Virus record (IMG/VR): IMGVR_UViG_2648501299_000008
Length of the DNA stretch: 43,241 nt
Direction: 5' to 3' (one strand)
From: a virus
Taxonomy: Duplodnaviria > Heunggongvirae > Uroviricota > Caudoviricetes
Shown: positions 1-43,241 of the stretch, one piece after another
Layout of the letters: each line of letters starts with the position of its first letter
Numbering within the stretch: position 1 is the first letter of the stretch
Program-made: the position numbers and the translations under genes
The notes under the pieces: model-generated
Told to the model about the DNA's origin: nothing
Databases searched by the model: none
Seen by the model: only the letters and a program-made list of their open reading frames with translations

Positions 1-549
1 TCAGCTAGCTGGAAACTTTTTATACAGAGTTGAGAGCCCTACTCCATACGTTTTTGATACGCTTTGTCGTGATTCACCGGTTGCCATCCGCTCCCCCATT
101 TCCCGCCATTGCTCATCCGTGAACTTAGGCCTGCGACCACCAACTCGCCCTTTTGCCCTGGCTACGGCCAGCCCTGCTAAGGTACGTTCGCTATTAAGAT
201 CAGATTCATATTGTGCTGCGGAAAGGATGTTACGAAAGTTATAGCGGCCGCTGGCTGTTTTGAGATCCACGCCATCGGTAATACTGCGGAAGTTGATACC
301 CTTTTCCTGTAACTGCTGGAACATCAACAGCGCATGCAGAACGTTGCGGCCTATCCTGTCCAGCTTCCAGACCACCAGTTCATCCCCCGGCTGCATAGTG
401 GCGATGAGCCGTTTTAGAACCGGCCAATTCGATTTCCTCCCGCTGGCATGCTCTTCAAAAATTTTCTCACAACCCGCTGACTTGAGCGCCGTTAGTTGCA
501 ATTCAGTGTCCTGGTGGTTTGTTGATACTCGGGCATAACCGTAAATCAT
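1..549 (-). CDS. DNA invertase, serine recombinase (Hin/Gin/Pin/Cin family)
   Basis: 182-aa ORF from ATG at 547-549 (MIYGYARVSTNHQ...). N-terminal resolvase-type catalytic region with Ser in YARVST, C-terminal HTH (GESRQSVSKTYGVGLSTLYKKF). The tool ORF runs to 663 but the extra N-terminus has no homology. Confidence 0.9.
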   Translation of the reverse strand: MIYGYARVSTNHQDTELQLTALKSAGCEKIFEEHASGRKSNWPVLKRLIATMQPGDELVVWKLDRIGRNVLHALLMFQQLQEKGINFRSITDGVDLKTASGRYNFRNILSAAQYESDLNSERTLAGLAVARAKGRVGGRRPKFTDEQWREMGERMATGESRQSVSKTYGVGLSTLYKKFPAS

Positions 550-620
550 GGGATTTCTCCTGTTATGAAAACAGGAGAAACGGCGAAGCATCACCAGATT
601 TTTGATGGTTATAAAAAAGG

Positions 621-848
621 TTGGTTTACGACAAACGCAATGTGGCAGGGTTGCCAGGGGCAAAGGATATCATCCTGAATGAGCTGACCAGGCGTGTACA
701 CCAAATTTACCCTGATGCAGAGGTAAGGGTTAAGCCTATGCAGGCCAACGCATTAAATAGCGACTGCACCAAAAATGAGAAAAAGCGACTGAGTCGCATG
801 CTGGAGGAGATGTTCGAAGAATCTGATTTTTGGATGGTGGCAGAATAA
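621..848 (+). CDS. DinI-like DNA-damage-inducible protein
   Basis: 75-aa ORF with TTG start (alternative GTG at 642). Pattern ...LPGAKDIILNELTRRV...EEMFEESDFWMVAE resembles the DinI family including the acidic W-containing C-terminus. Start codon uncertain. Confidence 0.55.
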   Translation: MVYDKRNVAGLPGAKDIILNELTRRVHQIYPDAEVRVKPMQANALNSDCTKNEKKRLSRMLEEMFEESDFWMVAE

Positions 849-878
849 TAAGCTTTGTTTTTACATTGCTGTTTTATA

Positions 879-904
879 GAATCCGCCGCCAGCCGGATTT
901 TTCA
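879..904 (+). terminator. possible rho-independent terminator after the DinI-like gene
   Basis: GC-rich inverted repeat ATCCG...CGGAT (881-898) followed by a T run. Confidence 0.35.
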
Positions 905-971
905 ATACTCGCACTATCGAACGATCTCCGGCTGACCGCAGCCCGCCGTATGCAGAGCGGGCTGCAGTATC

Positions 972-1112
972 TTACCGTTCTACTGCCGGAAACTTCTTAT
1001 ACAGCGTCGACACACCCACGTCATAAAGGATCGCTACCTTCTGGCGGCTCTCACCAGCAGCAATCAGTTGCCCCATATCTTCCCATTGCTCGTCCGTGAA
1101 CTTTGGCCTACG
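972..1112 (-). pseudogene. 3' fragment of a second serine invertase gene (HTH domain only)
   Basis: Minus-strand translation gives RRPKFTDEQWEDMGQLIAAGESRQKVAILYDVGVSTLYKKFPAVER*, which parallels the C-terminus of the intact invertase at 1-549. There is no start codon and no catalytic domain upstream (an in-frame stop lies just 5'). Confidence 0.55.
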
Positions 1113-1297
1113 GTCACTATCGACTTAATGTAAAATGGGGTTGTCCCGATCGCTTCTCCGAACAGCCCTCTTCATCACTGAGTGACACATCGTTGATAAT
1201 GGATTGTTAACAGTGGTTGTTATCGTCTGGTAAGCGCATACAATAAGATGATATTATAGCTAAATGTGCATTCAAAATTCAGATTTAGAGGTAAATC

Positions 1298-2284
1298 GTG
1301 GGTTATTTTAGATTTGCTTTATGTATCGCAGTTGCAGCAAACCACCTATGGTTTATTGGAGCAATAGGTAGATATGCTGTTTTTTCATTTTATATATTGA
1401 GTGGTTTTTTAATGACCACTATTATTACGGGAAAATATGGAACAAGTGCTAAAGGCATTATAAGTTACATAGCAAATAGAGTTCTCAGAATATACCCGAT
1501 GTACATCGCTGTTTTTTTATTGTATGTTTTATTAGCGCTTCTGTGGGGCAACACTCCGGCATTAGATTTTAATATCCCTGCCACACTGAAAGGCTGGGTG
1601 ATAAATGCATCGATGATTGGCATGGACTTTAACTACAAAGACAGGCTGATATCTCCGGCATGGTCTTTATACGTTGAGCTGTTTTATTATTGCTTGATCC
1701 CATTTATAATAATAATGGGAAGAAGGGCGGTGTTATTATGGCTAGTGATGTCAGCTTCCTATCATGCATACAGTGTGTATTCACTTGGTATGTATAGTAG
1801 TTGGGATGTTAGATACGGGACAATACTTGCGGGTTCCATTGGGTTTTCTATTGGTTGCGCTTTAAAGTTGTATAACTTTAAAATAATTGAAAATAAATAC
1901 ATTTTCAAATTGTCTTTTGTAACACTAACTTTGGTGTATGGTTTAACAGCAGCATCATTCCTTTCTAAAGAAAGGTTGTTTTCTTTAGATTCTATGTCAA
2001 CATATTTCTTTTATGTAAACATGCTGGCATCAGCAGTTGTTATCAAAAATATATTTAATATAAAACAAAATAATACCTGTTTACTTTTAGGTGATCTCTC
2101 ATACCCATTCTATTTAACTCATACTTTATCTGGTGTTATCCTTATGAGGATTGGAATTATAGAAACCCGGAGTATTTATCTGTTTGTTTTTGGCGTCCTG
2201 CTTACATGTGGGATATGCATGCTCCTTAGAAGGTTTGAAATTGCGATTGATTCAATAAGAGATCGAGTGCGTTCCTACGCCTAA
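1298..2284 (+). CDS. acyltransferase family 3 integral membrane protein (Oac/OafA-like O-antigen acetyltransferase)
   Basis: 328-aa polytopic membrane protein with GTG start and AGAGGT Shine-Dalgarno 6 nt upstream. Carries the FYILSGFLMT motif typical of acyltransferase_3. Region looks AT-rich by eye and is on the strand opposite the tail genes. Confidence 0.7.
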   Translation: MGYFRFALCIAVAANHLWFIGAIGRYAVFSFYILSGFLMTTIITGKYGTSAKGIISYIANRVLRIYPMYIAVFLLYVLLALLWGNTPALDFNIPATLKGWVINASMIGMDFNYKDRLISPAWSLYVELFYYCLIPFIIIMGRRAVLLWLVMSASYHAYSVYSLGMYSSWDVRYGTILAGSIGFSIGCALKLYNFKIIENKYIFKLSFVTLTLVYGLTAASFLSKERLFSLDSMSTYFFYVNMLASAVVIKNIFNIKQNNTCLLLGDLSYPFYLTHTLSGVILMRIGIIETRSIYLFVFGVLLTCGICMLLRRFEIAIDSIRDRVRSYA

Positions 2285-2291
2285 AACTATT

Positions 2292-2320
2292 GGAGGGGCA
2301 GCGCCCCTCTTTCTGTATTT
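2292..2320. terminator. bidirectional rho-independent terminator between the acyltransferase and the end of the late operon
   Basis: Perfect 7-bp GC stem GAGGGGC-agc-GCCCCTC (2293-2309) with T-rich flank on the plus strand and A/T-rich flank on the minus strand. Confidence 0.45.
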
Positions 2321-2345
2321 ATTTCATGAGATGTCAGGATTAGTG

Positions 2346-2537
2346 TTACTTAACGTTATCATCCATAGGTGTCTCTGGCGGGATAAAATCACCATTGTTA
2401 TACGCCCAGCCAATACCCGCCAAACCATTAGCTAATATAGCCACACCAGAATCAGGCTTCCAATCCGATTCACCATCCCAAATAACCATATTAATGACGA
2501 CTCCAGCATCAACGACTGCGTAAACACTACCCATCAT
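2346..2537 (-). CDS. small phage protein downstream of the tail fibre (possible tail fibre assembly/chaperone-like)
   Basis: 63-aa ORF whose start overlaps the tail fibre stop by 4 nt. The VVINMVIWDG...IGWAYNNGDF pattern is typical of small ORFs that follow tail fibre genes. Family not confirmed. Confidence 0.45.
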   Translation of the reverse strand: MMGSVYAVVDAGVVINMVIWDGESDWKPDSGVAILANGLAGIGWAYNNGDFIPPETPMDDNVK

Positions 2538-3514
2538 GCATACTCCATAATAATAATGACACCGGGCGCGCCGTTACCACCAGCTTTCCCAGCACCACTA
2601 GAGCCAGAAAACGCGCCGCTACCGCCAGACCCGTAACCTGCACCATTGTTGCCTACCACGGACAGACTCCCTCCTGAACCGACATGGTTACCGCCAGAAC
2701 CCAGAGGATTACCACCTCCTCTACCTGAAAGCCCAGTCCCGATAGCTAAACCCTGGCCGCCCGCTTCACCATCAATGGAAACTATATTTGCGCCAGTGCA
2801 CGGCGCTGTTTTTGTCTGAATTGACTGGCATACGCTTGGAACTGTAAATGAGTTAGACGCCAGACCACTGCTGCCGCCAGGGCAGGTCATTATTGTGCCA
2901 AAAATAGTGTCTCCACCTGCACCACCGATATTGGCACCAGTACTGGATGCTGAACCTGTCCCACCATTCCCACCAGCACCAATAGTTACTGATATCGGCC
3001 CTGTAATCGTGAACTTAGTCTCACCATACGATCCAGAGTTTCCACCCGCAGCTGACGACACCTGCCCAGATGGTGGTGTCGAACTCCCACCACCACCTGC
3101 ACCACCACCGACTCCACGTCCAATGCCAAATTTTGCCCCAGGTGTTGGGGTATACATTCCCGATGAGGTGATAACTTTCACGCCCACTAAACGTCCAACC
3201 GTTGACGACCCAAGCCCTCCTACTAATTGAAGGTTTGTGAGAGCCGTAGAAATCGCCGCTGCACCATCTGATTTGATATCGGCAAATGGGTTTGCACGGC
3301 TCAGTGTGAGTTTTTGAATGGCTTTTAAAACCTGAGTCATATCGTTAATGTCGAGCGCCAATCCTGCTGACTCTACGATATGCGCTAACTCTTCCTGCAT
3401 GGCATTAAACGCTGCTGCCCGCAGCCTCGTTGCGGCAATACCACCAGCAACACTTCCATCAGTATATTTGCCATCCTGCGTTGCAGTGGCTTCGACTTGC
3501 CCGATTCGGAGCAT
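2534..3514 (-). CDS. tail fibre protein, glycine-rich
   Basis: 326 aa; conserved-looking N-terminal attachment region followed by long Gly/Ser/Thr-rich repeats. GAGGA Shine-Dalgarno before the ATG at 3514. Sits distal to the baseplate genes. Confidence 0.7.
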   Translation of the reverse strand: MLRIGQVEATATQDGKYTDGSVAGGIAATRLRAAAFNAMQEELAHIVESAGLALDINDMTQVLKAIQKLTLSRANPFADIKSDGAAAISTALTNLQLVGGLGSSTVGRLVGVKVITSSGMYTPTPGAKFGIGRGVGGGAGGGGSSTPPSGQVSSAAGGNSGSYGETKFTITGPISVTIGAGGNGGTGSASSTGANIGGAGGDTIFGTIMTCPGGSSGLASNSFTVPSVCQSIQTKTAPCTGANIVSIDGEAGGQGLAIGTGLSGRGGGNPLGSGGNHVGSGGSLSVVGNNGAGYGSGGSGAFSGSSGAGKAGGNGAPGVIIIMEYA

Positions 3515-3565
3515 AGTTAATCCTCACTTAGTGTTAAGCGATAAAATCAGAGGGGGAAATATCAG

Positions 3566-4159
3566 TTATGAATAATTGAAAATGATGTTCAGATGGGATG
3601 GGGCAATTTTGTTGATTGAACACTCCAGTTGTTTATTGCCCCACGATGCGAGCGGATCTCCGCAGTAGGACGCGCCAGCAAGCGAATACTTGATCGTTGT
3701 TTGTGGCGCATTTATCCGCCAGGTAAATGGCCACTCGTCACCGTTAAGCGCATCACCGCATACTGACATGCCACTCATAGCGGGCCGGAACTGTGTGATA
3801 GTGATGGTATAACCAAGAGCTGCAGCCACCCGGATGTAATAATCGCGGTTCAGGCCGCCGGTGCTGATTAACTTTGCCACCACGGCGCGCTGGCGATCGC
3901 TGACGCCACCGGATTCACCAATCCCACAATCATCTGGTAACCCCAGAGAGCTTTCCCATTCTGACAACATTACCGTCGCTGTAGGGGGAAAAGCACCAGT
4001 AATCAGGCTTTGCGCATCGTTGTCAGAACGCTGAAACGCGCTGCCCAGTGCCCGTAATACCGCAGCCTGTACCGTTCTTTGCGACCGGGGCCACGCCCTG
4101 CCCGTCGGTAGCAGCGCACCAAGCGCACCGGCATAATCATTTTTTGAAAAGAGGCTCAT
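3566..4159 (-). CDS. tail protein, YmfQ/DUF2313-like (Mu gp48-like)
   Basis: 197 aa; gene order baseplate J -> this gene -> tail fibre, as in e14 and Mu-like tails. Start overlaps the upstream stop. Confidence 0.7.
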   Translation of the reverse strand: MSLFSKNDYAGALGALLPTGRAWPRSQRTVQAAVLRALGSAFQRSDNDAQSLITGAFPPTATVMLSEWESSLGLPDDCGIGESGGVSDRQRAVVAKLISTGGLNRDYYIRVAAALGYTITITQFRPAMSGMSVCGDALNGDEWPFTWRINAPQTTIKYSLAGASYCGDPLASWGNKQLECSINKIAPSHLNIIFNYS

Positions 4160-5298
4160 ACAAAATTCACCCCGCCAAGCACCGGAATTTCGCCAACAGC
4201 AAAGGTGATATTGGCCGTCGGAGAGTTAAGAATATAGCCCGTCGTGCCGCTAACACCGCCGATACTCCCGTTAATATCAGAGAGGTAAACTTTCCCGGAA
4301 CCATCAGGGTTAGCTTCATCAAAAAACAGCGCCGTCAGCGCGTCTTTTATCCCCTGAACTGTGGTGCTGTCGGCATTTTTGATCCCAGAGATTTCAATAT
4401 TGATGACTTTCTTGATCGGGGAACATACGAAAACAATGGCAGTGTCTGTCTGCTGCGGATAGATGTGGTCGGCGACAGCGAGCTGGTCTCCGGTGGCTTT
4501 AACAGCCCCCCAGTCCTCAAGTTGGGATATTCCGTCGGTACCGACCGGAAACCCACCATTGTCATTCCGATCACACATGATATACACGCCAACGGTCCCG
4601 GCCCCGTTCAGACGCCGCTTTACCCACGCGCGGGTGACGCCCGAAACCTCAAGCGCCCATTTTTTATAATCGGCGTCGCTTCCACCCTGAGGCGGATTCT
4701 GCCATGCCAGCAAGCCACGACTGCGAAAATCCTCTTCCGTTTCAATATCGGCTCCGCCGGTCGCAGCGGACAGTAACGTTACCTGTGGATCCACGCCAGC
4801 AATATTCGCGTCCAGGGTCATTATGGTCCCGGCATCAGCGTTACCGCGCGCGCCTCCACCCGTTACATCACTGGTAATATCCGGCAGTATGGCCGTCACC
4901 GCGACGATACCAAATCCATCTGCCTGAATTTTAAGATCTGCATCCGTCCGGTACTGGTATCCGTCCCCGCGGTTAATGATCGAGCCAACAGGGATAATAC
5001 AGTCAACACTGCCACTAGCCTGTACCGCAGGCGACTTCGCCGCTGCAGCTGGTTTTCTGAATACCTGCTTAAGGGCCATCCACCCGGCGAGATACTCATC
5101 GGTAGAGGTAAACGGGTTTGTCTGCAGGGCAATATAGTCAAGGTAGGCGTAATGCAGATGCCCCATCCCCGCATCCATGTCAGCCAGTACCTTCAGGTTC
5201 GCGAAGCGCAGGAGCGCACCAACATCCTCAAGCTCCGCCTGCATAAATTTCCGGTTTCCGTCGCGGAGTTCGCTCAGCGTCGGTCGTTTAAACGGCAT
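4156..5298 (-). CDS. baseplate J-like protein (Mu gp47-like)
   Basis: 380 aa from the internal ATG at 5296-5298 (MPFKRPTLSELR...), which abuts the upstream stop at 5300-5302. The longer tool ORF overlaps the upstream gene. Confidence 0.75.
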   Translation of the reverse strand: MPFKRPTLSELRDGNRKFMQAELEDVGALLRFANLKVLADMDAGMGHLHYAYLDYIALQTNPFTSTDEYLAGWMALKQVFRKPAAAAKSPAVQASGSVDCIIPVGSIINRGDGYQYRTDADLKIQADGFGIVAVTAILPDITSDVTGGGARGNADAGTIMTLDANIAGVDPQVTLLSAATGGADIETEEDFRSRGLLAWQNPPQGGSDADYKKWALEVSGVTRAWVKRRLNGAGTVGVYIMCDRNDNGGFPVGTDGISQLEDWGAVKATGDQLAVADHIYPQQTDTAIVFVCSPIKKVINIEISGIKNADSTTVQGIKDALTALFFDEANPDGSGKVYLSDINGSIGGVSGTTGYILNSPTANITFAVGEIPVLGGVNFV

Positions 5299-5299
5299 A

Positions 5300-5737
5300 T
5301 TAACGTTGCTCCCATATCCAGTAAAACCTGAATTCCTGCCAGTCCTTCCCCGGTGCCTGATAGCGGATAATGAGATTGAGCCGGTCAGGCAGGACGATCC
5401 TTGCAACAGGAATAACCTCGCTGACAACGCCATCAACCTTTAACCAGTTGAGCGCTTCACTCGAGTATTCCTCCGCTTTTTTTGCTACATCCGGGGTCAG
5501 TTTTTTCCGCCGTAGCAGCCACAGCCGGGATCCCAGTTGGGATTCCTCCCCGGAATCCCCCCACCAGCCGCGGCGATCGCTATCCTCATAATCATCGTCA
5601 GCGCGCGCCAGCCTGTCGGTAAACAGGCTGTCCAGTATTGCAGTCTGTAAATCGTTCCCCGTGGTGAGTTCACCCAGCCCTTTCTGCCAGTCAGCAAACA
5701 TCTCATCCACATTCCAGAATGAAGCGATGTCACTCAT
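5300..5737 (-). CDS. GP46-like baseplate protein
   Basis: 145 aa, translationally coupled between the V-like and J-like genes in Mu-type baseplate order. Confidence 0.65.
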   Translation of the reverse strand: MSDIASFWNVDEMFADWQKGLGELTTGNDLQTAILDSLFTDRLARADDDYEDSDRRGWWGDSGEESQLGSRLWLLRRKKLTPDVAKKAEEYSSEALNWLKVDGVVSEVIPVARIVLPDRLNLIIRYQAPGKDWQEFRFYWIWEQR

Positions 5738-6318
5738 GTCACCTGATCCTCTGTTTTTTGGCTGCGGATATTGTCATTGCCACTCTGGGCATTTTTAACC
5801 ACATGATCATGGTCATTATGTGCATCCCGCAGCTCTTTCAGTGTTCGGGTATTGGTTTCACAGTTATCAACAATGTCACCCGTGCACCTCAGGATCGGGG
5901 TATTTACAAGGATCCCCTGGCTGGCATTGATGGTCACGTTAGTGGCGTTATTGACCTCAACATTCTGGCCCTTTGCATCCAGGAAGATCCCCTTCTCCGT
6001 CAGGAGAATATTAAGGCCCCACTGGTTATACATGACCGTTTCGCCCGCTTTCAGGCCTGCATGACGGAACCCCTGATGGTTGGACGCAATTACCACCGCG
6101 CTGGAACGATCACCGCCAATAAAAGCCAGAACCACGTCAGTCCCTGACGGCAGGCCGGATGAAAAGCCAAATTCTGCCATCCGCGGAGCGCTGGCCACCT
6201 CCAGCGGAGTCTGGTACTGGATAGACTGCACCACCCCACCATCTTTCATAGCCGTGATCCGGCCAATCCCCAGCATGCCGGCGATCCTGGTCGCTGCATG
6301 TTTAAATAGTTGCTTCAT
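5734..6318 (-). CDS. baseplate assembly protein V-like (spike)
   Basis: 194 aa; position and size fit Mu gp45 / P2 gpV-type spike proteins. Confidence 0.65.
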   Translation of the reverse strand: MKQLFKHAATRIAGMLGIGRITAMKDGGVVQSIQYQTPLEVASAPRMAEFGFSSGLPSGTDVVLAFIGGDRSSAVVIASNHQGFRHAGLKAGETVMYNQWGLNILLTEKGIFLDAKGQNVEVNNATNVTINASQGILVNTPILRCTGDIVDNCETNTRTLKELRDAHNDHDHVVKNAQSGNDNIRSQKTEDQVT

Positions 6319-7400
6319 GTATTGAATCCCGCCAGGTTCTGGTAGAAGGCATATGGCTGAACGGAGAATGCTTCAGGCGGCATCAGCGTCATGCGTGCAT
6401 GGGTGCCGTAGTCATCGCGCATATAGGTGACTTCTGCCAGTAGCAATTCAGTCTTCGGCAACCGTAAGGTGGGAAGATCAACGGGGATCAATGTGTTTGG
6501 TTCCCACAGTTTCCCGTCTTTATCCCGCCAGGAATCGATGGTTACCGAGAGCTGTTTTGAACGTCCGTACCGCCGGTTCATTTCCCAGTCGATCGCACTT
6601 TGTGCCTGTTGAGTAGCCATCAGGGTACTTTCCACAATCGATATATGTTTTCGGTACCGCATGCGGGCGGCCTCCGGATCTCTCGCCGTTGCCAGAGTCA
6701 CAGCGTCATAGGCCGTATCAGGCGAATACCCTGCAATTGGAGAAACGCTCATTGATACACCGACATAATCTGAAAACCTGTCAGCCATCGATTTGCGGTA
6801 GTATGCCTGCTCGACATTTACCCCTTCGGCTATCCCACTTGCCGCACGACGTGTTCCCACCCGGGTCAGTAACAGGTTTCCATCGGGCTGATCGTAGTAA
6901 AGCAGAGCAGACCATCTGGCCACCCGATCGATGACTTCTTGCGGAGACTCACCCCAGTTCAGAGTGAACTGGGGTACCTTCACAAGTTCATCAACATCCG
7001 TGGTTACGGTGATGCCGTAGTAGGATGCCAGGCGAGAAGCAATTTCAAGCGCATTACTGGCATTGATGACGTTGTTAGGCCACTCGGCTGAGCAATCCAC
7101 CAGGTCCTGACATTTGCTCCTGCCCGTGGCGCGGACCTCATGGCGGGAGCGCGATAGTGCGGGTTCCCAGTCATCAACATATCCCGTCAGTGTCAGATCA
7201 TCTCCGATACGAACTTCACAAGACATTCCCTCTTCAACGAGTTGACGATCTTCGTTGCCAGGGAAGTAATCCATTAGCCCAAGATCGAAATCAGAGGGAA
7301 AACGCTCAATACCCCGCGTTACCCGGACAGAATCCCACCCCTCGATGATTTTGCCGTCGACCGTCAAAGAAACAACATCCAGATCGCTGTCTGCATTCAT
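6315..7400 (-). CDS. tail/baseplate hub protein (Mu gp44 / P2 gpD-like)
   Basis: 361 aa between the DNA-circulation-like gene and the spike gene. Assignment by synteny and size. Confidence 0.6.
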   Translation of the reverse strand: MNADSDLDVVSLTVDGKIIEGWDSVRVTRGIERFPSDFDLGLMDYFPGNEDRQLVEEGMSCEVRIGDDLTLTGYVDDWEPALSRSRHEVRATGRSKCQDLVDCSAEWPNNVINASNALEIASRLASYYGITVTTDVDELVKVPQFTLNWGESPQEVIDRVARWSALLYYDQPDGNLLLTRVGTRRAASGIAEGVNVEQAYYRKSMADRFSDYVGVSMSVSPIAGYSPDTAYDAVTLATARDPEAARMRYRKHISIVESTLMATQQAQSAIDWEMNRRYGRSKQLSVTIDSWRDKDGKLWEPNTLIPVDLPTLRLPKTELLLAEVTYMRDDYGTHARMTLMPPEAFSVQPYAFYQNLAGFNT

Positions 7401-8800
7401 TGCCTCAGTACCTTCATGGTTGTCGGCATAAACGCCGGATGCGGTACGCGCGCTTCCTGTACCAGTTCATCTGCACGGGTGGCATCCTGGTATAATCGGT
7501 TTGCCAGCGTCAGCGCCGGAAGCGGCTGAGCGGTAGTAACCTGCAGAAGCTCGCTCAGACCAGAAGCACGCTCACTCATCGTAGAAAGGAATGCCGATCT
7601 GACGGCGAGAAGCGCGTTATACATATCATCGTCTGCGCGGTCTCCAGCCAGAACCAGCGCCGTATCAAGTTGCACAGAAACTCGTTGAGTTAACTCTTCT
7701 GCCTCGTCTGTACTGGCTGGTCTGGAGTCCGCAGCGGCACTGGTCATGGCACCAGTACATAGCACAACAATCAGCGTGTTCATGGTCGCCGAAATCGCTT
7801 TGCTGCTGTCGGACTGCTGGTACTCCGTGCTGATTGAATTAGCCAGTTTTTCCAGCGCTGTGATTCGGTCATTAACGCTGCCGGCGCTGTTAAGAATTGC
7901 GTTTACCACGTCGGCGACGCCCTGGACAAACTCATCAGGTGTGTTGGAGCTGCTAAGCTGGCTCGACCTGTCGGTAACATTTTTCCGGTCCATTACCGAC
8001 TGGGCTGTTACCTTGTCAGCCAGTGCTCTCTCATCATCCACATCAGCAACTGACGATTTGCCAGCAACAGCAGAGGAACTACCGCCCACAGAGCCTTTAC
8101 TGTAACGTCCGTACCGGGTATTCCCGAACGTGGAGTTCAGGACATTGCTGAGATTCGTGACCTGACTGATGGTGCTGTCAACCATGTTAGTCCAGAACGT
8201 GACCGTGCCTCTGATGGTGTTTATAGCCTGTGTGACACCGCGGATTTCACTCTTAACTCTGGCAATCGTGCTCAGCACAGCAGTGCTGACCAGTTTCAGA
8301 TAGTTGGTTTTCACCGTGGCGCCTGCAACGGTACTGCCCGTGACAGCAAACACTTTAAGCCCTGATTCAATTGCCATCAGGGTAAATTCAAATACTCGCC
8401 CGTTCTCCATCGAACCGGAAATACGCAAACCATTCTCAGGGATGGAAACCGTTAATTCGCCCAGTGTCGGATGGACAAGCGTACCGCTACCTTTTTGTTC
8501 ACAGGCTTCAATCAGTGACTGGCGCTGCGTGATAGCATCGCCGCCGCCGTAAACCTGGCTGTTCTGGATCAAGAAACCGCGAATAACAAATCGCCGTGTT
8601 GCCCGCCCGATATCCTCTATCCAGGCTGTATCACGGTAGGGATATTCATGTACCGCCTGGCGTCGGCCGTGGCTCCCTTCCTCAGCAACAATTGCAAATG
8701 GCACACCTCTGAATGAGCTGGGCCGTAACTGCCCCTGCCAGTCATCGCTGGTATCTCCCCCCAAAAGAGAAGTTATTGCGTCCTGGATAATTGACGGCAT
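7397..8800 (-). CDS. Mu gp43-like DNA circulation protein
   Basis: About 467 aa from the ATG at 8798-8800, with GGAGG 4 nt upstream. Lies directly downstream of the tape measure region as in Mu-like tails. Confidence 0.65.
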   Translation of the reverse strand: MPSIIQDAITSLLGGDTSDDWQGQLRPSSFRGVPFAIVAEEGSHGRRQAVHEYPYRDTAWIEDIGRATRRFVIRGFLIQNSQVYGGGDAITQRQSLIEACEQKGSGTLVHPTLGELTVSIPENGLRISGSMENGRVFEFTLMAIESGLKVFAVTGSTVAGATVKTNYLKLVSTAVLSTIARVKSEIRGVTQAINTIRGTVTFWTNMVDSTISQVTNLSNVLNSTFGNTRYGRYSKGSVGGSSSAVAGKSSVADVDDERALADKVTAQSVMDRKNVTDRSSQLSSSNTPDEFVQGVADVVNAILNSAGSVNDRITALEKLANSISTEYQQSDSSKAISATMNTLIVVLCTGAMTSAAADSRPASTDEAEELTQRVSVQLDTALVLAGDRADDDMYNALLAVRSAFLSTMSERASGLSELLQVTTAQPLPALTLANRLYQDATRADELVQEARVPHPAFMPTTMKVLRQ

Positions 8801-8809
8801 CACGCCTCC

Positions 8810-8839
8810 GGAAATAAAAAAACCGCCATGTCGGCGGTT
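8810..8839 (-). terminator. rho-independent terminator inside the tail operon
   Basis: Minus-strand transcript forms AACCGCC-gacat-GGCGGTT followed by UUUUUAUUUCC. Lies directly upstream of the gp43-like start. Confidence 0.55.
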
Positions 8840-8863
8840 TACATATGCACTGAAATGACTTAT

Positions 8864-9112
8864 CTATTTATCGCTGGATCCATTACGGTCAAGAGATTCG
8901 GCGATCCTGTAAAGATGCTCAGTCGCCTTGAATGAGTTCATTAGGAACTCATAAAGCACACGTAAAAGCAATGCACTTACCACCGATATCGTAATCGCCG
9001 TGAAATTCATTGAGACAACAGAAAAAACGAGGAAAATGCCAATTACCAGGTAAACAAGCGCAAAAACCTTTGGAGTCTAAATGGCTTTTGCTCCAAAAAC
9101 TTTTTCATTCAT
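8864..9112 (-). pseudogene. small hydrophobic protein ORF interrupted by an in-frame amber codon
   Basis: AAGGAAG Shine-Dalgarno, then ATG at 9110-9112, 11 codons (MNEKVFGAKAI), TAG at 9077-9079, then 70 in-frame codons encoding two predicted transmembrane helices, stop at 8864-8866. Confidence 0.4.
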
Positions 9113-9143
9113 AACTTCTTCCTTAACGAAATGACGACAGTGA

Positions 9144-11072
9144 TCAGTAATTCATGGCCGTTGTTATTCTGCCATTATTTTCCGCATTATAGGTTTTTCG
9201 CTCACCCTTATCATTAACCATTGTGATTTCGAGCTTAAGTGGTTGTTCTGACATTGCCTCTTTAAGAGACTTAGCCAGATTGTCGCCGAGTACACTTTCA
9301 TCACTTTTCTTACCCGTATCACTCAGAATGATGGATTCCCGATTTCTGTTCTGCGAGCCTGAGAGAATATCAGTTTCATCACTCGGGTTACTAAGAGTGC
9401 TGGAGTCACGATTTCCAGTTTGCGAACCTGAGATAATGTCATACCGCTGCTGGGCCAGCACATCCGGATTTCTCTTCCCTGACCACCGATCATCAGTAAT
9501 GGCGGTCTGGATGGCGTTTAGCAGTTGTTCCTCAGTATAAGGTTGTGCGCCATTCTCATGTTTAATCATGGCTGCCATTATCGTTTTTAATGTTTCCGGA
9601 TCGTGCAGATTTACTTGCTCTTTGGCTCCATATCCAGTGGCTTTTGAGACGGAGTCAATATATGCACGAGTATTATTCTCTGATTGCGGAGCATAGGTAT
9701 GAATAATCCCATCCAGAGTATTATTCCCCCTGTCACCATACAACATCAGCTGTCTCGCCATTGCAGTTCTTCCGTCGGCATCATTCGCAAAGGTAGAAAA
9801 TCCGCCATTTTTACCCGTTGCGTTTGCTGCAACTCTCAAATTACCGGGATTATTATTTCTGAAGCCAATTGCGTTATTCCTTGTTTCCCCGTAAGGAACA
9901 TTGCCGCGTGCAACGTTGGATTGTGGCTGGCTGATAGCGGATAAGTCATTCTGCAATTGAATCGCAGAATCGGTCGCGCGGTAATTCGCATCGTACCGCT
10001 TTCTTACAGCATCAGTCATGAAACCCGCGTCAACCTGCCCACGTTCACTGCGGGGTAAGCTGTTATAAAGTTCCTTATCGTTCTGAATGCGCCGTAGTTT
10101 CTCAGCATCATTGCTGTTGATAAAACCGAGAGCATGAGACAGCCCAGTAAAATCACCATTAGTGAACAGATCGGTAACACCTTCAAGGCCGTCTTTGACT
10201 GAACCATCCGAAAGAATGGTCTTAAGTGCCTTGTTTTTTGAACGTTGCCACAGACCATCCCAGGATGCGCTGAGCTCATTCATAGTGCCGTTCACTTCAC
10301 TCAATTGCTGATTTAGTGCCGGATCCACAGTCAGACCAAATTCATCCGATTTCGCCAGCAGCTTTTTCATGCGCTCACCGTCACGCATTAGCGCCAGCAA
10401 TTCGGGCGTCAGCCCAAGTGCATCAGCGGCGGACTTCTGCTGTTCAGGTCGCAAGGTTGGAAAAATTTTTGCGATAGACTCCAGTGTTTTAAGGGTATTT
10501 ACTGAACCATCGCTGTTTTTTTGGATTTGAGCACCAATTTGCGCCATCGCTGCCATAACCCCCTCGTTTTTACCACTGGCAGCCTCATTGAATGCTTTGA
10601 AAATACCTTCTATTGATGCATTAGCGCTCTCGCTGTCTGCCCCAAGAATACGCATTGCCCCGGAAAGTCGGGTAAAATCGTCAACGCGCATTCCCGCATT
10701 TTTTGCCGAGACATCAAGATTATAGGCCTGACGGGATGCCTCCCGAAATCCATAAGCGACCTGTTTCAGTCCGTAGCCGGCAGCACCGGCTAACCCCAGC
10801 GCCCCCATCTTCCCCGTGAGCTCCCCCACCATTTTCAGAGGGGGAACCATGTCGCCAATAAACTGCACGTTATCCCGCGCGCTCTTCGACATATTCTCGA
10901 GGCGAGAAATAAAACCGCTCAGTCCGTCGGCTGTTTCCTGACCGCCTAACTTGAGCCCTTCTTTAGTTTTATCTAGCTTCGGCTCCAGGTCACGGACAGC
11001 CTCATTAATGCGGTCTATAGCCTCGCTAACCTGGTCGCTGGCCACCAGCTCAAAATCAAAAGAATTACTCAT
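9144..11072 (-). CDS. tail tape measure protein
   Basis: 642 aa, Ala/Gly/Leu-rich helical N-terminal half. Sits downstream of the frameshifted chaperone and upstream of the baseplate genes. Confidence 0.8.
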   Translation of the reverse strand: MSNSFDFELVASDQVSEAIDRINEAVRDLEPKLDKTKEGLKLGGQETADGLSGFISRLENMSKSARDNVQFIGDMVPPLKMVGELTGKMGALGLAGAAGYGLKQVAYGFREASRQAYNLDVSAKNAGMRVDDFTRLSGAMRILGADSESANASIEGIFKAFNEAASGKNEGVMAAMAQIGAQIQKNSDGSVNTLKTLESIAKIFPTLRPEQQKSAADALGLTPELLALMRDGERMKKLLAKSDEFGLTVDPALNQQLSEVNGTMNELSASWDGLWQRSKNKALKTILSDGSVKDGLEGVTDLFTNGDFTGLSHALGFINSNDAEKLRRIQNDKELYNSLPRSERGQVDAGFMTDAVRKRYDANYRATDSAIQLQNDLSAISQPQSNVARGNVPYGETRNNAIGFRNNNPGNLRVAANATGKNGGFSTFANDADGRTAMARQLMLYGDRGNNTLDGIIHTYAPQSENNTRAYIDSVSKATGYGAKEQVNLHDPETLKTIMAAMIKHENGAQPYTEEQLLNAIQTAITDDRWSGKRNPDVLAQQRYDIISGSQTGNRDSSTLSNPSDETDILSGSQNRNRESIILSDTGKKSDESVLGDNLAKSLKEAMSEQPLKLEITMVNDKGERKTYNAENNGRITTAMNY

Positions 11073-11235
11073 CGTCTTCAGGTTTCCTAAGCTTGTTTAT
11101 CCGGGATGCCTGCGCCACCCACCATTTCAGCCGGGCGCGGGTCATTCCCCACGCCCTGTCCTCAGACCAGCGGAAATAGAAGGTGACGTCAGCGGCCATT
11201 TCCTGCCAGGTTGTCAGGGCTTCCAGGTCAAAAAA
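11065..11235 (-). other. -1 programmed frameshift extension of the tail assembly chaperone (slippery heptamer at 11229-11235)
   Basis: Minus-strand T-TTT-TTG in X-XXY-YYZ register. The -1 frame then stays open for 55 codons and stops at TAA (11065-11067) overlapping the tape measure ATG. Predicted fusion product about 142 aa. Confidence 0.55.
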
Positions 11236-11492
11236 CTGAGCAGATACTCCTCACACTTACGGAAGTCGAGAAAATCCATCGGCTGCAGTACGCTTTCACG
11301 CGTACCGGAAACCAGCGCAATAAGCAGGCGCATCGCCGCGAGCGACGTTGACGCAGCCTGTTTCTCGTAAAACTGCTCAGCCTGGCTTAGCGTGGGTGCT
11401 TTCAGCTCCAGCTGCGTATAAGTGGTCTTCTCCGCAGCATCATCCAGCGCTACGGTTAATGGAATGGTTTTAACGCGTTCAATCTCAGCCAT
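11214..11492 (-). CDS. tail assembly chaperone (short, in-frame product)
   Basis: 92 aa between the tube gene and the tape measure gene. Ends ...LSFLTWKP with a slippery TTTTTTG 18 nt before the stop. Confidence 0.7.
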   Translation of the reverse strand: MAEIERVKTIPLTVALDDAAEKTTYTQLELKAPTLSQAEQFYEKQAASTSLAAMRLLIALVSGTRESVLQPMDFLDFRKCEEYLLSFLTWKP

Positions 11493-11493
11493 C

Positions 11494-11865
11494 TTAGTTC
11501 TCCGTTACGTCGCGGCCTTCCCAGCGAACATCAAATACTGCATCTTCGCTTTCCACTTCCTGGACGTTGACCGTCCAGAGTGAACGGCCAATGATAGTTT
11601 TCCCGTTAGCCAGCTCGGCGATCACGTTGACGTTCGTCTGCTGGTTAAAGCCCTGCACATTCGTTCCGCCACTGTCACGCAGTCGGGCAGAAATGTATGG
11701 CGCCACAGGTTTTTCCTTATATCCGTGCACACCATCCATCCCTGTCAGGGTGGTACGGTTTACGGTGGCAGCCTGGTATTTAAACGAGCCCTCCACCATT
11801 ACCGTCACACCGTTAACAGTGACATAGGCGGTTCCCGCCAGGCGGTTAGTAGTATCACCTGCCAT
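11494..11865 (-). CDS. tail tube protein
   Basis: 123 aa directly downstream of the sheath gene; contractile-tail tube position. Confidence 0.75.
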   Translation of the reverse strand: MAGDTTNRLAGTAYVTVNGVTVMVEGSFKYQAATVNRTTLTGMDGVHGYKEKPVAPYISARLRDSGGTNVQGFNQQTNVNVIAELANGKTIIGRSLWTVNVQEVESEDAVFDVRWEGRDVTEN

Positions 11866-11868
11866 CGT

Positions 11869-13371
11869 TTAAGCTCCTGTTGATTCAGCCCGAGTGCGGA
11901 ACTGATTGAGCAGCGCGAAAATGCGCAACTGGTTCATGAGGGTTCCCGGCCACAGCACATCGACGCGGTTCGGATTTTTGGCGTTCTGCTCGACGATGAT
12001 ATTTTTTGCGAATGCCTCCGCATCCTGCGCATAACCGTTCCATACCAGAGTCTGGTACTCGGCAATCTGATCGGCCTTGATAATGTTTGGCGTGACGATC
12101 GCCGCGCCAGGTGCAAATCGGGTTCCATCCGCAGCAAGCTTCATACGGCCAAACTTGCTGGTCACCGCTGTGCGCAGGTAGCGGGTCACAAACATCAGGC
12201 TGAACAGCGTCTCCACTTCCAGATAACTGTCATCTGCATCGCCATAGCTGTTTTTCTGGTAGGTGGTGATCAGGTTTTCAATGCGCACCGTGCCATCGTC
12301 ATCGACCGTAAATGTCGAAATGCCGCTGTACAGCAGATTGTTACGCTCGGTCAGCTCAAAGCGATCCTGCAGTTCTGGCGCAAGCACCCCCTGAACAGCG
12401 AGCGACTGTAGCGGGCGGCCGGGGTCATTACGCAGACTCACCGCAGCTGCGCCGGTGTAAGCTGCAGACCATGCCCAGGAAGGGGACGGCGATTTATTTA
12501 CGCCCAGCAGGGTCTCATGCTGGTTATTGCGCAGCTCACCTTTGGTACCGAGCTGGGCGTAAGTCCCGGTGGTGGTACCAAAGGAATGGCCATAAAGCTG
12601 CTTGTCCCATGCCCAGCGACCGCCAGTGTCTGACAGGAACTCCTTCATCACATTCAACGAGGTTGTATCGTCGTAAGGGTTGATGATGAAATCGAATGTC
12701 CGATCCTGCAGGTTTGCCAGCTCGCCGGTAATATCCGGAGCCCCGACTCCGTTAGACATAGCAGTAATCGTCAGTTCCAGGCCTGCAGGTGTGGACTCGC
12801 CTCCAGGTAAGCCGAGGAAGTTCAGGCGAATGTCGATCCCATTACCCGTAGCACCAAGATTCTTCGCGGTCAGGGTTACGGTATCCGTAGTCGCACTTGC
12901 GGTTACAGGTAGCGTGGTTTTTGCGTTAATCGCCGCGGCCAGAGAGGTGGCGATCGCTGCCACCGTATCTGTTGCTACAACGGTCAACTGAATGCGCTCA
13001 CCAGCAATATAAAGGGAGATCACTCCGGTTGCCGTCGGTGCGCTGCTCACTTTAATGGTGCCGGTTGCAGCCACCATGGAATCGGAGTCTTCCTCCAGCG
13101 GCAGGATCCAGACTTCGGCTGCGGTATCATTTTTCTGATACGCCGCCATCATGGCCTGCAGAATTCCCCCTTTTCCTGTCAGCTCACCGACGGTATCCGA
13201 AGAGGAAACTCGCTGCGGAATACCAGGGGGGGTTGAGCCGGTACTGAGCATCCCACCGATAAGCAGGGTGCGCTGCGTGGCAGTGGCGTTATTCGCCATT
13301 GAGTTATCAAACTCAACGAAGAAAAGCCCTACCCGCAGGTTATCGGGAACACGAGCGAAAGGTACGGTCAT
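11869..13371 (-). CDS. tail sheath protein
   Basis: 500 aa; size and position typical of a myovirus sheath protein. Confidence 0.8.
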   Translation of the reverse strand: MTVPFARVPDNLRVGLFFVEFDNSMANNATATQRTLLIGGMLSTGSTPPGIPQRVSSSDTVGELTGKGGILQAMMAAYQKNDTAAEVWILPLEEDSDSMVAATGTIKVSSAPTATGVISLYIAGERIQLTVVATDTVAAIATSLAAAINAKTTLPVTASATTDTVTLTAKNLGATGNGIDIRLNFLGLPGGESTPAGLELTITAMSNGVGAPDITGELANLQDRTFDFIINPYDDTTSLNVMKEFLSDTGGRWAWDKQLYGHSFGTTTGTYAQLGTKGELRNNQHETLLGVNKSPSPSWAWSAAYTGAAAVSLRNDPGRPLQSLAVQGVLAPELQDRFELTERNNLLYSGISTFTVDDDGTVRIENLITTYQKNSYGDADDSYLEVETLFSLMFVTRYLRTAVTSKFGRMKLAADGTRFAPGAAIVTPNIIKADQIAEYQTLVWNGYAQDAEAFAKNIIVEQNAKNPNRVDVLWPGTLMNQLRIFALLNQFRTRAESTGA

Positions 13372-13565
13372 TCATTTTCTCCCGCTTTTTTAGGTAATGA
13401 TTGTTTCTCTGGCGCGCCCTCATCCTTTTTAGAGAGGATCACGTCCCCATCGCTCAGACGGCGACGCCAGAAAATATTGTCAGGTACTTCAGCACCCTCT
13501 TTAGGCAATGGGATGCCCTTGACGGGGCAGCGAACGCTGAGCCCGTTGTTCGGCTTAACAAACAT
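13368..13565 (-). CDS. small phage protein (DUF2635-like) preceding the sheath gene
   Basis: 65 aa, start/stop coupled to the sheath gene. Family named from memory. Confidence 0.45.
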   Translation of the reverse strand: MFVKPNNGLSVRCPVKGIPLPKEGAEVPDNIFWRRRLSDGDVILSKKDEGAPEKQSLPKKAGENE

Positions 13566-13568
13566 GGA

Positions 13569-14114
13569 TTACTCCTGAAGATTGAGGCTGATACCCGGTT
13601 TAACTGTGCCGTCTGGCATATCGACCGCAATATCCATGCCCTCAAGGGGAACCGACTGGACAGGATAAAAATCTTCCGGCCCCTGGTAATGCTCTATGTC
13701 GATCTCGAAAAGAAGCTGCCCCATATGGGCCTCTCCTTCTGAATCAACATTGATGGTTGAACGAACTTCCGCGTATTTCTGAATATTCCGCGTCAGTTCG
13801 TAGCTGTTGATCACCGCGCGCTCCACCTGCTCGCGAAGGCTTTCAAGCGCCAGCTCTGCCCGCATGGCTCCATCATCCACTGTATCGCCGTCATACTCCT
13901 GAACGCGCCCAGTGATCCTGACAGTGGTGAGGGTGGTAAAAGCAGGGGTATTACGCCCCTGTGATTTTTTCTGTTCAAAAGGCGTCTGAACCAACAACAC
14001 AGGATACATATCTGGTGAAGTTGACCAGTCGCGTGGAGAGAATACGCGGTCGCCCGCGCTGGTTGTCCCGGTTAGTGCAGTGACAACCATTTGCCGTATC
14101 GCTTCTGAATTCAT
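13569..14114 (-). CDS. neck/tail completion protein (putative)
   Basis: 181 aa between head and tail modules; assignment by synteny only. Confidence 0.45.
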   Translation of the reverse strand: MNSEAIRQMVVTALTGTTSAGDRVFSPRDWSTSPDMYPVLLVQTPFEQKKSQGRNTPAFTTLTTVRITGRVQEYDGDTVDDGAMRAELALESLREQVERAVINSYELTRNIQKYAEVRSTINVDSEGEAHMGQLLFEIDIEHYQGPEDFYPVQSVPLEGMDIAVDMPDGTVKPGISLNLQE

Positions 14115-14470
14115 CGCGGTTTTACCACATTGAGGACAAGACGAGATCCGCCATGACTGTCGGGTTCGACGTTTGACACAACAAATAACTGATTGATGAT
14201 GTGACCACCGACCGTCTTTATAAATACCCGGTCAGATACAGCAGGTTGCGATTTACCCAGCTTGCGAAATTCAGCATCGCGCACACCCAACATCGGGCTG
14301 GAGGTGTTAATTTCTGAATCGCCATCAAGGTTTTCAGCAACCTGCGCATAACCACGGTCAAAAATCCCGTTAATTGTAAAAGGAGTACCGTTACGTGGAC
14401 GGTACTCGTGCTCATCGCCAAAGACATCATGCAGCGGACTCAGAAGATGAGAATCCCAGTCCACGCCCAT
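14111..14470 (-). CDS. head-tail adaptor / head completion protein (putative)
   Basis: 119 aa from the ATG at 14468-14470; the longer tool ORF overlaps the upstream gene. Confidence 0.4.
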   Translation of the reverse strand: MGVDWDSHLLSPLHDVFGDEHEYRPRNGTPFTINGIFDRGYAQVAENLDGDSEINTSSPMLGVRDAEFRKLGKSQPAVSDRVFIKTVGGHIINQLFVVSNVEPDSHGGSRLVLNVVKPR

Positions 14471-14474
14471 GTCA

Positions 14475-14855
14475 TTACCCTGTCGTAACTGAAACTGATG
14501 GCTGAGAAGCAAGAACTCGCTTACGAAGCACATCAACATCAGCAATAACGCCGGACTGCAGAAGACGCTCAGCATCTTTGCCGGTTACAGGGATGTGCAT
14601 ATTTTCGCGGTACATCTCCCCGTCATGACGAATGCAATTCCCTTTCAACACCACATACTCCTGCGATTCAGTGTCTCCGGATTTTTCGTCACCACCATCG
14701 TCATCAACAGACAATTCGGCATCATCTGTTTTGCTCAAAGGCTGTTTTTCCTGGGTGTTATCGCCAGCATTCAGGTTGTCAACGCTCAGGCCGTCTTTGG
14801 CAGATCCTTCTGCATTCAGATCATCAGCCAGCCCGGTATTAGGTTGTTTTGCCAT
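14475..14855 (-). CDS. acidic head-associated protein (possibly FI-like packaging factor)
   Basis: 126 aa from the ATG at 14853-14855, which abuts the capsid gene stop. Strongly acidic. Confidence 0.4.
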   Translation of the reverse strand: MAKQPNTGLADDLNAEGSAKDGLSVDNLNAGDNTQEKQPLSKTDDAELSVDDDGGDEKSGDTESQEYVVLKGNCIRHDGEMYRENMHIPVTGKDAERLLQSGVIADVDVLRKRVLASQPSVSVTTG

Positions 14856-14856
14856 A

Positions 14857-15906
14857 TCAGACCACCGTTGCGCAGAGGGATGCATTTACCCGGCTCGGAA
14901 TAACCAGCGGGGAGGATTGCATCAGGATAAGACGCTGGGCTGGATCTTCTTTCACCCAGGATTTTGGCGCATAAGCCAGCGGACCGTAGTTGAAAGCCGG
15001 GTCCAGGATAACGCCAAAGGCGCGGGTACCCATCAGATCGGCACCACTCATAATGACAGCGCCATCGGGGATCATAGGCTTCTCGACGTTGTCCAGCGGG
15101 TCAATAAACCAGTCGTTATATAACCAGAGGTCAAAGTTACCCCAGCGCCCTTTATAAATTGCGCCCTTCATTACCTGTGGGCCGGCGTTAATCTGGTTAC
15201 CAAACGGGCTCAGCGCCGGGAATGTAATGGCGTTATCCTTGATGGTGGTATCCAGTCGGAATGCACGCCATGACTTATTCGTAAAGACCAGATCCGTGGC
15301 GACAGAGCCGGACTCTTTCAGGAAAGTAGTCTGCCAGATTTCAATGTCATCTGATGGCTGGGTATTGGTAGCGCCAGCTGCAACGGTCAGTGGCCATTTA
15401 TCCGAGCCGCTAAGAGTGATGGTCAGATCCGAAGCACGCCCGAAATCCACTACCTTAGTTTCATAGCCCTCCCCGGCGACGGTTACGGTCCCAGACACCA
15501 GCGCACTCGCCGCCATCCATTCCAGACGACGGTTGATCATGTCAATCTGGTCAGTCATTTCAAACTGAAGGTTCAGCATTTCGCGCTCGGCAGCGGTATA
15601 TTCCCCGCCAATACGCTCACCAATCTGGCGGCGGATAGGTTTGCGCAGGTCCGGAGCGCGCTTATCTTTGATGTATGCCGGTTTGAAGGTATTGGTCTGG
15701 TATTTACGGGATTCGACCAGCTTACCTTCCACCAGCGGGGAGACGAACGGCGCCATACGACGCAGGCCGACATCAACATCAATCGCCACTTCTTCAGTCT
15801 CGTAAGTCACGACATTCGGGAAGAAGCGATCGAGCAGCCAGTTCTGACTGGTTTTCAGGTTAGGAACAACCTGCACCAGCACGCTGGTATCAAAAATATT
15901 TTCCAT
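14857..15906 (-). CDS. major capsid protein, lambda gpE-like
   Basis: 349 aa from the ATG at 15904-15906 (MENIFDTSVLVQ...). Follows the decoration gene as in the lambda head cluster. Confidence 0.85.
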   Translation of the reverse strand: MENIFDTSVLVQVVPNLKTSQNWLLDRFFPNVVTYETEEVAIDVDVGLRRMAPFVSPLVEGKLVESRKYQTNTFKPAYIKDKRAPDLRKPIRRQIGERIGGEYTAAEREMLNLQFEMTDQIDMINRRLEWMAASALVSGTVTVAGEGYETKVVDFGRASDLTITLSGSDKWPLTVAAGATNTQPSDDIEIWQTTFLKESGSVATDLVFTNKSWRAFRLDTTIKDNAITFPALSPFGNQINAGPQVMKGAIYKGRWGNFDLWLYNDWFIDPLDNVEKPMIPDGAVIMSGADLMGTRAFGVILDPAFNYGPLAYAPKSWVKEDPAQRLILMQSSPLVIPSRVNASLCATVV

Positions 15907-16003
15907 ATTCAGTCTCTTGATAGTGCCAGCCGCAGCTGGCAAAAAATTTAAACGAGCCAGCCCCTGCCGGTTAAAGCATTCGTCAGGAGAGCCGTGGGGG
16001 AAA

Positions 16004-16408
16004 TCAGGAGGTGGTTACAGGTGCCTGGTCACTGTCTTTCAGGAAGATAGCCAGCGGTCGGAGCGCTTTTTTCAGGTCAGCGGTCGTCCAGGAGTTATCA
16101 AAAATAATTCGGTGCTGGTTGAATTCCCCCATCAGATACAGGCCGCCGTTCTGATCGGAAGACGATGCATCAACATCATCAACCAGAATAGCAACGGGTA
16201 ACTGACTGCCATCTTCAGCCGTTTTCACACATTGCGTGTATTTCCCGCTGGCAGCCACCAGGCCCAGGACAGTACCACGCTTAAAGGCACCGCCCGTAAT
16301 GATCCCGGTGTCAGTCACCAGCTGGAGCGTGCCAGCGACAAGCTGATCCGGAACAAACAGCGCGCTCTTCATGCCAGGCGCAAACGCATTCTGACCAAAC
16401 TGATCCAT
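16004..16408 (-). CDS. head decoration protein, lambda gpD-like
   Basis: 134 aa; size and position between scaffold and major capsid genes. Confidence 0.75.
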   Translation of the reverse strand: MDQFGQNAFAPGMKSALFVPDQLVAGTLQLVTDTGIITGGAFKRGTVLGLVAASGKYTQCVKTAEDGSQLPVAILVDDVDASSSDQNGGLYLMGEFNQHRIIFDNSWTTADLKKALRPLAIFLKDSDQAPVTTS

Positions 16409-16998
16409 TATTTCTCTCCTCTTGTGGAGTTGTAGAGGCCGGTCATTTTACTTACCAGCGCAGACTTTCCGGTCTCTTTCTGTCCGCTATCCGGATTAAG
16501 CCGGACCTGGTGGCTTTCCTGCATACGCTGATCGAGAGAGCGTTTACGGGATGGCTGAGATGCGGCTGCGGCCGGAGCCGAAGAGGCTAGGACATTAATT
16601 GCTGCCGCAGAACTCATCCCGGTATTGAAAGCCAGTGACGCGGCCAGTGAAGGATTCGCAGCTGCATGCTTACTGCCGAAAATACGGGCGCAGCGTTTAC
16701 GCTCAGCAGCGCGTGCATTTTTTACCGCCTTACTCTCTTTGCGATCGTCGTCGCCGTCGTCTTCAGAATCATCATCTTCTGACGCATCCGGATCATCGCC
16801 GTCATCTTCAGCATCATCGTCGCGTTCGTCTTCTTCCGCGTCGTCGTCGCGCTCATCATCATCGGCATCATCTTCGCGCTCGTCCTCTTCCGCGCGACGG
16901 GCTTTCGCTTTTTTGGCTTTTTTATCCTCTTCTTCCTCAGAAGCGGAAGGGCCAAGACCAATGAGGTGAGCAAAACTAAACGTCTTTTTCTTTGCCAT
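16408..16998 (-). CDS. scaffold-like protein with acidic repeat tract
   Basis: 196 aa from the ATG at 16996-16998. Contains reiterated EDERDDDA/EEDERDDD units encoded by tandem DNA repeats around 16740-16900. Sits between protease and decoration genes. Confidence 0.5.
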   Translation of the reverse strand: MAKKKTFSFAHLIGLGPSASEEEEDKKAKKAKARRAEEDEREDDADDDERDDDAEEDERDDDAEDDGDDPDASEDDDSEDDGDDDRKESKAVKNARAAERKRCARIFGSKHAAANPSLAASLAFNTGMSSAAAINVLASSAPAAAASQPSRKRSLDQRMQESHQVRLNPDSGQKETGKSALVSKMTGLYNSTRGEK

Positions 16999-16999
16999 T

Positions 17000-17866
17000 T
17001 CAGGCTCCTGTTTTTTCAAGTAAGTTTTTGAACGCAGCGTCAGGAGGACACACCTCATCAGCCAGTCCAATTTCAACGCCATCAGCAGCCATAAAACAGG
17101 CGGCCTGGGTACTTTTTATAACCTTTGCGCTAATCCCCCGGTTTCTGGCAACAGTGTTCACAAACAATTCGCCCATGGTGTTAATGTCCTGCTGGATGGC
17201 GGCCAGAGCTTCATCTGACAACTCTCTCAGCGGCGAACCTTCAGCCTTGCGGGATCCATAGGTGATGATCGTAACTTTAAGACCGTCATCTTTAATCCGC
17301 TGCGTCCAGTCAAGGTGCATGGTGATCACACCCACAGAACCCACTCCGCCGGTGCGCGGAACAGAAATCCGGTCCGCTGCACTGGCAATGGCATACGCAG
17401 CGGAATAAGCGCTTTCCGTCAGAATGGCATGGATAGGCTTTTTCCCCCGGGAGCCGTAAATGACATCAACCAGATCGAAGCATCCAGCGACCTCGCCGCC
17501 GGGTGAGTCGATATCCAGGCAAATGCCCGAAATGTCGGGATCTTCCATCGCAGTAAGAAACGCCTGACGAATGCCGTCATACCCTGTCATTCCACTGTAC
17601 GGACGCAGACTGCCCAGTTTTTGCACCAGCGTTCCGCATATCGGGATGACGGCGACACCCAGCACATTGTCATAACCCGGATCACTACGGGATTCACGTC
17701 CCCGGTTATCGTCATATCCGTACCAGTCATCCTCCATGGCAAGAGAAGATTCGATTTTACTGATACCAAATCGGTCCATTACGGATGCCATGATGACTTC
17801 GGCTTTACTCGGGTGCAGCGCCAGCGGGGTGTTAAATAATCGCTGGGCCAGATGGGGTAGATTCAC
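17000..17866 (-). CDS. head maturation protease, S49/ClpP-fold (lambda gpC-like)
   Basis: 288 aa, GTG start at 17864-17866 with GGAGG upstream, overlapping the portal stop. Position after the portal gene. Confidence 0.75.
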   Translation of the reverse strand: MNLPHLAQRLFNTPLALHPSKAEVIMASVMDRFGISKIESSLAMEDDWYGYDDNRGRESRSDPGYDNVLGVAVIPICGTLVQKLGSLRPYSGMTGYDGIRQAFLTAMEDPDISGICLDIDSPGGEVAGCFDLVDVIYGSRGKKPIHAILTESAYSAAYAIASAADRISVPRTGGVGSVGVITMHLDWTQRIKDDGLKVTIITYGSRKAEGSPLRELSDEALAAIQQDINTMGELFVNTVARNRGISAKVIKSTQAACFMAADGVEIGLADEVCPPDAAFKNLLEKTGA

Positions 17867-19500
17867 TTTTCCTCCGGATCGGTAATGGTCTGGCTCGCAA
17901 ACTGGTCAACCTGTGCCCAGCTCGGAAGCGGTAATCCGCGTTTAAGACATGACTCAATTTCTCTCTGGCGCTGATCAAGCACTTCTTCCCAGTCTTCACC
18001 GACGTTTTCACCCACCTCAATCTCGAGGGTGGAAAGTCCGGCATCCAGACCAAGAATGGCGCCTTTTTTCTCTGCAACCGGATCCACCCAGCCGCGCCCT
18101 GGCCCCATCCAGCGCGCGCGAGAATACGCGGCTCTGGCGTCAACAAAATCAGGTGCGCCTGCGGGCAGGGGTAAATCCTCATTGTCGTGAACTTCTTCAA
18201 CAAAGGCGGTGAGAATGGGCTGAGCGAAGCCGGTAGAAAAATCGTCCCGGCGGCGAGTCAGTGTTTTCCATGCCTCCAGCAACGAGGAGCGTGCAGAACT
18301 GTAGTTAACGTCAGACCAGTCCTGGGTGACCTGCTGTGGGGACAACCCTGTTCCTGAAGAAAAATTACGGAGAACAGCAGATTCGAAGACTTCAAAATTG
18401 CTGTAGGGCCGCGCCGCGTTAACCGTCGTGATTTTCTCACCAGGATAAAGAATGGGCATTCGGGCACCATTCTGAAGTGTCAGACGCCGATCGTTATGGA
18501 ACTCAACACGCCCGTCCTGATAAGTGCCTAACTCCGACTCGTCATAGGTCTCGCCCAGGGCAGACTGAACCATCGCAGGGTCATAGGGTGACTCAATGTA
18601 AGCGGCAAATATGGCATTAAGAATTGCTGCCTCAAGCTCACTCTGGTCATACTTCACCAGCATTTTCAGACGCTGAATAACCGGAGTCAGGATGCCGTTA
18701 CCACGGTGCTGCGCGCCACGCTCATGATCAAAATCGTGAACCACATGCGGGCGGCCCCAGTCAGTTTCACGCGGGATACGCTGCCACGTCATGGTTTTAG
18801 CCCCGCTCCACCAGTCACCGATATGGGCCTCCCTGATGTGGTAAGCAACCGGCGCACCGTCCGCATCAATTTCAACGCCACCACGGACATTTGGCATATC
18901 GAAATTCTGCTGAGGATTACTGAGGCGGTCAGGATCGACAATCTGTACCGTGGTGGCGTAACGCCCTCTTCCGGGACCAAGCCTGTCAGTTCTGTACTGG
19001 AGAATGGCCAGAGCATCCCCGTCAATAAGCTTGTGACGAAATCCCAGGCGTAACATCTGCGACACGGTGAGTTTTCGTTCAACATCACAATACCGGCCAG
19101 GATCGTTACTCCAGGTCCGCCAGTTCCCGTCCAGTGCTTTTCCGTACTCTTCCGCCCAGGACGCATCAAACGCCTTGTTTCCGGTGATCATTCTGAGAAC
19201 ACGGTAATCGGGTTTCATGATGGGGCGGAAGTTGGCACCAACCGCATTATCCAGCAGACGTGTGACCGCACCGTTTGCCCAGCCGTCATTACGGACCAGA
19301 TCGCGTGCGCGGGACACGATGCGATCCCGGTAAATGTTAATTTCATTGTCCGGGGACCACAGCGCGGGTTGCCAGTTCGCCAGTTGATCGCTGAAAGAGT
19401 CAGCTGCGTCATAAGGTACGCGGCTCCCCCCCACCAGCATAGAGGGACGCTGCTGTCGCAACGGCTGCCCATCAGAGCCCAGTATCTGTACTTTATTCAT
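17863..19500 (-). CDS. portal protein, lambda gpB-like
   Basis: 545 aa; start overlaps the gpW stop (TGATG); position after terminase and W. Confidence 0.85.
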   Translation of the reverse strand: MNKVQILGSDGQPLRQQRPSMLVGGSRVPYDAADSFSDQLANWQPALWSPDNEINIYRDRIVSRARDLVRNDGWANGAVTRLLDNAVGANFRPIMKPDYRVLRMITGNKAFDASWAEEYGKALDGNWRTWSNDPGRYCDVERKLTVSQMLRLGFRHKLIDGDALAILQYRTDRLGPGRGRYATTVQIVDPDRLSNPQQNFDMPNVRGGVEIDADGAPVAYHIREAHIGDWWSGAKTMTWQRIPRETDWGRPHVVHDFDHERGAQHRGNGILTPVIQRLKMLVKYDQSELEAAILNAIFAAYIESPYDPAMVQSALGETYDESELGTYQDGRVEFHNDRRLTLQNGARMPILYPGEKITTVNAARPYSNFEVFESAVLRNFSSGTGLSPQQVTQDWSDVNYSSARSSLLEAWKTLTRRRDDFSTGFAQPILTAFVEEVHDNEDLPLPAGAPDFVDARAAYSRARWMGPGRGWVDPVAEKKGAILGLDAGLSTLEIEVGENVGEDWEEVLDQRQREIESCLKRGLPLPSWAQVDQFASQTITDPEEK

Positions 19501-19763
19501 CAGAATCTAAACCTCGCTGGTTTCCGGGGACGAGAGATAATCCCCAGTTGCGCCTGCAGAAGTTGAATCAGGGCCAGCAGATCAGCCAGGGTGCTTTGCT
19601 GATAGGACACTGATCGCGTCCCGTCTCCCTGCGTATAGGAAAACGAAACACCGTGGCTCCCGGTTGCTAAATCAATGTACGCCTGCTGAGCTTTCGCAAG
19701 CGCATCCCTGAGCTGATCGTCAGTCATTGCGCCGGCAAGCAGGCTGGTGTTCCGGTTGAACAT
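19500..19763 (-). CDS. head-tail joining protein, gpW-like
   Basis: 87 aa between terminase large subunit and portal. Confidence 0.65.
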   Translation of the reverse strand: MFNRNTSLLAGAMTDDQLRDALAKAQQAYIDLATGSHGVSFSYTQGDGTRSVSYQQSTLADLLALIQLLQAQLGIISRPRKPARFRF

Positions 19764-19771
19764 GATTTTCC

Positions 19772-21895
19772 TTATTTCGGCAGGAGTTGCGATATTCGCT
19801 TACGTTTGACCGGCGCTGGTTCTTCAATAACCGCACCCGGCAGCTCGTAATTGATTTTTTCTTCCTGTCCAACTGGCGCTGGCAGGAACTTATCCGGATC
19901 GGCTTCGAGGTTGGCGGCCCGGACGTTGAGTTTTAACCCCATATGTTTGAGACCGCACAGCGCGGCATAGCTGTAAACGAGGCAGTCAAGCGCTTCGTTA
20001 GCTCGTCCTGGTATTGCTTCCCAGATACTGTACCGCTGCCCGGAAATGACTTTGTAAACCAGTCGCTCCGCCAGCAGCTGATTGAAGTACCCGAGATCGC
20101 GATCGTCAGGAAAATGCATATAACCCGCAGCGGCGGCGCCAGGTTTGGGTGGCTCAAGATGCAGGCGACCGCGTATCACGTCTTTCGCTGAGTTAACCCC
20201 CAGAATGACAGGGCGGAAACTGGCTTTGCTTTTCGATGATGGTCGTTTGGTCGGCCAGACAGGATTGCGTTTACCTCCCTGTGCAGACTCCCCCTTAATT
20301 GCCCAGACACGACGGCCAAGACGCTCTTTGGCGAATTCGTATACCTTCTGCGTATGGTGGCCACCGGAGTCCATGCACGTTGCCATGATATTCAGGCCGC
20401 GCCCGTCACCACGTCGCCAGATCTGTTTCAGGTATGCATCCAGTCGCTTCCAGGGTTCTTCCGTCTCAAGGTCACCATAAATAACGTCATGCGCGACAGA
20501 CCACGATTCTTCATCTCTCCCCCAGCCGGTGATCGTAATTTCGAAGCGATCGTCCTGGGTATCAACTCCAGCTGTTAACAATGCCACCCCGTCCGGAACG
20601 ACGGCCGGAAATATTTCCCGGCGCGCCAGCAGAACATCAACAGGGAGCTGTTTCCCATGATTAGGTCGGTGCGGAAGCCCCATCTGGGTATTCCACCACG
20701 CCTGTTCCTTATCCGGATCGCCCTTCGCATCGATATATTTTTTCGCAATATCCGACGGCTTATCTTTTTGCCAGGGGCTGAAAAGCTTGGATGCCTGGTA
20801 CCCCGCGTGGTGGTTATCGACTGCCTCCTTTCCACAGGAGGGGCAGATTGCGCGATAGACCGCATGCCGTTCCGACTCTGACCATTGCCAGACCTTTTCA
20901 ACGCTGCCCTCGTCTGCCGCCCGCCAGGCAAGGTCATAATCCATCAGCGGTGAGTGCCGCTCCCCGCAGCACTCAAATGGGCGCGTCTGATGCCATCGAA
21001 TAGTTTGCAGAGCTCTGAGGCGCTGTCCTTCGGACCAGCCACTACCACAGCATTCGCAATAGAGCATCGCCGATTTAGTCAGGTGTTTATCTCCCTCTTT
21101 CGGCCACTGAACGTGTTTGAAAAAGTCGGGGAACTGGCGGTGGCCACAGTGCGGGCAAACCACAGATGCCCGGCGCTGATCGGAGTCGGCGTAGCTGTCA
21201 GCAATGCGGCTCTCATCCTCCACCGTCGGCGAACAGGCGCGTACAGACAGCCAGGTCAGGCCAAATGTCGCTGTACGCTCTTCGGCCAGCGCAATTGGAT
21301 CGCCTTCGCGGGTTATCGGGTACTTGTCCACTTCATCCGCCAGCAGGACACGAATCGGACGACGCGCAAGGTTATCAGGGCTACCAGCACCCGCCAGCGC
21401 CAGAAATCCGCCAGTGAACGCCTTGTAAAGAATGGTTTCTTTCGAGCTTTTCTGTTTCGAATCACCGATGATTTTACGCAGTACCGGCGTCACCCTTACC
21501 AGCGGGCTAATACGCTCTTTCGAAAACTGTTCAGCGGCTTCTTCTTTCGGCTGCAGCAGCAGTATCGGACAAGGATCGAGGTGGGCAAAATAGCCAAAAA
21601 GGTTTTCCAGCAGTGCTGTCTTCATCAACTGGGTACAGCACATTACAGTGATGATATGAACCCCGGACTCCGTCGCGGCAAGCATCGGTCCGCGGGCAAT
21701 TTCTACCGTCGATGTTTCCCAGTTTCCCGAAGTGCTCCCAGCCTCTTTTGCCAGCTTACGATAGTCATCTGCCCACTGCGGCACACTGATACGCGGCGGG
21801 GGTGTCCAGCCTTTGCGGACGCTTAATTCAAGACGCTCAATCTTCTGCCGGGTTAAACTCTGGCTCTCCGAGGACTGAGATGTGTTTGTGGACAT
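19772..21895 (-). CDS. terminase large subunit, lambda gpA-like
   Basis: About 707 aa from the ATG at 21893-21895 (tool ORF starts at TTG 21901). Overlaps the 3' end of the small-subunit gene. Confidence 0.9.
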   Translation of the reverse strand: MSTNTSQSSESQSLTRQKIERLELSVRKGWTPPPRISVPQWADDYRKLAKEAGSTSGNWETSTVEIARGPMLAATESGVHIITVMCCTQLMKTALLENLFGYFAHLDPCPILLLQPKEEAAEQFSKERISPLVRVTPVLRKIIGDSKQKSSKETILYKAFTGGFLALAGAGSPDNLARRPIRVLLADEVDKYPITREGDPIALAEERTATFGLTWLSVRACSPTVEDESRIADSYADSDQRRASVVCPHCGHRQFPDFFKHVQWPKEGDKHLTKSAMLYCECCGSGWSEGQRLRALQTIRWHQTRPFECCGERHSPLMDYDLAWRAADEGSVEKVWQWSESERHAVYRAICPSCGKEAVDNHHAGYQASKLFSPWQKDKPSDIAKKYIDAKGDPDKEQAWWNTQMGLPHRPNHGKQLPVDVLLARREIFPAVVPDGVALLTAGVDTQDDRFEITITGWGRDEESWSVAHDVIYGDLETEEPWKRLDAYLKQIWRRGDGRGLNIMATCMDSGGHHTQKVYEFAKERLGRRVWAIKGESAQGGKRNPVWPTKRPSSKSKASFRPVILGVNSAKDVIRGRLHLEPPKPGAAAAGYMHFPDDRDLGYFNQLLAERLVYKVISGQRYSIWEAIPGRANEALDCLVYSYAALCGLKHMGLKLNVRAANLEADPDKFLPAPVGQEEKINYELPGAVIEEPAPVKRKRISQLLPK

Positions 21896-22406
21896 GTTCA
21901 ATCAGCACCTCTGTCATCCTGTCCGCCGGTACATCCAGATCAGCAGCCATTAGCGGCGCCACCCTGGACGGCCAGTTAAGCCAGGCATCACGCTGTTGGC
22001 GAAAGGCGTTGAATAAAACCTCCTCGGCTGCTGTCAGCTCAATAAGCTGGCCGCTGTCTTTTTCATACTGCAGCTTTGCCTGCAGGGCCATGTAATTCTC
22101 GCGGATACGTCCCGCTTCCTCTCTCGAAAGATCTGCCCCTTCAGTGAGCATTATCTGGCGGACAGTTTTATTGATTTCATCACCGTCATCATCGTTATCG
22201 CTAACGACGGGAGTTTTCTTTTTCTTCGCGTTCGAGGCGCGCGGGTCTTTGCCATCGCGGTTTTTCTTCAATGCCGCATCGCTGGCCTCTACGTCAATCA
22301 GGTCTCCGTCCATCACAATGAAGCGCCCGGCTTTAATCCACCGACCAATTGTTTTGCGATCCACACCTGAATGTTGTGCGTACTGACTCTGGTTCATCGT
22401 GGTCAT
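21837..22406 (-). CDS. terminase small subunit, Nu1-like
   Basis: 189 aa with an N-terminal HTH-like segment (DRKTIGRWIKAGRF). Lies immediately downstream of the GGGACAT repeat array. Confidence 0.7.
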   Translation of the reverse strand: MTTMNQSQYAQHSGVDRKTIGRWIKAGRFIVMDGDLIDVEASDAALKKNRDGKDPRASNAKKKKTPVVSDNDDDGDEINKTVRQIMLTEGADLSREEAGRIRENYMALQAKLQYEKDSGQLIELTAAEEVLFNAFRQQRDAWLNWPSRVAPLMAADLDVPADRMTEVLIEHVHKHISVLGEPEFNPAED

Positions 22407-22554
22407 GGGACATCACCTGGGACATTTTCTGGGGTGGGACATTCGCCTGGGACATTTTTGCCATGTCCCACCAGAATGTCCCACTGGAATAAACTGGAAT
22501 AGCCAGAGCTGGCGAGGTGTCCGTAATGATCGCCAGAGGTGGGACATGGGACAC
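22407..22554. repeat. direct/inverted GGGACAT repeat array upstream of the small terminase gene (candidate cosB or pac-like terminase binding sites)
   Basis: GGGACAT at 22407, 22419, 22436, 22449 and 22541; inverted ATGTCCC at 22463 and 22476; variant GGGACAC at 22548; CTGGAAT twice at 22484-22500. Confidence 0.5.
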
Positions 22555-22696
22555 AAATCTGAAAGTTGTAGCTAGGAAAACACCGCGGCGCGCAATGCCC
22601 GTACCTTACAAAAGTCTCAGGAAGGACCCATTTTTTTATTGGCTTCGACCATTCGCTCCGACTATGATTATTCCTATTCAATACAAGGAGAATGTA

Positions 22697-23200
22697 ATGG
22701 GTAACAATATAATCAAAATAACTTTCGTAGCCGCAGTGCTGGCATCACCAATTGCTCATGCCCAGTGGGTAACTAATACTGAAGATGACCTTTTCTCTGG
22801 TGGTAAGAAAGCAATGATGCTTGGCGAGGTTTCATCCGACAATGGCGCCATTGTGTTTGACTGCACTAAAGAAAAGCTATCGGCGGCATACGTTGAAATG
22901 GATAAAAGCACCGAATCACTATCAGAGGTACCAATGGACCTGATAATGAAGGTCGACGGGAATACCGCAGTGAAGCTCGATGCTACCCTTTCAAGACGTA
23001 ATGTTCAGAGCCTCCAGATTCAATCGGATGACGCGGACCAACTAAAAACAGTGCTTAAGCAGCTTCAGGGGGCGAAATCCAAAGTGTTAGTTGGTGTGCA
23101 AACAAAGGATGGCGGAAACCAGCATTCCATGTCAGCCAATGTTTCTGGATCGACAACTGCAGTAAACAGCTTCATAAAAGCTTGCGAAATTAACTTATAA
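22697..23200 (+). CDS. secreted/periplasmic protein of unknown function (moron)
   Basis: 167 aa from the ATG at 22697 with AAGGAG 7 nt upstream. Predicted signal peptide MGNNIIKITFVAAVLASPIAHA|QW. Opposite strand to the late operon. Confidence 0.55.
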   Translation: MGNNIIKITFVAAVLASPIAHAQWVTNTEDDLFSGGKKAMMLGEVSSDNGAIVFDCTKEKLSAAYVEMDKSTESLSEVPMDLIMKVDGNTAVKLDATLSRRNVQSLQIQSDDADQLKTVLKQLQGAKSKVLVGVQTKDGGNQHSMSANVSGSTTAVNSFIKACEINL

Positions 23201-23210
23201 GTTACTGCTT

Positions 23211-23849
23211 TTATTTTGCCGTCCTGATGGCTTCTGCTATCGCCTGATTTAAAGCAGACGGTAGCAGTGCGTTCGCCATGGTACGGGCCCTATCCATATA
23301 CCCCAGCACTGGAGTCACAGGTAGCGCATCACCAAACCGGATCAAAAGCTTTGGAGAACGCTGTTTGCGTTTCGGTCTTCGCGTCCCGTTAGCGGAACGT
23401 TTGGCCCGTCGCTTCTTAGCTTTCATCGGCTTCTTACGCTGCCAGACAGCGTTAACGCCATCAACCTCACCTACGAATACATTTTCCTTTGCTTTAAGCT
23501 GTGAGAGCTTATTACGCGGCATGTTGCCGTATTTGTTTAGCTTGACGTTCTTGGGGTTCAATAGCGCTTGGCTATTGAGCTTATGCTCTCCACCTAACTC
23601 GAATGGTTCCAGATAACCAGCCGCGGTATCGCGGACAAAAACCTTTGCAGTCAGGTTGTTCTTCCTTGCCGCCACCGAACCAACTGATTTAACGGTAAAC
23701 GGTGTCGGGCTCTCCAGATGTCGTTCGAACGCTGTTTTCTGTGCCGTTTCTATTTGACGAACAACTTTTGTCATAGCTAGTGCTGTAGCATATGGCACCT
23801 GCTTTTGTACCTTCTTTAATTGCTGAGAAAGGTCTTTGAGTGTTGCCAT
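23211..23849 (-). CDS. hypothetical protein with lysine/arginine-rich segment
   Basis: 212 aa from the ATG at 23847-23849; basic tract KKPMKAKKRRAKRSANGTRRPKRKQR; no family recognised. Confidence 0.45.
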   Translation of the reverse strand: MATLKDLSQQLKKVQKQVPYATALAMTKVVRQIETAQKTAFERHLESPTPFTVKSVGSVAARKNNLTAKVFVRDTAAGYLEPFELGGEHKLNSQALLNPKNVKLNKYGNMPRNKLSQLKAKENVFVGEVDGVNAVWQRKKPMKAKKRRAKRSANGTRRPKRKQRSPKLLIRFGDALPVTPVLGYMDRARTMANALLPSALNQAIAEAIRTAK

Positions 23850-23910
23850 AAACGCTCCAGTGTACTGACATAAAAAAACCGCCCGGAGGCGGTGCATTAT
23901 GCTTATCGTT

Positions 23911-24153
23911 CTATTCTTGCTCCGAATCCGGGTCATCAAAAACATTAATAGATAAGTAAACACACTCACCTATTTCCCATCCTTTCTTGCTAAGAATATC
24001 TTCAGGGGTAGTATCGGGAACATAGAAATAGTACTCATATACCATATCGCCTGAATGCCCTGTATTCTCCTCAAGGTCTTCAGGTGATAGAGGTATGGAA
24101 TCCAACTCATCGTCAGTGAGTTCTAATTCAGTAGCAAGCGCTGATTGTGACAT
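23911..24153 (-). CDS. small strongly acidic protein of unknown function
   Basis: About 80 aa from the ATG at 24151-24153; very high Asp/Glu content. Confidence 0.4.
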   Translation of the reverse strand: MSQSALATELELTDDELDSIPLSPEDLEENTGHSGDMVYEYYFYVPDTTPEDILSKKGWEIGECVYLSINVFDDPDSEQE

Positions 24154-24361
24154 ATGACCTCCTGTGTGAACTAACCTCAAGCTAACCCACGCAACAATTT
24201 AATTCAACATCATGTTTTGTAAAGGATTTCTGACGAGTCCGTCAATTTGCATTATCGCAGGCACTCAGTGAATGCTTTCTGTAATGCAGTTAGTCGAGTA
24301 GCAATACAGCATGCCTCTCAACCACGGGATTGGATATAACCCAGTGAATGTATTATCGATG

Positions 24362-24391
24362 AAAAAAGGCCGCCTAAGCGACCTTTTGCTT
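24362..24391 (-). terminator. rho-independent terminator
   Basis: Minus-strand hairpin AAGGTCGC-ttag-GCGGCCTT followed by UUUUUUC, directly after the stop of the 24392-24643 ORF. Confidence 0.45.
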
Positions 24392-24643
24392 TTATCTTGA
24401 CCTGATGATTTTATCTATAGCTAAATGGACACGTTGATAATCATCAGTCCCAACGGGATATGAAGGGCTTCTTCTTCCGGCCACTTCGCCGTTGTAAACC
24501 ATCTGAACTTTGATTACCTCAACATTTTCACCATCCCAGATTTCAGTTCCACGAGAAACTTTGTAATGCGTGTTACTTGGGTGTGGTTTAGATGCTGTCA
24601 CTAACTCTACAGAGTCTTCGATGGGGAAATATGTTTTTGCCAT
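24392..24643 (-). CDS. hypothetical protein
   Basis: 83-aa ORF downstream of the spanin genes; no family recognised. Confidence 0.4.
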   Translation of the reverse strand: MAKTYFPIEDSVELVTASKPHPSNTHYKVSRGTEIWDGENVEVIKVQMVYNGEVAGRRSPSYPVGTDDYQRVHLAIDKIIRSR

Positions 24644-24705
24644 AATGTTACCTTTGGTTTCCTATGGTATTCCTTTGGAATCCTATAGAAAGGATAACGG
24701 GTACT

Positions 24706-24957
24706 TCATGGCTTGTCCACAAATTTTAGAGTGCTCGTCTTTACCTTTTTGGGATTACAGTTCACCTTCCATGCTTTGTTATGCACTAGGATGTCGCGCT
24801 TCGTCTGCTTATCCATAACGGCAATATCGTGGTCAGTAAGATAGATGGGCTTTACCCAATCACAGGCGGTATCAACGACTACCGGGGCGGGTCCAGTTGT
24901 TGCGCAGCTCACGATCAACATCGTCGCCAAGCATATGGTTAACACTCTGCTGTACAT
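24706..24957 (-). CDS. lipoprotein, candidate o-spanin (Rz1-like)
   Basis: 83 aa with a lipobox-like LIVSC after a hydrophobic leader. The gene overlaps the 3' end of the candidate i-spanin in another frame. Confidence 0.45.
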   Translation of the reverse strand: MYSRVLTICLATMLIVSCATTGPAPVVVDTACDWVKPIYLTDHDIAVMDKQTKRDILVHNKAWKVNCNPKKVKTSTLKFVDKP

Positions 24958-25147
24958 TGCTGGCCTCTTTCGTTGTTTCTACCCGGCGTTCAGCAACAGC
25001 TTCAGTAGCTGTTGCACGTTCTTCAGTGCGTTGCTGGTCCGCTTTTGTCTCAGCGATATTAGTACCGCGCGATTTACCCAGACCAAAAGCACCTGCAATT
25101 GCAGCCAGCACAGCAACAGCCAGGCCGATAATCATTTCAAGTCCCAT
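24872..25147 (-). CDS. candidate i-spanin (Rz-like)
   Basis: 91 aa from the ATG at 25145-25147: N-terminal transmembrane helix then charged helical periplasmic region. Lies directly after the endolysin gene. Short for an Rz protein. Confidence 0.4.
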   Translation of the reverse strand: MGLEMIIGLAVAVLAAIAGAFGLGKSRGTNIAETKADQQRTEERATATEAVAERRVETTKEASNVQQSVNHMLGDDVDRELRNNWTRPGSR

Positions 25148-25154
25148 AGCGACC

Positions 25155-25772
25155 TCATACCAGTGCGGCTTTTGCTTTGGCGTAGCGTGCACGACGGTCG
25201 TTAATGCCGTTCTGTCCACCATTGATGATCTGGGTGATGCGAACCAGATCGCCGGAATAGCTCAGGCATCCGCTGGTGGCGTAGAACCATGCAGCTGAAC
25301 GTGCCGCGTTGATATCCTTTTCCAGCAACTCAGGATTACTGACTAAATCCAGTTTTAATCCCGTTCCGCAGCGGCGGTAATTATCAAGACCGGTAATCTG
25401 AATCAGCCCACGGCCACGATATTTCCACCCATCGCCTGATGCTTTGTTACCGAGGCGATTGCTGTACACCAGATTTGCAATGGCTGGCTGATTGGCTACG
25501 TGCCCTTTTTCTTTGTCACGCCCAAGCATATATGCCTGATAGTTCGTAATGCGGCGTCCAAATGTGGTCAGCAGAGCGGCTGGGGTGTAGTTGAAGCTCT
25601 CCACCAGCGCAGAGAATCCCGCTGATTCATGTCCTGACTGAGCAATAAACATTGCCTGGTCTTCAGGCTTAACAATGCCGAACTCTTTCATTGCCGCGTC
25701 AATGTGCGGAAACCAGCGCGTAGCTAACCCGGCGCTTACACCAGCCGCCTGTTGAAATTGTGATTGGTTCAT
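25155..25772 (-). CDS. endolysin, glycoside hydrolase family 19 (chitinase-like lysozyme)
   Basis: 205 aa; lysozyme/chitinase-like sequence in the lysis cassette position. Start overlaps the preceding membrane protein stop (TAATG). Confidence 0.8.
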   Translation of the reverse strand: MNQSQFQQAAGVSAGLATRWFPHIDAAMKEFGIVKPEDQAMFIAQSGHESAGFSALVESFNYTPAALLTTFGRRITNYQAYMLGRDKEKGHVANQPAIANLVYSNRLGNKASGDGWKYRGRGLIQITGLDNYRRCGTGLKLDLVSNPELLEKDINAARSAAWFYATSGCLSYSGDLVRITQIINGGQNGINDRRARYAKAKAALV

Positions 25773-26053
25773 TAATGCCTCAGCGTATCAACGAGACGCG
25801 CCACATTCCCACGAGCCCATAACACGGCAGCGCAAATAAGAAGGTTTACGATGACCACCATCCAGTGTGACTCCTGGTAGAGGCCGAACAGATATCGGAA
25901 TGGAACGCTGGCATAAACCAGCACAACGAAGTACGCCAGCAATGATATAGCGGGGCGATGTCTTGCCCCTTCACGCTGGTAGAACATCAGGACAAGGACG
26001 ATGACCGCACAAATACCTGCATTCACCATCGCTGACGGATCACTTGTTACCAT
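25772..26053 (-). CDS. holin-like small membrane protein
   Basis: 93 aa from the ATG at 26051-26053 with GGAGGAGGGG just upstream; two or three predicted transmembrane segments. Confidence 0.5.
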   Translation of the reverse strand: MVTSDPSAMVNAGICAVIVLVLMFYQREGARHRPAISLLAYFVVLVYASVPFRYLFGLYQESHWMVVIVNLLICAAVLWARGNVARLVDTLRH

Positions 26054-26435
26054 TGCTGGCCCCTCCTCCACGGAATCGCGAAAGAATACTGAACAGGCTT
26101 CCCAAATCCTGACTGTTGAAAAATGTGAGCACTTTGATTGTCATCGCCGCCACTACAACAGCACCAAGTGCGTCTAATGGTCTGTCACTATACCCGGTAG
26201 CCTGTGACAGCTTTGAACCCACCAGTCCAGCGGCAAGAACGCCAACAATGAATGACGTCATGAAGTAAGCAATCAATCGTACTCGTGTGATATTTGCCGC
26301 TGTCGCTACATAAAATACTGCACCAGCGAATGCGCCAAATACCACGCCATAATCAATACCGGTTGCAAGACCAAATACGCTGGCTCCCATCAGGCCACCA
26401 GCCGCGACCGTAGTGCCAGAAACAGGATCGGACAT
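26040..26435 (-). CDS. holin-like membrane protein
   Basis: 131 aa with several Gly/Ala-rich hydrophobic segments; first gene of the lysis cassette. Confidence 0.5.
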   Translation of the reverse strand: MSDPVSGTTVAAGGLMGASVFGLATGIDYGVVFGAFAGAVFYVATAANITRVRLIAYFMTSFIVGVLAAGLVGSKLSQATGYSDRPLDALGAVVVAAMTIKVLTFFNSQDLGSLFSILSRFRGGGASNGNK

Positions 26436-26529
26436 TAAGCCCCCTCTTATTGCTGTGAGTCCTCTCAGGAATGAGGGGAATAAAAAAGGCCACCCGAAGG
26501 TGGCCTTATGTGATTCGAGGATATATCGT

Positions 26530-27429
26530 TTAGCGAATATTCCACATCATCGTGCTGCCATTATGATTTTCAATAATTTTCGCAGCAGGACTCGTACCAA
26601 ATGAATGCATGTAGCAATGATGTATAGTCAGCACAAGATCCTGCAGAGTTTGGTCGCTCTCCAGCTCCATAATGTTCAAACCAATGCTTTGCGCTTTATC
26701 CAGATGAATATGTCTAGCATGCGCATAGGTTGTATGATGATTGTTTAGCTCATCACAAATTCGCTTAGCCTTATCTTGAGCGTTAGCATGACCTGCAAAC
26801 ATACCAGTACACAGCCATTTTTGTACTATTTCATTAGCCCAAACAATAGCCTTTTCACATTCACCAATGAGAGTCGGGTTTAGCTTTTGAAGAGTAAATT
26901 GCCACCATTGGATCGCTGCAGCATTTTCAGAAATCTCTTTCTTAGCTCGCTCATACTCTTCTATGATCGCATGAGATGATAAACCACCAAGCTGCGGATC
27001 AATTGGCCCCAAATTTGACTGTTTGCCCAATACAATCTGTTCGGCACAGCAAGCCAACATGGTCCCACAACTCATTGAGATCATAGGAACAATTGCCCGG
27101 ATATTGGTCCCAAATTTTGAACGAAGATAATGACCAATAGATTCCAATGCTGCAATATCTCCCCCTGGGGTATGAAGCAAGATATCCAGCCCTAATGACG
27201 TGTCTAAGCCGTTAATGGCTGACATAAGACCATTTTTATCGTCATCTGACATTTGTATTAAATGCTGCAACCCAGGCCCCCCCTTCTGGAGGAAGCCTGA
27301 GTAATATGAAATTACGTTTCGGCCTGTATGCTTCGACAACTCTCGTAAGTACTTGTGGCGAACCTCATCCGCTGGTGTACGTTGAGCAATAGTACCCATC
27401 TCGCCCAACACGTCTATCCAATTTGGCAT
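26530..27429 (-). CDS. ClpP-fold serine protease (SDH/S49-like family), accessory gene
   Basis: 299 aa with LLHTPGGDIAALE and MISMSCGTMLACCAEQ segments resembling the ClpP/S49 fold. Region looks AT-rich by eye. Lies between the Q region and the holin. Confidence 0.55.
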   Translation of the reverse strand: MPNWIDVLGEMGTIAQRTPADEVRHKYLRELSKHTGRNVISYYSGFLQKGGPGLQHLIQMSDDDKNGLMSAINGLDTSLGLDILLHTPGGDIAALESIGHYLRSKFGTNIRAIVPMISMSCGTMLACCAEQIVLGKQSNLGPIDPQLGGLSSHAIIEEYERAKKEISENAAAIQWWQFTLQKLNPTLIGECEKAIVWANEIVQKWLCTGMFAGHANAQDKAKRICDELNNHHTTYAHARHIHLDKAQSIGLNIMELESDQTLQDLVLTIHHCYMHSFGTSPAAKIIENHNGSTMMWNIR

Positions 27430-27441
27430 GTTCTTCTTTTA

Positions 27442-27642
27442 TCAATATGAGTACAGTTGATGAGATTGTTGCTCTACAGCTTCAACTGAACTTACAGTGC
27501 TGTAGGAGTATAGAACACCACTACGTATAGCCTGGTCGTCTTGCTGAGCAAGAACGCGCATAGCATAGTGTTGTACAGATTCACCTTTATGGAGTTCCTC
27601 TGATTTAATACCTACTTTTTCGTAAAATTCTGCAGCGCCCAT
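27442..27642 (-). CDS. small protein of unknown function, upstream partner of the protease
   Basis: 66 aa with GAGGG Shine-Dalgarno; stop lies 12 nt before the protease start. Confidence 0.45.
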   Translation of the reverse strand: MGAAEFYEKVGIKSEELHKGESVQHYAMRVLAQQDDQAIRSGVLYSYSTVSSVEAVEQQSHQLYSY

Positions 27643-27726
27643 GATTTTGTCCCTCGTTATAGCTACATCTAGCTCAAAAACAAAACAACAAACACAAGAT
27701 GTAGTGATTTACGGTCTTTAAATACA

Positions 27727-27752
27727 CGAAAAGCCTCAAAACGAGGCTTTAA
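27727..27752 (-). terminator. short leader hairpin/terminator downstream of the candidate late promoter (tR'-like)
   Basis: AAGCCTC-N5-GAGGCTT stem at 27731-27749, followed on the minus-strand transcript by UUUCGUGUAUU; about 45 nt downstream of the predicted start. Confidence 0.4.
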
Positions 27753-27781
27753 AAGAGTCTTTTTGATAAAGAACTAAACAG

Positions 27782-27811
27782 ACTATAGCGAGTCAATTAC
27801 AGATTTGACAA
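27782..27811 (-). promoter_or_regulatory. sigma70-like promoter on the minus strand (candidate Q-dependent late promoter PR')
   Basis: Minus-strand TTGTCA (27806-27811), 18-nt spacer, TATAGT (27782-27787). Confidence 0.35.
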
Positions 27812-27909
27812 GTAAAAAAGGGATTAAAAGCTCATAAAAACGGCTTTTTTGGATTATTCATCATCTTTTTTGATGCACGTAACAATCCAAATATAAAAAC
27901 AAAGTTTCG

Positions 27910-27936
27910 ACAAAAAACCCGCTCGATGGCGGGTTC
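27910..27936 (-). terminator. strong rho-independent terminator just downstream of the Q-like gene
   Basis: Minus-strand AACCCGC-catcga-GCGGGTT followed by UUUUUUG. Confidence 0.6.
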
Positions 27937-28000
27937 TTAATTCTTTGTCGACCTACGAAGCTATGGCGACGATATCAGATTTACATGAAATATATGCGTT

Positions 28001-28690
28001 TCAATCCAGTTTTGCAAGACTTGAGTCTAAATTTGTCGCCTTTTGTTGTGAACGTGATCGCGTAACCTGCAATAAAGCCCCGCTATCCAGTCGCAGGAAG
28101 ATGCTGCGCATCTCAACCCAGCGGTCAGTAAAGGTCTCTGACCAGTTTTTTGGCGTTACGCCAACCAGCGACGCCAGCGCCTGATATTCGTACATCTCAC
28201 GCCCTGCCAGCTCTGCTTTCACGTCCTGAGCCGCGAGCCAGACAAGCTTCTTCAGGCGCTCCATCGTTTTGCCGGCCACCTTCTTCGCGCCGAGCTGCTC
28301 CCGGAACTCTGCCCACGCCCATTGAGTGATTTCCACCTGATAGCACCAGCGCACGTTCTCGCTATAGTTCCATAGCAGCCACGCTTTCTGGTGTTCTTCG
28401 AGTGACATCAGTGCGCGGCGCCACGATGCGCTGGAGTATTCAACCGGCTGCACCAGGGGAATATGCGAACCCTTGGCATGCGACTGCTTGCCCGGTATTG
28501 GCGGGTTATCCAGCGTAATCATTTCCCCGGTCACTTCATCCAGCACTCGAGGCTTTTTACGTTTAAACGTTCCCGTATCGAACTGCGCGTTTTCAAGCCA
28601 CGCCATCAACTGCCCTTTCGTCGCACCACTTAAATCGGCGGTGGCCACCATCAACTGCTGGCGCACGTATTCGAGAAATTGAGTATTCAT
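28001..28690 (-). CDS. late-gene antiterminator Q-like protein
   Basis: 229 aa immediately downstream of ylcG and rusA and upstream of the terminators, promoter and lysis genes. Assignment by synteny and size more than sequence. Confidence 0.5.
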   Translation of the reverse strand: MNTQFLEYVRQQLMVATADLSGATKGQLMAWLENAQFDTGTFKRKKPRVLDEVTGEMITLDNPPIPGKQSHAKGSHIPLVQPVEYSSASWRRALMSLEEHQKAWLLWNYSENVRWCYQVEITQWAWAEFREQLGAKKVAGKTMERLKKLVWLAAQDVKAELAGREMYEYQALASLVGVTPKNWSETFTDRWVEMRSIFLRLDSGALLQVTRSRSQQKATNLDSSLAKLD

Positions 28691-28824
28691 ACTGCACCGC
28701 CTATGGTTTTGATGTAGTTCTTCAGTATCCGGTAGTCCGTTAGCACAGAGCCGGGAAAGTGGTATAAGCGAAGCCGCTGCCAGCGAACGCGGAGGTGATC
28801 GGAAAAACAGGATTCAAATGTCAT
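28687..28824 (-). CDS. ylcG: YlcG-like small protein
   Basis: 45-aa [48 protein letters not shown]; ATGA overlaps with both the rusA stop and the Q start. Matches my recollection of E. coli DLP12 YlcG. Confidence 0.55.
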
Positions 28825-29183
28825 ACGGCCTCCAGCCCGGTGATTGTCAGTTCCAGCTTTCCACCTTTGGTAACGGGCATCTTCACAACGCGATAATCAA
28901 CGACCTGAGCATCGTCCAGCCAGAAACCTGCTTTGGTGAGTGCGTCAAAAGCGGCCTTTTGCAGATTATCCAGGTCACGGCGACGGCGATCCGGCATGTG
29001 GCACTCAATGCGGATTTTCACAGGCATAGCCAGACCGATATCCAGCATTGCGTTTTTAATGATTCGGGCGACGTTATCGCGGTATGCCTGCCCTTCTGCG
29101 CTGATGTGCGTGCGCCCGCGATTATGGCGGTAGTAGCGGTTATTGCTCGGCGGCCAGGGCAATGTGATGTTGTAAGTATTCAC
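28821..29183 (-). CDS. rusA: Holliday junction resolvase RusA
   Basis: 120 aa from GTG at 29181-29183 with GAGGGGG Shine-Dalgarno. Sequence [26 protein letters not shown]...[43 protein letters not shown] is near-identical to E. coli RusA as I recall it. Confidence 0.9.
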
Positions 29184-29470
29184 GCCTTGATTACCCCCTC
29201 TTTCAGCCAGATAACCTGCGTTCTCGCCATACCTTCCAGCGCGCATTCTTTAGCATACTCAGCATCGACAAAATGTGTACGGCGGTCGATCTCGTCGTGA
29301 CAGGCAGAGCATGCAATGGTGGCAATCAGATCAGGCGGTTTGATTCCGGTGCCACATAACCCGGCCAGGCGAATGTGCGCCAGTACAGACGTTTCCGGGT
29401 TACCGTTGCAGACGCCGGGAATTCGAACCTGACAATCACGACCACGAGCCTCTTTGCGTAAATTTGCCAT
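29180..29470 (-). CDS. YbcO-like nin-region protein (DUF1364-like, Cys-rich)
   Basis: 96 aa from the ATG at 29468-29470, with several Cys pairs; position immediately upstream of rusA. Confidence 0.5.
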
Positions 29471-29472
29471 GC

Positions 29473-29679
29473 TCACCCCCACGCCTTGCTTTGCCATACC
29501 CGGCTCGGGCGAGGCGCGTTATCGCCTTCCGGCAATTGCGCGCTGACGGTCCAGGTGATGTTGTCGCGATTCAGGCTGCGCTCTGTCTTTACACCGCGCG
29601 CCCGGTATTTCTCCACCAGCTCGTCGGCCTGATCGGTTGTGCATTCGTGATGGTGGAACCAGGAATATTTCATCGCCAT
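29473..29679 (-). CDS. small nin-region protein of unknown function
   Basis: 68 aa from the ATG at 29677-29679 (MAMKYSWFHHHECT...), translationally coupled to the upstream gene. Confidence 0.4.
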   Translation of the reverse strand: MAMKYSWFHHHECTTDQADELVEKYRARGVKTERSLNRDNITWTVSAQLPEGDNAPRPSRVWQSKAWG

Positions 29680-30281
29680 CACCCCGCAAAGCTCATGAGC
29701 TGCGATGCGGCGTTTTCCGCTTCTCGCTGAGTCTTGAATGCCCGGGACAATACCCAGCGCCACAGAACATCGAGCGCGGCTTTGTACAGTTGCTGGAACT
29801 CGGTTTCGTCCATGTTAGCGAAGGCAATACTGCGGGGATGTTTGCGAAGTGTTCCGTCAGGAAGCTGAATAGCGTCATAGTGACCAGACTCGACAATTAC
29901 CCAGGCACGGTACGCGTCAAAGGATTTACACAGGCTGATCCCATTGGTAATTCGGCGACTGGCTACCTGCTCCAGATACCGCTCGGCAGCATCCAGAAGT
30001 GCACCTTCGTTTCCACCAAATGCCGCGAGGAATTTAGCGTACCCGGTCACCAATTTTCGTTCGTTGGAAGAGATCGCCCCTCCAGTGGGTTCCCAATATT
30101 CAAACCCGAGATTCAGGAGCGCAAAGAAACGGCGATGGAATGCGGGATTCCTCACCTGCCGGAACTCGGCCACCAGCACGGCGCCGAGTTTGATTTTTGA
30201 TTGCAGAATATCGCTGGTCTCCGGCGTCGCGGGGATCAGGATTCCTGAGGACTGCTTGATGAGTTGTAGTTCGTGCGCCAT
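29679..30281 (-). CDS. nin-region protein of unknown function
   Basis: 200 aa from the ATG at 30279-30281 with GGGGGAA Shine-Dalgarno; no family confirmed. Confidence 0.45.
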   Translation of the reverse strand: MAHELQLIKQSSGILIPATPETSDILQSKIKLGAVLVAEFRQVRNPAFHRRFFALLNLGFEYWEPTGGAISSNERKLVTGYAKFLAAFGGNEGALLDAAERYLEQVASRRITNGISLCKSFDAYRAWVIVESGHYDAIQLPDGTLRKHPRSIAFANMDETEFQQLYKAALDVLWRWVLSRAFKTQREAENAASQLMSFAG

Positions 30282-30381
30282 GGTTCCCCCGTGGCGCATC
30301 AAGTTGTCAGTTGTTCAGGCTGACACTGACATTATGTACAGCTGATAATGGAAAATCAAATGTTGCTTTTAGCTGAACTGA

Positions 30382-30633
30382 TTAATATTTGTAGCGGTTT
30401 TCAGGAAGAAATGCGTATTCGTAAGTGAAGTTGAACGCCTCACTTTCAGTGTTAAATCGGCGCTCGGTGATATCACTCCAGTGTCCCCTGAAATACTTCT
30501 GAGCCCCCCACTTTCCCTCGAATGGGAATACAGCATACGCACCGACATACCGGTTATCAGCATGCGGATCTGGATATGACTCGCGTTCTGCCAGAACGTA
30601 AAACTTGATGCCGCTTACAATGAGGCAGCCCAT
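30382..30633 (-). CDS. hypothetical small protein (third gene of a coupled three-gene operon)
   Basis: 83 aa; ATGA overlap with the upstream ORF stop. Confidence 0.4.
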   Translation of the reverse strand: MGCLIVSGIKFYVLAERESYPDPHADNRYVGAYAVFPFEGKWGAQKYFRGHWSDITERRFNTESEAFNFTYEYAFLPENRYKY

Positions 30634-30890
30634 CACTTCTTCTCGTTCTGCGCGGCCATATCCAGGTATCGCGGGTCGGATGATTTCGGTAGAGTCAGGC
30701 TTTGCTCTCGGTAGTAACGAACTCGCTCCATGAAGTATTCACGCAGATGATCTGGCTGCTCACGAGCTACCTGCTCAGCGATAACCGGCATGTTCAGGCG
30801 CTCTTTGTACGCTACGCCACTGGCAGCCAGGTCCACGTTAGCCTTGTCCTGCTCTTCTTTCGATTTTTCTGCGATATTAAAATGTGACAT
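30633..30890 (-). CDS. hypothetical small protein (second gene of the operon)
   Basis: 85 aa; TAATG overlap with the upstream ORF. Confidence 0.4.
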
Positions 30891-31072
30891 TAATCTGCTG
30901 TTCTCCCTCTTTTTTTCCTCGTTTCGTAAGGAGACCTGTAACCATCTACAGGGGCCACATCATCAGCCTCAAAGCGCTTAGCGTTTGCTATATCGGATTG
31001 AAGCCAGTGTTTTTTATATCGCTTCCTCGCCGCTTTGTATTTTTCGGCAGGTGTCATTTCTTCGTTTGACAT
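30890..31072 (-). CDS. hypothetical small basic protein (first gene of the operon)
   Basis: 60 aa from the ATG at 31070-31072 with AAGGGGA Shine-Dalgarno; preceded by a TATAAT element at 31100-31105. Confidence 0.4.
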
Positions 31073-31086
31073 AAAAAATCCCCTTG

Positions 31087-31106
31087 AGTTATGGAGGGGA
31101 TTATAG
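31087..31106 (-). promoter_or_regulatory. candidate -10 element and leader (TATAATCCCCTCC) for the small-gene operon
   Basis: Minus-strand TATAAT followed by CCCCTCC...AAGGGGA leader. A near-identical promoter-leader precedes the secreted-protein gene at 31569. Confidence 0.35.
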
Positions 31107-31227
31107 GTCAGGCCGCGATTTGTTTCGACTGGCATAGTTCCGGCAGGTTAGCCCTCACCAGTGCTACAGCGAACGGGGGCACAGCCAAAAATAAAAACCG
31201 CCTAACCTGGTTGAAATTCGTTCTATT

Positions 31228-31569
31228 TTATTTGCAGGTAAATTGCACTACATCACCCTGAGACATTTGAAAGAATCGGTAATCACCATCTCCACGTCTT
31301 TGTATAATATTGCCCTCTTTAGTCGCACCAGATGGGTATGTCTTTCCTTCCGGTTTTTCTGGCCTAATCTTGCTTGTGGTGTAAGAAATGGTCCCAAAGT
31401 TAACTGTTATTGAATTTCCGATGTCAGTTATATTTGCCTTTACTTCGCCGGATTTTACTTCATTTGAGGTCATACTCCTTGCTATTCCAGAGCATACATA
31501 TTCCTTTGCTTCAACGGCATGGGGCATAAGAAAGCCAATTCCTAACAACGTGATCGCCAAATATTTCAC
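31228..31569 (-). CDS. secreted small protein, MliC/PliC-like lysozyme-inhibitor candidate
   Basis: 113 aa from GTG at 31567-31569 with AAGGAG Shine-Dalgarno. Predicted signal peptide MKYLAITLLGIGFLMPHAVEA|KEYVC. Mature protein has EY.C near the N-terminus, a central YPSGATKEG segment and a C-terminal Cys, reminiscent of the MliC/PliC family (from memory). Confidence 0.45.
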   Translation of the reverse strand: MKYLAITLLGIGFLMPHAVEAKEYVCSGIARSMTSNEVKSGEVKANITDIGNSITVNFGTISYTTSKIRPEKPEGKTYPSGATKEGNIIQRRGDGDYRFFQMSQGDVVQFTCK

Positions 31570-31597
31570 TTTATCTTCTCCTTGATGAGTCCCCCTC

Positions 31598-31620
31598 GAT
31601 ACTTTGGGAGGGATTATACA
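31598..31620 (-). promoter_or_regulatory. candidate promoter (TGTATAAT) and leader for the secreted-protein gene
   Basis: Minus-strand TGTATAAT (31613-31620) followed by CCCTCCC...GAGGGGGA, in which the C-rich stretch can pair with the Shine-Dalgarno region. Confidence 0.35.
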
Positions 31621-31731
31621 AAAGAAAAGTGTGGTCATGGCTATTTTTGGTAATGTTATTCGATGATAATTCACTTTATTTTTTAAATCATAATGCTATA
31701 TTTCTTTCACCCCTTGCTTGCAAGGTACAAC

Positions 31732-31823
31732 GGAGGGTTGGCCGAGTGGTTGATGGCACCTCACTGATAATGAGGCGTACGGGCTATAAACCCGTACCGC
31801 GGGTTCGAACCCCGCACCCTATT
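31732..31823 (+). tRNA. tRNA-like element, class-II (long variable arm) architecture, anticodon GAU; probably degenerate
   Basis: Hand fold: acceptor GGAGGGT/ACCCTAT (5 Watson-Crick pairs, one G-U, one G-A mismatch); 3-bp D stem GCC/GGC with GAGTGGTTGAT loop; anticodon stem CCTCA/TGAGG with loop CTGATAA; 23-nt variable arm with 7-bp stem; T arm GCGGG-TTCGAAC-CCCGC; no encoded CCA. Confidence 0.45.
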
Positions 31824-31824
31824 T

Positions 31825-31860
31825 AAGGGGTCGACAAATGTCGGCCCCTTCTTCGTTTTA
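31825..31860 (+). terminator. hairpin/terminator immediately 3' of the tRNA-like element
   Basis: 10-bp stem AAGGGGTCGA...TCGGCCCCTT followed by CTTCGTTTTA. Confidence 0.4.
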
Positions 31861-31911
31861 TACATCAAATTTGGCTCTACCCGCACCGCATTCCTACCTG
31901 CTAAAACTTCA

Positions 31912-32043
31912 TCAATCACCTGCCATTGCGTAGCCGAGATTACCGCCGTCGCTTTGTGCTGCTGCTTTTATGAGTATTTCCTGTATCTCGTGCAGACGAT
32001 CGAGTGATACAGGACCGTTCACCGGGTGGTTGTTAATTGTCAT
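31912..32043 (-). CDS. small hypothetical protein downstream of the methylase-like gene
   Basis: 43-aa ORF whose ATG overlaps the stop of the restored methylase frame (TAACCATG). Confidence 0.3.
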   Translation of the reverse strand: MTINNHPVNGPVSLDRLHEIQEILIKAAAQSDGGNLGYAMAGD

Positions 32044-32045
32044 GG

Positions 32046-32523
32046 TTAGTCCTTCACAAAGATAATCCAATGGGTTTTGTCGTTCTTCCCAGTACGCTGA
32101 CCAATTGCAGGTTTCACGTCAGTAAGAGCTAAAATCTGGCTAACCGGGATCTGCGTTTCGTTCCATTTGAAAATAAGCACGCCGCGCGGCCACAGCACCC
32201 GAAACGCTTCTTTGAAACCGGCGCGTAAGTCAGAGCGCCACGTTTTTTTTGTTCAGTCGCCCGTATTTTTTACCCATCCAGGCAGACTGGCCCACGCGCT
32301 CGAGGTGCGGCGGGTCAAACACCACAACCGGAAAAGAAGAATCAGCGAACGGCAGTGAACGAAAGTCTGAAATCAGGTCTGGACTGATAACCAGGCGGCG
32401 ACCGTCGCACAGTTCGTGCTCTTCGGCGCGAATATCAGTGAACACGGCGCGGGTGTCCTGCTTGTTGAACCAGAACATGCGGGAGCCGCAGCACATATCA
32501 AGAATCGTCGTGTTGTCGGTCAT
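32046..32523 (-). pseudogene. DNA adenine-methyltransferase-like gene interrupted by a frameshift in an A8 homopolymer
   Basis: N-terminal frame (ATG 32521-32523) encodes ILDMCCGS and VVVFDPPH motifs, then stops at 32230 just after the A8 run (T8 on plus strand, 32243-32250). The adjacent frame continues ...TWRSDLRAGFKEAFRVLWPRGVLIFKWNE... to a stop at 32046. Removing one A gives a continuous ORF of about 159 aa. Confidence 0.55.
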
Positions 32524-32831
32524 ACTGATGCTCTCCCGTAAAACGCCAGTACACGCTGCATAGCCGGACTTGTGCGGCATACGGATGTGACCATGTTTTT
32601 TCTCACTTTCGATTTGAGTTGCTTGATATTCTGCTCGCCACCGGGCTGAAGCGAATAGACCGGGCGATGCGGCTCGCCAGTGCGGATTACTACCGTTTTG
32701 CGTACTAGGTGAAGCAGCAGGTTGTGTGCCTTCTTGCAGTCGCATCCCAGCAGGCTCTGAACCTGACGAGGGGTTATGGTCTGGTTAACCCGAAGGAAAT
32801 CGACGATTGCCCACAGTGATTTGCTTGCCAT
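32520..32831 (-). CDS. hypothetical protein (possible winged-helix DNA-binding protein) downstream of the DnaC-like gene
   Basis: 103 aa with GAGGG Shine-Dalgarno; coupled to the flanking genes. Confidence 0.4.
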   Translation of the reverse strand: MASKSLWAIVDFLRVNQTITPRQVQSLLGCDCKKAHNLLLHLVRKTVVIRTGEPHRPVYSLQPGGEQNIKQLKSKVRKNMVTSVCRTSPAMQRVLAFYGRASV

Positions 32832-32849
32832 AGTGATTTGCCCTCGAAG

Positions 32850-33599
32850 TTATTTAACGATCCGGAGATGGCTAACGTTCTTGCGATAGCTGCCCCAGTC
32901 AAAGTTCACCCACATTCCGCCATCCATCTGGAGACGGTCGATAACCCGCGCACCCAACGCCACGAGAAGCTCGTCGTGGTTCAGGTTTGTCAGGATCCCC
33001 ACCGGACGCATCGACGACAGGCGACGGTCGATAACCTGATTCAGAATGACTTTCTCGCCGTTACTTCCACGCTGAATACCGACTTCATCCAGCACCAGCA
33101 GATCGACTTTGCAGAGGTCATCCAGCAATGCGGCCTCTGACTGACCACCGTCGTAGCACTCGCGAACGCGTAGCATCAGGTCAGGGATAGTGACGACCAG
33201 CACGCTATGCCCGCCAGAAAGCAAATGATTTCCGATTGCTGCAGCGAGATGGTTTTTCCCGGTACCAGGGCCACCGCTAAACACGAAGCTCGCGAACCCA
33301 GCACCGAAATTCTGTGCGTAGCTCTTTGCCATCGTGAAGGCTTTGCGCTGCCCTTCCCCGGATACATGGTAATTCTCGAAAGTGCAGCTGCGGTGCAGGC
33401 TTTGAATTCCTGAGCGACCGAAAATTTTCTCTGTCCGGGCTTTCTGATTCAGCCTGTCCAGTTCTTCACACCGCTTCAGGCCTTCTTCCCTCTGCCATGC
33501 CAGCAGCTCTTCCGCGCTGGTGAACTTCGGCTGAACTCCTGGCGGAATGAGTTTCTTCAGGCGCTCAAGAGCGCTGCCAGAATTAACAATGTTTTTCAC
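32850..33599 (-). CDS. DnaC-like replicative helicase loader (IstB-like AAA+ ATPase)
   Basis: 249 aa closely paralleling E. coli DnaC over its length as I recall it (MKN...EELLAWQ...SGIQSLHRSCTFENY...FSGGPGTGKNHLAAAI...DLLVLDEVG...). Walker A GPGTGKNH. Confidence 0.85.
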   Translation of the reverse strand: MKNIVNSGSALERLKKLIPPGVQPKFTSAEELLAWQREEGLKRCEELDRLNQKARTEKIFGRSGIQSLHRSCTFENYHVSGEGQRKAFTMAKSYAQNFGAGFASFVFSGGPGTGKNHLAAAIGNHLLSGGHSVLVVTIPDLMLRVRECYDGGQSEAALLDDLCKVDLLVLDEVGIQRGSNGEKVILNQVIDRRLSSMRPVGILTNLNHDELLVALGARVIDRLQMDGGMWVNFDWGSYRKNVSHLRIVK

Positions 33600-33601
33600 C
33601 G

Positions 33602-34549
33602 TTACCCCCTGAACCCGGTCGGGATGGTTTTATCTGGCTCAGAAATTCGGTTGGGATCTCGCTGTCCAACATGGACGGTCCTTTGGCCGTGACCACGCGA
33701 TTGCAACAGACTGTTGGCAAAGGTCTGCTCCCAAGCCAACTGGTGTTTAACCTTGCCGTCAGGTATCCAGTAATCACGGAATTGCTGGAGCTCTTCAGCG
33801 GTGTAACCTGGCTCAGTGCCGACGTTCTTACCCCAGAGCGCAGCCTGACGCACGAAGTCTGGAGACGGGGTCCATGAGTCAGTGATCGGAAATTTACCCA
33901 ATGGGCCAAAATCCAGACCGGGCCCAAAATCCTCGTTCTGAGGTTTGGGAGGGATAGCTGGCAGAGGTGGGTGATTTCCAGAAATATCATCCCCAGAATG
34001 ACTTCCGCCCGCGCGTTCTCTCTCTGGGTTTAGATCTTCTCTTCTCTTCTCTTCTCTGTGGTTACGCGTTACGTTATTAGTAACGTTACTCGTTACGTTA
34101 CTTTCCTGGAGTTTTTTCCGTTCACGAAACTCCTTCTGGCGCTGCGCATTTGTCTTGGCCGTAGCTGAGCGCATATCACCTGACGTATTGTATTCATTGA
34201 AGTTTGGAAGAATGACGCAGTTATTCTCCGCATCATAAATGGCCCAGCCTACGGTTGATAATGCAGCCCCAAAACCGGGTACTCCGACAATATCATCGAT
34301 ATCAGACAGGTCTGCATTTTCAAATACACCGTTACGCGAGTGTTCATTTGCCGCAGACCAAAACGTTACTAGTAACGACACCGTAACGTTACGGGTTACG
34401 TTACGCGTTACAACGTCTGATAACGTGGTGTTATGCGAAAGTGTGAACATTTTTCCCACCTCCGGTGAACGCTCCAGTATTCGCGCAATTCCGTTCACCT
34501 TCGGGCTGGTGACCAGTGATGTACGCATCTTTATCCAGTCTCCGGCCAT
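33602..34549 (-). CDS. replication initiator (O-like N-terminal domain with DnaT-like C-terminal domain)
   Basis: 315 aa from the ATG at 34547-34549 with AGGAGG Shine-Dalgarno. Internal iteron clusters encode NVT-repeat peptides. Position between the cro/YdaT-like genes and the DnaC-like gene. Confidence 0.65.
   Translation of the reverse strand: MAGDWIKMRTSLVTSPKVNGIARILERSPEVGKMFTLSHNTTLSDVVTRNVTRNVTVSLLVTFWSAANEHSRNGVFENADLSDIDDIVGVPGFGAALSTVGWAIYDAENNCVILPNFNEYNTSGDMRSATAKTNAQRQKEFRERKKLQESNVTSNVTNNVTRNHREEKRREDLNPERERAGGSHSGDDISGNHPPLPAIPPKPQNEDFGPGLDFGPLGKFPITDSWTPSPDFVRQAALWGKNVGTEPGYTAEELQQFRDYWIPDGKVKHQLAWEQTFANSLLQSRGHGQRTVHVGQRDPNRISEPDKTIPTGFRG
34030..34415. repeat. iteron clusters (GTTACG/CGTAAC-based) and (TCTTC)n tract inside the initiator gene; candidate origin of replication
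   Basis: (TCTTC)x4-5 at 34035-34057; GTTACGCGTTACGTTATTAGTAACGTTACTCGTTACGTTAC at 34060-34101; second cluster at 34361-34412. Confidence 0.5.
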
Positions 34550-34716
34550 TAAGTCCTCCTGAAGAATAATTAAGGGAAGATTTATCCAGTCGCGGTCCGA
34601 CACGCTGGCAAAACAATTTGTTGTTAGGCATACTTACCCCGCAATGATTTCGCAATGAATTGCACCAGAAAGCCGTTGGTGTTCGCGCACCGCGGCTTTC
34701 GCCATTTTTGAACCGG

Positions 34717-35256
34717 TCATATAGCCCCCAGCATCATCTGCACCATCTCCATCAGCGGCCCGGTTAAGCCAGGGTCAACGCGGTACATCTCCACGATCCC
34801 CTCGCTCAACTCTTTCAGCTTCTGATGACGTGGAGCATCCATCGCGACGGCTATCTTCGCTTCGCTGGTTTCTTTCTCCATACGCGCCAGACGAGCCATA
34901 ACGTTGTCTTCTGGTAGCAGACGGTTGCGGTACTTGAGCGGCAGAACAGCAAGAATTGCCGGAGTCAGCTGGCGGACGTTCTCGCGGTATCTTTCACTGT
35001 TGAAATGGTTGTCCAGGAAGCGGAAAAGCTTCTGACGCTGTCGGCTGAGGTCATCAGGGAAAGTGATCTCGTCTCCCCCTTGCGCCTGGTACTCTTCGAT
35101 GATCAGAGCAGAAACGACATCCTGACCATCTACACCCGCCCATGAGCGAACGGCATCACGAATATCTTCATGGCTAGGTCCCTTGCACGCTTGAGCACGA
35201 TTTATCACCGCCTGCTGCGGCGATCCTGTATCCTGGTAAAACGTAAGTGATTGCAT
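34717..35256 (-). CDS. YdaT-like protein (CII-position regulatory protein)
   Basis: 179 aa; segments IIEEYQAQGGDEITFP and TPAILAVLPLKYRNRL resemble E. coli Rac YdaT as I recall it. Lies immediately downstream of the cro-like gene. Confidence 0.55.
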   Translation of the reverse strand: MQSLTFYQDTGSPQQAVINRAQACKGPSHEDIRDAVRSWAGVDGQDVVSALIIEEYQAQGGDEITFPDDLSRQRQKLFRFLDNHFNSERYRENVRQLTPAILAVLPLKYRNRLLPEDNVMARLARMEKETSEAKIAVAMDAPRHQKLKELSEGIVEMYRVDPGLTGPLMEMVQMMLGAI

Positions 35257-35287
35257 AGTGCAGTCCCTTGATGGTTAGCGCCGCCGG

Positions 35288-35518
35288 TCAGGCGGCTGAA
35301 TGTGGATGCGGAAACAATTCAGGAAGGTCGGGACGGAATTCATGAGCTTGAATCTGTCCTTCGCTTGCCTTTACCAAAACAGGAACATGGATCGGGGAGA
35401 TTTGTTTTTTCCCATTTAACCAGTCACAGACCGTGGATTGGGCCTTACCACATCGCTTCGCTAGCTCTTTCTGACTACCGGCGATTGCAATCGCTTTTTC
35501 TACAGCAGGGTTTTTCAT
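35288..35518 (-). CDS. Cro/YdaS-like HTH regulator
   Basis: 76 aa from the ATG at 35516-35518; HTH segment GSQKELAKRCGKAQSTVCDWLNG. Divergent from the cI-type repressor. Confidence 0.6.
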   Translation of the reverse strand: MKNPAVEKAIAIAGSQKELAKRCGKAQSTVCDWLNGKKQISPIHVPVLVKASEGQIQAHEFRPDLPELFPHPHSAA

Positions 35519-35554
35519 AATCGCTCCTTCTATCAATTTAGGTTGATTATGTTT

Positions 35555-35614
35555 ATCGCTTTAACGAATGTCAATCGCCTATGCGATTTTTTGCTTATTA
35601 ATCGCTGTGGCGAT
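35555..35614. promoter_or_regulatory. OR-type operator cluster between cro and cI (ATCGC-N4-GCGAT sites)
   Basis: Perfect palindromes ATCGCCTATGCGAT (35574-35587) and ATCGCTGTGGCGAT (35601-35614), plus a degenerate site ATCGCTTTAACGAA (35555-35568). Confidence 0.5.
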
Positions 35615-35647
35615 AATATTTATGAAGGTTATTAGGGGGTATCTTTA

Positions 35648-36331
35648 ATGAGTTTTTCTGAGCGATTAGATCGCGCAATGAATGAGGCGGGTTATACACA
35701 GGGCAAGCTAGCTAAGGCAGTTGGCATGGCACAGTCAAGTGTTAACAAGCTGCTAAATGGTGCATCAAGCTCAAGAAAAACGGTCGAGATAGCTTCTGTT
35801 CTCAATGTTCGCCCTGAATGGCTTTCCACGGGATCCGGACCGATGCGTAACGATGGCCAGCTACCGCCTCCCATTACCGCGACAAAAAAAGACTCAAACA
35901 TATTCAGAGTTGACGTACTTGACCTGACATTTAGCGCGGGGCCAGGTTCTTTCATGATTTCTGAGTTTGTTGAGGTTCTACACGCCATTGAGTTCACAAC
36001 CGAACACGCTCGTTCACTCTTCGGAAATCGTTCTCAGGAAGACGTAAAAGTAATGACGGTCGATGGCGACAGCATGTGTCCAACTATACAGTCTGGTGAC
36101 AGATTGTTTTTCGATATTTCTGTAAGAAACTTCAAGGTCGACGGTGTTTATGCGTTCGTTTTCGGACAACATTTCCATGTGAAGCGCTTGCAGATGCAGG
36201 GCGATAGGTTGGCAGTTTTGTCTGATAACTCAGCTTATGAGAAGTGGTACATTAACGAAGGTAATCAGGATCAACTCTACGTAATGGGTAAGGCATTGAT
36301 TCATGAATCAATAAAGTATAACCGATTGTAA
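35648..36331 (+). CDS. cI-type repressor (HTH plus LexA-like S24 autopeptidase domain)
   Basis: 227 aa; N-terminal HTH (GYTQGKLAKAVGMAQSSVNKLLNG) and C-terminal S24 domain with the GDSM serine motif and VKRL lysine. GGGGG Shine-Dalgarno. Confidence 0.85.
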   Translation: MSFSERLDRAMNEAGYTQGKLAKAVGMAQSSVNKLLNGASSSRKTVEIASVLNVRPEWLSTGSGPMRNDGQLPPPITATKKDSNIFRVDVLDLTFSAGPGSFMISEFVEVLHAIEFTTEHARSLFGNRSQEDVKVMTVDGDSMCPTIQSGDRLFFDISVRNFKVDGVYAFVFGQHFHVKRLQMQGDRLAVLSDNSAYEKWYINEGNQDQLYVMGKALIHESIKYNRL

Positions 36332-36375
36332 AACTGTACTTTTTATCTACTTTGGCCCAGAAAAGGATCATAATT

Positions 36376-36738
36376 ATGAAATCGGAATTATTTCATAGTG
36401 AAGCAAACTCCGAGATTATCACAGCGGATGAGTTCATTGATTTCATAAATTCATTCAAAAAACCAATAACTTGCCAAATCTGCGGGAACCAGTCATGGTC
36501 TGTAGTTGGTGCCTTTGATCTTGATGTAGAAGAAAATCAGCCAAAACATCATGTGATCGAAACACTTAGTTATGCACAATACAAACCTGATACTGATAGT
36601 GCTGTGACATATCCTGGCGGTATGCCACTATTTCGAATCACGTGTGATCACTGCGCACATGTACTGCTTTTTTCTTATAAAAAAGCCAGGACACTGATTA
36701 ATAAAAGAAAAGAAGATCAAGGAGAGGATGGGAAGTGA
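36376..36738 (+). CDS. zinc-ribbon-like protein of unknown function, co-oriented with cI
   Basis: 120 aa from the ATG at 36376 with AAAAGGA Shine-Dalgarno. Two Cys pairs CQIC...CDHC. Lies 45 nt downstream of the cI stop. Confidence 0.5.
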   Translation: MKSELFHSEANSEIITADEFIDFINSFKKPITCQICGNQSWSVVGAFDLDVEENQPKHHVIETLSYAQYKPDTDSAVTYPGGMPLFRITCDHCAHVLLFSYKKARTLINKRKEDQGEDGK

Positions 36739-37367
36739 TGGGCCCATCTCTCAAAGCTGTCCCAGACTGCGGTTCTGGCATTGATAAAGATGACCTGTAC
36801 CCCAATGTTCAAAACAGACTACGCGTCGATAAAGAAGAAATGTATACTAACTTTATCAAATCAACAGATGAAGCTAATGAAACTGATGGGGGAAATGAAA
36901 TGTCATCAGTTAGCCGTGAAGAAATGCAAGCACTTCTAGCTGCCAATAAGGCGGAGATGGAGTCCATTGCATCTTCGATTAGAGCTGAAATGGCTTTGTC
37001 ACGCGAGAATATGAACGTTCAGCTGGCATCGCTCAATTCATCTATTAGCTCTATTTCTTCTAAAATTGAAGGGAAAATGGATAGCGTTGATGGGGATGTA
37101 AAAGCCATCAATGGCAAATTCGAAGGTATACAAGGGCAAATTACAGGAATAAACACTGCGATTGGCGGTATTCAATCAGGTATTTCCACTAGGCTTGCTA
37201 TTTTTGGCGTTATCATTGCGGTTGTCGTTGCATTACCTAGTCTTGTTTCTGCCTTGAAGAGTGATCCGCCCGTAGTTCAACCAGTAGCGCAGCAACCTGT
37301 TATCATCCAATTACCTCAAGAACCAACTACTCCACGAGTACTTCACCAACAGGAAAAATCAAAGTAA
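36738..37367 (+). CDS. coiled-coil protein with C-terminal transmembrane anchor, unknown function
   Basis: About 209 aa (ATG 36738, or GTG 36735) overlapping the previous stop. Long heptad-like helical region, then hydrophobic LAIFGVIIAVVVALPSLVSAL and a Pro/Gln-rich tail. Confidence 0.5.
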   Translation: MGPSLKAVPDCGSGIDKDDLYPNVQNRLRVDKEEMYTNFIKSTDEANETDGGNEMSSVSREEMQALLAANKAEMESIASSIRAEMALSRENMNVQLASLNSSISSISSKIEGKMDSVDGDVKAINGKFEGIQGQITGINTAIGGIQSGISTRLAIFGVIIAVVVALPSLVSALKSDPPVVQPVAQQPVIIQLPQEPTTPRVLHQQEKSK

Positions 37368-37392
37368 ACCGGCATTATGCCGGTTTTCATAT
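37367..37392 (+). terminator. rho-independent terminator closing the cI-side operon
   Basis: ACCGGCA-tta-TGCCGGT stem at 37368-37384 followed by TTTCATATT; starts at the stop codon of the membrane protein gene. Confidence 0.6.
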
Positions 37393-37711
37393 TCCTTTTC
37401 TCACCATAGCAGTGACATCCCACAACACTCCTTTGTGAATCACATTTCCAACCGCGCGACGCTTAGTCTCCAAGCTATCTACTATCGCATCTCGACTTAT
37501 CACCACACCGTTGATTATCTACTCGACAACTGCACCGCCAATCTCGCCAGCCATGAAAGCAGCGCGATCTTCCAGCAGCTCATCACGTGACATATCCATT
37601 CCTAAACCCATATCAATATCCCCGCCTGGTGTTTTTTTGAGCATATCACGCATCTCATACAAAAATAAATCACTTTATAAATCAAATAAAAATCGGCAAA
37701 ATCACAATATT

Positions 37712-37753
37712 ATCGTTTAAGCGATTGATAAAATAAATCGCCTTAGCTATCAT
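37712..37753 (+). promoter_or_regulatory. candidate PL-type promoter with overlapping operator-like site
   Basis: ATCGTTTAAGCGAT (37712-37725) resembles the OR sites. TTGATA (37725-37730), 17-nt spacer, TATCAT (37748-37753) reads rightward toward the recE-side genes. Confidence 0.35.
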
Positions 37754-37927
37754 CACCCCATCGAGAAACACTAAGCGCATCAAGTTCAAACGTTCCGCTG
37801 GCCTGGCGACAAGGGCAAAGCACAGAGTGAGCTTCGCGGTGGTGAACTGCAGAGTTAAAACGCTCAACTGTGAAGATCAGCACCACGGCGCCACCAGCGA
37901 AGTTCACTCAGAAAACTGGAGAACATC

Positions 37928-38134
37928 ATGGTTCATCAGCACTACGGTACACAGACGGTAAACCGCGGCGCAGTTCAGCCGGGGATGCTCGTCAAACACA
38001 AAGACTCAACCTGGACGGCATCAGCTAACGCTCGCGGACGTTTGTATCTGCATCGCGGCGTAGAAATGACTTACACCAAGGATTTGCTGGTTGAAGTTTA
38101 TCTGAACGGTCTGGGGCATGGACTCAGCCACTAG
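37928..38134 (+). CDS. hypothetical small protein, first gene of the rightward early operon
   Basis: 68-aa ORF with GGAG Shine-Dalgarno 7 nt upstream. Confidence 0.4.
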   Translation: MVHQHYGTQTVNRGAVQPGMLVKHKDSTWTASANARGRLYLHRGVEMTYTKDLLVEVYLNGLGHGLSH

Positions 38135-38145
38135 CGGAGGATGTC

Positions 38146-38307
38146 ATGTTAGACAAGAAATGCGGATATTGCGGCAAGCCGGTTAAAACGGAGGAAGTAA
38201 TCAAGAGCACCCTTCTCTATCGCAACGGCTCACAGCTGGCGCGCAAAGAAAAAGAGTATTGCTCCAAACGTTGCGCTTCGCACGACCAGATGGCTCACGA
38301 AGGCTAA
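38146..38307 (+). CDS. small zinc-ribbon-like protein
   Basis: 53-aa ORF (MLDKKCGYCGKPV...YCSKRCASHDQMAHEG) with GGAGG Shine-Dalgarno. Confidence 0.4.
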   Translation: MLDKKCGYCGKPVKTEEVIKSTLLYRNGSQLARKEKEYCSKRCASHDQMAHEG

Positions 38308-38446
38308 CGTAAAACCCGCGCAAGGCGGGATCTACGTCCGGTGGTACCGACCAAAGTTACACCGGAAACAACATTAAAACCAAAGTTAACCCAATGGGCG
38401 CTATCAATGGTCCGGGGATTCTAACACCCAAAAATGAGGATCTCAC

Positions 38447-41400
38447 ATGGAATTCTTTAATGTGGTTAAAGCCACTCAGAAATCCGGAAAGCAAGATGCA
38501 GTGGTCTGGTTCACTGCTAAAACCGAGGCTCGCGCCAATCTGATGCTGGATGTTGCGCTGGAAGATGCAGGTATCGAAACAGGTCGGGGTAAGGACTACG
38601 CCAAACCGATTCGCACTGATTTCCCAGTTGTCGACGGCCTGCCGAAAGAAGGTGAAGTTGATTTTACCTGGTGTGATCGCTACGAGCTTCAGGACGATGG
38701 GCGCACCTGGCTGCCAAAAGCCGCTGGTGTGTCTACTGGTTCCGTTTACGCCCCCTCCACACCTACTCCGACCGTAATCGTTGAAGATGCGACTGCGTCC
38801 GAAATTGTCCCGGTTGAAAACCGTACTCCAGCGGTCCGCTTTGCCGTCCATCTGATGAACGATAAATACCAAACCCACGTCACTAAAGAGCAGCAGTTGG
38901 CTGCCAGCGAAATGTCACTGGATGAAGGCAATACATATCTCCATAGCCTGCTTGTGGCAAGGAACGATGTGCCCGCGACCGCCAAACTCAGCCTGAATGC
39001 TGAGTGGAAAATGATTCGGGCGGTTAAGGACATTTTCACACCAGACGAAGAGCACGAACCAAGATTGATCGCTGCATTCATGTCTGACTGGGTGAACACC
39101 GATGCCGGTGACCGCAATCAACTGGTAGAAGACTGGCGCAGTGGTAAGTTGCAGTTGCTCAAAACTGAAACCAGCAACGCTGCTGACGTTACAACGGGTC
39201 AAGATCTCACTGTTGAGGACGGTATCCAGACCGACGAGAACGGCCGGGCAGAAGGTGGCGTCGTTGATGGTGAAGTCGATACCGAAGAGCAATCCCAGCA
39301 GACACAGCAACCGAACCTGATCGTTGTTGCCACCCTGCCATTCCGCCAGCGCGTACTGGCTCAGTTCATCGGTGATGGTGAATATCTCTATCACATCGAC
39401 GCAGGGCAGAAAAATGAGATTGTCCGCCTTGAGATGGACACCGATGACGCGTACGTCCAGAACCTGCTGCTGGCAGCTGAGAATGTGGAAGCATTCAAAA
39501 AAGCCATTGAGCACGATATTCATAAAGTCGTGAATGCCGTTAAGAAAGTCTTCCCTGTCGATGGAAAAATCCCTGAACTCGCAACCTTAATCCAGTTTTT
39601 GAAATTGTGGTTCGCTACAGATCACATCGACCGCGGTATCCTCGTTCGCGAATGGGCCGCCGGTAATCGCATCAGTAGTGTGCAGCGTACTGATTCCGGC
39701 ACTAATGCCGACGGCGGTTACGTCACTGACCGTGGACCTGACGCACACCACACACTGGACACTCTCGATTTAGAGATTGCGTGTGCCCTTCTGCCTATGG
39801 ACTTCAACCACTTCGAGATCCCGGGCAGCATTCTTCGTCGCGCTAAAGAAATCGTGACCAAAAAAGAAGAACCATGGAAATCATGGAGCAACATCCTGCG
39901 CAATCAGCCAGGCGTTCTGGGTGTTAACCGCACGGCTATTTTTAACCTGGTACGTATCGCACCGGAAAATATTCATTTAACTCCTGTCGCTCACCTGGAA
40001 TTTGTTAACCAGACCATGACAGCCGCGTTCAATTCCGCGGTCGAGTTATTGCCGTTGCATGAGGCTGAACCCGCAGCACAGGAAATTCCCCAACCTGAAG
40101 GTAAGGAGTCTCCGCGCAAATCCTTCTGCACTCACGAAGAGAACCTGCAACGCGTGCGTGAAGAAGGAGCACGCCGCCGCGCAGAGGAAGCGGCAGCACA
40201 ACCGCAGAAAGTCGAACAAGAACTGGTTAAAAATGTCGGCAACGGAATATTCGACGTTACGGCTTTGCTGCAGAACTCAGCAACTCATGGCACGAAAAAG
40301 GCTACGGAGACCACCAGCAATGTGCAGGTTCAAGAAACTGTCAGTGATGAAAAACAAGCTGGTGATGAAGTACAGCCAGGCGAAAGCAGTCTGGAGTCTG
40401 GTGAAGAGTCAGATACCAGCCAGAAGGACGATGTAAACCAGAATACGGATTCTGTCGCCAAAAATAGCGATTCTGTAAGCCAAACCGAACCAGTTGCAGC
40501 ACAAACCGAGCCAGAAGCGCAATCTGACGAACCAGCTGTTGTTTATCCCGCTTATTTCGAGCCAGGCCGCTATGAAGGGCTGCCAAACGAGGTTTACCAC
40601 GCCGCCAACGGCATCAGCTCAACCCAGGTGAAAGATGCGCGCGTTTCGCTGATGTACTTCAATGCGCGCCACGTAGAGAAAACCATCGTCAAAGAGCGCT
40701 CAGCGGTGCTGGACATGGGCTACTTGGTGCATGCGCTGGCGTTGCAGCCTGAACTACTGGACGCAGAATTCAGCGTTGAACCGGTGATCCCTGAAGGCGC
40801 ATTCACAACGGCCGCGACCCTGCGCGCCTTTATCGATGAGCACAATGCCAGCCTGCCGGCGCTGCTGTCTGCCGACGACATCAAGGTGTTACTGGAAGAG
40901 TACAACGCCACCCTGCCGCCGCAGGTTCCGCTTGGCGCTAACCTGGAAGAAACGGCACAGAACTATATGGCGCTGCCAGCTGACTTCCAGCGTATTGATG
41001 GTGACCAGAAGCAGACGGCGACGGCAATGAAGGCATGCATTAAAGAGTACAACGCCACCCTGCCGCCGCCGGTTAAAACCAGCGGCAGCCGTGACGCGCT
41101 GCTGGAGCAGTTGGCAATCATCAACCCTGACCTTGTGGCTCAGGAAGCACAGAAACCGGCACCACTGAAAGTGTCCGGTACCAAAGCAGACATGATCCAG
41201 GCCGTGAAGGCAGTCAAACCAGATGCCGTATTTGCCGACGAACTGCTGGATGCCTGGCGCGATAACCCGGAAGGAAAAGTGCTGGTCACCCGCCAGCAGC
41301 TGAGCACCGCGCTGAATATTCAAAAAGCGCTTCTGGCACACCCGACCGCCGGCATGCTGCTGACCCACCCTAGCCGAGCCGTTGAGGTGAGCTACTTTGG

Positions 41401-41836
41401 TTTTGACGAGGAGACGGGCTTGGAAGTTCGTGTGCGCCCTGACCTTGAGATCGACCTGGATGGCGTGCGTATAGGTGCAGACCTGAAAACCATCAGCATG
41501 TGGAATGTTAAGCAGGAAAGCCTGCGCGCCAGGCTACACCGGGAAATTATTGAACGTGATTATCACCTGAGCGCGGCTATGTACTGCGAAACCGCAGCGC
41601 TGGATCAGTTCTTCTGGATTTTCGTCAACAAAGACGAGAACTACCACTGGATCGCCATCATCGAGGCATCCGCTGAACTACTGGAGCTGGGTATGCTCGA
41701 GTACCGCAAAGCGATGCGCAATATCGCAACCGGATTCGACACAGGTGAATGGCCAGCGCCAATCACTGCTGACTACACCGACGAACTGAACGACTTCGAC
41801 CTGCGCCGCCTTGAAGCGCTGCGTACTCAGGCATAA
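38447..41836 (+). CDS. recE: RecE-like exonuclease with long N-terminal extension
   Basis: 1129 aa. The C-terminal roughly 300 aa looks like a PD-(D/E)xK / YqaJ-type exonuclease domain by eye. The N-terminal roughly 800 aa is acidic and low-complexity in parts. Followed directly by recT. Confidence 0.7.
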   Translation: MEFFNVVKATQKSGKQDAVVWFTAKTEARANLMLDVALEDAGIETGRGKDYAKPIRTDFPVVDGLPKEGEVDFTWCDRYELQDDGRTWLPKAAGVSTGSVYAPSTPTPTVIVEDATASEIVPVENRTPAVRFAVHLMNDKYQTHVTKEQQLAASEMSLDEGNTYLHSLLVARNDVPATAKLSLNAEWKMIRAVKDIFTPDEEHEPRLIAAFMSDWVNTDAGDRNQLVEDWRSGKLQLLKTETSNAADVTTGQDLTVEDGIQTDENGRAEGGVVDGEVDTEEQSQQTQQPNLIVVATLPFRQRVLAQFIGDGEYLYHIDAGQKNEIVRLEMDTDDAYVQNLLLAAENVEAFKKAIEHDIHKVVNAVKKVFPVDGKIPELATLIQFLKLWFATDHIDRGILVREWAAGNRISSVQRTDSGTNADGGYVTDRGPDAHHTLDTLDLEIACALLPMDFNHFEIPGSILRRAKEIVTKKEEPWKSWSNILRNQPGVLGVNRTAIFNLVRIAPENIHLTPVAHLEFVNQTMTAAFNSAVELLPLHEAEPAAQEIPQPEGKESPRKSFCTHEENLQRVREEGARRRAEEAAAQPQKVEQELVKNVGNGIFDVTALLQNSATHGTKKATETTSNVQVQETVSDEKQAGDEVQPGESSLESGEESDTSQKDDVNQNTDSVAKNSDSVSQTEPVAAQTEPEAQSDEPAVVYPAYFEPGRYEGLPNEVYHAANGISSTQVKDARVSLMYFNARHVEKTIVKERSAVLDMGYLVHALALQPELLDAEFSVEPVIPEGAFTTAATLRAFIDEHNASLPALLSADDIKVLLEEYNATLPPQVPLGANLEETAQNYMALPADFQRIDGDQKQTATAMKACIKEYNATLPPPVKTSGSRDALLEQLAIINPDLVAQEAQKPAPLKVSGTKADMIQAVKAVKPDAVFADELLDAWRDNPEGKVLVTRQQLSTALNIQKALLAHPTAGMLLTHPSRAVEVSYFGFDEETGLEVRVRPDLEIDLDGVRIGADLKTISMWNVKQESLRARLHREIIERDYHLSAAMYCETAALDQFFWIFVNKDENYHWIAIIEASAELLELGMLEYRKAMRNIATGFDTGEWPAPITADYTDELNDFDLRRLEALRTQA

Positions 41837-41841
41837 GGGGA

Positions 41842-42960
41842 ATGATGATGGAAAACACGAATATCGTAACCGCTGAACAGCAGACTCCAAACACGATCTC
41901 AGCCAGCAATGCCATTTTCAACGTGCAGGCTTTAACCCAGCTTCAGTCTGTCGCCGGGTTGATGGCACAGGCAGCCGTAACGGTGCCTGAGCACCTCCGC
42001 GGCAATCCGGCAGACTGCATGGCCATCATCATGCAGGCGATGCAGTGGGGTATGAACCCTTACGCCGTGGCGCAAAAGACGCACCTGGTTAACGGTGTCC
42101 TGGGATACGAAGCGCAACTGGTTAATGCGGTGATCTCCAGCTCAAACGCCATCGTTGGCCGCTTTCACTATGAGTACGAGGGCGACTGGTCGAAATGTGC
42201 CAGCAGCCGCGAGATAACCGTTAAAAAGCCTGCGAAAGGTGGCGGGACGTACGACAAGAAAGAAATGGTACGCGGTTGGGAAAGTGCTGATGAACAAGGA
42301 CTGTCGGTACGGGTAGGTGCCGTTATTCGCGGTGAAAGTGATATCACCTGGGGAGAGCCTGTTTTCCTCTCCAGCGTAATCACACGTAATTCTCCACTTT
42401 GGGTATCAAACCCGAAACAGCAGATCGCTTATCTGGCACTCAAATACTGGGCGCGCCTATATTGCCCTGCAGTTGTTCTTGGTGTGTACACCCCTGATGA
42501 GATTGAACAGCGCACAGAAAAAGAGATCAACCCAACGCCGCAACGCGTTAGCCTGGCTGATATCTCAGGTGACACCGTCACAACCACGCAAAGCGCACAG
42601 GAATCGTCGGTAAATGTCGACTCTCTTGCCGATGATTTCCGCGAACGCATCGAATCTGCTCAGGACGTGGATAGCGCCAAATCGCTGCGTGCCGACATTG
42701 AAACGGCGAAAGCTACGCTGGGATCCGCACTATTCACCGAGCTGAAAAACAAAGCCGTAAAGCGTTATTACCTAGTGGATGCACGCAACAAGGTTGAGGA
42801 GGCTATTAAATCCCTGCCCCAGCCCGACGAGCCGCATGCAGCCGAACGGTTCGCTGAAGCCGAGCGCATGCTTGCATCTTCAAAGCGTCACTTAGGCGAT
42901 GAACTGCACGATCAATTCAGCATCACCCTGGCGGATATGAAACCGGAATACGTGGCCTGA
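41842..42960 (+). CDS. recT: RecT-family single-strand annealing protein
   Basis: 372 aa; N-terminal two-thirds resemble RecT, with a roughly 100-aa C-terminal extension. Start 6 nt after the recE stop. Confidence 0.75.
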   Translation: MMMENTNIVTAEQQTPNTISASNAIFNVQALTQLQSVAGLMAQAAVTVPEHLRGNPADCMAIIMQAMQWGMNPYAVAQKTHLVNGVLGYEAQLVNAVISSSNAIVGRFHYEYEGDWSKCASSREITVKKPAKGGGTYDKKEMVRGWESADEQGLSVRVGAVIRGESDITWGEPVFLSSVITRNSPLWVSNPKQQIAYLALKYWARLYCPAVVLGVYTPDEIEQRTEKEINPTPQRVSLADISGDTVTTTQSAQESSVNVDSLADDFRERIESAQDVDSAKSLRADIETAKATLGSALFTELKNKAVKRYYLVDARNKVEEAIKSLPQPDEPHAAERFAEAERMLASSKRHLGDELHDQFSITLADMKPEYVA

Positions 42961-42998
42961 CGAGACCGGGAGGGGTAACCCTCCCTCAAGGAGATTAT

Positions 42999-43241
42999 AT
43001 GCGACTGATCAATCGAGGAAGTAAGCAATCACCTTTAGCTCGCCAAGCATGCGACATCGCGCTGGCAGCTCACTTGCAAACATATGGCGACTATGGGCGA
43101 AGCAAGATGAAAGAGACTTATACGGTGAAGGTTGAAGGCGTGAAAGTCTGGGTGGAGGTGGTGAACCGAAAGGCGAGCTACGTGGCCACAGCGATGACCG
43201 GCATGCGCCGTCTCCGCTCCCTGCCCGGGCAGGTTGGTTGA
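42999..43241 (+). CDS. hypothetical protein
   Basis: 80-aa ORF ending with TGA at the last bases of the window; start uncertain; no family recognised. Confidence 0.3.
   Translation: MRLINRGSKQSPLARQACDIALAAHLQTYGDYGRSKMKETYTVKVEGVKVWVEVVNRKASYVATAMTGMRRLRSLPGQVG

Follow-up and report, generated by a model that had tools for sequence, protein, structure and literature searches.

The DNA methyltransferase gene located at positions 32046..32523 (minus strand) of the window, that is, of the whole 43,241-nucleotide stretch of viral DNA analysed here, is in all likelihood an ordinary pseudogene, generated by a single +1 slipped-strand insertion in a run of adenines and subsequently spread through E. 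coli. Its status as a pseudogene is already known, as it is flagged by RefSeq/PGAP: the same span in E. coli 2018-10-1CC (NZ_AP021894) is annotated as 'class I SAM-dependent methyltransferase, frameshifted'. Apart from this annotation, the reading is supported by the existence of an intact protein otherwise identical to the disrupted one and, in a small sample, by substitutions at invariant residues of the truncated product.

Structure of the locus

The methyltransferase gene starts with an ATG at 32523, which overlaps as ATGA the stop codon of the upstream Ren-like gene (32520..32831, minus strand; phrog_142 'Ren-like exclusion protein', E 2.8e-28). As it is encoded, the N-terminal ORF (32230..32523, minus strand) comprises 97 codons, reads MTDNTTILDMCCGS...VVVFDPPHLERVGQSAWMGKKYGRLNKKNVAL on translation and is closed by a TGA at 32230-32232. 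Only two motifs of the enzyme are contained in it: motif I (ILDMCCGS, residues 7-14; 32482..32505, minus strand), which is the SAM-binding loop and whose D9, C12 and G13 are invariant in an alignment of 55 sequences, and motif IV (DPPH, residues 70-73; 32305..32316, minus strand), the catalytic motif of exocyclic-amino methyltransferases, of which D70, P71, P72 and H73 are all invariant in the same alignment. The initial annotation had described a methylase-like ORF with these two motifs that ends just after an A8 run, and its coordinates and motifs are all confirmed. The run (T8 on the plus strand) lies at 32243..32250 of the minus strand, and both the sequence and the survey of the tract in relatives identify it as the site of the +1 insertion.

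Past the run, the adjacent frame (32046..32243, minus strand) continues with TWRSDLRAGFKEAFRVLWPRGVLIFKWNETQ...THWIIFVKD (TWRSDLRAGF...THWIIFVKD). About 60 further codons had been announced and 65 were found, up to a TAA at 32046-32048; this C-terminal part, now out of frame, has the same sequence as the end of P0241, the intact protein of Citrobacter. The proposal that one A fewer restores a single ORF holds as well: once it is removed, both parts fuse on translation into 158 codons. The repaired protein matches phrog_954 ('DNA methyltransferase') from end to end with an E of 1e-84, residues 2-157 being aligned to positions 49-201 of the 229 of the profile, and it exists as an exact Citrobacter protein, so the joined reading frame is not due to chance. 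In the ancestral A7 state the codons of the run are AAC AAA AAA ACG, that is, N91-K92-K93-T94.

The A8 run is the only homopolymer of at least eight bases in the 43-kb window, in which ~0.9 such A/T runs would be expected from base composition. A second A run, A6 (T6 on the plus strand), is situated in GKKY at 32266..32271 (minus strand) and constitutes a lesser frameshift site in relatives; one of these (P0260) ends with ...WMGKNTGD, which corresponds to a frameshift in this second run. Neither an Rfam scan nor a promoter and terminator scan of the neighbourhood detected any cis element acting on the tract.

Genomic context

The window corresponds to a lambdoid prophage and matches E. coli 2018-10-1CC (NZ_AP021894) with 100% identity. 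According to family matches, the minus strand carries, in this order, a YdaS/YdaT pair, a replication initiator, a DnaC-like helicase loader, the Ren-like gene, the methyltransferase, a 43-aa ORF, NinB, RusA, Q and the lysis genes; transcription of a LexA-family repressor gene diverges from them, and a tRNA occupies the opposite strand, flanked by the 43-aa ORF on one side and the nin genes on the other. No partner restriction gene was found among the neighbouring genes of the prophage operon. By its sequence context, the gene takes the position of the lambda early-right operon, and this synteny suggests that it is probably expressed in lytic growth and repressed, and so silent, in the lysogen. 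For this reason a methylome of the lysogen, as suggested by the initial annotation, would probably be of little use.

The 43-aa ORF (31912..32043, minus strand) has its ATG 2 nt past the ancestral TAA, and from this spacing its translation was probably coupled in former times to that of the methyltransferase. The stop codon of the truncated frame is found 187 nt upstream of this ORF, the expression of which is possibly weakened by the early stop as a side effect.

The tRNA (31732-31823, plus strand, 92 nt) was called by ARAGORN, Rfam (46.4 bits) and PGAP; its anticodon is GAU (Ile), its variable arm is long, and a terminator-like hairpin is present just past it (31825-31850). In bacteria, long variable arms normally characterise Leu, Ser and Tyr tRNAs, which makes an Ile anticodon on such a scaffold odd. 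As to the general state of the prophage, a second pseudogene at ~37387-37593 (minus strand; L001 11438-11644) is flagged by PGAP as 'hypothetical protein, internal stop'. The region of the immunity and replication-initiator genes is missing from one carrier, L316, and in a further carrier, CP159700, an IS3 insertion adjoins the tRNA. Parts of this prophage lineage are undergoing decay.

Distribution and origin of the A8 allele

A 671-bp region including the A8 run shows 100% identity in four complete E. coli chromosomes, two of these records being apparently from the same strain. Of two others among the four, one has a surrounding prophage of 99.4% identity that contains an IS3 insertion, and one a prophage of 98.3% identity in which modules have been replaced. 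Over the A8 carriers compared, the surrounding prophages differ by 0-1.6%, in their lysis and nin modules, and by an IS3 insertion or a deletion. The exact 97-aa A8 product is present in 148 contigs under E. coli names, which may represent one clone or several, and in 233 index blocks. The eight loci listed from these blocks come from NCBI isolates, from the Logan re-assembly of an SRA run and from an ENA metagenome assembly; they have differing lysis and nin modules, one of them is a deletion derivative, and all are A8. Ten further loci were reached via the neighbouring Ren-like protein, an approach that is blind to the tract, and A8 was found in 10/10. In all the A8 carriers compared (four chromosomes, eight loci and ten loci) the gene is identical base for base, and the flanks of the eight checked loci are also identical over 340-477 bp on each side, save for one upstream base in one locus.

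Since the same A8 is found across independent assemblies, an assembly error is excluded; the insertion is genuine and inherited. The absence of substitutions in the gene and its flanks among the carriers points in turn to a single, recent origin of the A8 allele.

The intact parent allele

Relatives with 97% identity and 157-158 aa read GRLNKKTWRS, which corresponds to A7. In an exact look-up among ~15 billion proteins, the 158-aa product of the A7-repaired gene was found as WP_159137328.1 ('MULTISPECIES Citrobacter', 14 contigs), and the products that the window allele would give with A5, A6, A9 or A10 were absent. At the protein level, at which the A7 and A8 forms of the window allele were compared, there is a split by host genus, the A7 product being recorded under Citrobacter names and the A8 product under E. 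coli names. A scan of IMG/VR with an allele-specific 42-mer for the Citrobacter A7 allele returned only relatives of 89-90%.

Among the options offered by the initial annotation, a recent inactivating mutation is the one that agrees with these data, as intact A7 relatives are the rule and A8 is a single allele without local divergence. It had also been contemplated that homologues might share the same stop and lack downstream conservation; this is not so, and the relatives are intact. The out-of-frame C-terminal part of the window copy bears no secondary lesion and is identical to the functional-looking allele, from which it follows that the frameshift is young. Variants of the truncated product, in a small sample, carry G41D, P48S, D70Y (inside DPPH) and G88E, all of them at invariant or nearly invariant positions. 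Such substitutions fit relaxed constraint, as purifying selection on a working gene would purge them.

The A run as a mutation hot spot

The comparison of tract length with relatives, which had been recommended, was carried out with a DNA pattern tolerating A6 to A9; ranked locus lists were set aside for frameshift frequency because their single-segment score is biased against frameshifted copies. Among the first 120 copies listed from IMG/VR, 115 were A7, three A8 and two A6, and the 29 copies from metagenome contigs comprised 28 A7, one A8 and no A6. The common state among the tract-bearing copies listed is A7 (143/149, 96%), followed by A8 (4/149) and A6 (2/149). Differing flanks indicate at least five independent tract events, that of the window included, and in both directions. 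Over 480 bp, the A6 copy L200 is distinguished from two A7 copies (L245 and L236) by a 1-bp deletion only, so the tract changes on short time scales. Five other disruptions were seen in the same 120 IMG/VR copies (one nonsense codon, one internal deletion and three 3' truncations), and about half of all inactivations among the copies listed thus fall in a run of 7 bp within a gene of 475 bp. The A7 run is the main breakage site of the family and a recurrent hot spot.

Many homologues are devoid of the run: position 93 is occupied by D, E, N, A or Q in them, and E. coli 30EVA1 has AAAGAAA. Where both lysines are present, their codons are AAA 101 times and AAG once (102 codons), all but one of the 51 distinct NKKT alleles being AAA AAA, and in these 51 alleles AAA likewise encodes K104, K119 and K149 at ~100%. 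Selection for the tract was not accepted as an explanation, AAA being just as fixed at the other lysine positions; the pattern would fit selection for the run as well as shared ancestry.

Breakage at the A7 run also explains some odd gene models and separate protein families. In Salmonella phage vB_SosS_Oslo (JQ806764 28850-29227; L003 3104-3481) the run is A6, the annotated 125-aa 'putative DNA methyltransferase' AMBK_36 is the frameshift product, and the true C-terminus is in the other frame, which runs to 28758; this A6 may be a genuine mutation or a homopolymer sequencing error of a 2012 record. Two PHROG families of 117 positions, both named 'DNA methyltransferase', match only residues 2-94 (phrog_11564) and 57-157 (phrog_6151) of the repaired protein, and look like the N-terminal and C-terminal halves of frameshifted phrog_954 genes instead of real families.

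The methyltransferase family and its target base

The relatives at E<=1e-10 are 3,795, and a single uninterrupted full-length match was obtained in 244/253 phage records carrying the family. Its members have ~150-160 aa, and identities of 45-65% are maintained across phages of Proteobacteria, Firmicutes, Actinobacteria and Bacteroidota, among them phages of Streptococcus, Listeria (54% to A118 ORF50), Gordonia, Vibrio, Acinetobacter and Porphyromonas; identity amounts to 89% with the Salmonella phage Oslo protein and to 35% with a haloarchaeal virus homologue. No dedicated family is available in Pfam, where the generic Methyltransf_11 and Methyltransf_25 match below threshold only; an NCBIfam search of the repaired protein gave nothing useful, sequence and profile searches of the PDB gave no significant match, and literature searches on the family and on 'DPPH motif' found no characterisation. 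The window gene resembles other orphan methyltransferases of phrog_954 (A118 ORF50, Oslo AMBK_36 and the methylase of Pectobacterium phage ZF40) in its full-length homology, its size, the invariant D-x-CCG and FDPPH and its site among early/replication genes of temperate phages, but differs from them in being broken. For the phrog_954 members found, neither a solved structure nor a measurement of specificity came to light.

A first AlphaFold model, from a shallow alignment (30 sequences, at least 75% identity), reached a pLDDT of 45.7 and was discarded; the model used was built on an alignment diversified by a second search seeded with A118 ORF50. The protein has a Rossmann-like class I methyltransferase fold with the SAM-binding motif I, and the model includes no target-recognition domain, the core filling all 158 residues. 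Residues 95-156 are modelled as one helix (95-109) and three β strands (115-121, 138-141 and 150-156) of the Rossmann core, which are lost in the truncated product; with a stop after residue 97, the window copy has no intact frame for a complete catalytic core.

The gene had been called adenine-methyltransferase-like. Motif IV of N6-adenine DNA methyltransferases is (D/N)PP(Y/F/W). The DPPH motif, invariant in the 55-sequence alignment, sustains an exocyclic-amino type of enzyme, but this type is common to N6-adenine, N4-cytosine and N2-guanine methyltransferases. The fold matches are mixed (TrmN, Trm11, M.TaqI, MboIIA, PvuII and N4CMT) and do not settle the target, and the annotations in the records disagree: the protein of Listeria phage A118 'methylates cytosine residues in DNA', that of halovirus HSTV-1 is a 'cytosine methyltransferase', and elsewhere the description is generic. 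The 'adenine' label is a guess that goes beyond the evidence and must be considered unproven.

Many close relatives (P0005, P0006, P0012 and ~30 others, 248-251 aa), from Citrobacter, Enterobacter, Leclercia and Salmonella, present a conserved C-terminal extension of ~90 aa (...LLLHYATKRIIELEKLLL...HHQRRLKHHINRMWLE...) fused to the core. In a different prophage, from E. coli 30EVA1 (NZ_CP138423; L002 2329-3467), an intact homologue occupies the early-left region, beside a methyltransferase of the MT-A70 family. Lambdoid genomes accommodate members of phrog_954 at more than one position.

Alternative explanations

It is unlikely that the loss was selected because, after a move from Citrobacter to E. 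coli, the methylation was attacked by McrBC, Mrr or McrA or was otherwise harmful. The partition of the alleles between the two hosts agrees with this explanation, and it is well established that inactive foreign methylases are selected in mcr+/mrr+ E. coli. Nevertheless, E. coli commonly carries other family members that are intact, such as P0031 and P0032 (~83% identical, in clusters of 271 and 1,099 sequences). Selected loss would concern why the mutation spread and not what it is, and it is compatible with the gene being a pseudogene.

There is also a slight chance that low-level expression persists, the frame being restored and the wild-type protein produced by RNA polymerase slippage or by a +1 shift of tRNA-Lys. 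As read from the sequence, this protein needs an mRNA with A7 or A10, or a +1 tRNA-Lys shift within the run; re-pairing from A4-6 to A5-7 would leave ACG TGG as the next codons and give the wild-type NKKTW. Eight-A runs slip productively in some organisms (PMC1088944), non-programmed frameshift suppression is ~1% in E. coli (PMC10861913), and a trace of full-length enzyme from such suppression is possible. At the transcript level, however, the rescue requires a 1-nt deletion or a 2-nt insertion, whereas slippage at A/T runs in E. coli transcripts consists mostly of single insertions, and homopolymer runs are the starting point of <1% of transcript deletions (PMC5574713). The run is A8, below the 9 nt at which selection against slippery runs typically becomes evident (PMC1088944). 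The two-frame layout is not conserved either, as 143/149 tract-bearing copies are in frame and single full-length matches predominate in the phage records; the in-frame A7 being the conserved state, the shift is not programmed, and the run is too short and the shift in the wrong direction for it. Genes that do depend on slippage (Thermus dnaX with A9, IS transposases, Shigella mxiE with T9) are similar to the window gene in having such a run at the junction of two frames, but they conserve the two-frame arrangement and their run usually reaches at least 9, while the window family conserves the in-frame A7 and its rescue needs a deletion, which is rare in runs for E. coli RNA polymerase (PMC5574713).

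The phase-variable switch that had been put forward as an option, in which replication slippage would turn A7 (on) into A6 or A8 (off) and phage populations would mix both, is very improbable and was not supported. The tract is inside the coding sequence and has suffered one-base changes in both directions in at least five lineages, with only a 1-bp deletion between L200 and L245 or L236, and one-base variation is seen in 6/149 copies; AAA AAA is nearly universal in the NKKT alleles, and the window allele retains an undamaged C-terminal frame. However, the E. coli copies are uniformly A8, in the four chromosomes, in the eight loci found through the truncated product and in the ten Ren-anchored loci, the A7 form is named from Citrobacter only, and no A6, A9 or A10 product appears in the ~15 billion proteins. 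Were the switching rapid, both states would be expected in diverged E. coli carriers, and none was seen in at least 15 independent assemblies; mixed on and off lengths among closely related isolates are thus lacking for the window allele in E. coli. Besides, the preference for AAA extends to K104, K119 and K149 and is not specific to the tract, 96% of the family copies are simply A7, the truncated variants are mutated at invariant residues, and the prophage operon to which the gene belongs is repressed and lacks a partner restriction gene. Contingency tracts are typically longer than A7/A8, and mismatch-repair-proficient E. coli rarely changes such runs. The mod genes of phasevarions (Haemophilus, Neisseria, Helicobacter) also have a repeat in the methyltransferase ORF whose length sets the frame, but their repeats are longer or multi-base, individual strains contain both on and off forms and the cell expresses the genes, in contrast to an A7/A8 tract that is uniformly off in E. 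coli and part of a repressed prophage operon.

It is equally hard to believe that the A7 run is kept in the family as a low-rate switch, by which lineages would shed and regain self-methylation as they pass between hosts with methylation-sensitive and methylation-dependent restriction, the A8 of E. coli being an 'off' state selected after the jump from Citrobacter.

Finally, the possibility of a sequencing or assembly error with A7 as the true sequence, also raised by the initial annotation, is next to nil, for although homopolymers are classic error sites of 454, Ion Torrent and long-read sequencing (which may apply to the A6 of Oslo), the same A8 was obtained by different laboratories and pipelines (NCBI isolates, ENA metagenome assembly and Logan re-assembly), in four complete chromosomes, at least 15 independent assemblies and 148 contigs.

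Proposed history of the pseudogene

An ordinary frameshift pseudogene is thus the preferred reading. Slipped-strand mispairing would have added one A to the A7 within the codons N91-K92-K93-T94, so that translation now ends after 97 residues, with the SAM-binding loop and DPPH kept and residues 94-158 lost. According to the structural model, the 97-aa fragment should be inactive, as it would be unable to fold the Rossmann core without the helix and the three strands. Phage orphan methyltransferases usually protect phage DNA from restriction, and the intact enzyme would likewise methylate the DNA of progeny phages against it. If the gene is silent in the lysogen, as synteny suggests, its loss would cost the host nothing and would be neutral. 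The insertion would have occurred once and recently. Carried by the prophage and by mosaic variants of it, it has since spread in E. coli, and the intact parent allele persists in Citrobacter. Against this reading it can be argued that the event is young, so that reversion or low-level rescue may be possible, and that the A6 copy L200 attests changes of the tract on short time scales.

Frameshift pseudogenes at mononucleotide runs of enterobacterial prophages offer a close parallel: they too show a one-base change in an A run, have intact orthologues elsewhere, suffer the lesion recurrently and independently, and affect dispensable accessory cargo, as is the case here, where PGAP already flags the gene. 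Nothing substantive differs between them and the window gene, in which the feature to be noted is the wide spread of one allele (148 contigs).

Implications

The gene of the window should be treated as a pseudogene, as it is in RefSeq, and its run should not be 'corrected' to A7 in the polishing of assemblies. The prophage probably no longer self-methylates its DNA with this enzyme. The family itself, which is widespread, very conserved, of ~155 aa and without a Pfam entry of its own, is a better target for study than the broken copy of the window.

Follow-up and report, generated by a model that had tools for sequence, protein, structure and literature searches.

A stretch of caudoviral DNA of 43,241 nucleotides (IMG/VR record IMGVR_UViG_2648501299_000008; "the window" below) carries a mobile cassette of two genes, ORF1 and ORF2, directly behind a cI-type prophage repressor gene, in the slot that is occupied by rexAB in phage lambda. 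The best reading of this cassette is that it is a lysogen-expressed two-gene moron for Rex-like phage exclusion, in which a soluble protein serves as sensor or regulator and a membrane protein as effector; we put the probability of this reading at roughly 0.45, and consider the pair a good candidate for a new prophage-encoded anti-phage system. The initial annotation of this region had argued for an exclusion pair from position and protein architecture; that argument holds and is much strengthened by the comparative data below, although the proposal as a whole is only partly supported.

A mobile cassette in the repressor-to-pL slot

The repressor gene (35648..36331, + strand) encodes a helix-turn-helix and S24 peptidase protein (Pfam HTH_3, 8e-8; Peptidase_S24, 5e-17) that is labeled a LexA family regulator by PGAP; it is presumed to be the upstream gene of the operon, and it belongs to the context of the mobile cassette, not to the cassette itself. 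A 44-nt spacer (36332..36375, + strand) with the ribosome-binding site AAAGGA leads to ORF1 (36376..36738, + strand; 120 aa), followed by the long form of ORF2 (36738..37367, + strand; 209 aa), whose ATG has one base in common with the ORF1 stop codon (TGATG) and for which an alternative GTG start lies at 36735. A promoter and terminator scan of the 44-nt spacer found no terminator-like or promoter-like site, which implies read-through from the repressor promoter, and we infer that ORF1 and ORF2 are expressed from that promoter and co-transcribed with cI in lysogens. The operon is closed by an intrinsic terminator hairpin at 37366..37386 (9-bp stem, TTA loop, T tract) with a dG of -12.9 kcal/mol (z = -5.2 versus shuffled sequences), which also faces a convergent 68-aa gene and resembles the lambda and HK244 Timm terminators in design when aligned with both. 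This convergent gene was considered as a member of the module and rejected, as loci without the cassette carry it too; an Rfam search of the cassette gave no match. The two genes had been described as co-oriented with cI, directly downstream of it, AT-rich relative to it, and followed by a strong terminator, all of which proved correct (GC content of 0.383 for ORF1, 0.424 for ORF2, 0.452 for cI, and 0.507 for the whole window). Only the proposed module start at 36340 needed correction: it takes in an upstream TTG at 36352, and the conserved start of ORF1, called by PGAP and common to all homologs, is the ATG at 36376. The other coordinates given for the module stood.

The limits of the cassette were set by blastn against L002, a related prophage without it: the alignment breaks off after 36313 and picks up again at 37382, leaving an insert of ~1.07 kb (36314..37381, + strand) with a GC content of 0.405 versus 0.507 for the window. 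In L002, which encodes a repressor with a homologous C-terminal domain, cI and the convergent 68-aa gene are ~90 bp apart. The same cassette is also present in an e14/CPS-53-like backbone. Among 5426 complete E. coli genomes, 63 carry the ORF2 core, always as a single copy, and cassette-bearing strains came from humans, poultry, pigs, and cattle. A scan of GTDB representative genomes yielded only 2 loci, so genomic context was taken from IMG/VR and contig look-ups. In 45 of the 49 tabulated loci, the first ~1 kb upstream contains a repressor gene in the same orientation, and the repressors that precede the pair comprise at least ten alleles, lambda cI and RacR-like ones among them, and two architectures (S24-type and RacR-type). 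The pair or its core is found away from a repressor gene in four loci (L039 to L042), the first three of which place it in tail-gene regions. In all but one of the 49 loci, the partner and ORF2-like genes overlap (mostly by 4 nt) or are separated by at most 18 nt; the exception is L042, with 90 nt.

The interval from cI to N is the classical home of rexAB and also houses BstA; it has been described as a mosaic hotspot for lysogen-expressed accessory and abortive-infection genes such as rexAB and bstA (PMC8585504, PMC7067206). At the nucleotide level, megablast found no match to the region in 50,697 phage records; HK244 and HK542 came up only in a protein-level search. In these wild lambda-immunity phages the order is pRM-cI-pair-Timm-oL/pL-N, with an ORF2-family pair in place of rexAB, and several IMG/VR prophages also have an ORF2-family membrane protein between lambda cI and Timm. 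The rexAB-like position that had been proposed for the pair is confirmed, both as a discrete cassette in the repressor-to-pL slot and, in HK244 and HK542, as the filling of the rexAB slot. The ORF2 family is a second natural occupant of this slot behind the lambda repressor itself.

Architecture, conservation, and partner swapping

ORF1 is a soluble protein with a predicted four-Cys zinc ribbon, referred to here as the type I partner. The two CxxC pairs reported earlier are CQIC at residues 33 to 36 and CDHC at residues 90 to 93, and in an alignment of 17 relatives, with identities down to 21%, the only invariant columns are C33, C36, W41, C90, and C93. The AlphaFold2 (AF2) model is beta-rich (pLDDT 85.9, pTM 0.71), with predicted elements consisting of a helix at residues 17 to 25, a beta-sheet over 41 to 100, and a basic helix at 101 to 117; the two conserved CxxC knuckles sit on beta-hairpins, as expected of a zinc ribbon, and metal binding is predicted. 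A fold search with this model, which the initial annotation had recommended, gave no significant match in PDB or BFVD and therefore points to no particular sensing chemistry. Sequence-profile searches of PDB with the ORF1 and ORF2 families returned coiled-coil or zinc-knuckle noise only.

ORF2 is predicted to be a tail-anchored membrane protein, and its earlier description as a coiled coil with a single C-terminal transmembrane anchor and a Pro-rich tail agrees with our assignment. A continuous heptad pattern extends over residues ~60 to 150 and defines a cytoplasmic stalk (residues 60 to 152; 36915..37193, + strand), in which core positions between residues 96 and 149 are mostly Ile, Val, or Leu, flanking positions are Gly-rich, and homologs differ by indels of exactly 7 residues. 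Next comes the transmembrane helix (residues 153 to 171, LAIFGVIIAVVVALPSLVS; 37194..37250, + strand), the only strongly hydrophobic segment of the protein (Kyte-Doolittle mean 2.66), which shows conserved small-xxx-small spacing (G157, A161, A165) and invariant residues L153, F156, V164, and A165. The Pro/Gln-rich C-terminal tail (37251..37367, + strand), predicted to be periplasmic, carries the motif QP(I/V)IIQ(V/L)PQ before the stop codon, with P187 invariant and Q191 and P193 nearly so. The AF2 monomer is of low confidence (pLDDT 58) and too weak for fold searches; its helices at residues 60 to 120 and 149 to 173 agree with the architecture derived from sequence.

The first 54 residues of ORF2 (36738..36899, + strand) form an extension that is disordered and hypervariable between lineages; residues 1 to 59 have pLDDT values below 50 and no secondary structure in the AF2 model. 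In the alignment, this extension bears a motif, LKAV..CGSGIDKDDLYP, that co-varies with ORF1-type partners. It is followed by a conserved internal start site (36888..36902, + strand) consisting of an SD-like GGGGGA, a 6-nt spacer, and an ATG at 36900 (codon 55). Of 13 distinct ORF2 variants, 10 have an ATG or GTG with a top-ranking anti-SD match aligned at this position, or 11 if a nearby upstream ATG in L044 is counted, and this start would probably give a short isoform of ~155 aa comprising the core only; core-only members of the family exist elsewhere as genes of their own (L042, P0016, and P0122). We also considered that ORF2 might start only at the internal ATG and rejected this, as the upstream frame is open in every lineage and under purifying selection (dN/dS ~0.25), a combination that marks the extension as translated. 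In comparisons with an 81%-identical copy, dN/dS was 0.059 for ORF1 and 0.055 for the ORF2 core, and such strong purifying selection identifies both as real genes, not chance open reading frames. The tail, with a dN/dS of 0.45, is the least constrained part of ORF2 apart from its motif.

The initial annotation had recognized neither protein, a statement to be qualified in that both match PHROG families of unknown function: ORF1 matches phrog_4293 (2.5e-33, positions 3 to 123 of 124) and ORF2 matches phrog_5820 (1.4e-70, positions 2 to 198 of 200), and distant ORF2 relatives fall near DUF1640. The ORF2 family comprises ~118 clusters at 90% identity, all from Enterobacterales and all annotated "hypothetical." A PADLOC scan had also been advised; with PADLOC-DB v2.0, ORF1 had no match, ORF2 matched only PbeC at an E value of 0.019 through its coiled-coil stretch, and neither protein was assigned to any defense model. 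In Pfam and NCBIfam, ORF2 gave only sub-threshold coiled-coil matches (Baculo_PEP_C, DUF1664, P10, and MakE), which were treated as composition-driven. Weak similarity to helical membrane-inserting proteins (MakE, 1.8e-4; SmhB, 0.04) was likewise sub-threshold; these pore-forming-toxin similarities and those to DUF1640, all below curated thresholds, may be no more than an effect of coiled-coil composition. No study of these proteins emerged from literature searches by accession, PHROG identifier, phage name, or descriptive terms.

In the loci that we read, an ORF2-family gene is always preceded by a small gene, drawn from at least four sequence-unrelated families between which hhalign found no relationship, and the pair always combines a small soluble protein with a coiled-coil protein that spans the membrane once. 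The N-terminal extension of ORF2 tracks the type of this partner and not the type of the core; for P0017, the partner type was predicted blind from the N-terminal motif and then confirmed. The same layout is seen from the other side, as each distant relative of ORF1 is followed by a single-pass coiled-coil membrane protein, even when that protein is non-homologous to ORF2. Comparison of the ORF2 profile with such non-homologous membrane partners by hhalign was weak (16% and 10% probability); in L053 to L055 the membrane partner has a helix before the coiled coil and lacks an ORF2-type tail, and the 96-aa partner of an ORF1 homolog has a sub-threshold match to XhlA (0.003). A conserved core with interchangeable partners suggests modularity of the kind seen in immune systems.

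Proposed function and alternative explanations

The cassette is a mobile two-gene moron inserted between a prophage repressor gene and the immunity terminator, and its most likely function is Rex-like exclusion. In this reading, ORF2 would be a tail-anchored inner-membrane protein with a long, parallel cytoplasmic coiled-coil stalk, probably trimeric, a single transmembrane helix, and a periplasmic Pro/Gln tail, and ORF1 would be a small cytosolic zinc-ribbon protein that docks on the variable N-terminal extension; the short isoform from the internal start, without the docking site, would probably also be made. The interchangeable soluble partner could then sense a phage cue or restrain the membrane protein, and the stalk-and-helix oligomer could serve as an inner-membrane effector, causing depolarization or leakage (abortive infection) or blocking DNA entry. 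More tentatively, and with more doubt than the exclusion reading itself, we propose that ORF2 represents an unrecognized class of modular prophage immune effectors: a trimeric tail-anchored stalk with a hypervariable docking peptide that would recruit interchangeable cytosolic sensors (zinc-ribbon, beta-rich, and other folds) and with two isoforms that would set the trigger threshold, a class that would have taken over from rexAB in natural lambda-immunity phages and would be widely distributed in the Rac-like and lambdoid prophages of Enterobacterales.

Genes in repressor operons are not all defensive, and the same slot and other moron sites also carry virulence or host-physiology genes. The pair might therefore have nothing to do with phages and instead alter host envelope physiology, stress tolerance, or virulence, merely using a strongly expressed repressor operon, in the manner of lysogenic conversion genes such as lambda bor and lom. 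A moron with a membrane product that is presumed to be expressed in lysogens, the lack of defense homology in PADLOC, and the varied human and animal sources of the carrier strains, with no obvious link to phages, would all fit this explanation. Interchangeable partners, a hypervariable interface, and sporadic spread over many prophage backbones are, however, typical of conflict systems, and in lambda-immunity phages the pair directly replaces rexAB; we consider conversion unlikely. Somewhat less likely is that the pair is defensive but excludes superinfecting phages at entry and not by abortive infection, with the periplasmic tail (QPIIIQVPQ) disturbing the ejection or tape-measure machinery of the incoming phage or its inner-membrane channel and the cytosolic partner only stabilizing or regulating ORF2. 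HK97 gp15, P22 SieA, and T4 Imm are small inner-membrane exclusion proteins, and a single-pass inner-membrane protein with a conserved short periplasmic motif would suit such a role, as would the core-only versions without N-terminal extension or small overlapping partner, which are expected if the membrane protein acts alone. Against entry exclusion stand the weak constraint on the tail outside its motif, a long cytoplasmic stalk and a co-varying cytosolic partner with no obvious role in a pure entry block, and the L053 to L055 membrane partners, which have no such tail.

Small genes that are coupled in translation, the first of them encoding the soluble protein, are also the layout of a type II-like toxin-antitoxin pair, and we considered whether the two genes could be an addiction module stabilizing the prophage without specific phage sensing, in which ORF2 would act as membrane toxin and the small protein encoded upstream would neutralize it as antitoxin. 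The membrane-active architecture of ORF2 and the covariation of the partner with the part of ORF2 that it presumably binds are compatible with this idea, but ORF2 resembles no known membrane toxin, and the core-only gene of L042, which has no small overlapping partner, would be lethal if it were a constitutive toxin expressed with the repressor. We regard this explanation as improbable, and since many such modules act in defense it overlaps with the exclusion reading. Least plausible is that the pair, which immediately adjoins the repressor gene and is presumed to be co-transcribed with it, belongs to the lysis-lysogeny switch and modulates, for example, repressor stability, induction, or establishment: it occurs behind at least ten unrelated repressor alleles of both the S24 and RacR types, is absent from a close relative with a homologous repressor C-terminal domain (L002), and in some copies (L039 to L041) lies among tail genes. 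A core component of the switch would not be so portable or dispensable.

Should the pair prove to be a defense system, it would provide a new effector architecture, show clearly how sensors can be exchanged by way of a short docking peptide, and give a function to the "hypothetical" prophage proteins of a family that spans Enterobacterales (118 clusters at 90% identity). Should the function lie outside defense, the pair would still be a widespread membrane module presumed to be expressed in lysogens.

Comparison with known systems

With its coiled-coil stalk and one C-terminal transmembrane helix, ORF2 resembles in architecture the C-terminal half of CCDC90-like/DUF1640 proteins (PF07798; MCUR1, CCDC90B, and prokaryotic members). 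DUF1640 proteins have been described as integral membrane proteins that have a stalk at the C terminus and occur in prokaryotes and mitochondria (PMC4786415). Five distant ORF2 relatives (P0134, P0135, P0117, P0096, and P0122) match PF07798 at positions ~68 to 171 of 175 with E values of 5e-7 to 8e-5, the best of them scoring 30.2 to 30.3 bits, below the gathering threshold of 33.5, and ORF2 of the window has no PF07798 match at E values up to 1. The DUF1640 head domain is missing from ORF2, which has the disordered variable extension instead, and DUF1640 is not known to have a phage-related function. XhlA (PF10779, Bacillus PBSX) and the ClyA-type alpha-pore-forming toxins MakE and SmhB likewise have a helical coiled coil together with a hydrophobic segment that inserts into membranes, but their genes lie in a lysis cassette or secreted-toxin operons and not in a repressor operon, and the matches to them, all below curated thresholds, may be due to composition alone.

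In its genomic position the pair resembles BstA of the Salmonella prophage BTP1, an abortive-infection protein encoded directly downstream of the prophage cI gene under a common promoter and found behind varied repressors in many Gram-negative prophages (PMC8585504). The repressor-linked position and the variety of upstream repressors are alike; BstA is, in contrast, one large cytosolic protein with a DNA-based self-immunity element (aba), and it has no similarity to ORF1 or ORF2.

Lambda RexA/RexB is also among the closest parallels. Both pairs occupy the slot between cI and Timm, upstream of oL/pL, co-oriented with cI; both are presumed to be transcribed from pRM/pRE, share the terminator design, and encode a soluble protein first and an inner-membrane protein second. 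The likeness does not extend to sequence, as hhalign gave probabilities of 0.6% and 0.2% for ORF1 and ORF2 versus RexA and RexB, and the PADLOC RexA and RexB models match the lambda proteins (9e-110 and 9e-61) and neither ORF1 nor ORF2. RexA has 279 aa, whereas ORF1 is a 120-aa zinc ribbon; RexB is polytopic with four transmembrane helices, whereas in ORF2 a long coiled coil leads to a single predicted C-terminal helix and a periplasmic tail. The phages excluded by RexAB include T4 rII, and exclusion involves a loss of membrane potential. More than 60 years of work have left the mechanism of RexAB poorly understood (PMC8585504). The pair described here has much simpler components, a 120-aa zinc ribbon or another small protein and a single-pass membrane protein, and, if it acts in defense, would lend itself well to comparison with Rex in an isogenic lambda background.

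Organization and limits of the cassette

The window, a Rac-like lambdoid E. coli prophage, matches NZ_AP021894 and four further chromosomes with 100% identity. The DnaT/O-like replication gene, the YdaT-like gene, and the cro/YdaS-like gene lie on the minus strand, and the cI-type repressor gene (HTH_3 plus Peptidase_S24) lies on the plus strand at 35648-36331. After a 44-nt spacer, in which a site scan found no terminator-like site, come ORF1 (36376-36738, plus strand; 120 aa) and ORF2 (36738-37367, plus strand; 209 aa), the ATG of ORF2 having one base in common with the ORF1 stop codon (TGATG). The unit is closed by a 9-bp GC-rich hairpin (37366-37386; -12.9 kcal/mol, z -5.2), a terminator of the same design as lambda Timm. 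The next gene, encoding a 68-aa protein (phrog_3975), is convergent (37387-37593, minus strand); beyond it are a pL-like promoter (37725-37753) and the ydaE/recE/recT block. This 68-aa gene is interrupted in the window by an in-frame stop (codon 25) and called a pseudogene by PGAP, is intact in the related prophage L002 (5459-5665), and is present at this slot in most related prophages, with or without the cassette. Elsewhere in the window, there is an unusually long tRNA-Ile(GAT) gene (31732-31823, plus strand; 92 nt) and, near a DNA polymerase III theta homolog, a class I SAM-dependent methyltransferase gene (32046-32523, minus strand) that PGAP annotates as frameshifted in L001, the identical prophage (2447-2924). 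A weak Rfam match to the Hfq-binding sRNA isrB (38309-38405, minus strand), which at 28.6 bits stays below the gathering score of 35, overlaps a terminator-like hairpin (38329-38315) located between recE and the ydaE-like gene.

In L002 (NZ_CP062876), an E. coli prophage whose repressor is homologous in its C-terminal domain and whose 68-aa gene is likewise homologous, these two elements are only ~90 bp apart. Since homology between the window and L002 ends at 36313 and restarts at 37382, the cassette can be delimited to 36314-37381, close to the 36340-37392 proposed in the initial annotation. Its GC content is lower than that of cI, as had been remarked (0.38 for ORF1 and 0.42 for ORF2, against 0.45 for cI and 0.51 for the window). 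Against an IMG/VR copy 81-86% identical, dN/dS was 0.059 for ORF1 and 0.055 for the ORF2 core (the conserved stalk and transmembrane helix). The same cassette, made up of ORF1 and ORF2 homologs, stands behind another repressor in an e14/CPS-53-like prophage, and of 5426 complete E. coli genomes only 63 yielded the ORF2 core, each time as one chromosomal copy. These comparisons indicate that both ORFs are genuine genes and that the cassette is a discrete, mobile unit. Just past the 68-aa gene of L002, on the pL side, is a RelA/SpoT-domain gene (6485-7600), which may be toxSAS/CapRel-like and another possible defense cargo of the same neighborhood.

Features of the two proteins

The two proteins fall into PHROG families to which no function has been assigned (phrog_4293 for ORF1 and phrog_5820 for ORF2), and neither was matched by any PADLOC model, mentioned in any paper found, or listed by accession in the DefensePredictor supplementary files. 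A word-indexed search returned only 4 clusters of ORF1 relatives; 14 were recovered when 1.84 billion representatives were scanned exhaustively with HMMER. The two CxxC pairs originally described are present, and because C33, C36, W41, C90, and C93 are the only invariant columns in 17 sequences with identity down to 21%, ORF1 represents a genuine four-Cys zinc-ribbon family. In the confident AF2 model (pLDDT 85.9, pTM 0.71), residues 17-25 form a short helix, 41-100 a beta-sheet, and 101-117 a basic helix at the C terminus; this fold had no significant neighbor in the PDB by Foldseek (best E value, 0.73) or in BFVD (best, 0.06), and there was no match in Pfam or NCBIfam. Some IMG/VR copies have altered 3' ends (L005/L050, 4634-5041, 135 aa, 50-nt overlap; L008/L049, 4420-4758, 112 aa, 18-nt gap), which could be frameshifts or assembly errors.

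ORF2, too, is built as described: a coiled coil, one hydrophobic helix toward the C terminus (153-171), and a Pro-rich tail that is also rich in Gln. Its family, 31 clusters from a single-sequence search and 118 from the core profile, is confined to Enterobacterales and annotated "hypothetical" throughout. The core begins near residue 56 (SREE-x-A-x-L-x-ANKAE), with a heptad pattern unbroken up to the transmembrane helix and indels among homologs of exactly seven residues; heptad core positions in residues 96-149 are mostly Ile, Val, or Leu, and beta-branched cores of this kind favor trimers. L153, F156, V164, and A165 of the helix are invariant, with small-xxx-small spacing at G157/A161/A165, and the tail motif QP(I/V)IIQ(V/L)PQ is conserved. 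Since no signal peptide was found, the N-terminal region and stalk are predicted to be cytoplasmic and the tail periplasmic. Window ORF2 has no match above curated thresholds; weak matches to the alpha-pore-forming toxins MakE and SmhB carry no weight in our conclusions.

The first ~54 residues (the extension) are disordered and hypervariable in sequence and length (0 to ~110 residues). The reading frame is nevertheless open in every lineage, with a dN/dS of ~0.25 (range, 0.19-0.61), showing that the extension is translated despite its hypervariability. The extension/core boundary carries an ATG or GTG in every variant, and a properly spaced, strong anti-Shine-Dalgarno match, among the best in the gene, precedes it in 10 of 13 distinct variants (11 of 13 if a nearby upstream ATG is taken for L044); in the window it reads GGGGGA-N6-ATG (36888-36902, plus strand). 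Core-only genes are known (L042, P0016, and P0122). We infer that ORF2 gives two products, a long one with a docking extension and a short one without.

Partner genes across loci

We compared 43 loci from IMG/VR together with further contigs; 49 loci were tabulated. A same-strand repressor gene lies within ~1 kb upstream of the ORF2-family gene in 45 of these, the exceptions being three tail-region copies and one behind an ORF6N gene; at least ten repressor alleles are represented, from lambda cI itself through RacR-like proteins. Directly before the ORF2-family gene there is always a small partner gene, overlapping it (mostly by 4 nt) or separated by a gap of ≤18 nt in all loci except L042 (90 nt). 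Partners belong to at least four families with no detectable similarity between them: the ORF1 zinc ribbon, a beta-rich protein of ~143 aa (phrog_5893), and proteins of ~98-101 aa and ~92-96 aa. Because a DUF3024 gene (113 aa, phrog_3467; 3996-4337, shifted in L014, L017, and L018) separates the repressor from the pair in one group of prophages (L009-L019 and L025), the slot can hold three accessory genes.

The extension follows partner type, not core type. P0134 has a window-like extension (LRAVKDCGKDIDKADLYP) and an ORF1-type partner, yet a different, DUF1640-like stalk and helix, and in a blind test an ORF1-type partner was predicted from the P0017 motif FRVV..VDKEDLYPH and then found. Mainly from this tracking and the P0017 prediction, we infer that ORF1 binds the ORF2 extension. 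Downstream of each distant ORF1 relative is the gene for a membrane protein with a single transmembrane pass and a coiled coil: a true ORF2 homolog in L056, a 96-aa coil-plus-TM protein in L052, and, in L053-55, proteins with the order extension, transmembrane helix, coiled coil. Those of L053 (4356-4877) and L055 (414-962), with a variable N-terminal region and a C-terminal coil, have faint motifs in common with ORF2 (RKELQESINMNRQEL, FDKIDAKFDKVESSF; hhalign probability, 16%).

Proposed function and relation to known systems

Judging from its architecture and from the lambda paradigm, the pair, which lies between repressor and terminator with pL pointing away, should be produced in lysogens and during establishment rather than in lytic growth; this speaks against functions in lysis or replication. 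Its dispensability and its portability across repressors and backbones speak against a part in the genetic switch itself. Exclusion at the entry step through the ORF2 periplasmic tail, lysogenic conversion with a nonphage function, and a toxin-antitoxin-like stabilizer are less likely alternatives. We favor a Rex-like exclusion module because a membrane effector that stays constant while its small cytosolic partners are exchanged, an interface that is hypervariable, a sporadic distribution, and the replacement of rexAB are all features to be expected of a conflict system. In such a module the partner would sense or restrain, and the stalk-and-helix oligomer of ORF2 would act on the inner membrane. 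The two-gene cassette is real, well defined, widespread, and uncharacterized, and we consider it a strong candidate for a novel system of prophage exclusion; its modular build makes several predictions open to direct test.

The cI-N interval is a mosaic hotspot, home of rexAB and of bstA, an abortive-infection gene that lysogens transcribe from the repressor promoter (PMC8585504, PMC7067206). The rexAB-like position suggested in the initial annotation is borne out by the wild lambda-immunity phages HK244 and HK542, whose order is pRM, lambda-type cI, phrog_5893-type partner, ORF2 homolog, Timm, oL/pL, and N, so that the pair sits exactly where lambda has rexA-rexB; the same placement recurs in several prophages from IMG/VR whose repressor is a 97-100% lambda cI. 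ORF2 is similar to the stalk-plus-anchor half of DUF1640/CCDC90-like proteins, and distant family members match that half at ≤3 bits short of the Pfam threshold, but ORF2 falls under the family threshold and does not have the head domain. RexB is polytopic, whereas ORF2 has a single helix. PADLOC Rex models matched the lambda proteins (9e-110 and 9e-61) but not ORF1 or ORF2, and hhalign probabilities against Rex were <1%; the proteins are thus not members of the Rex family, although the pair is like lambda RexAB in position and logic.
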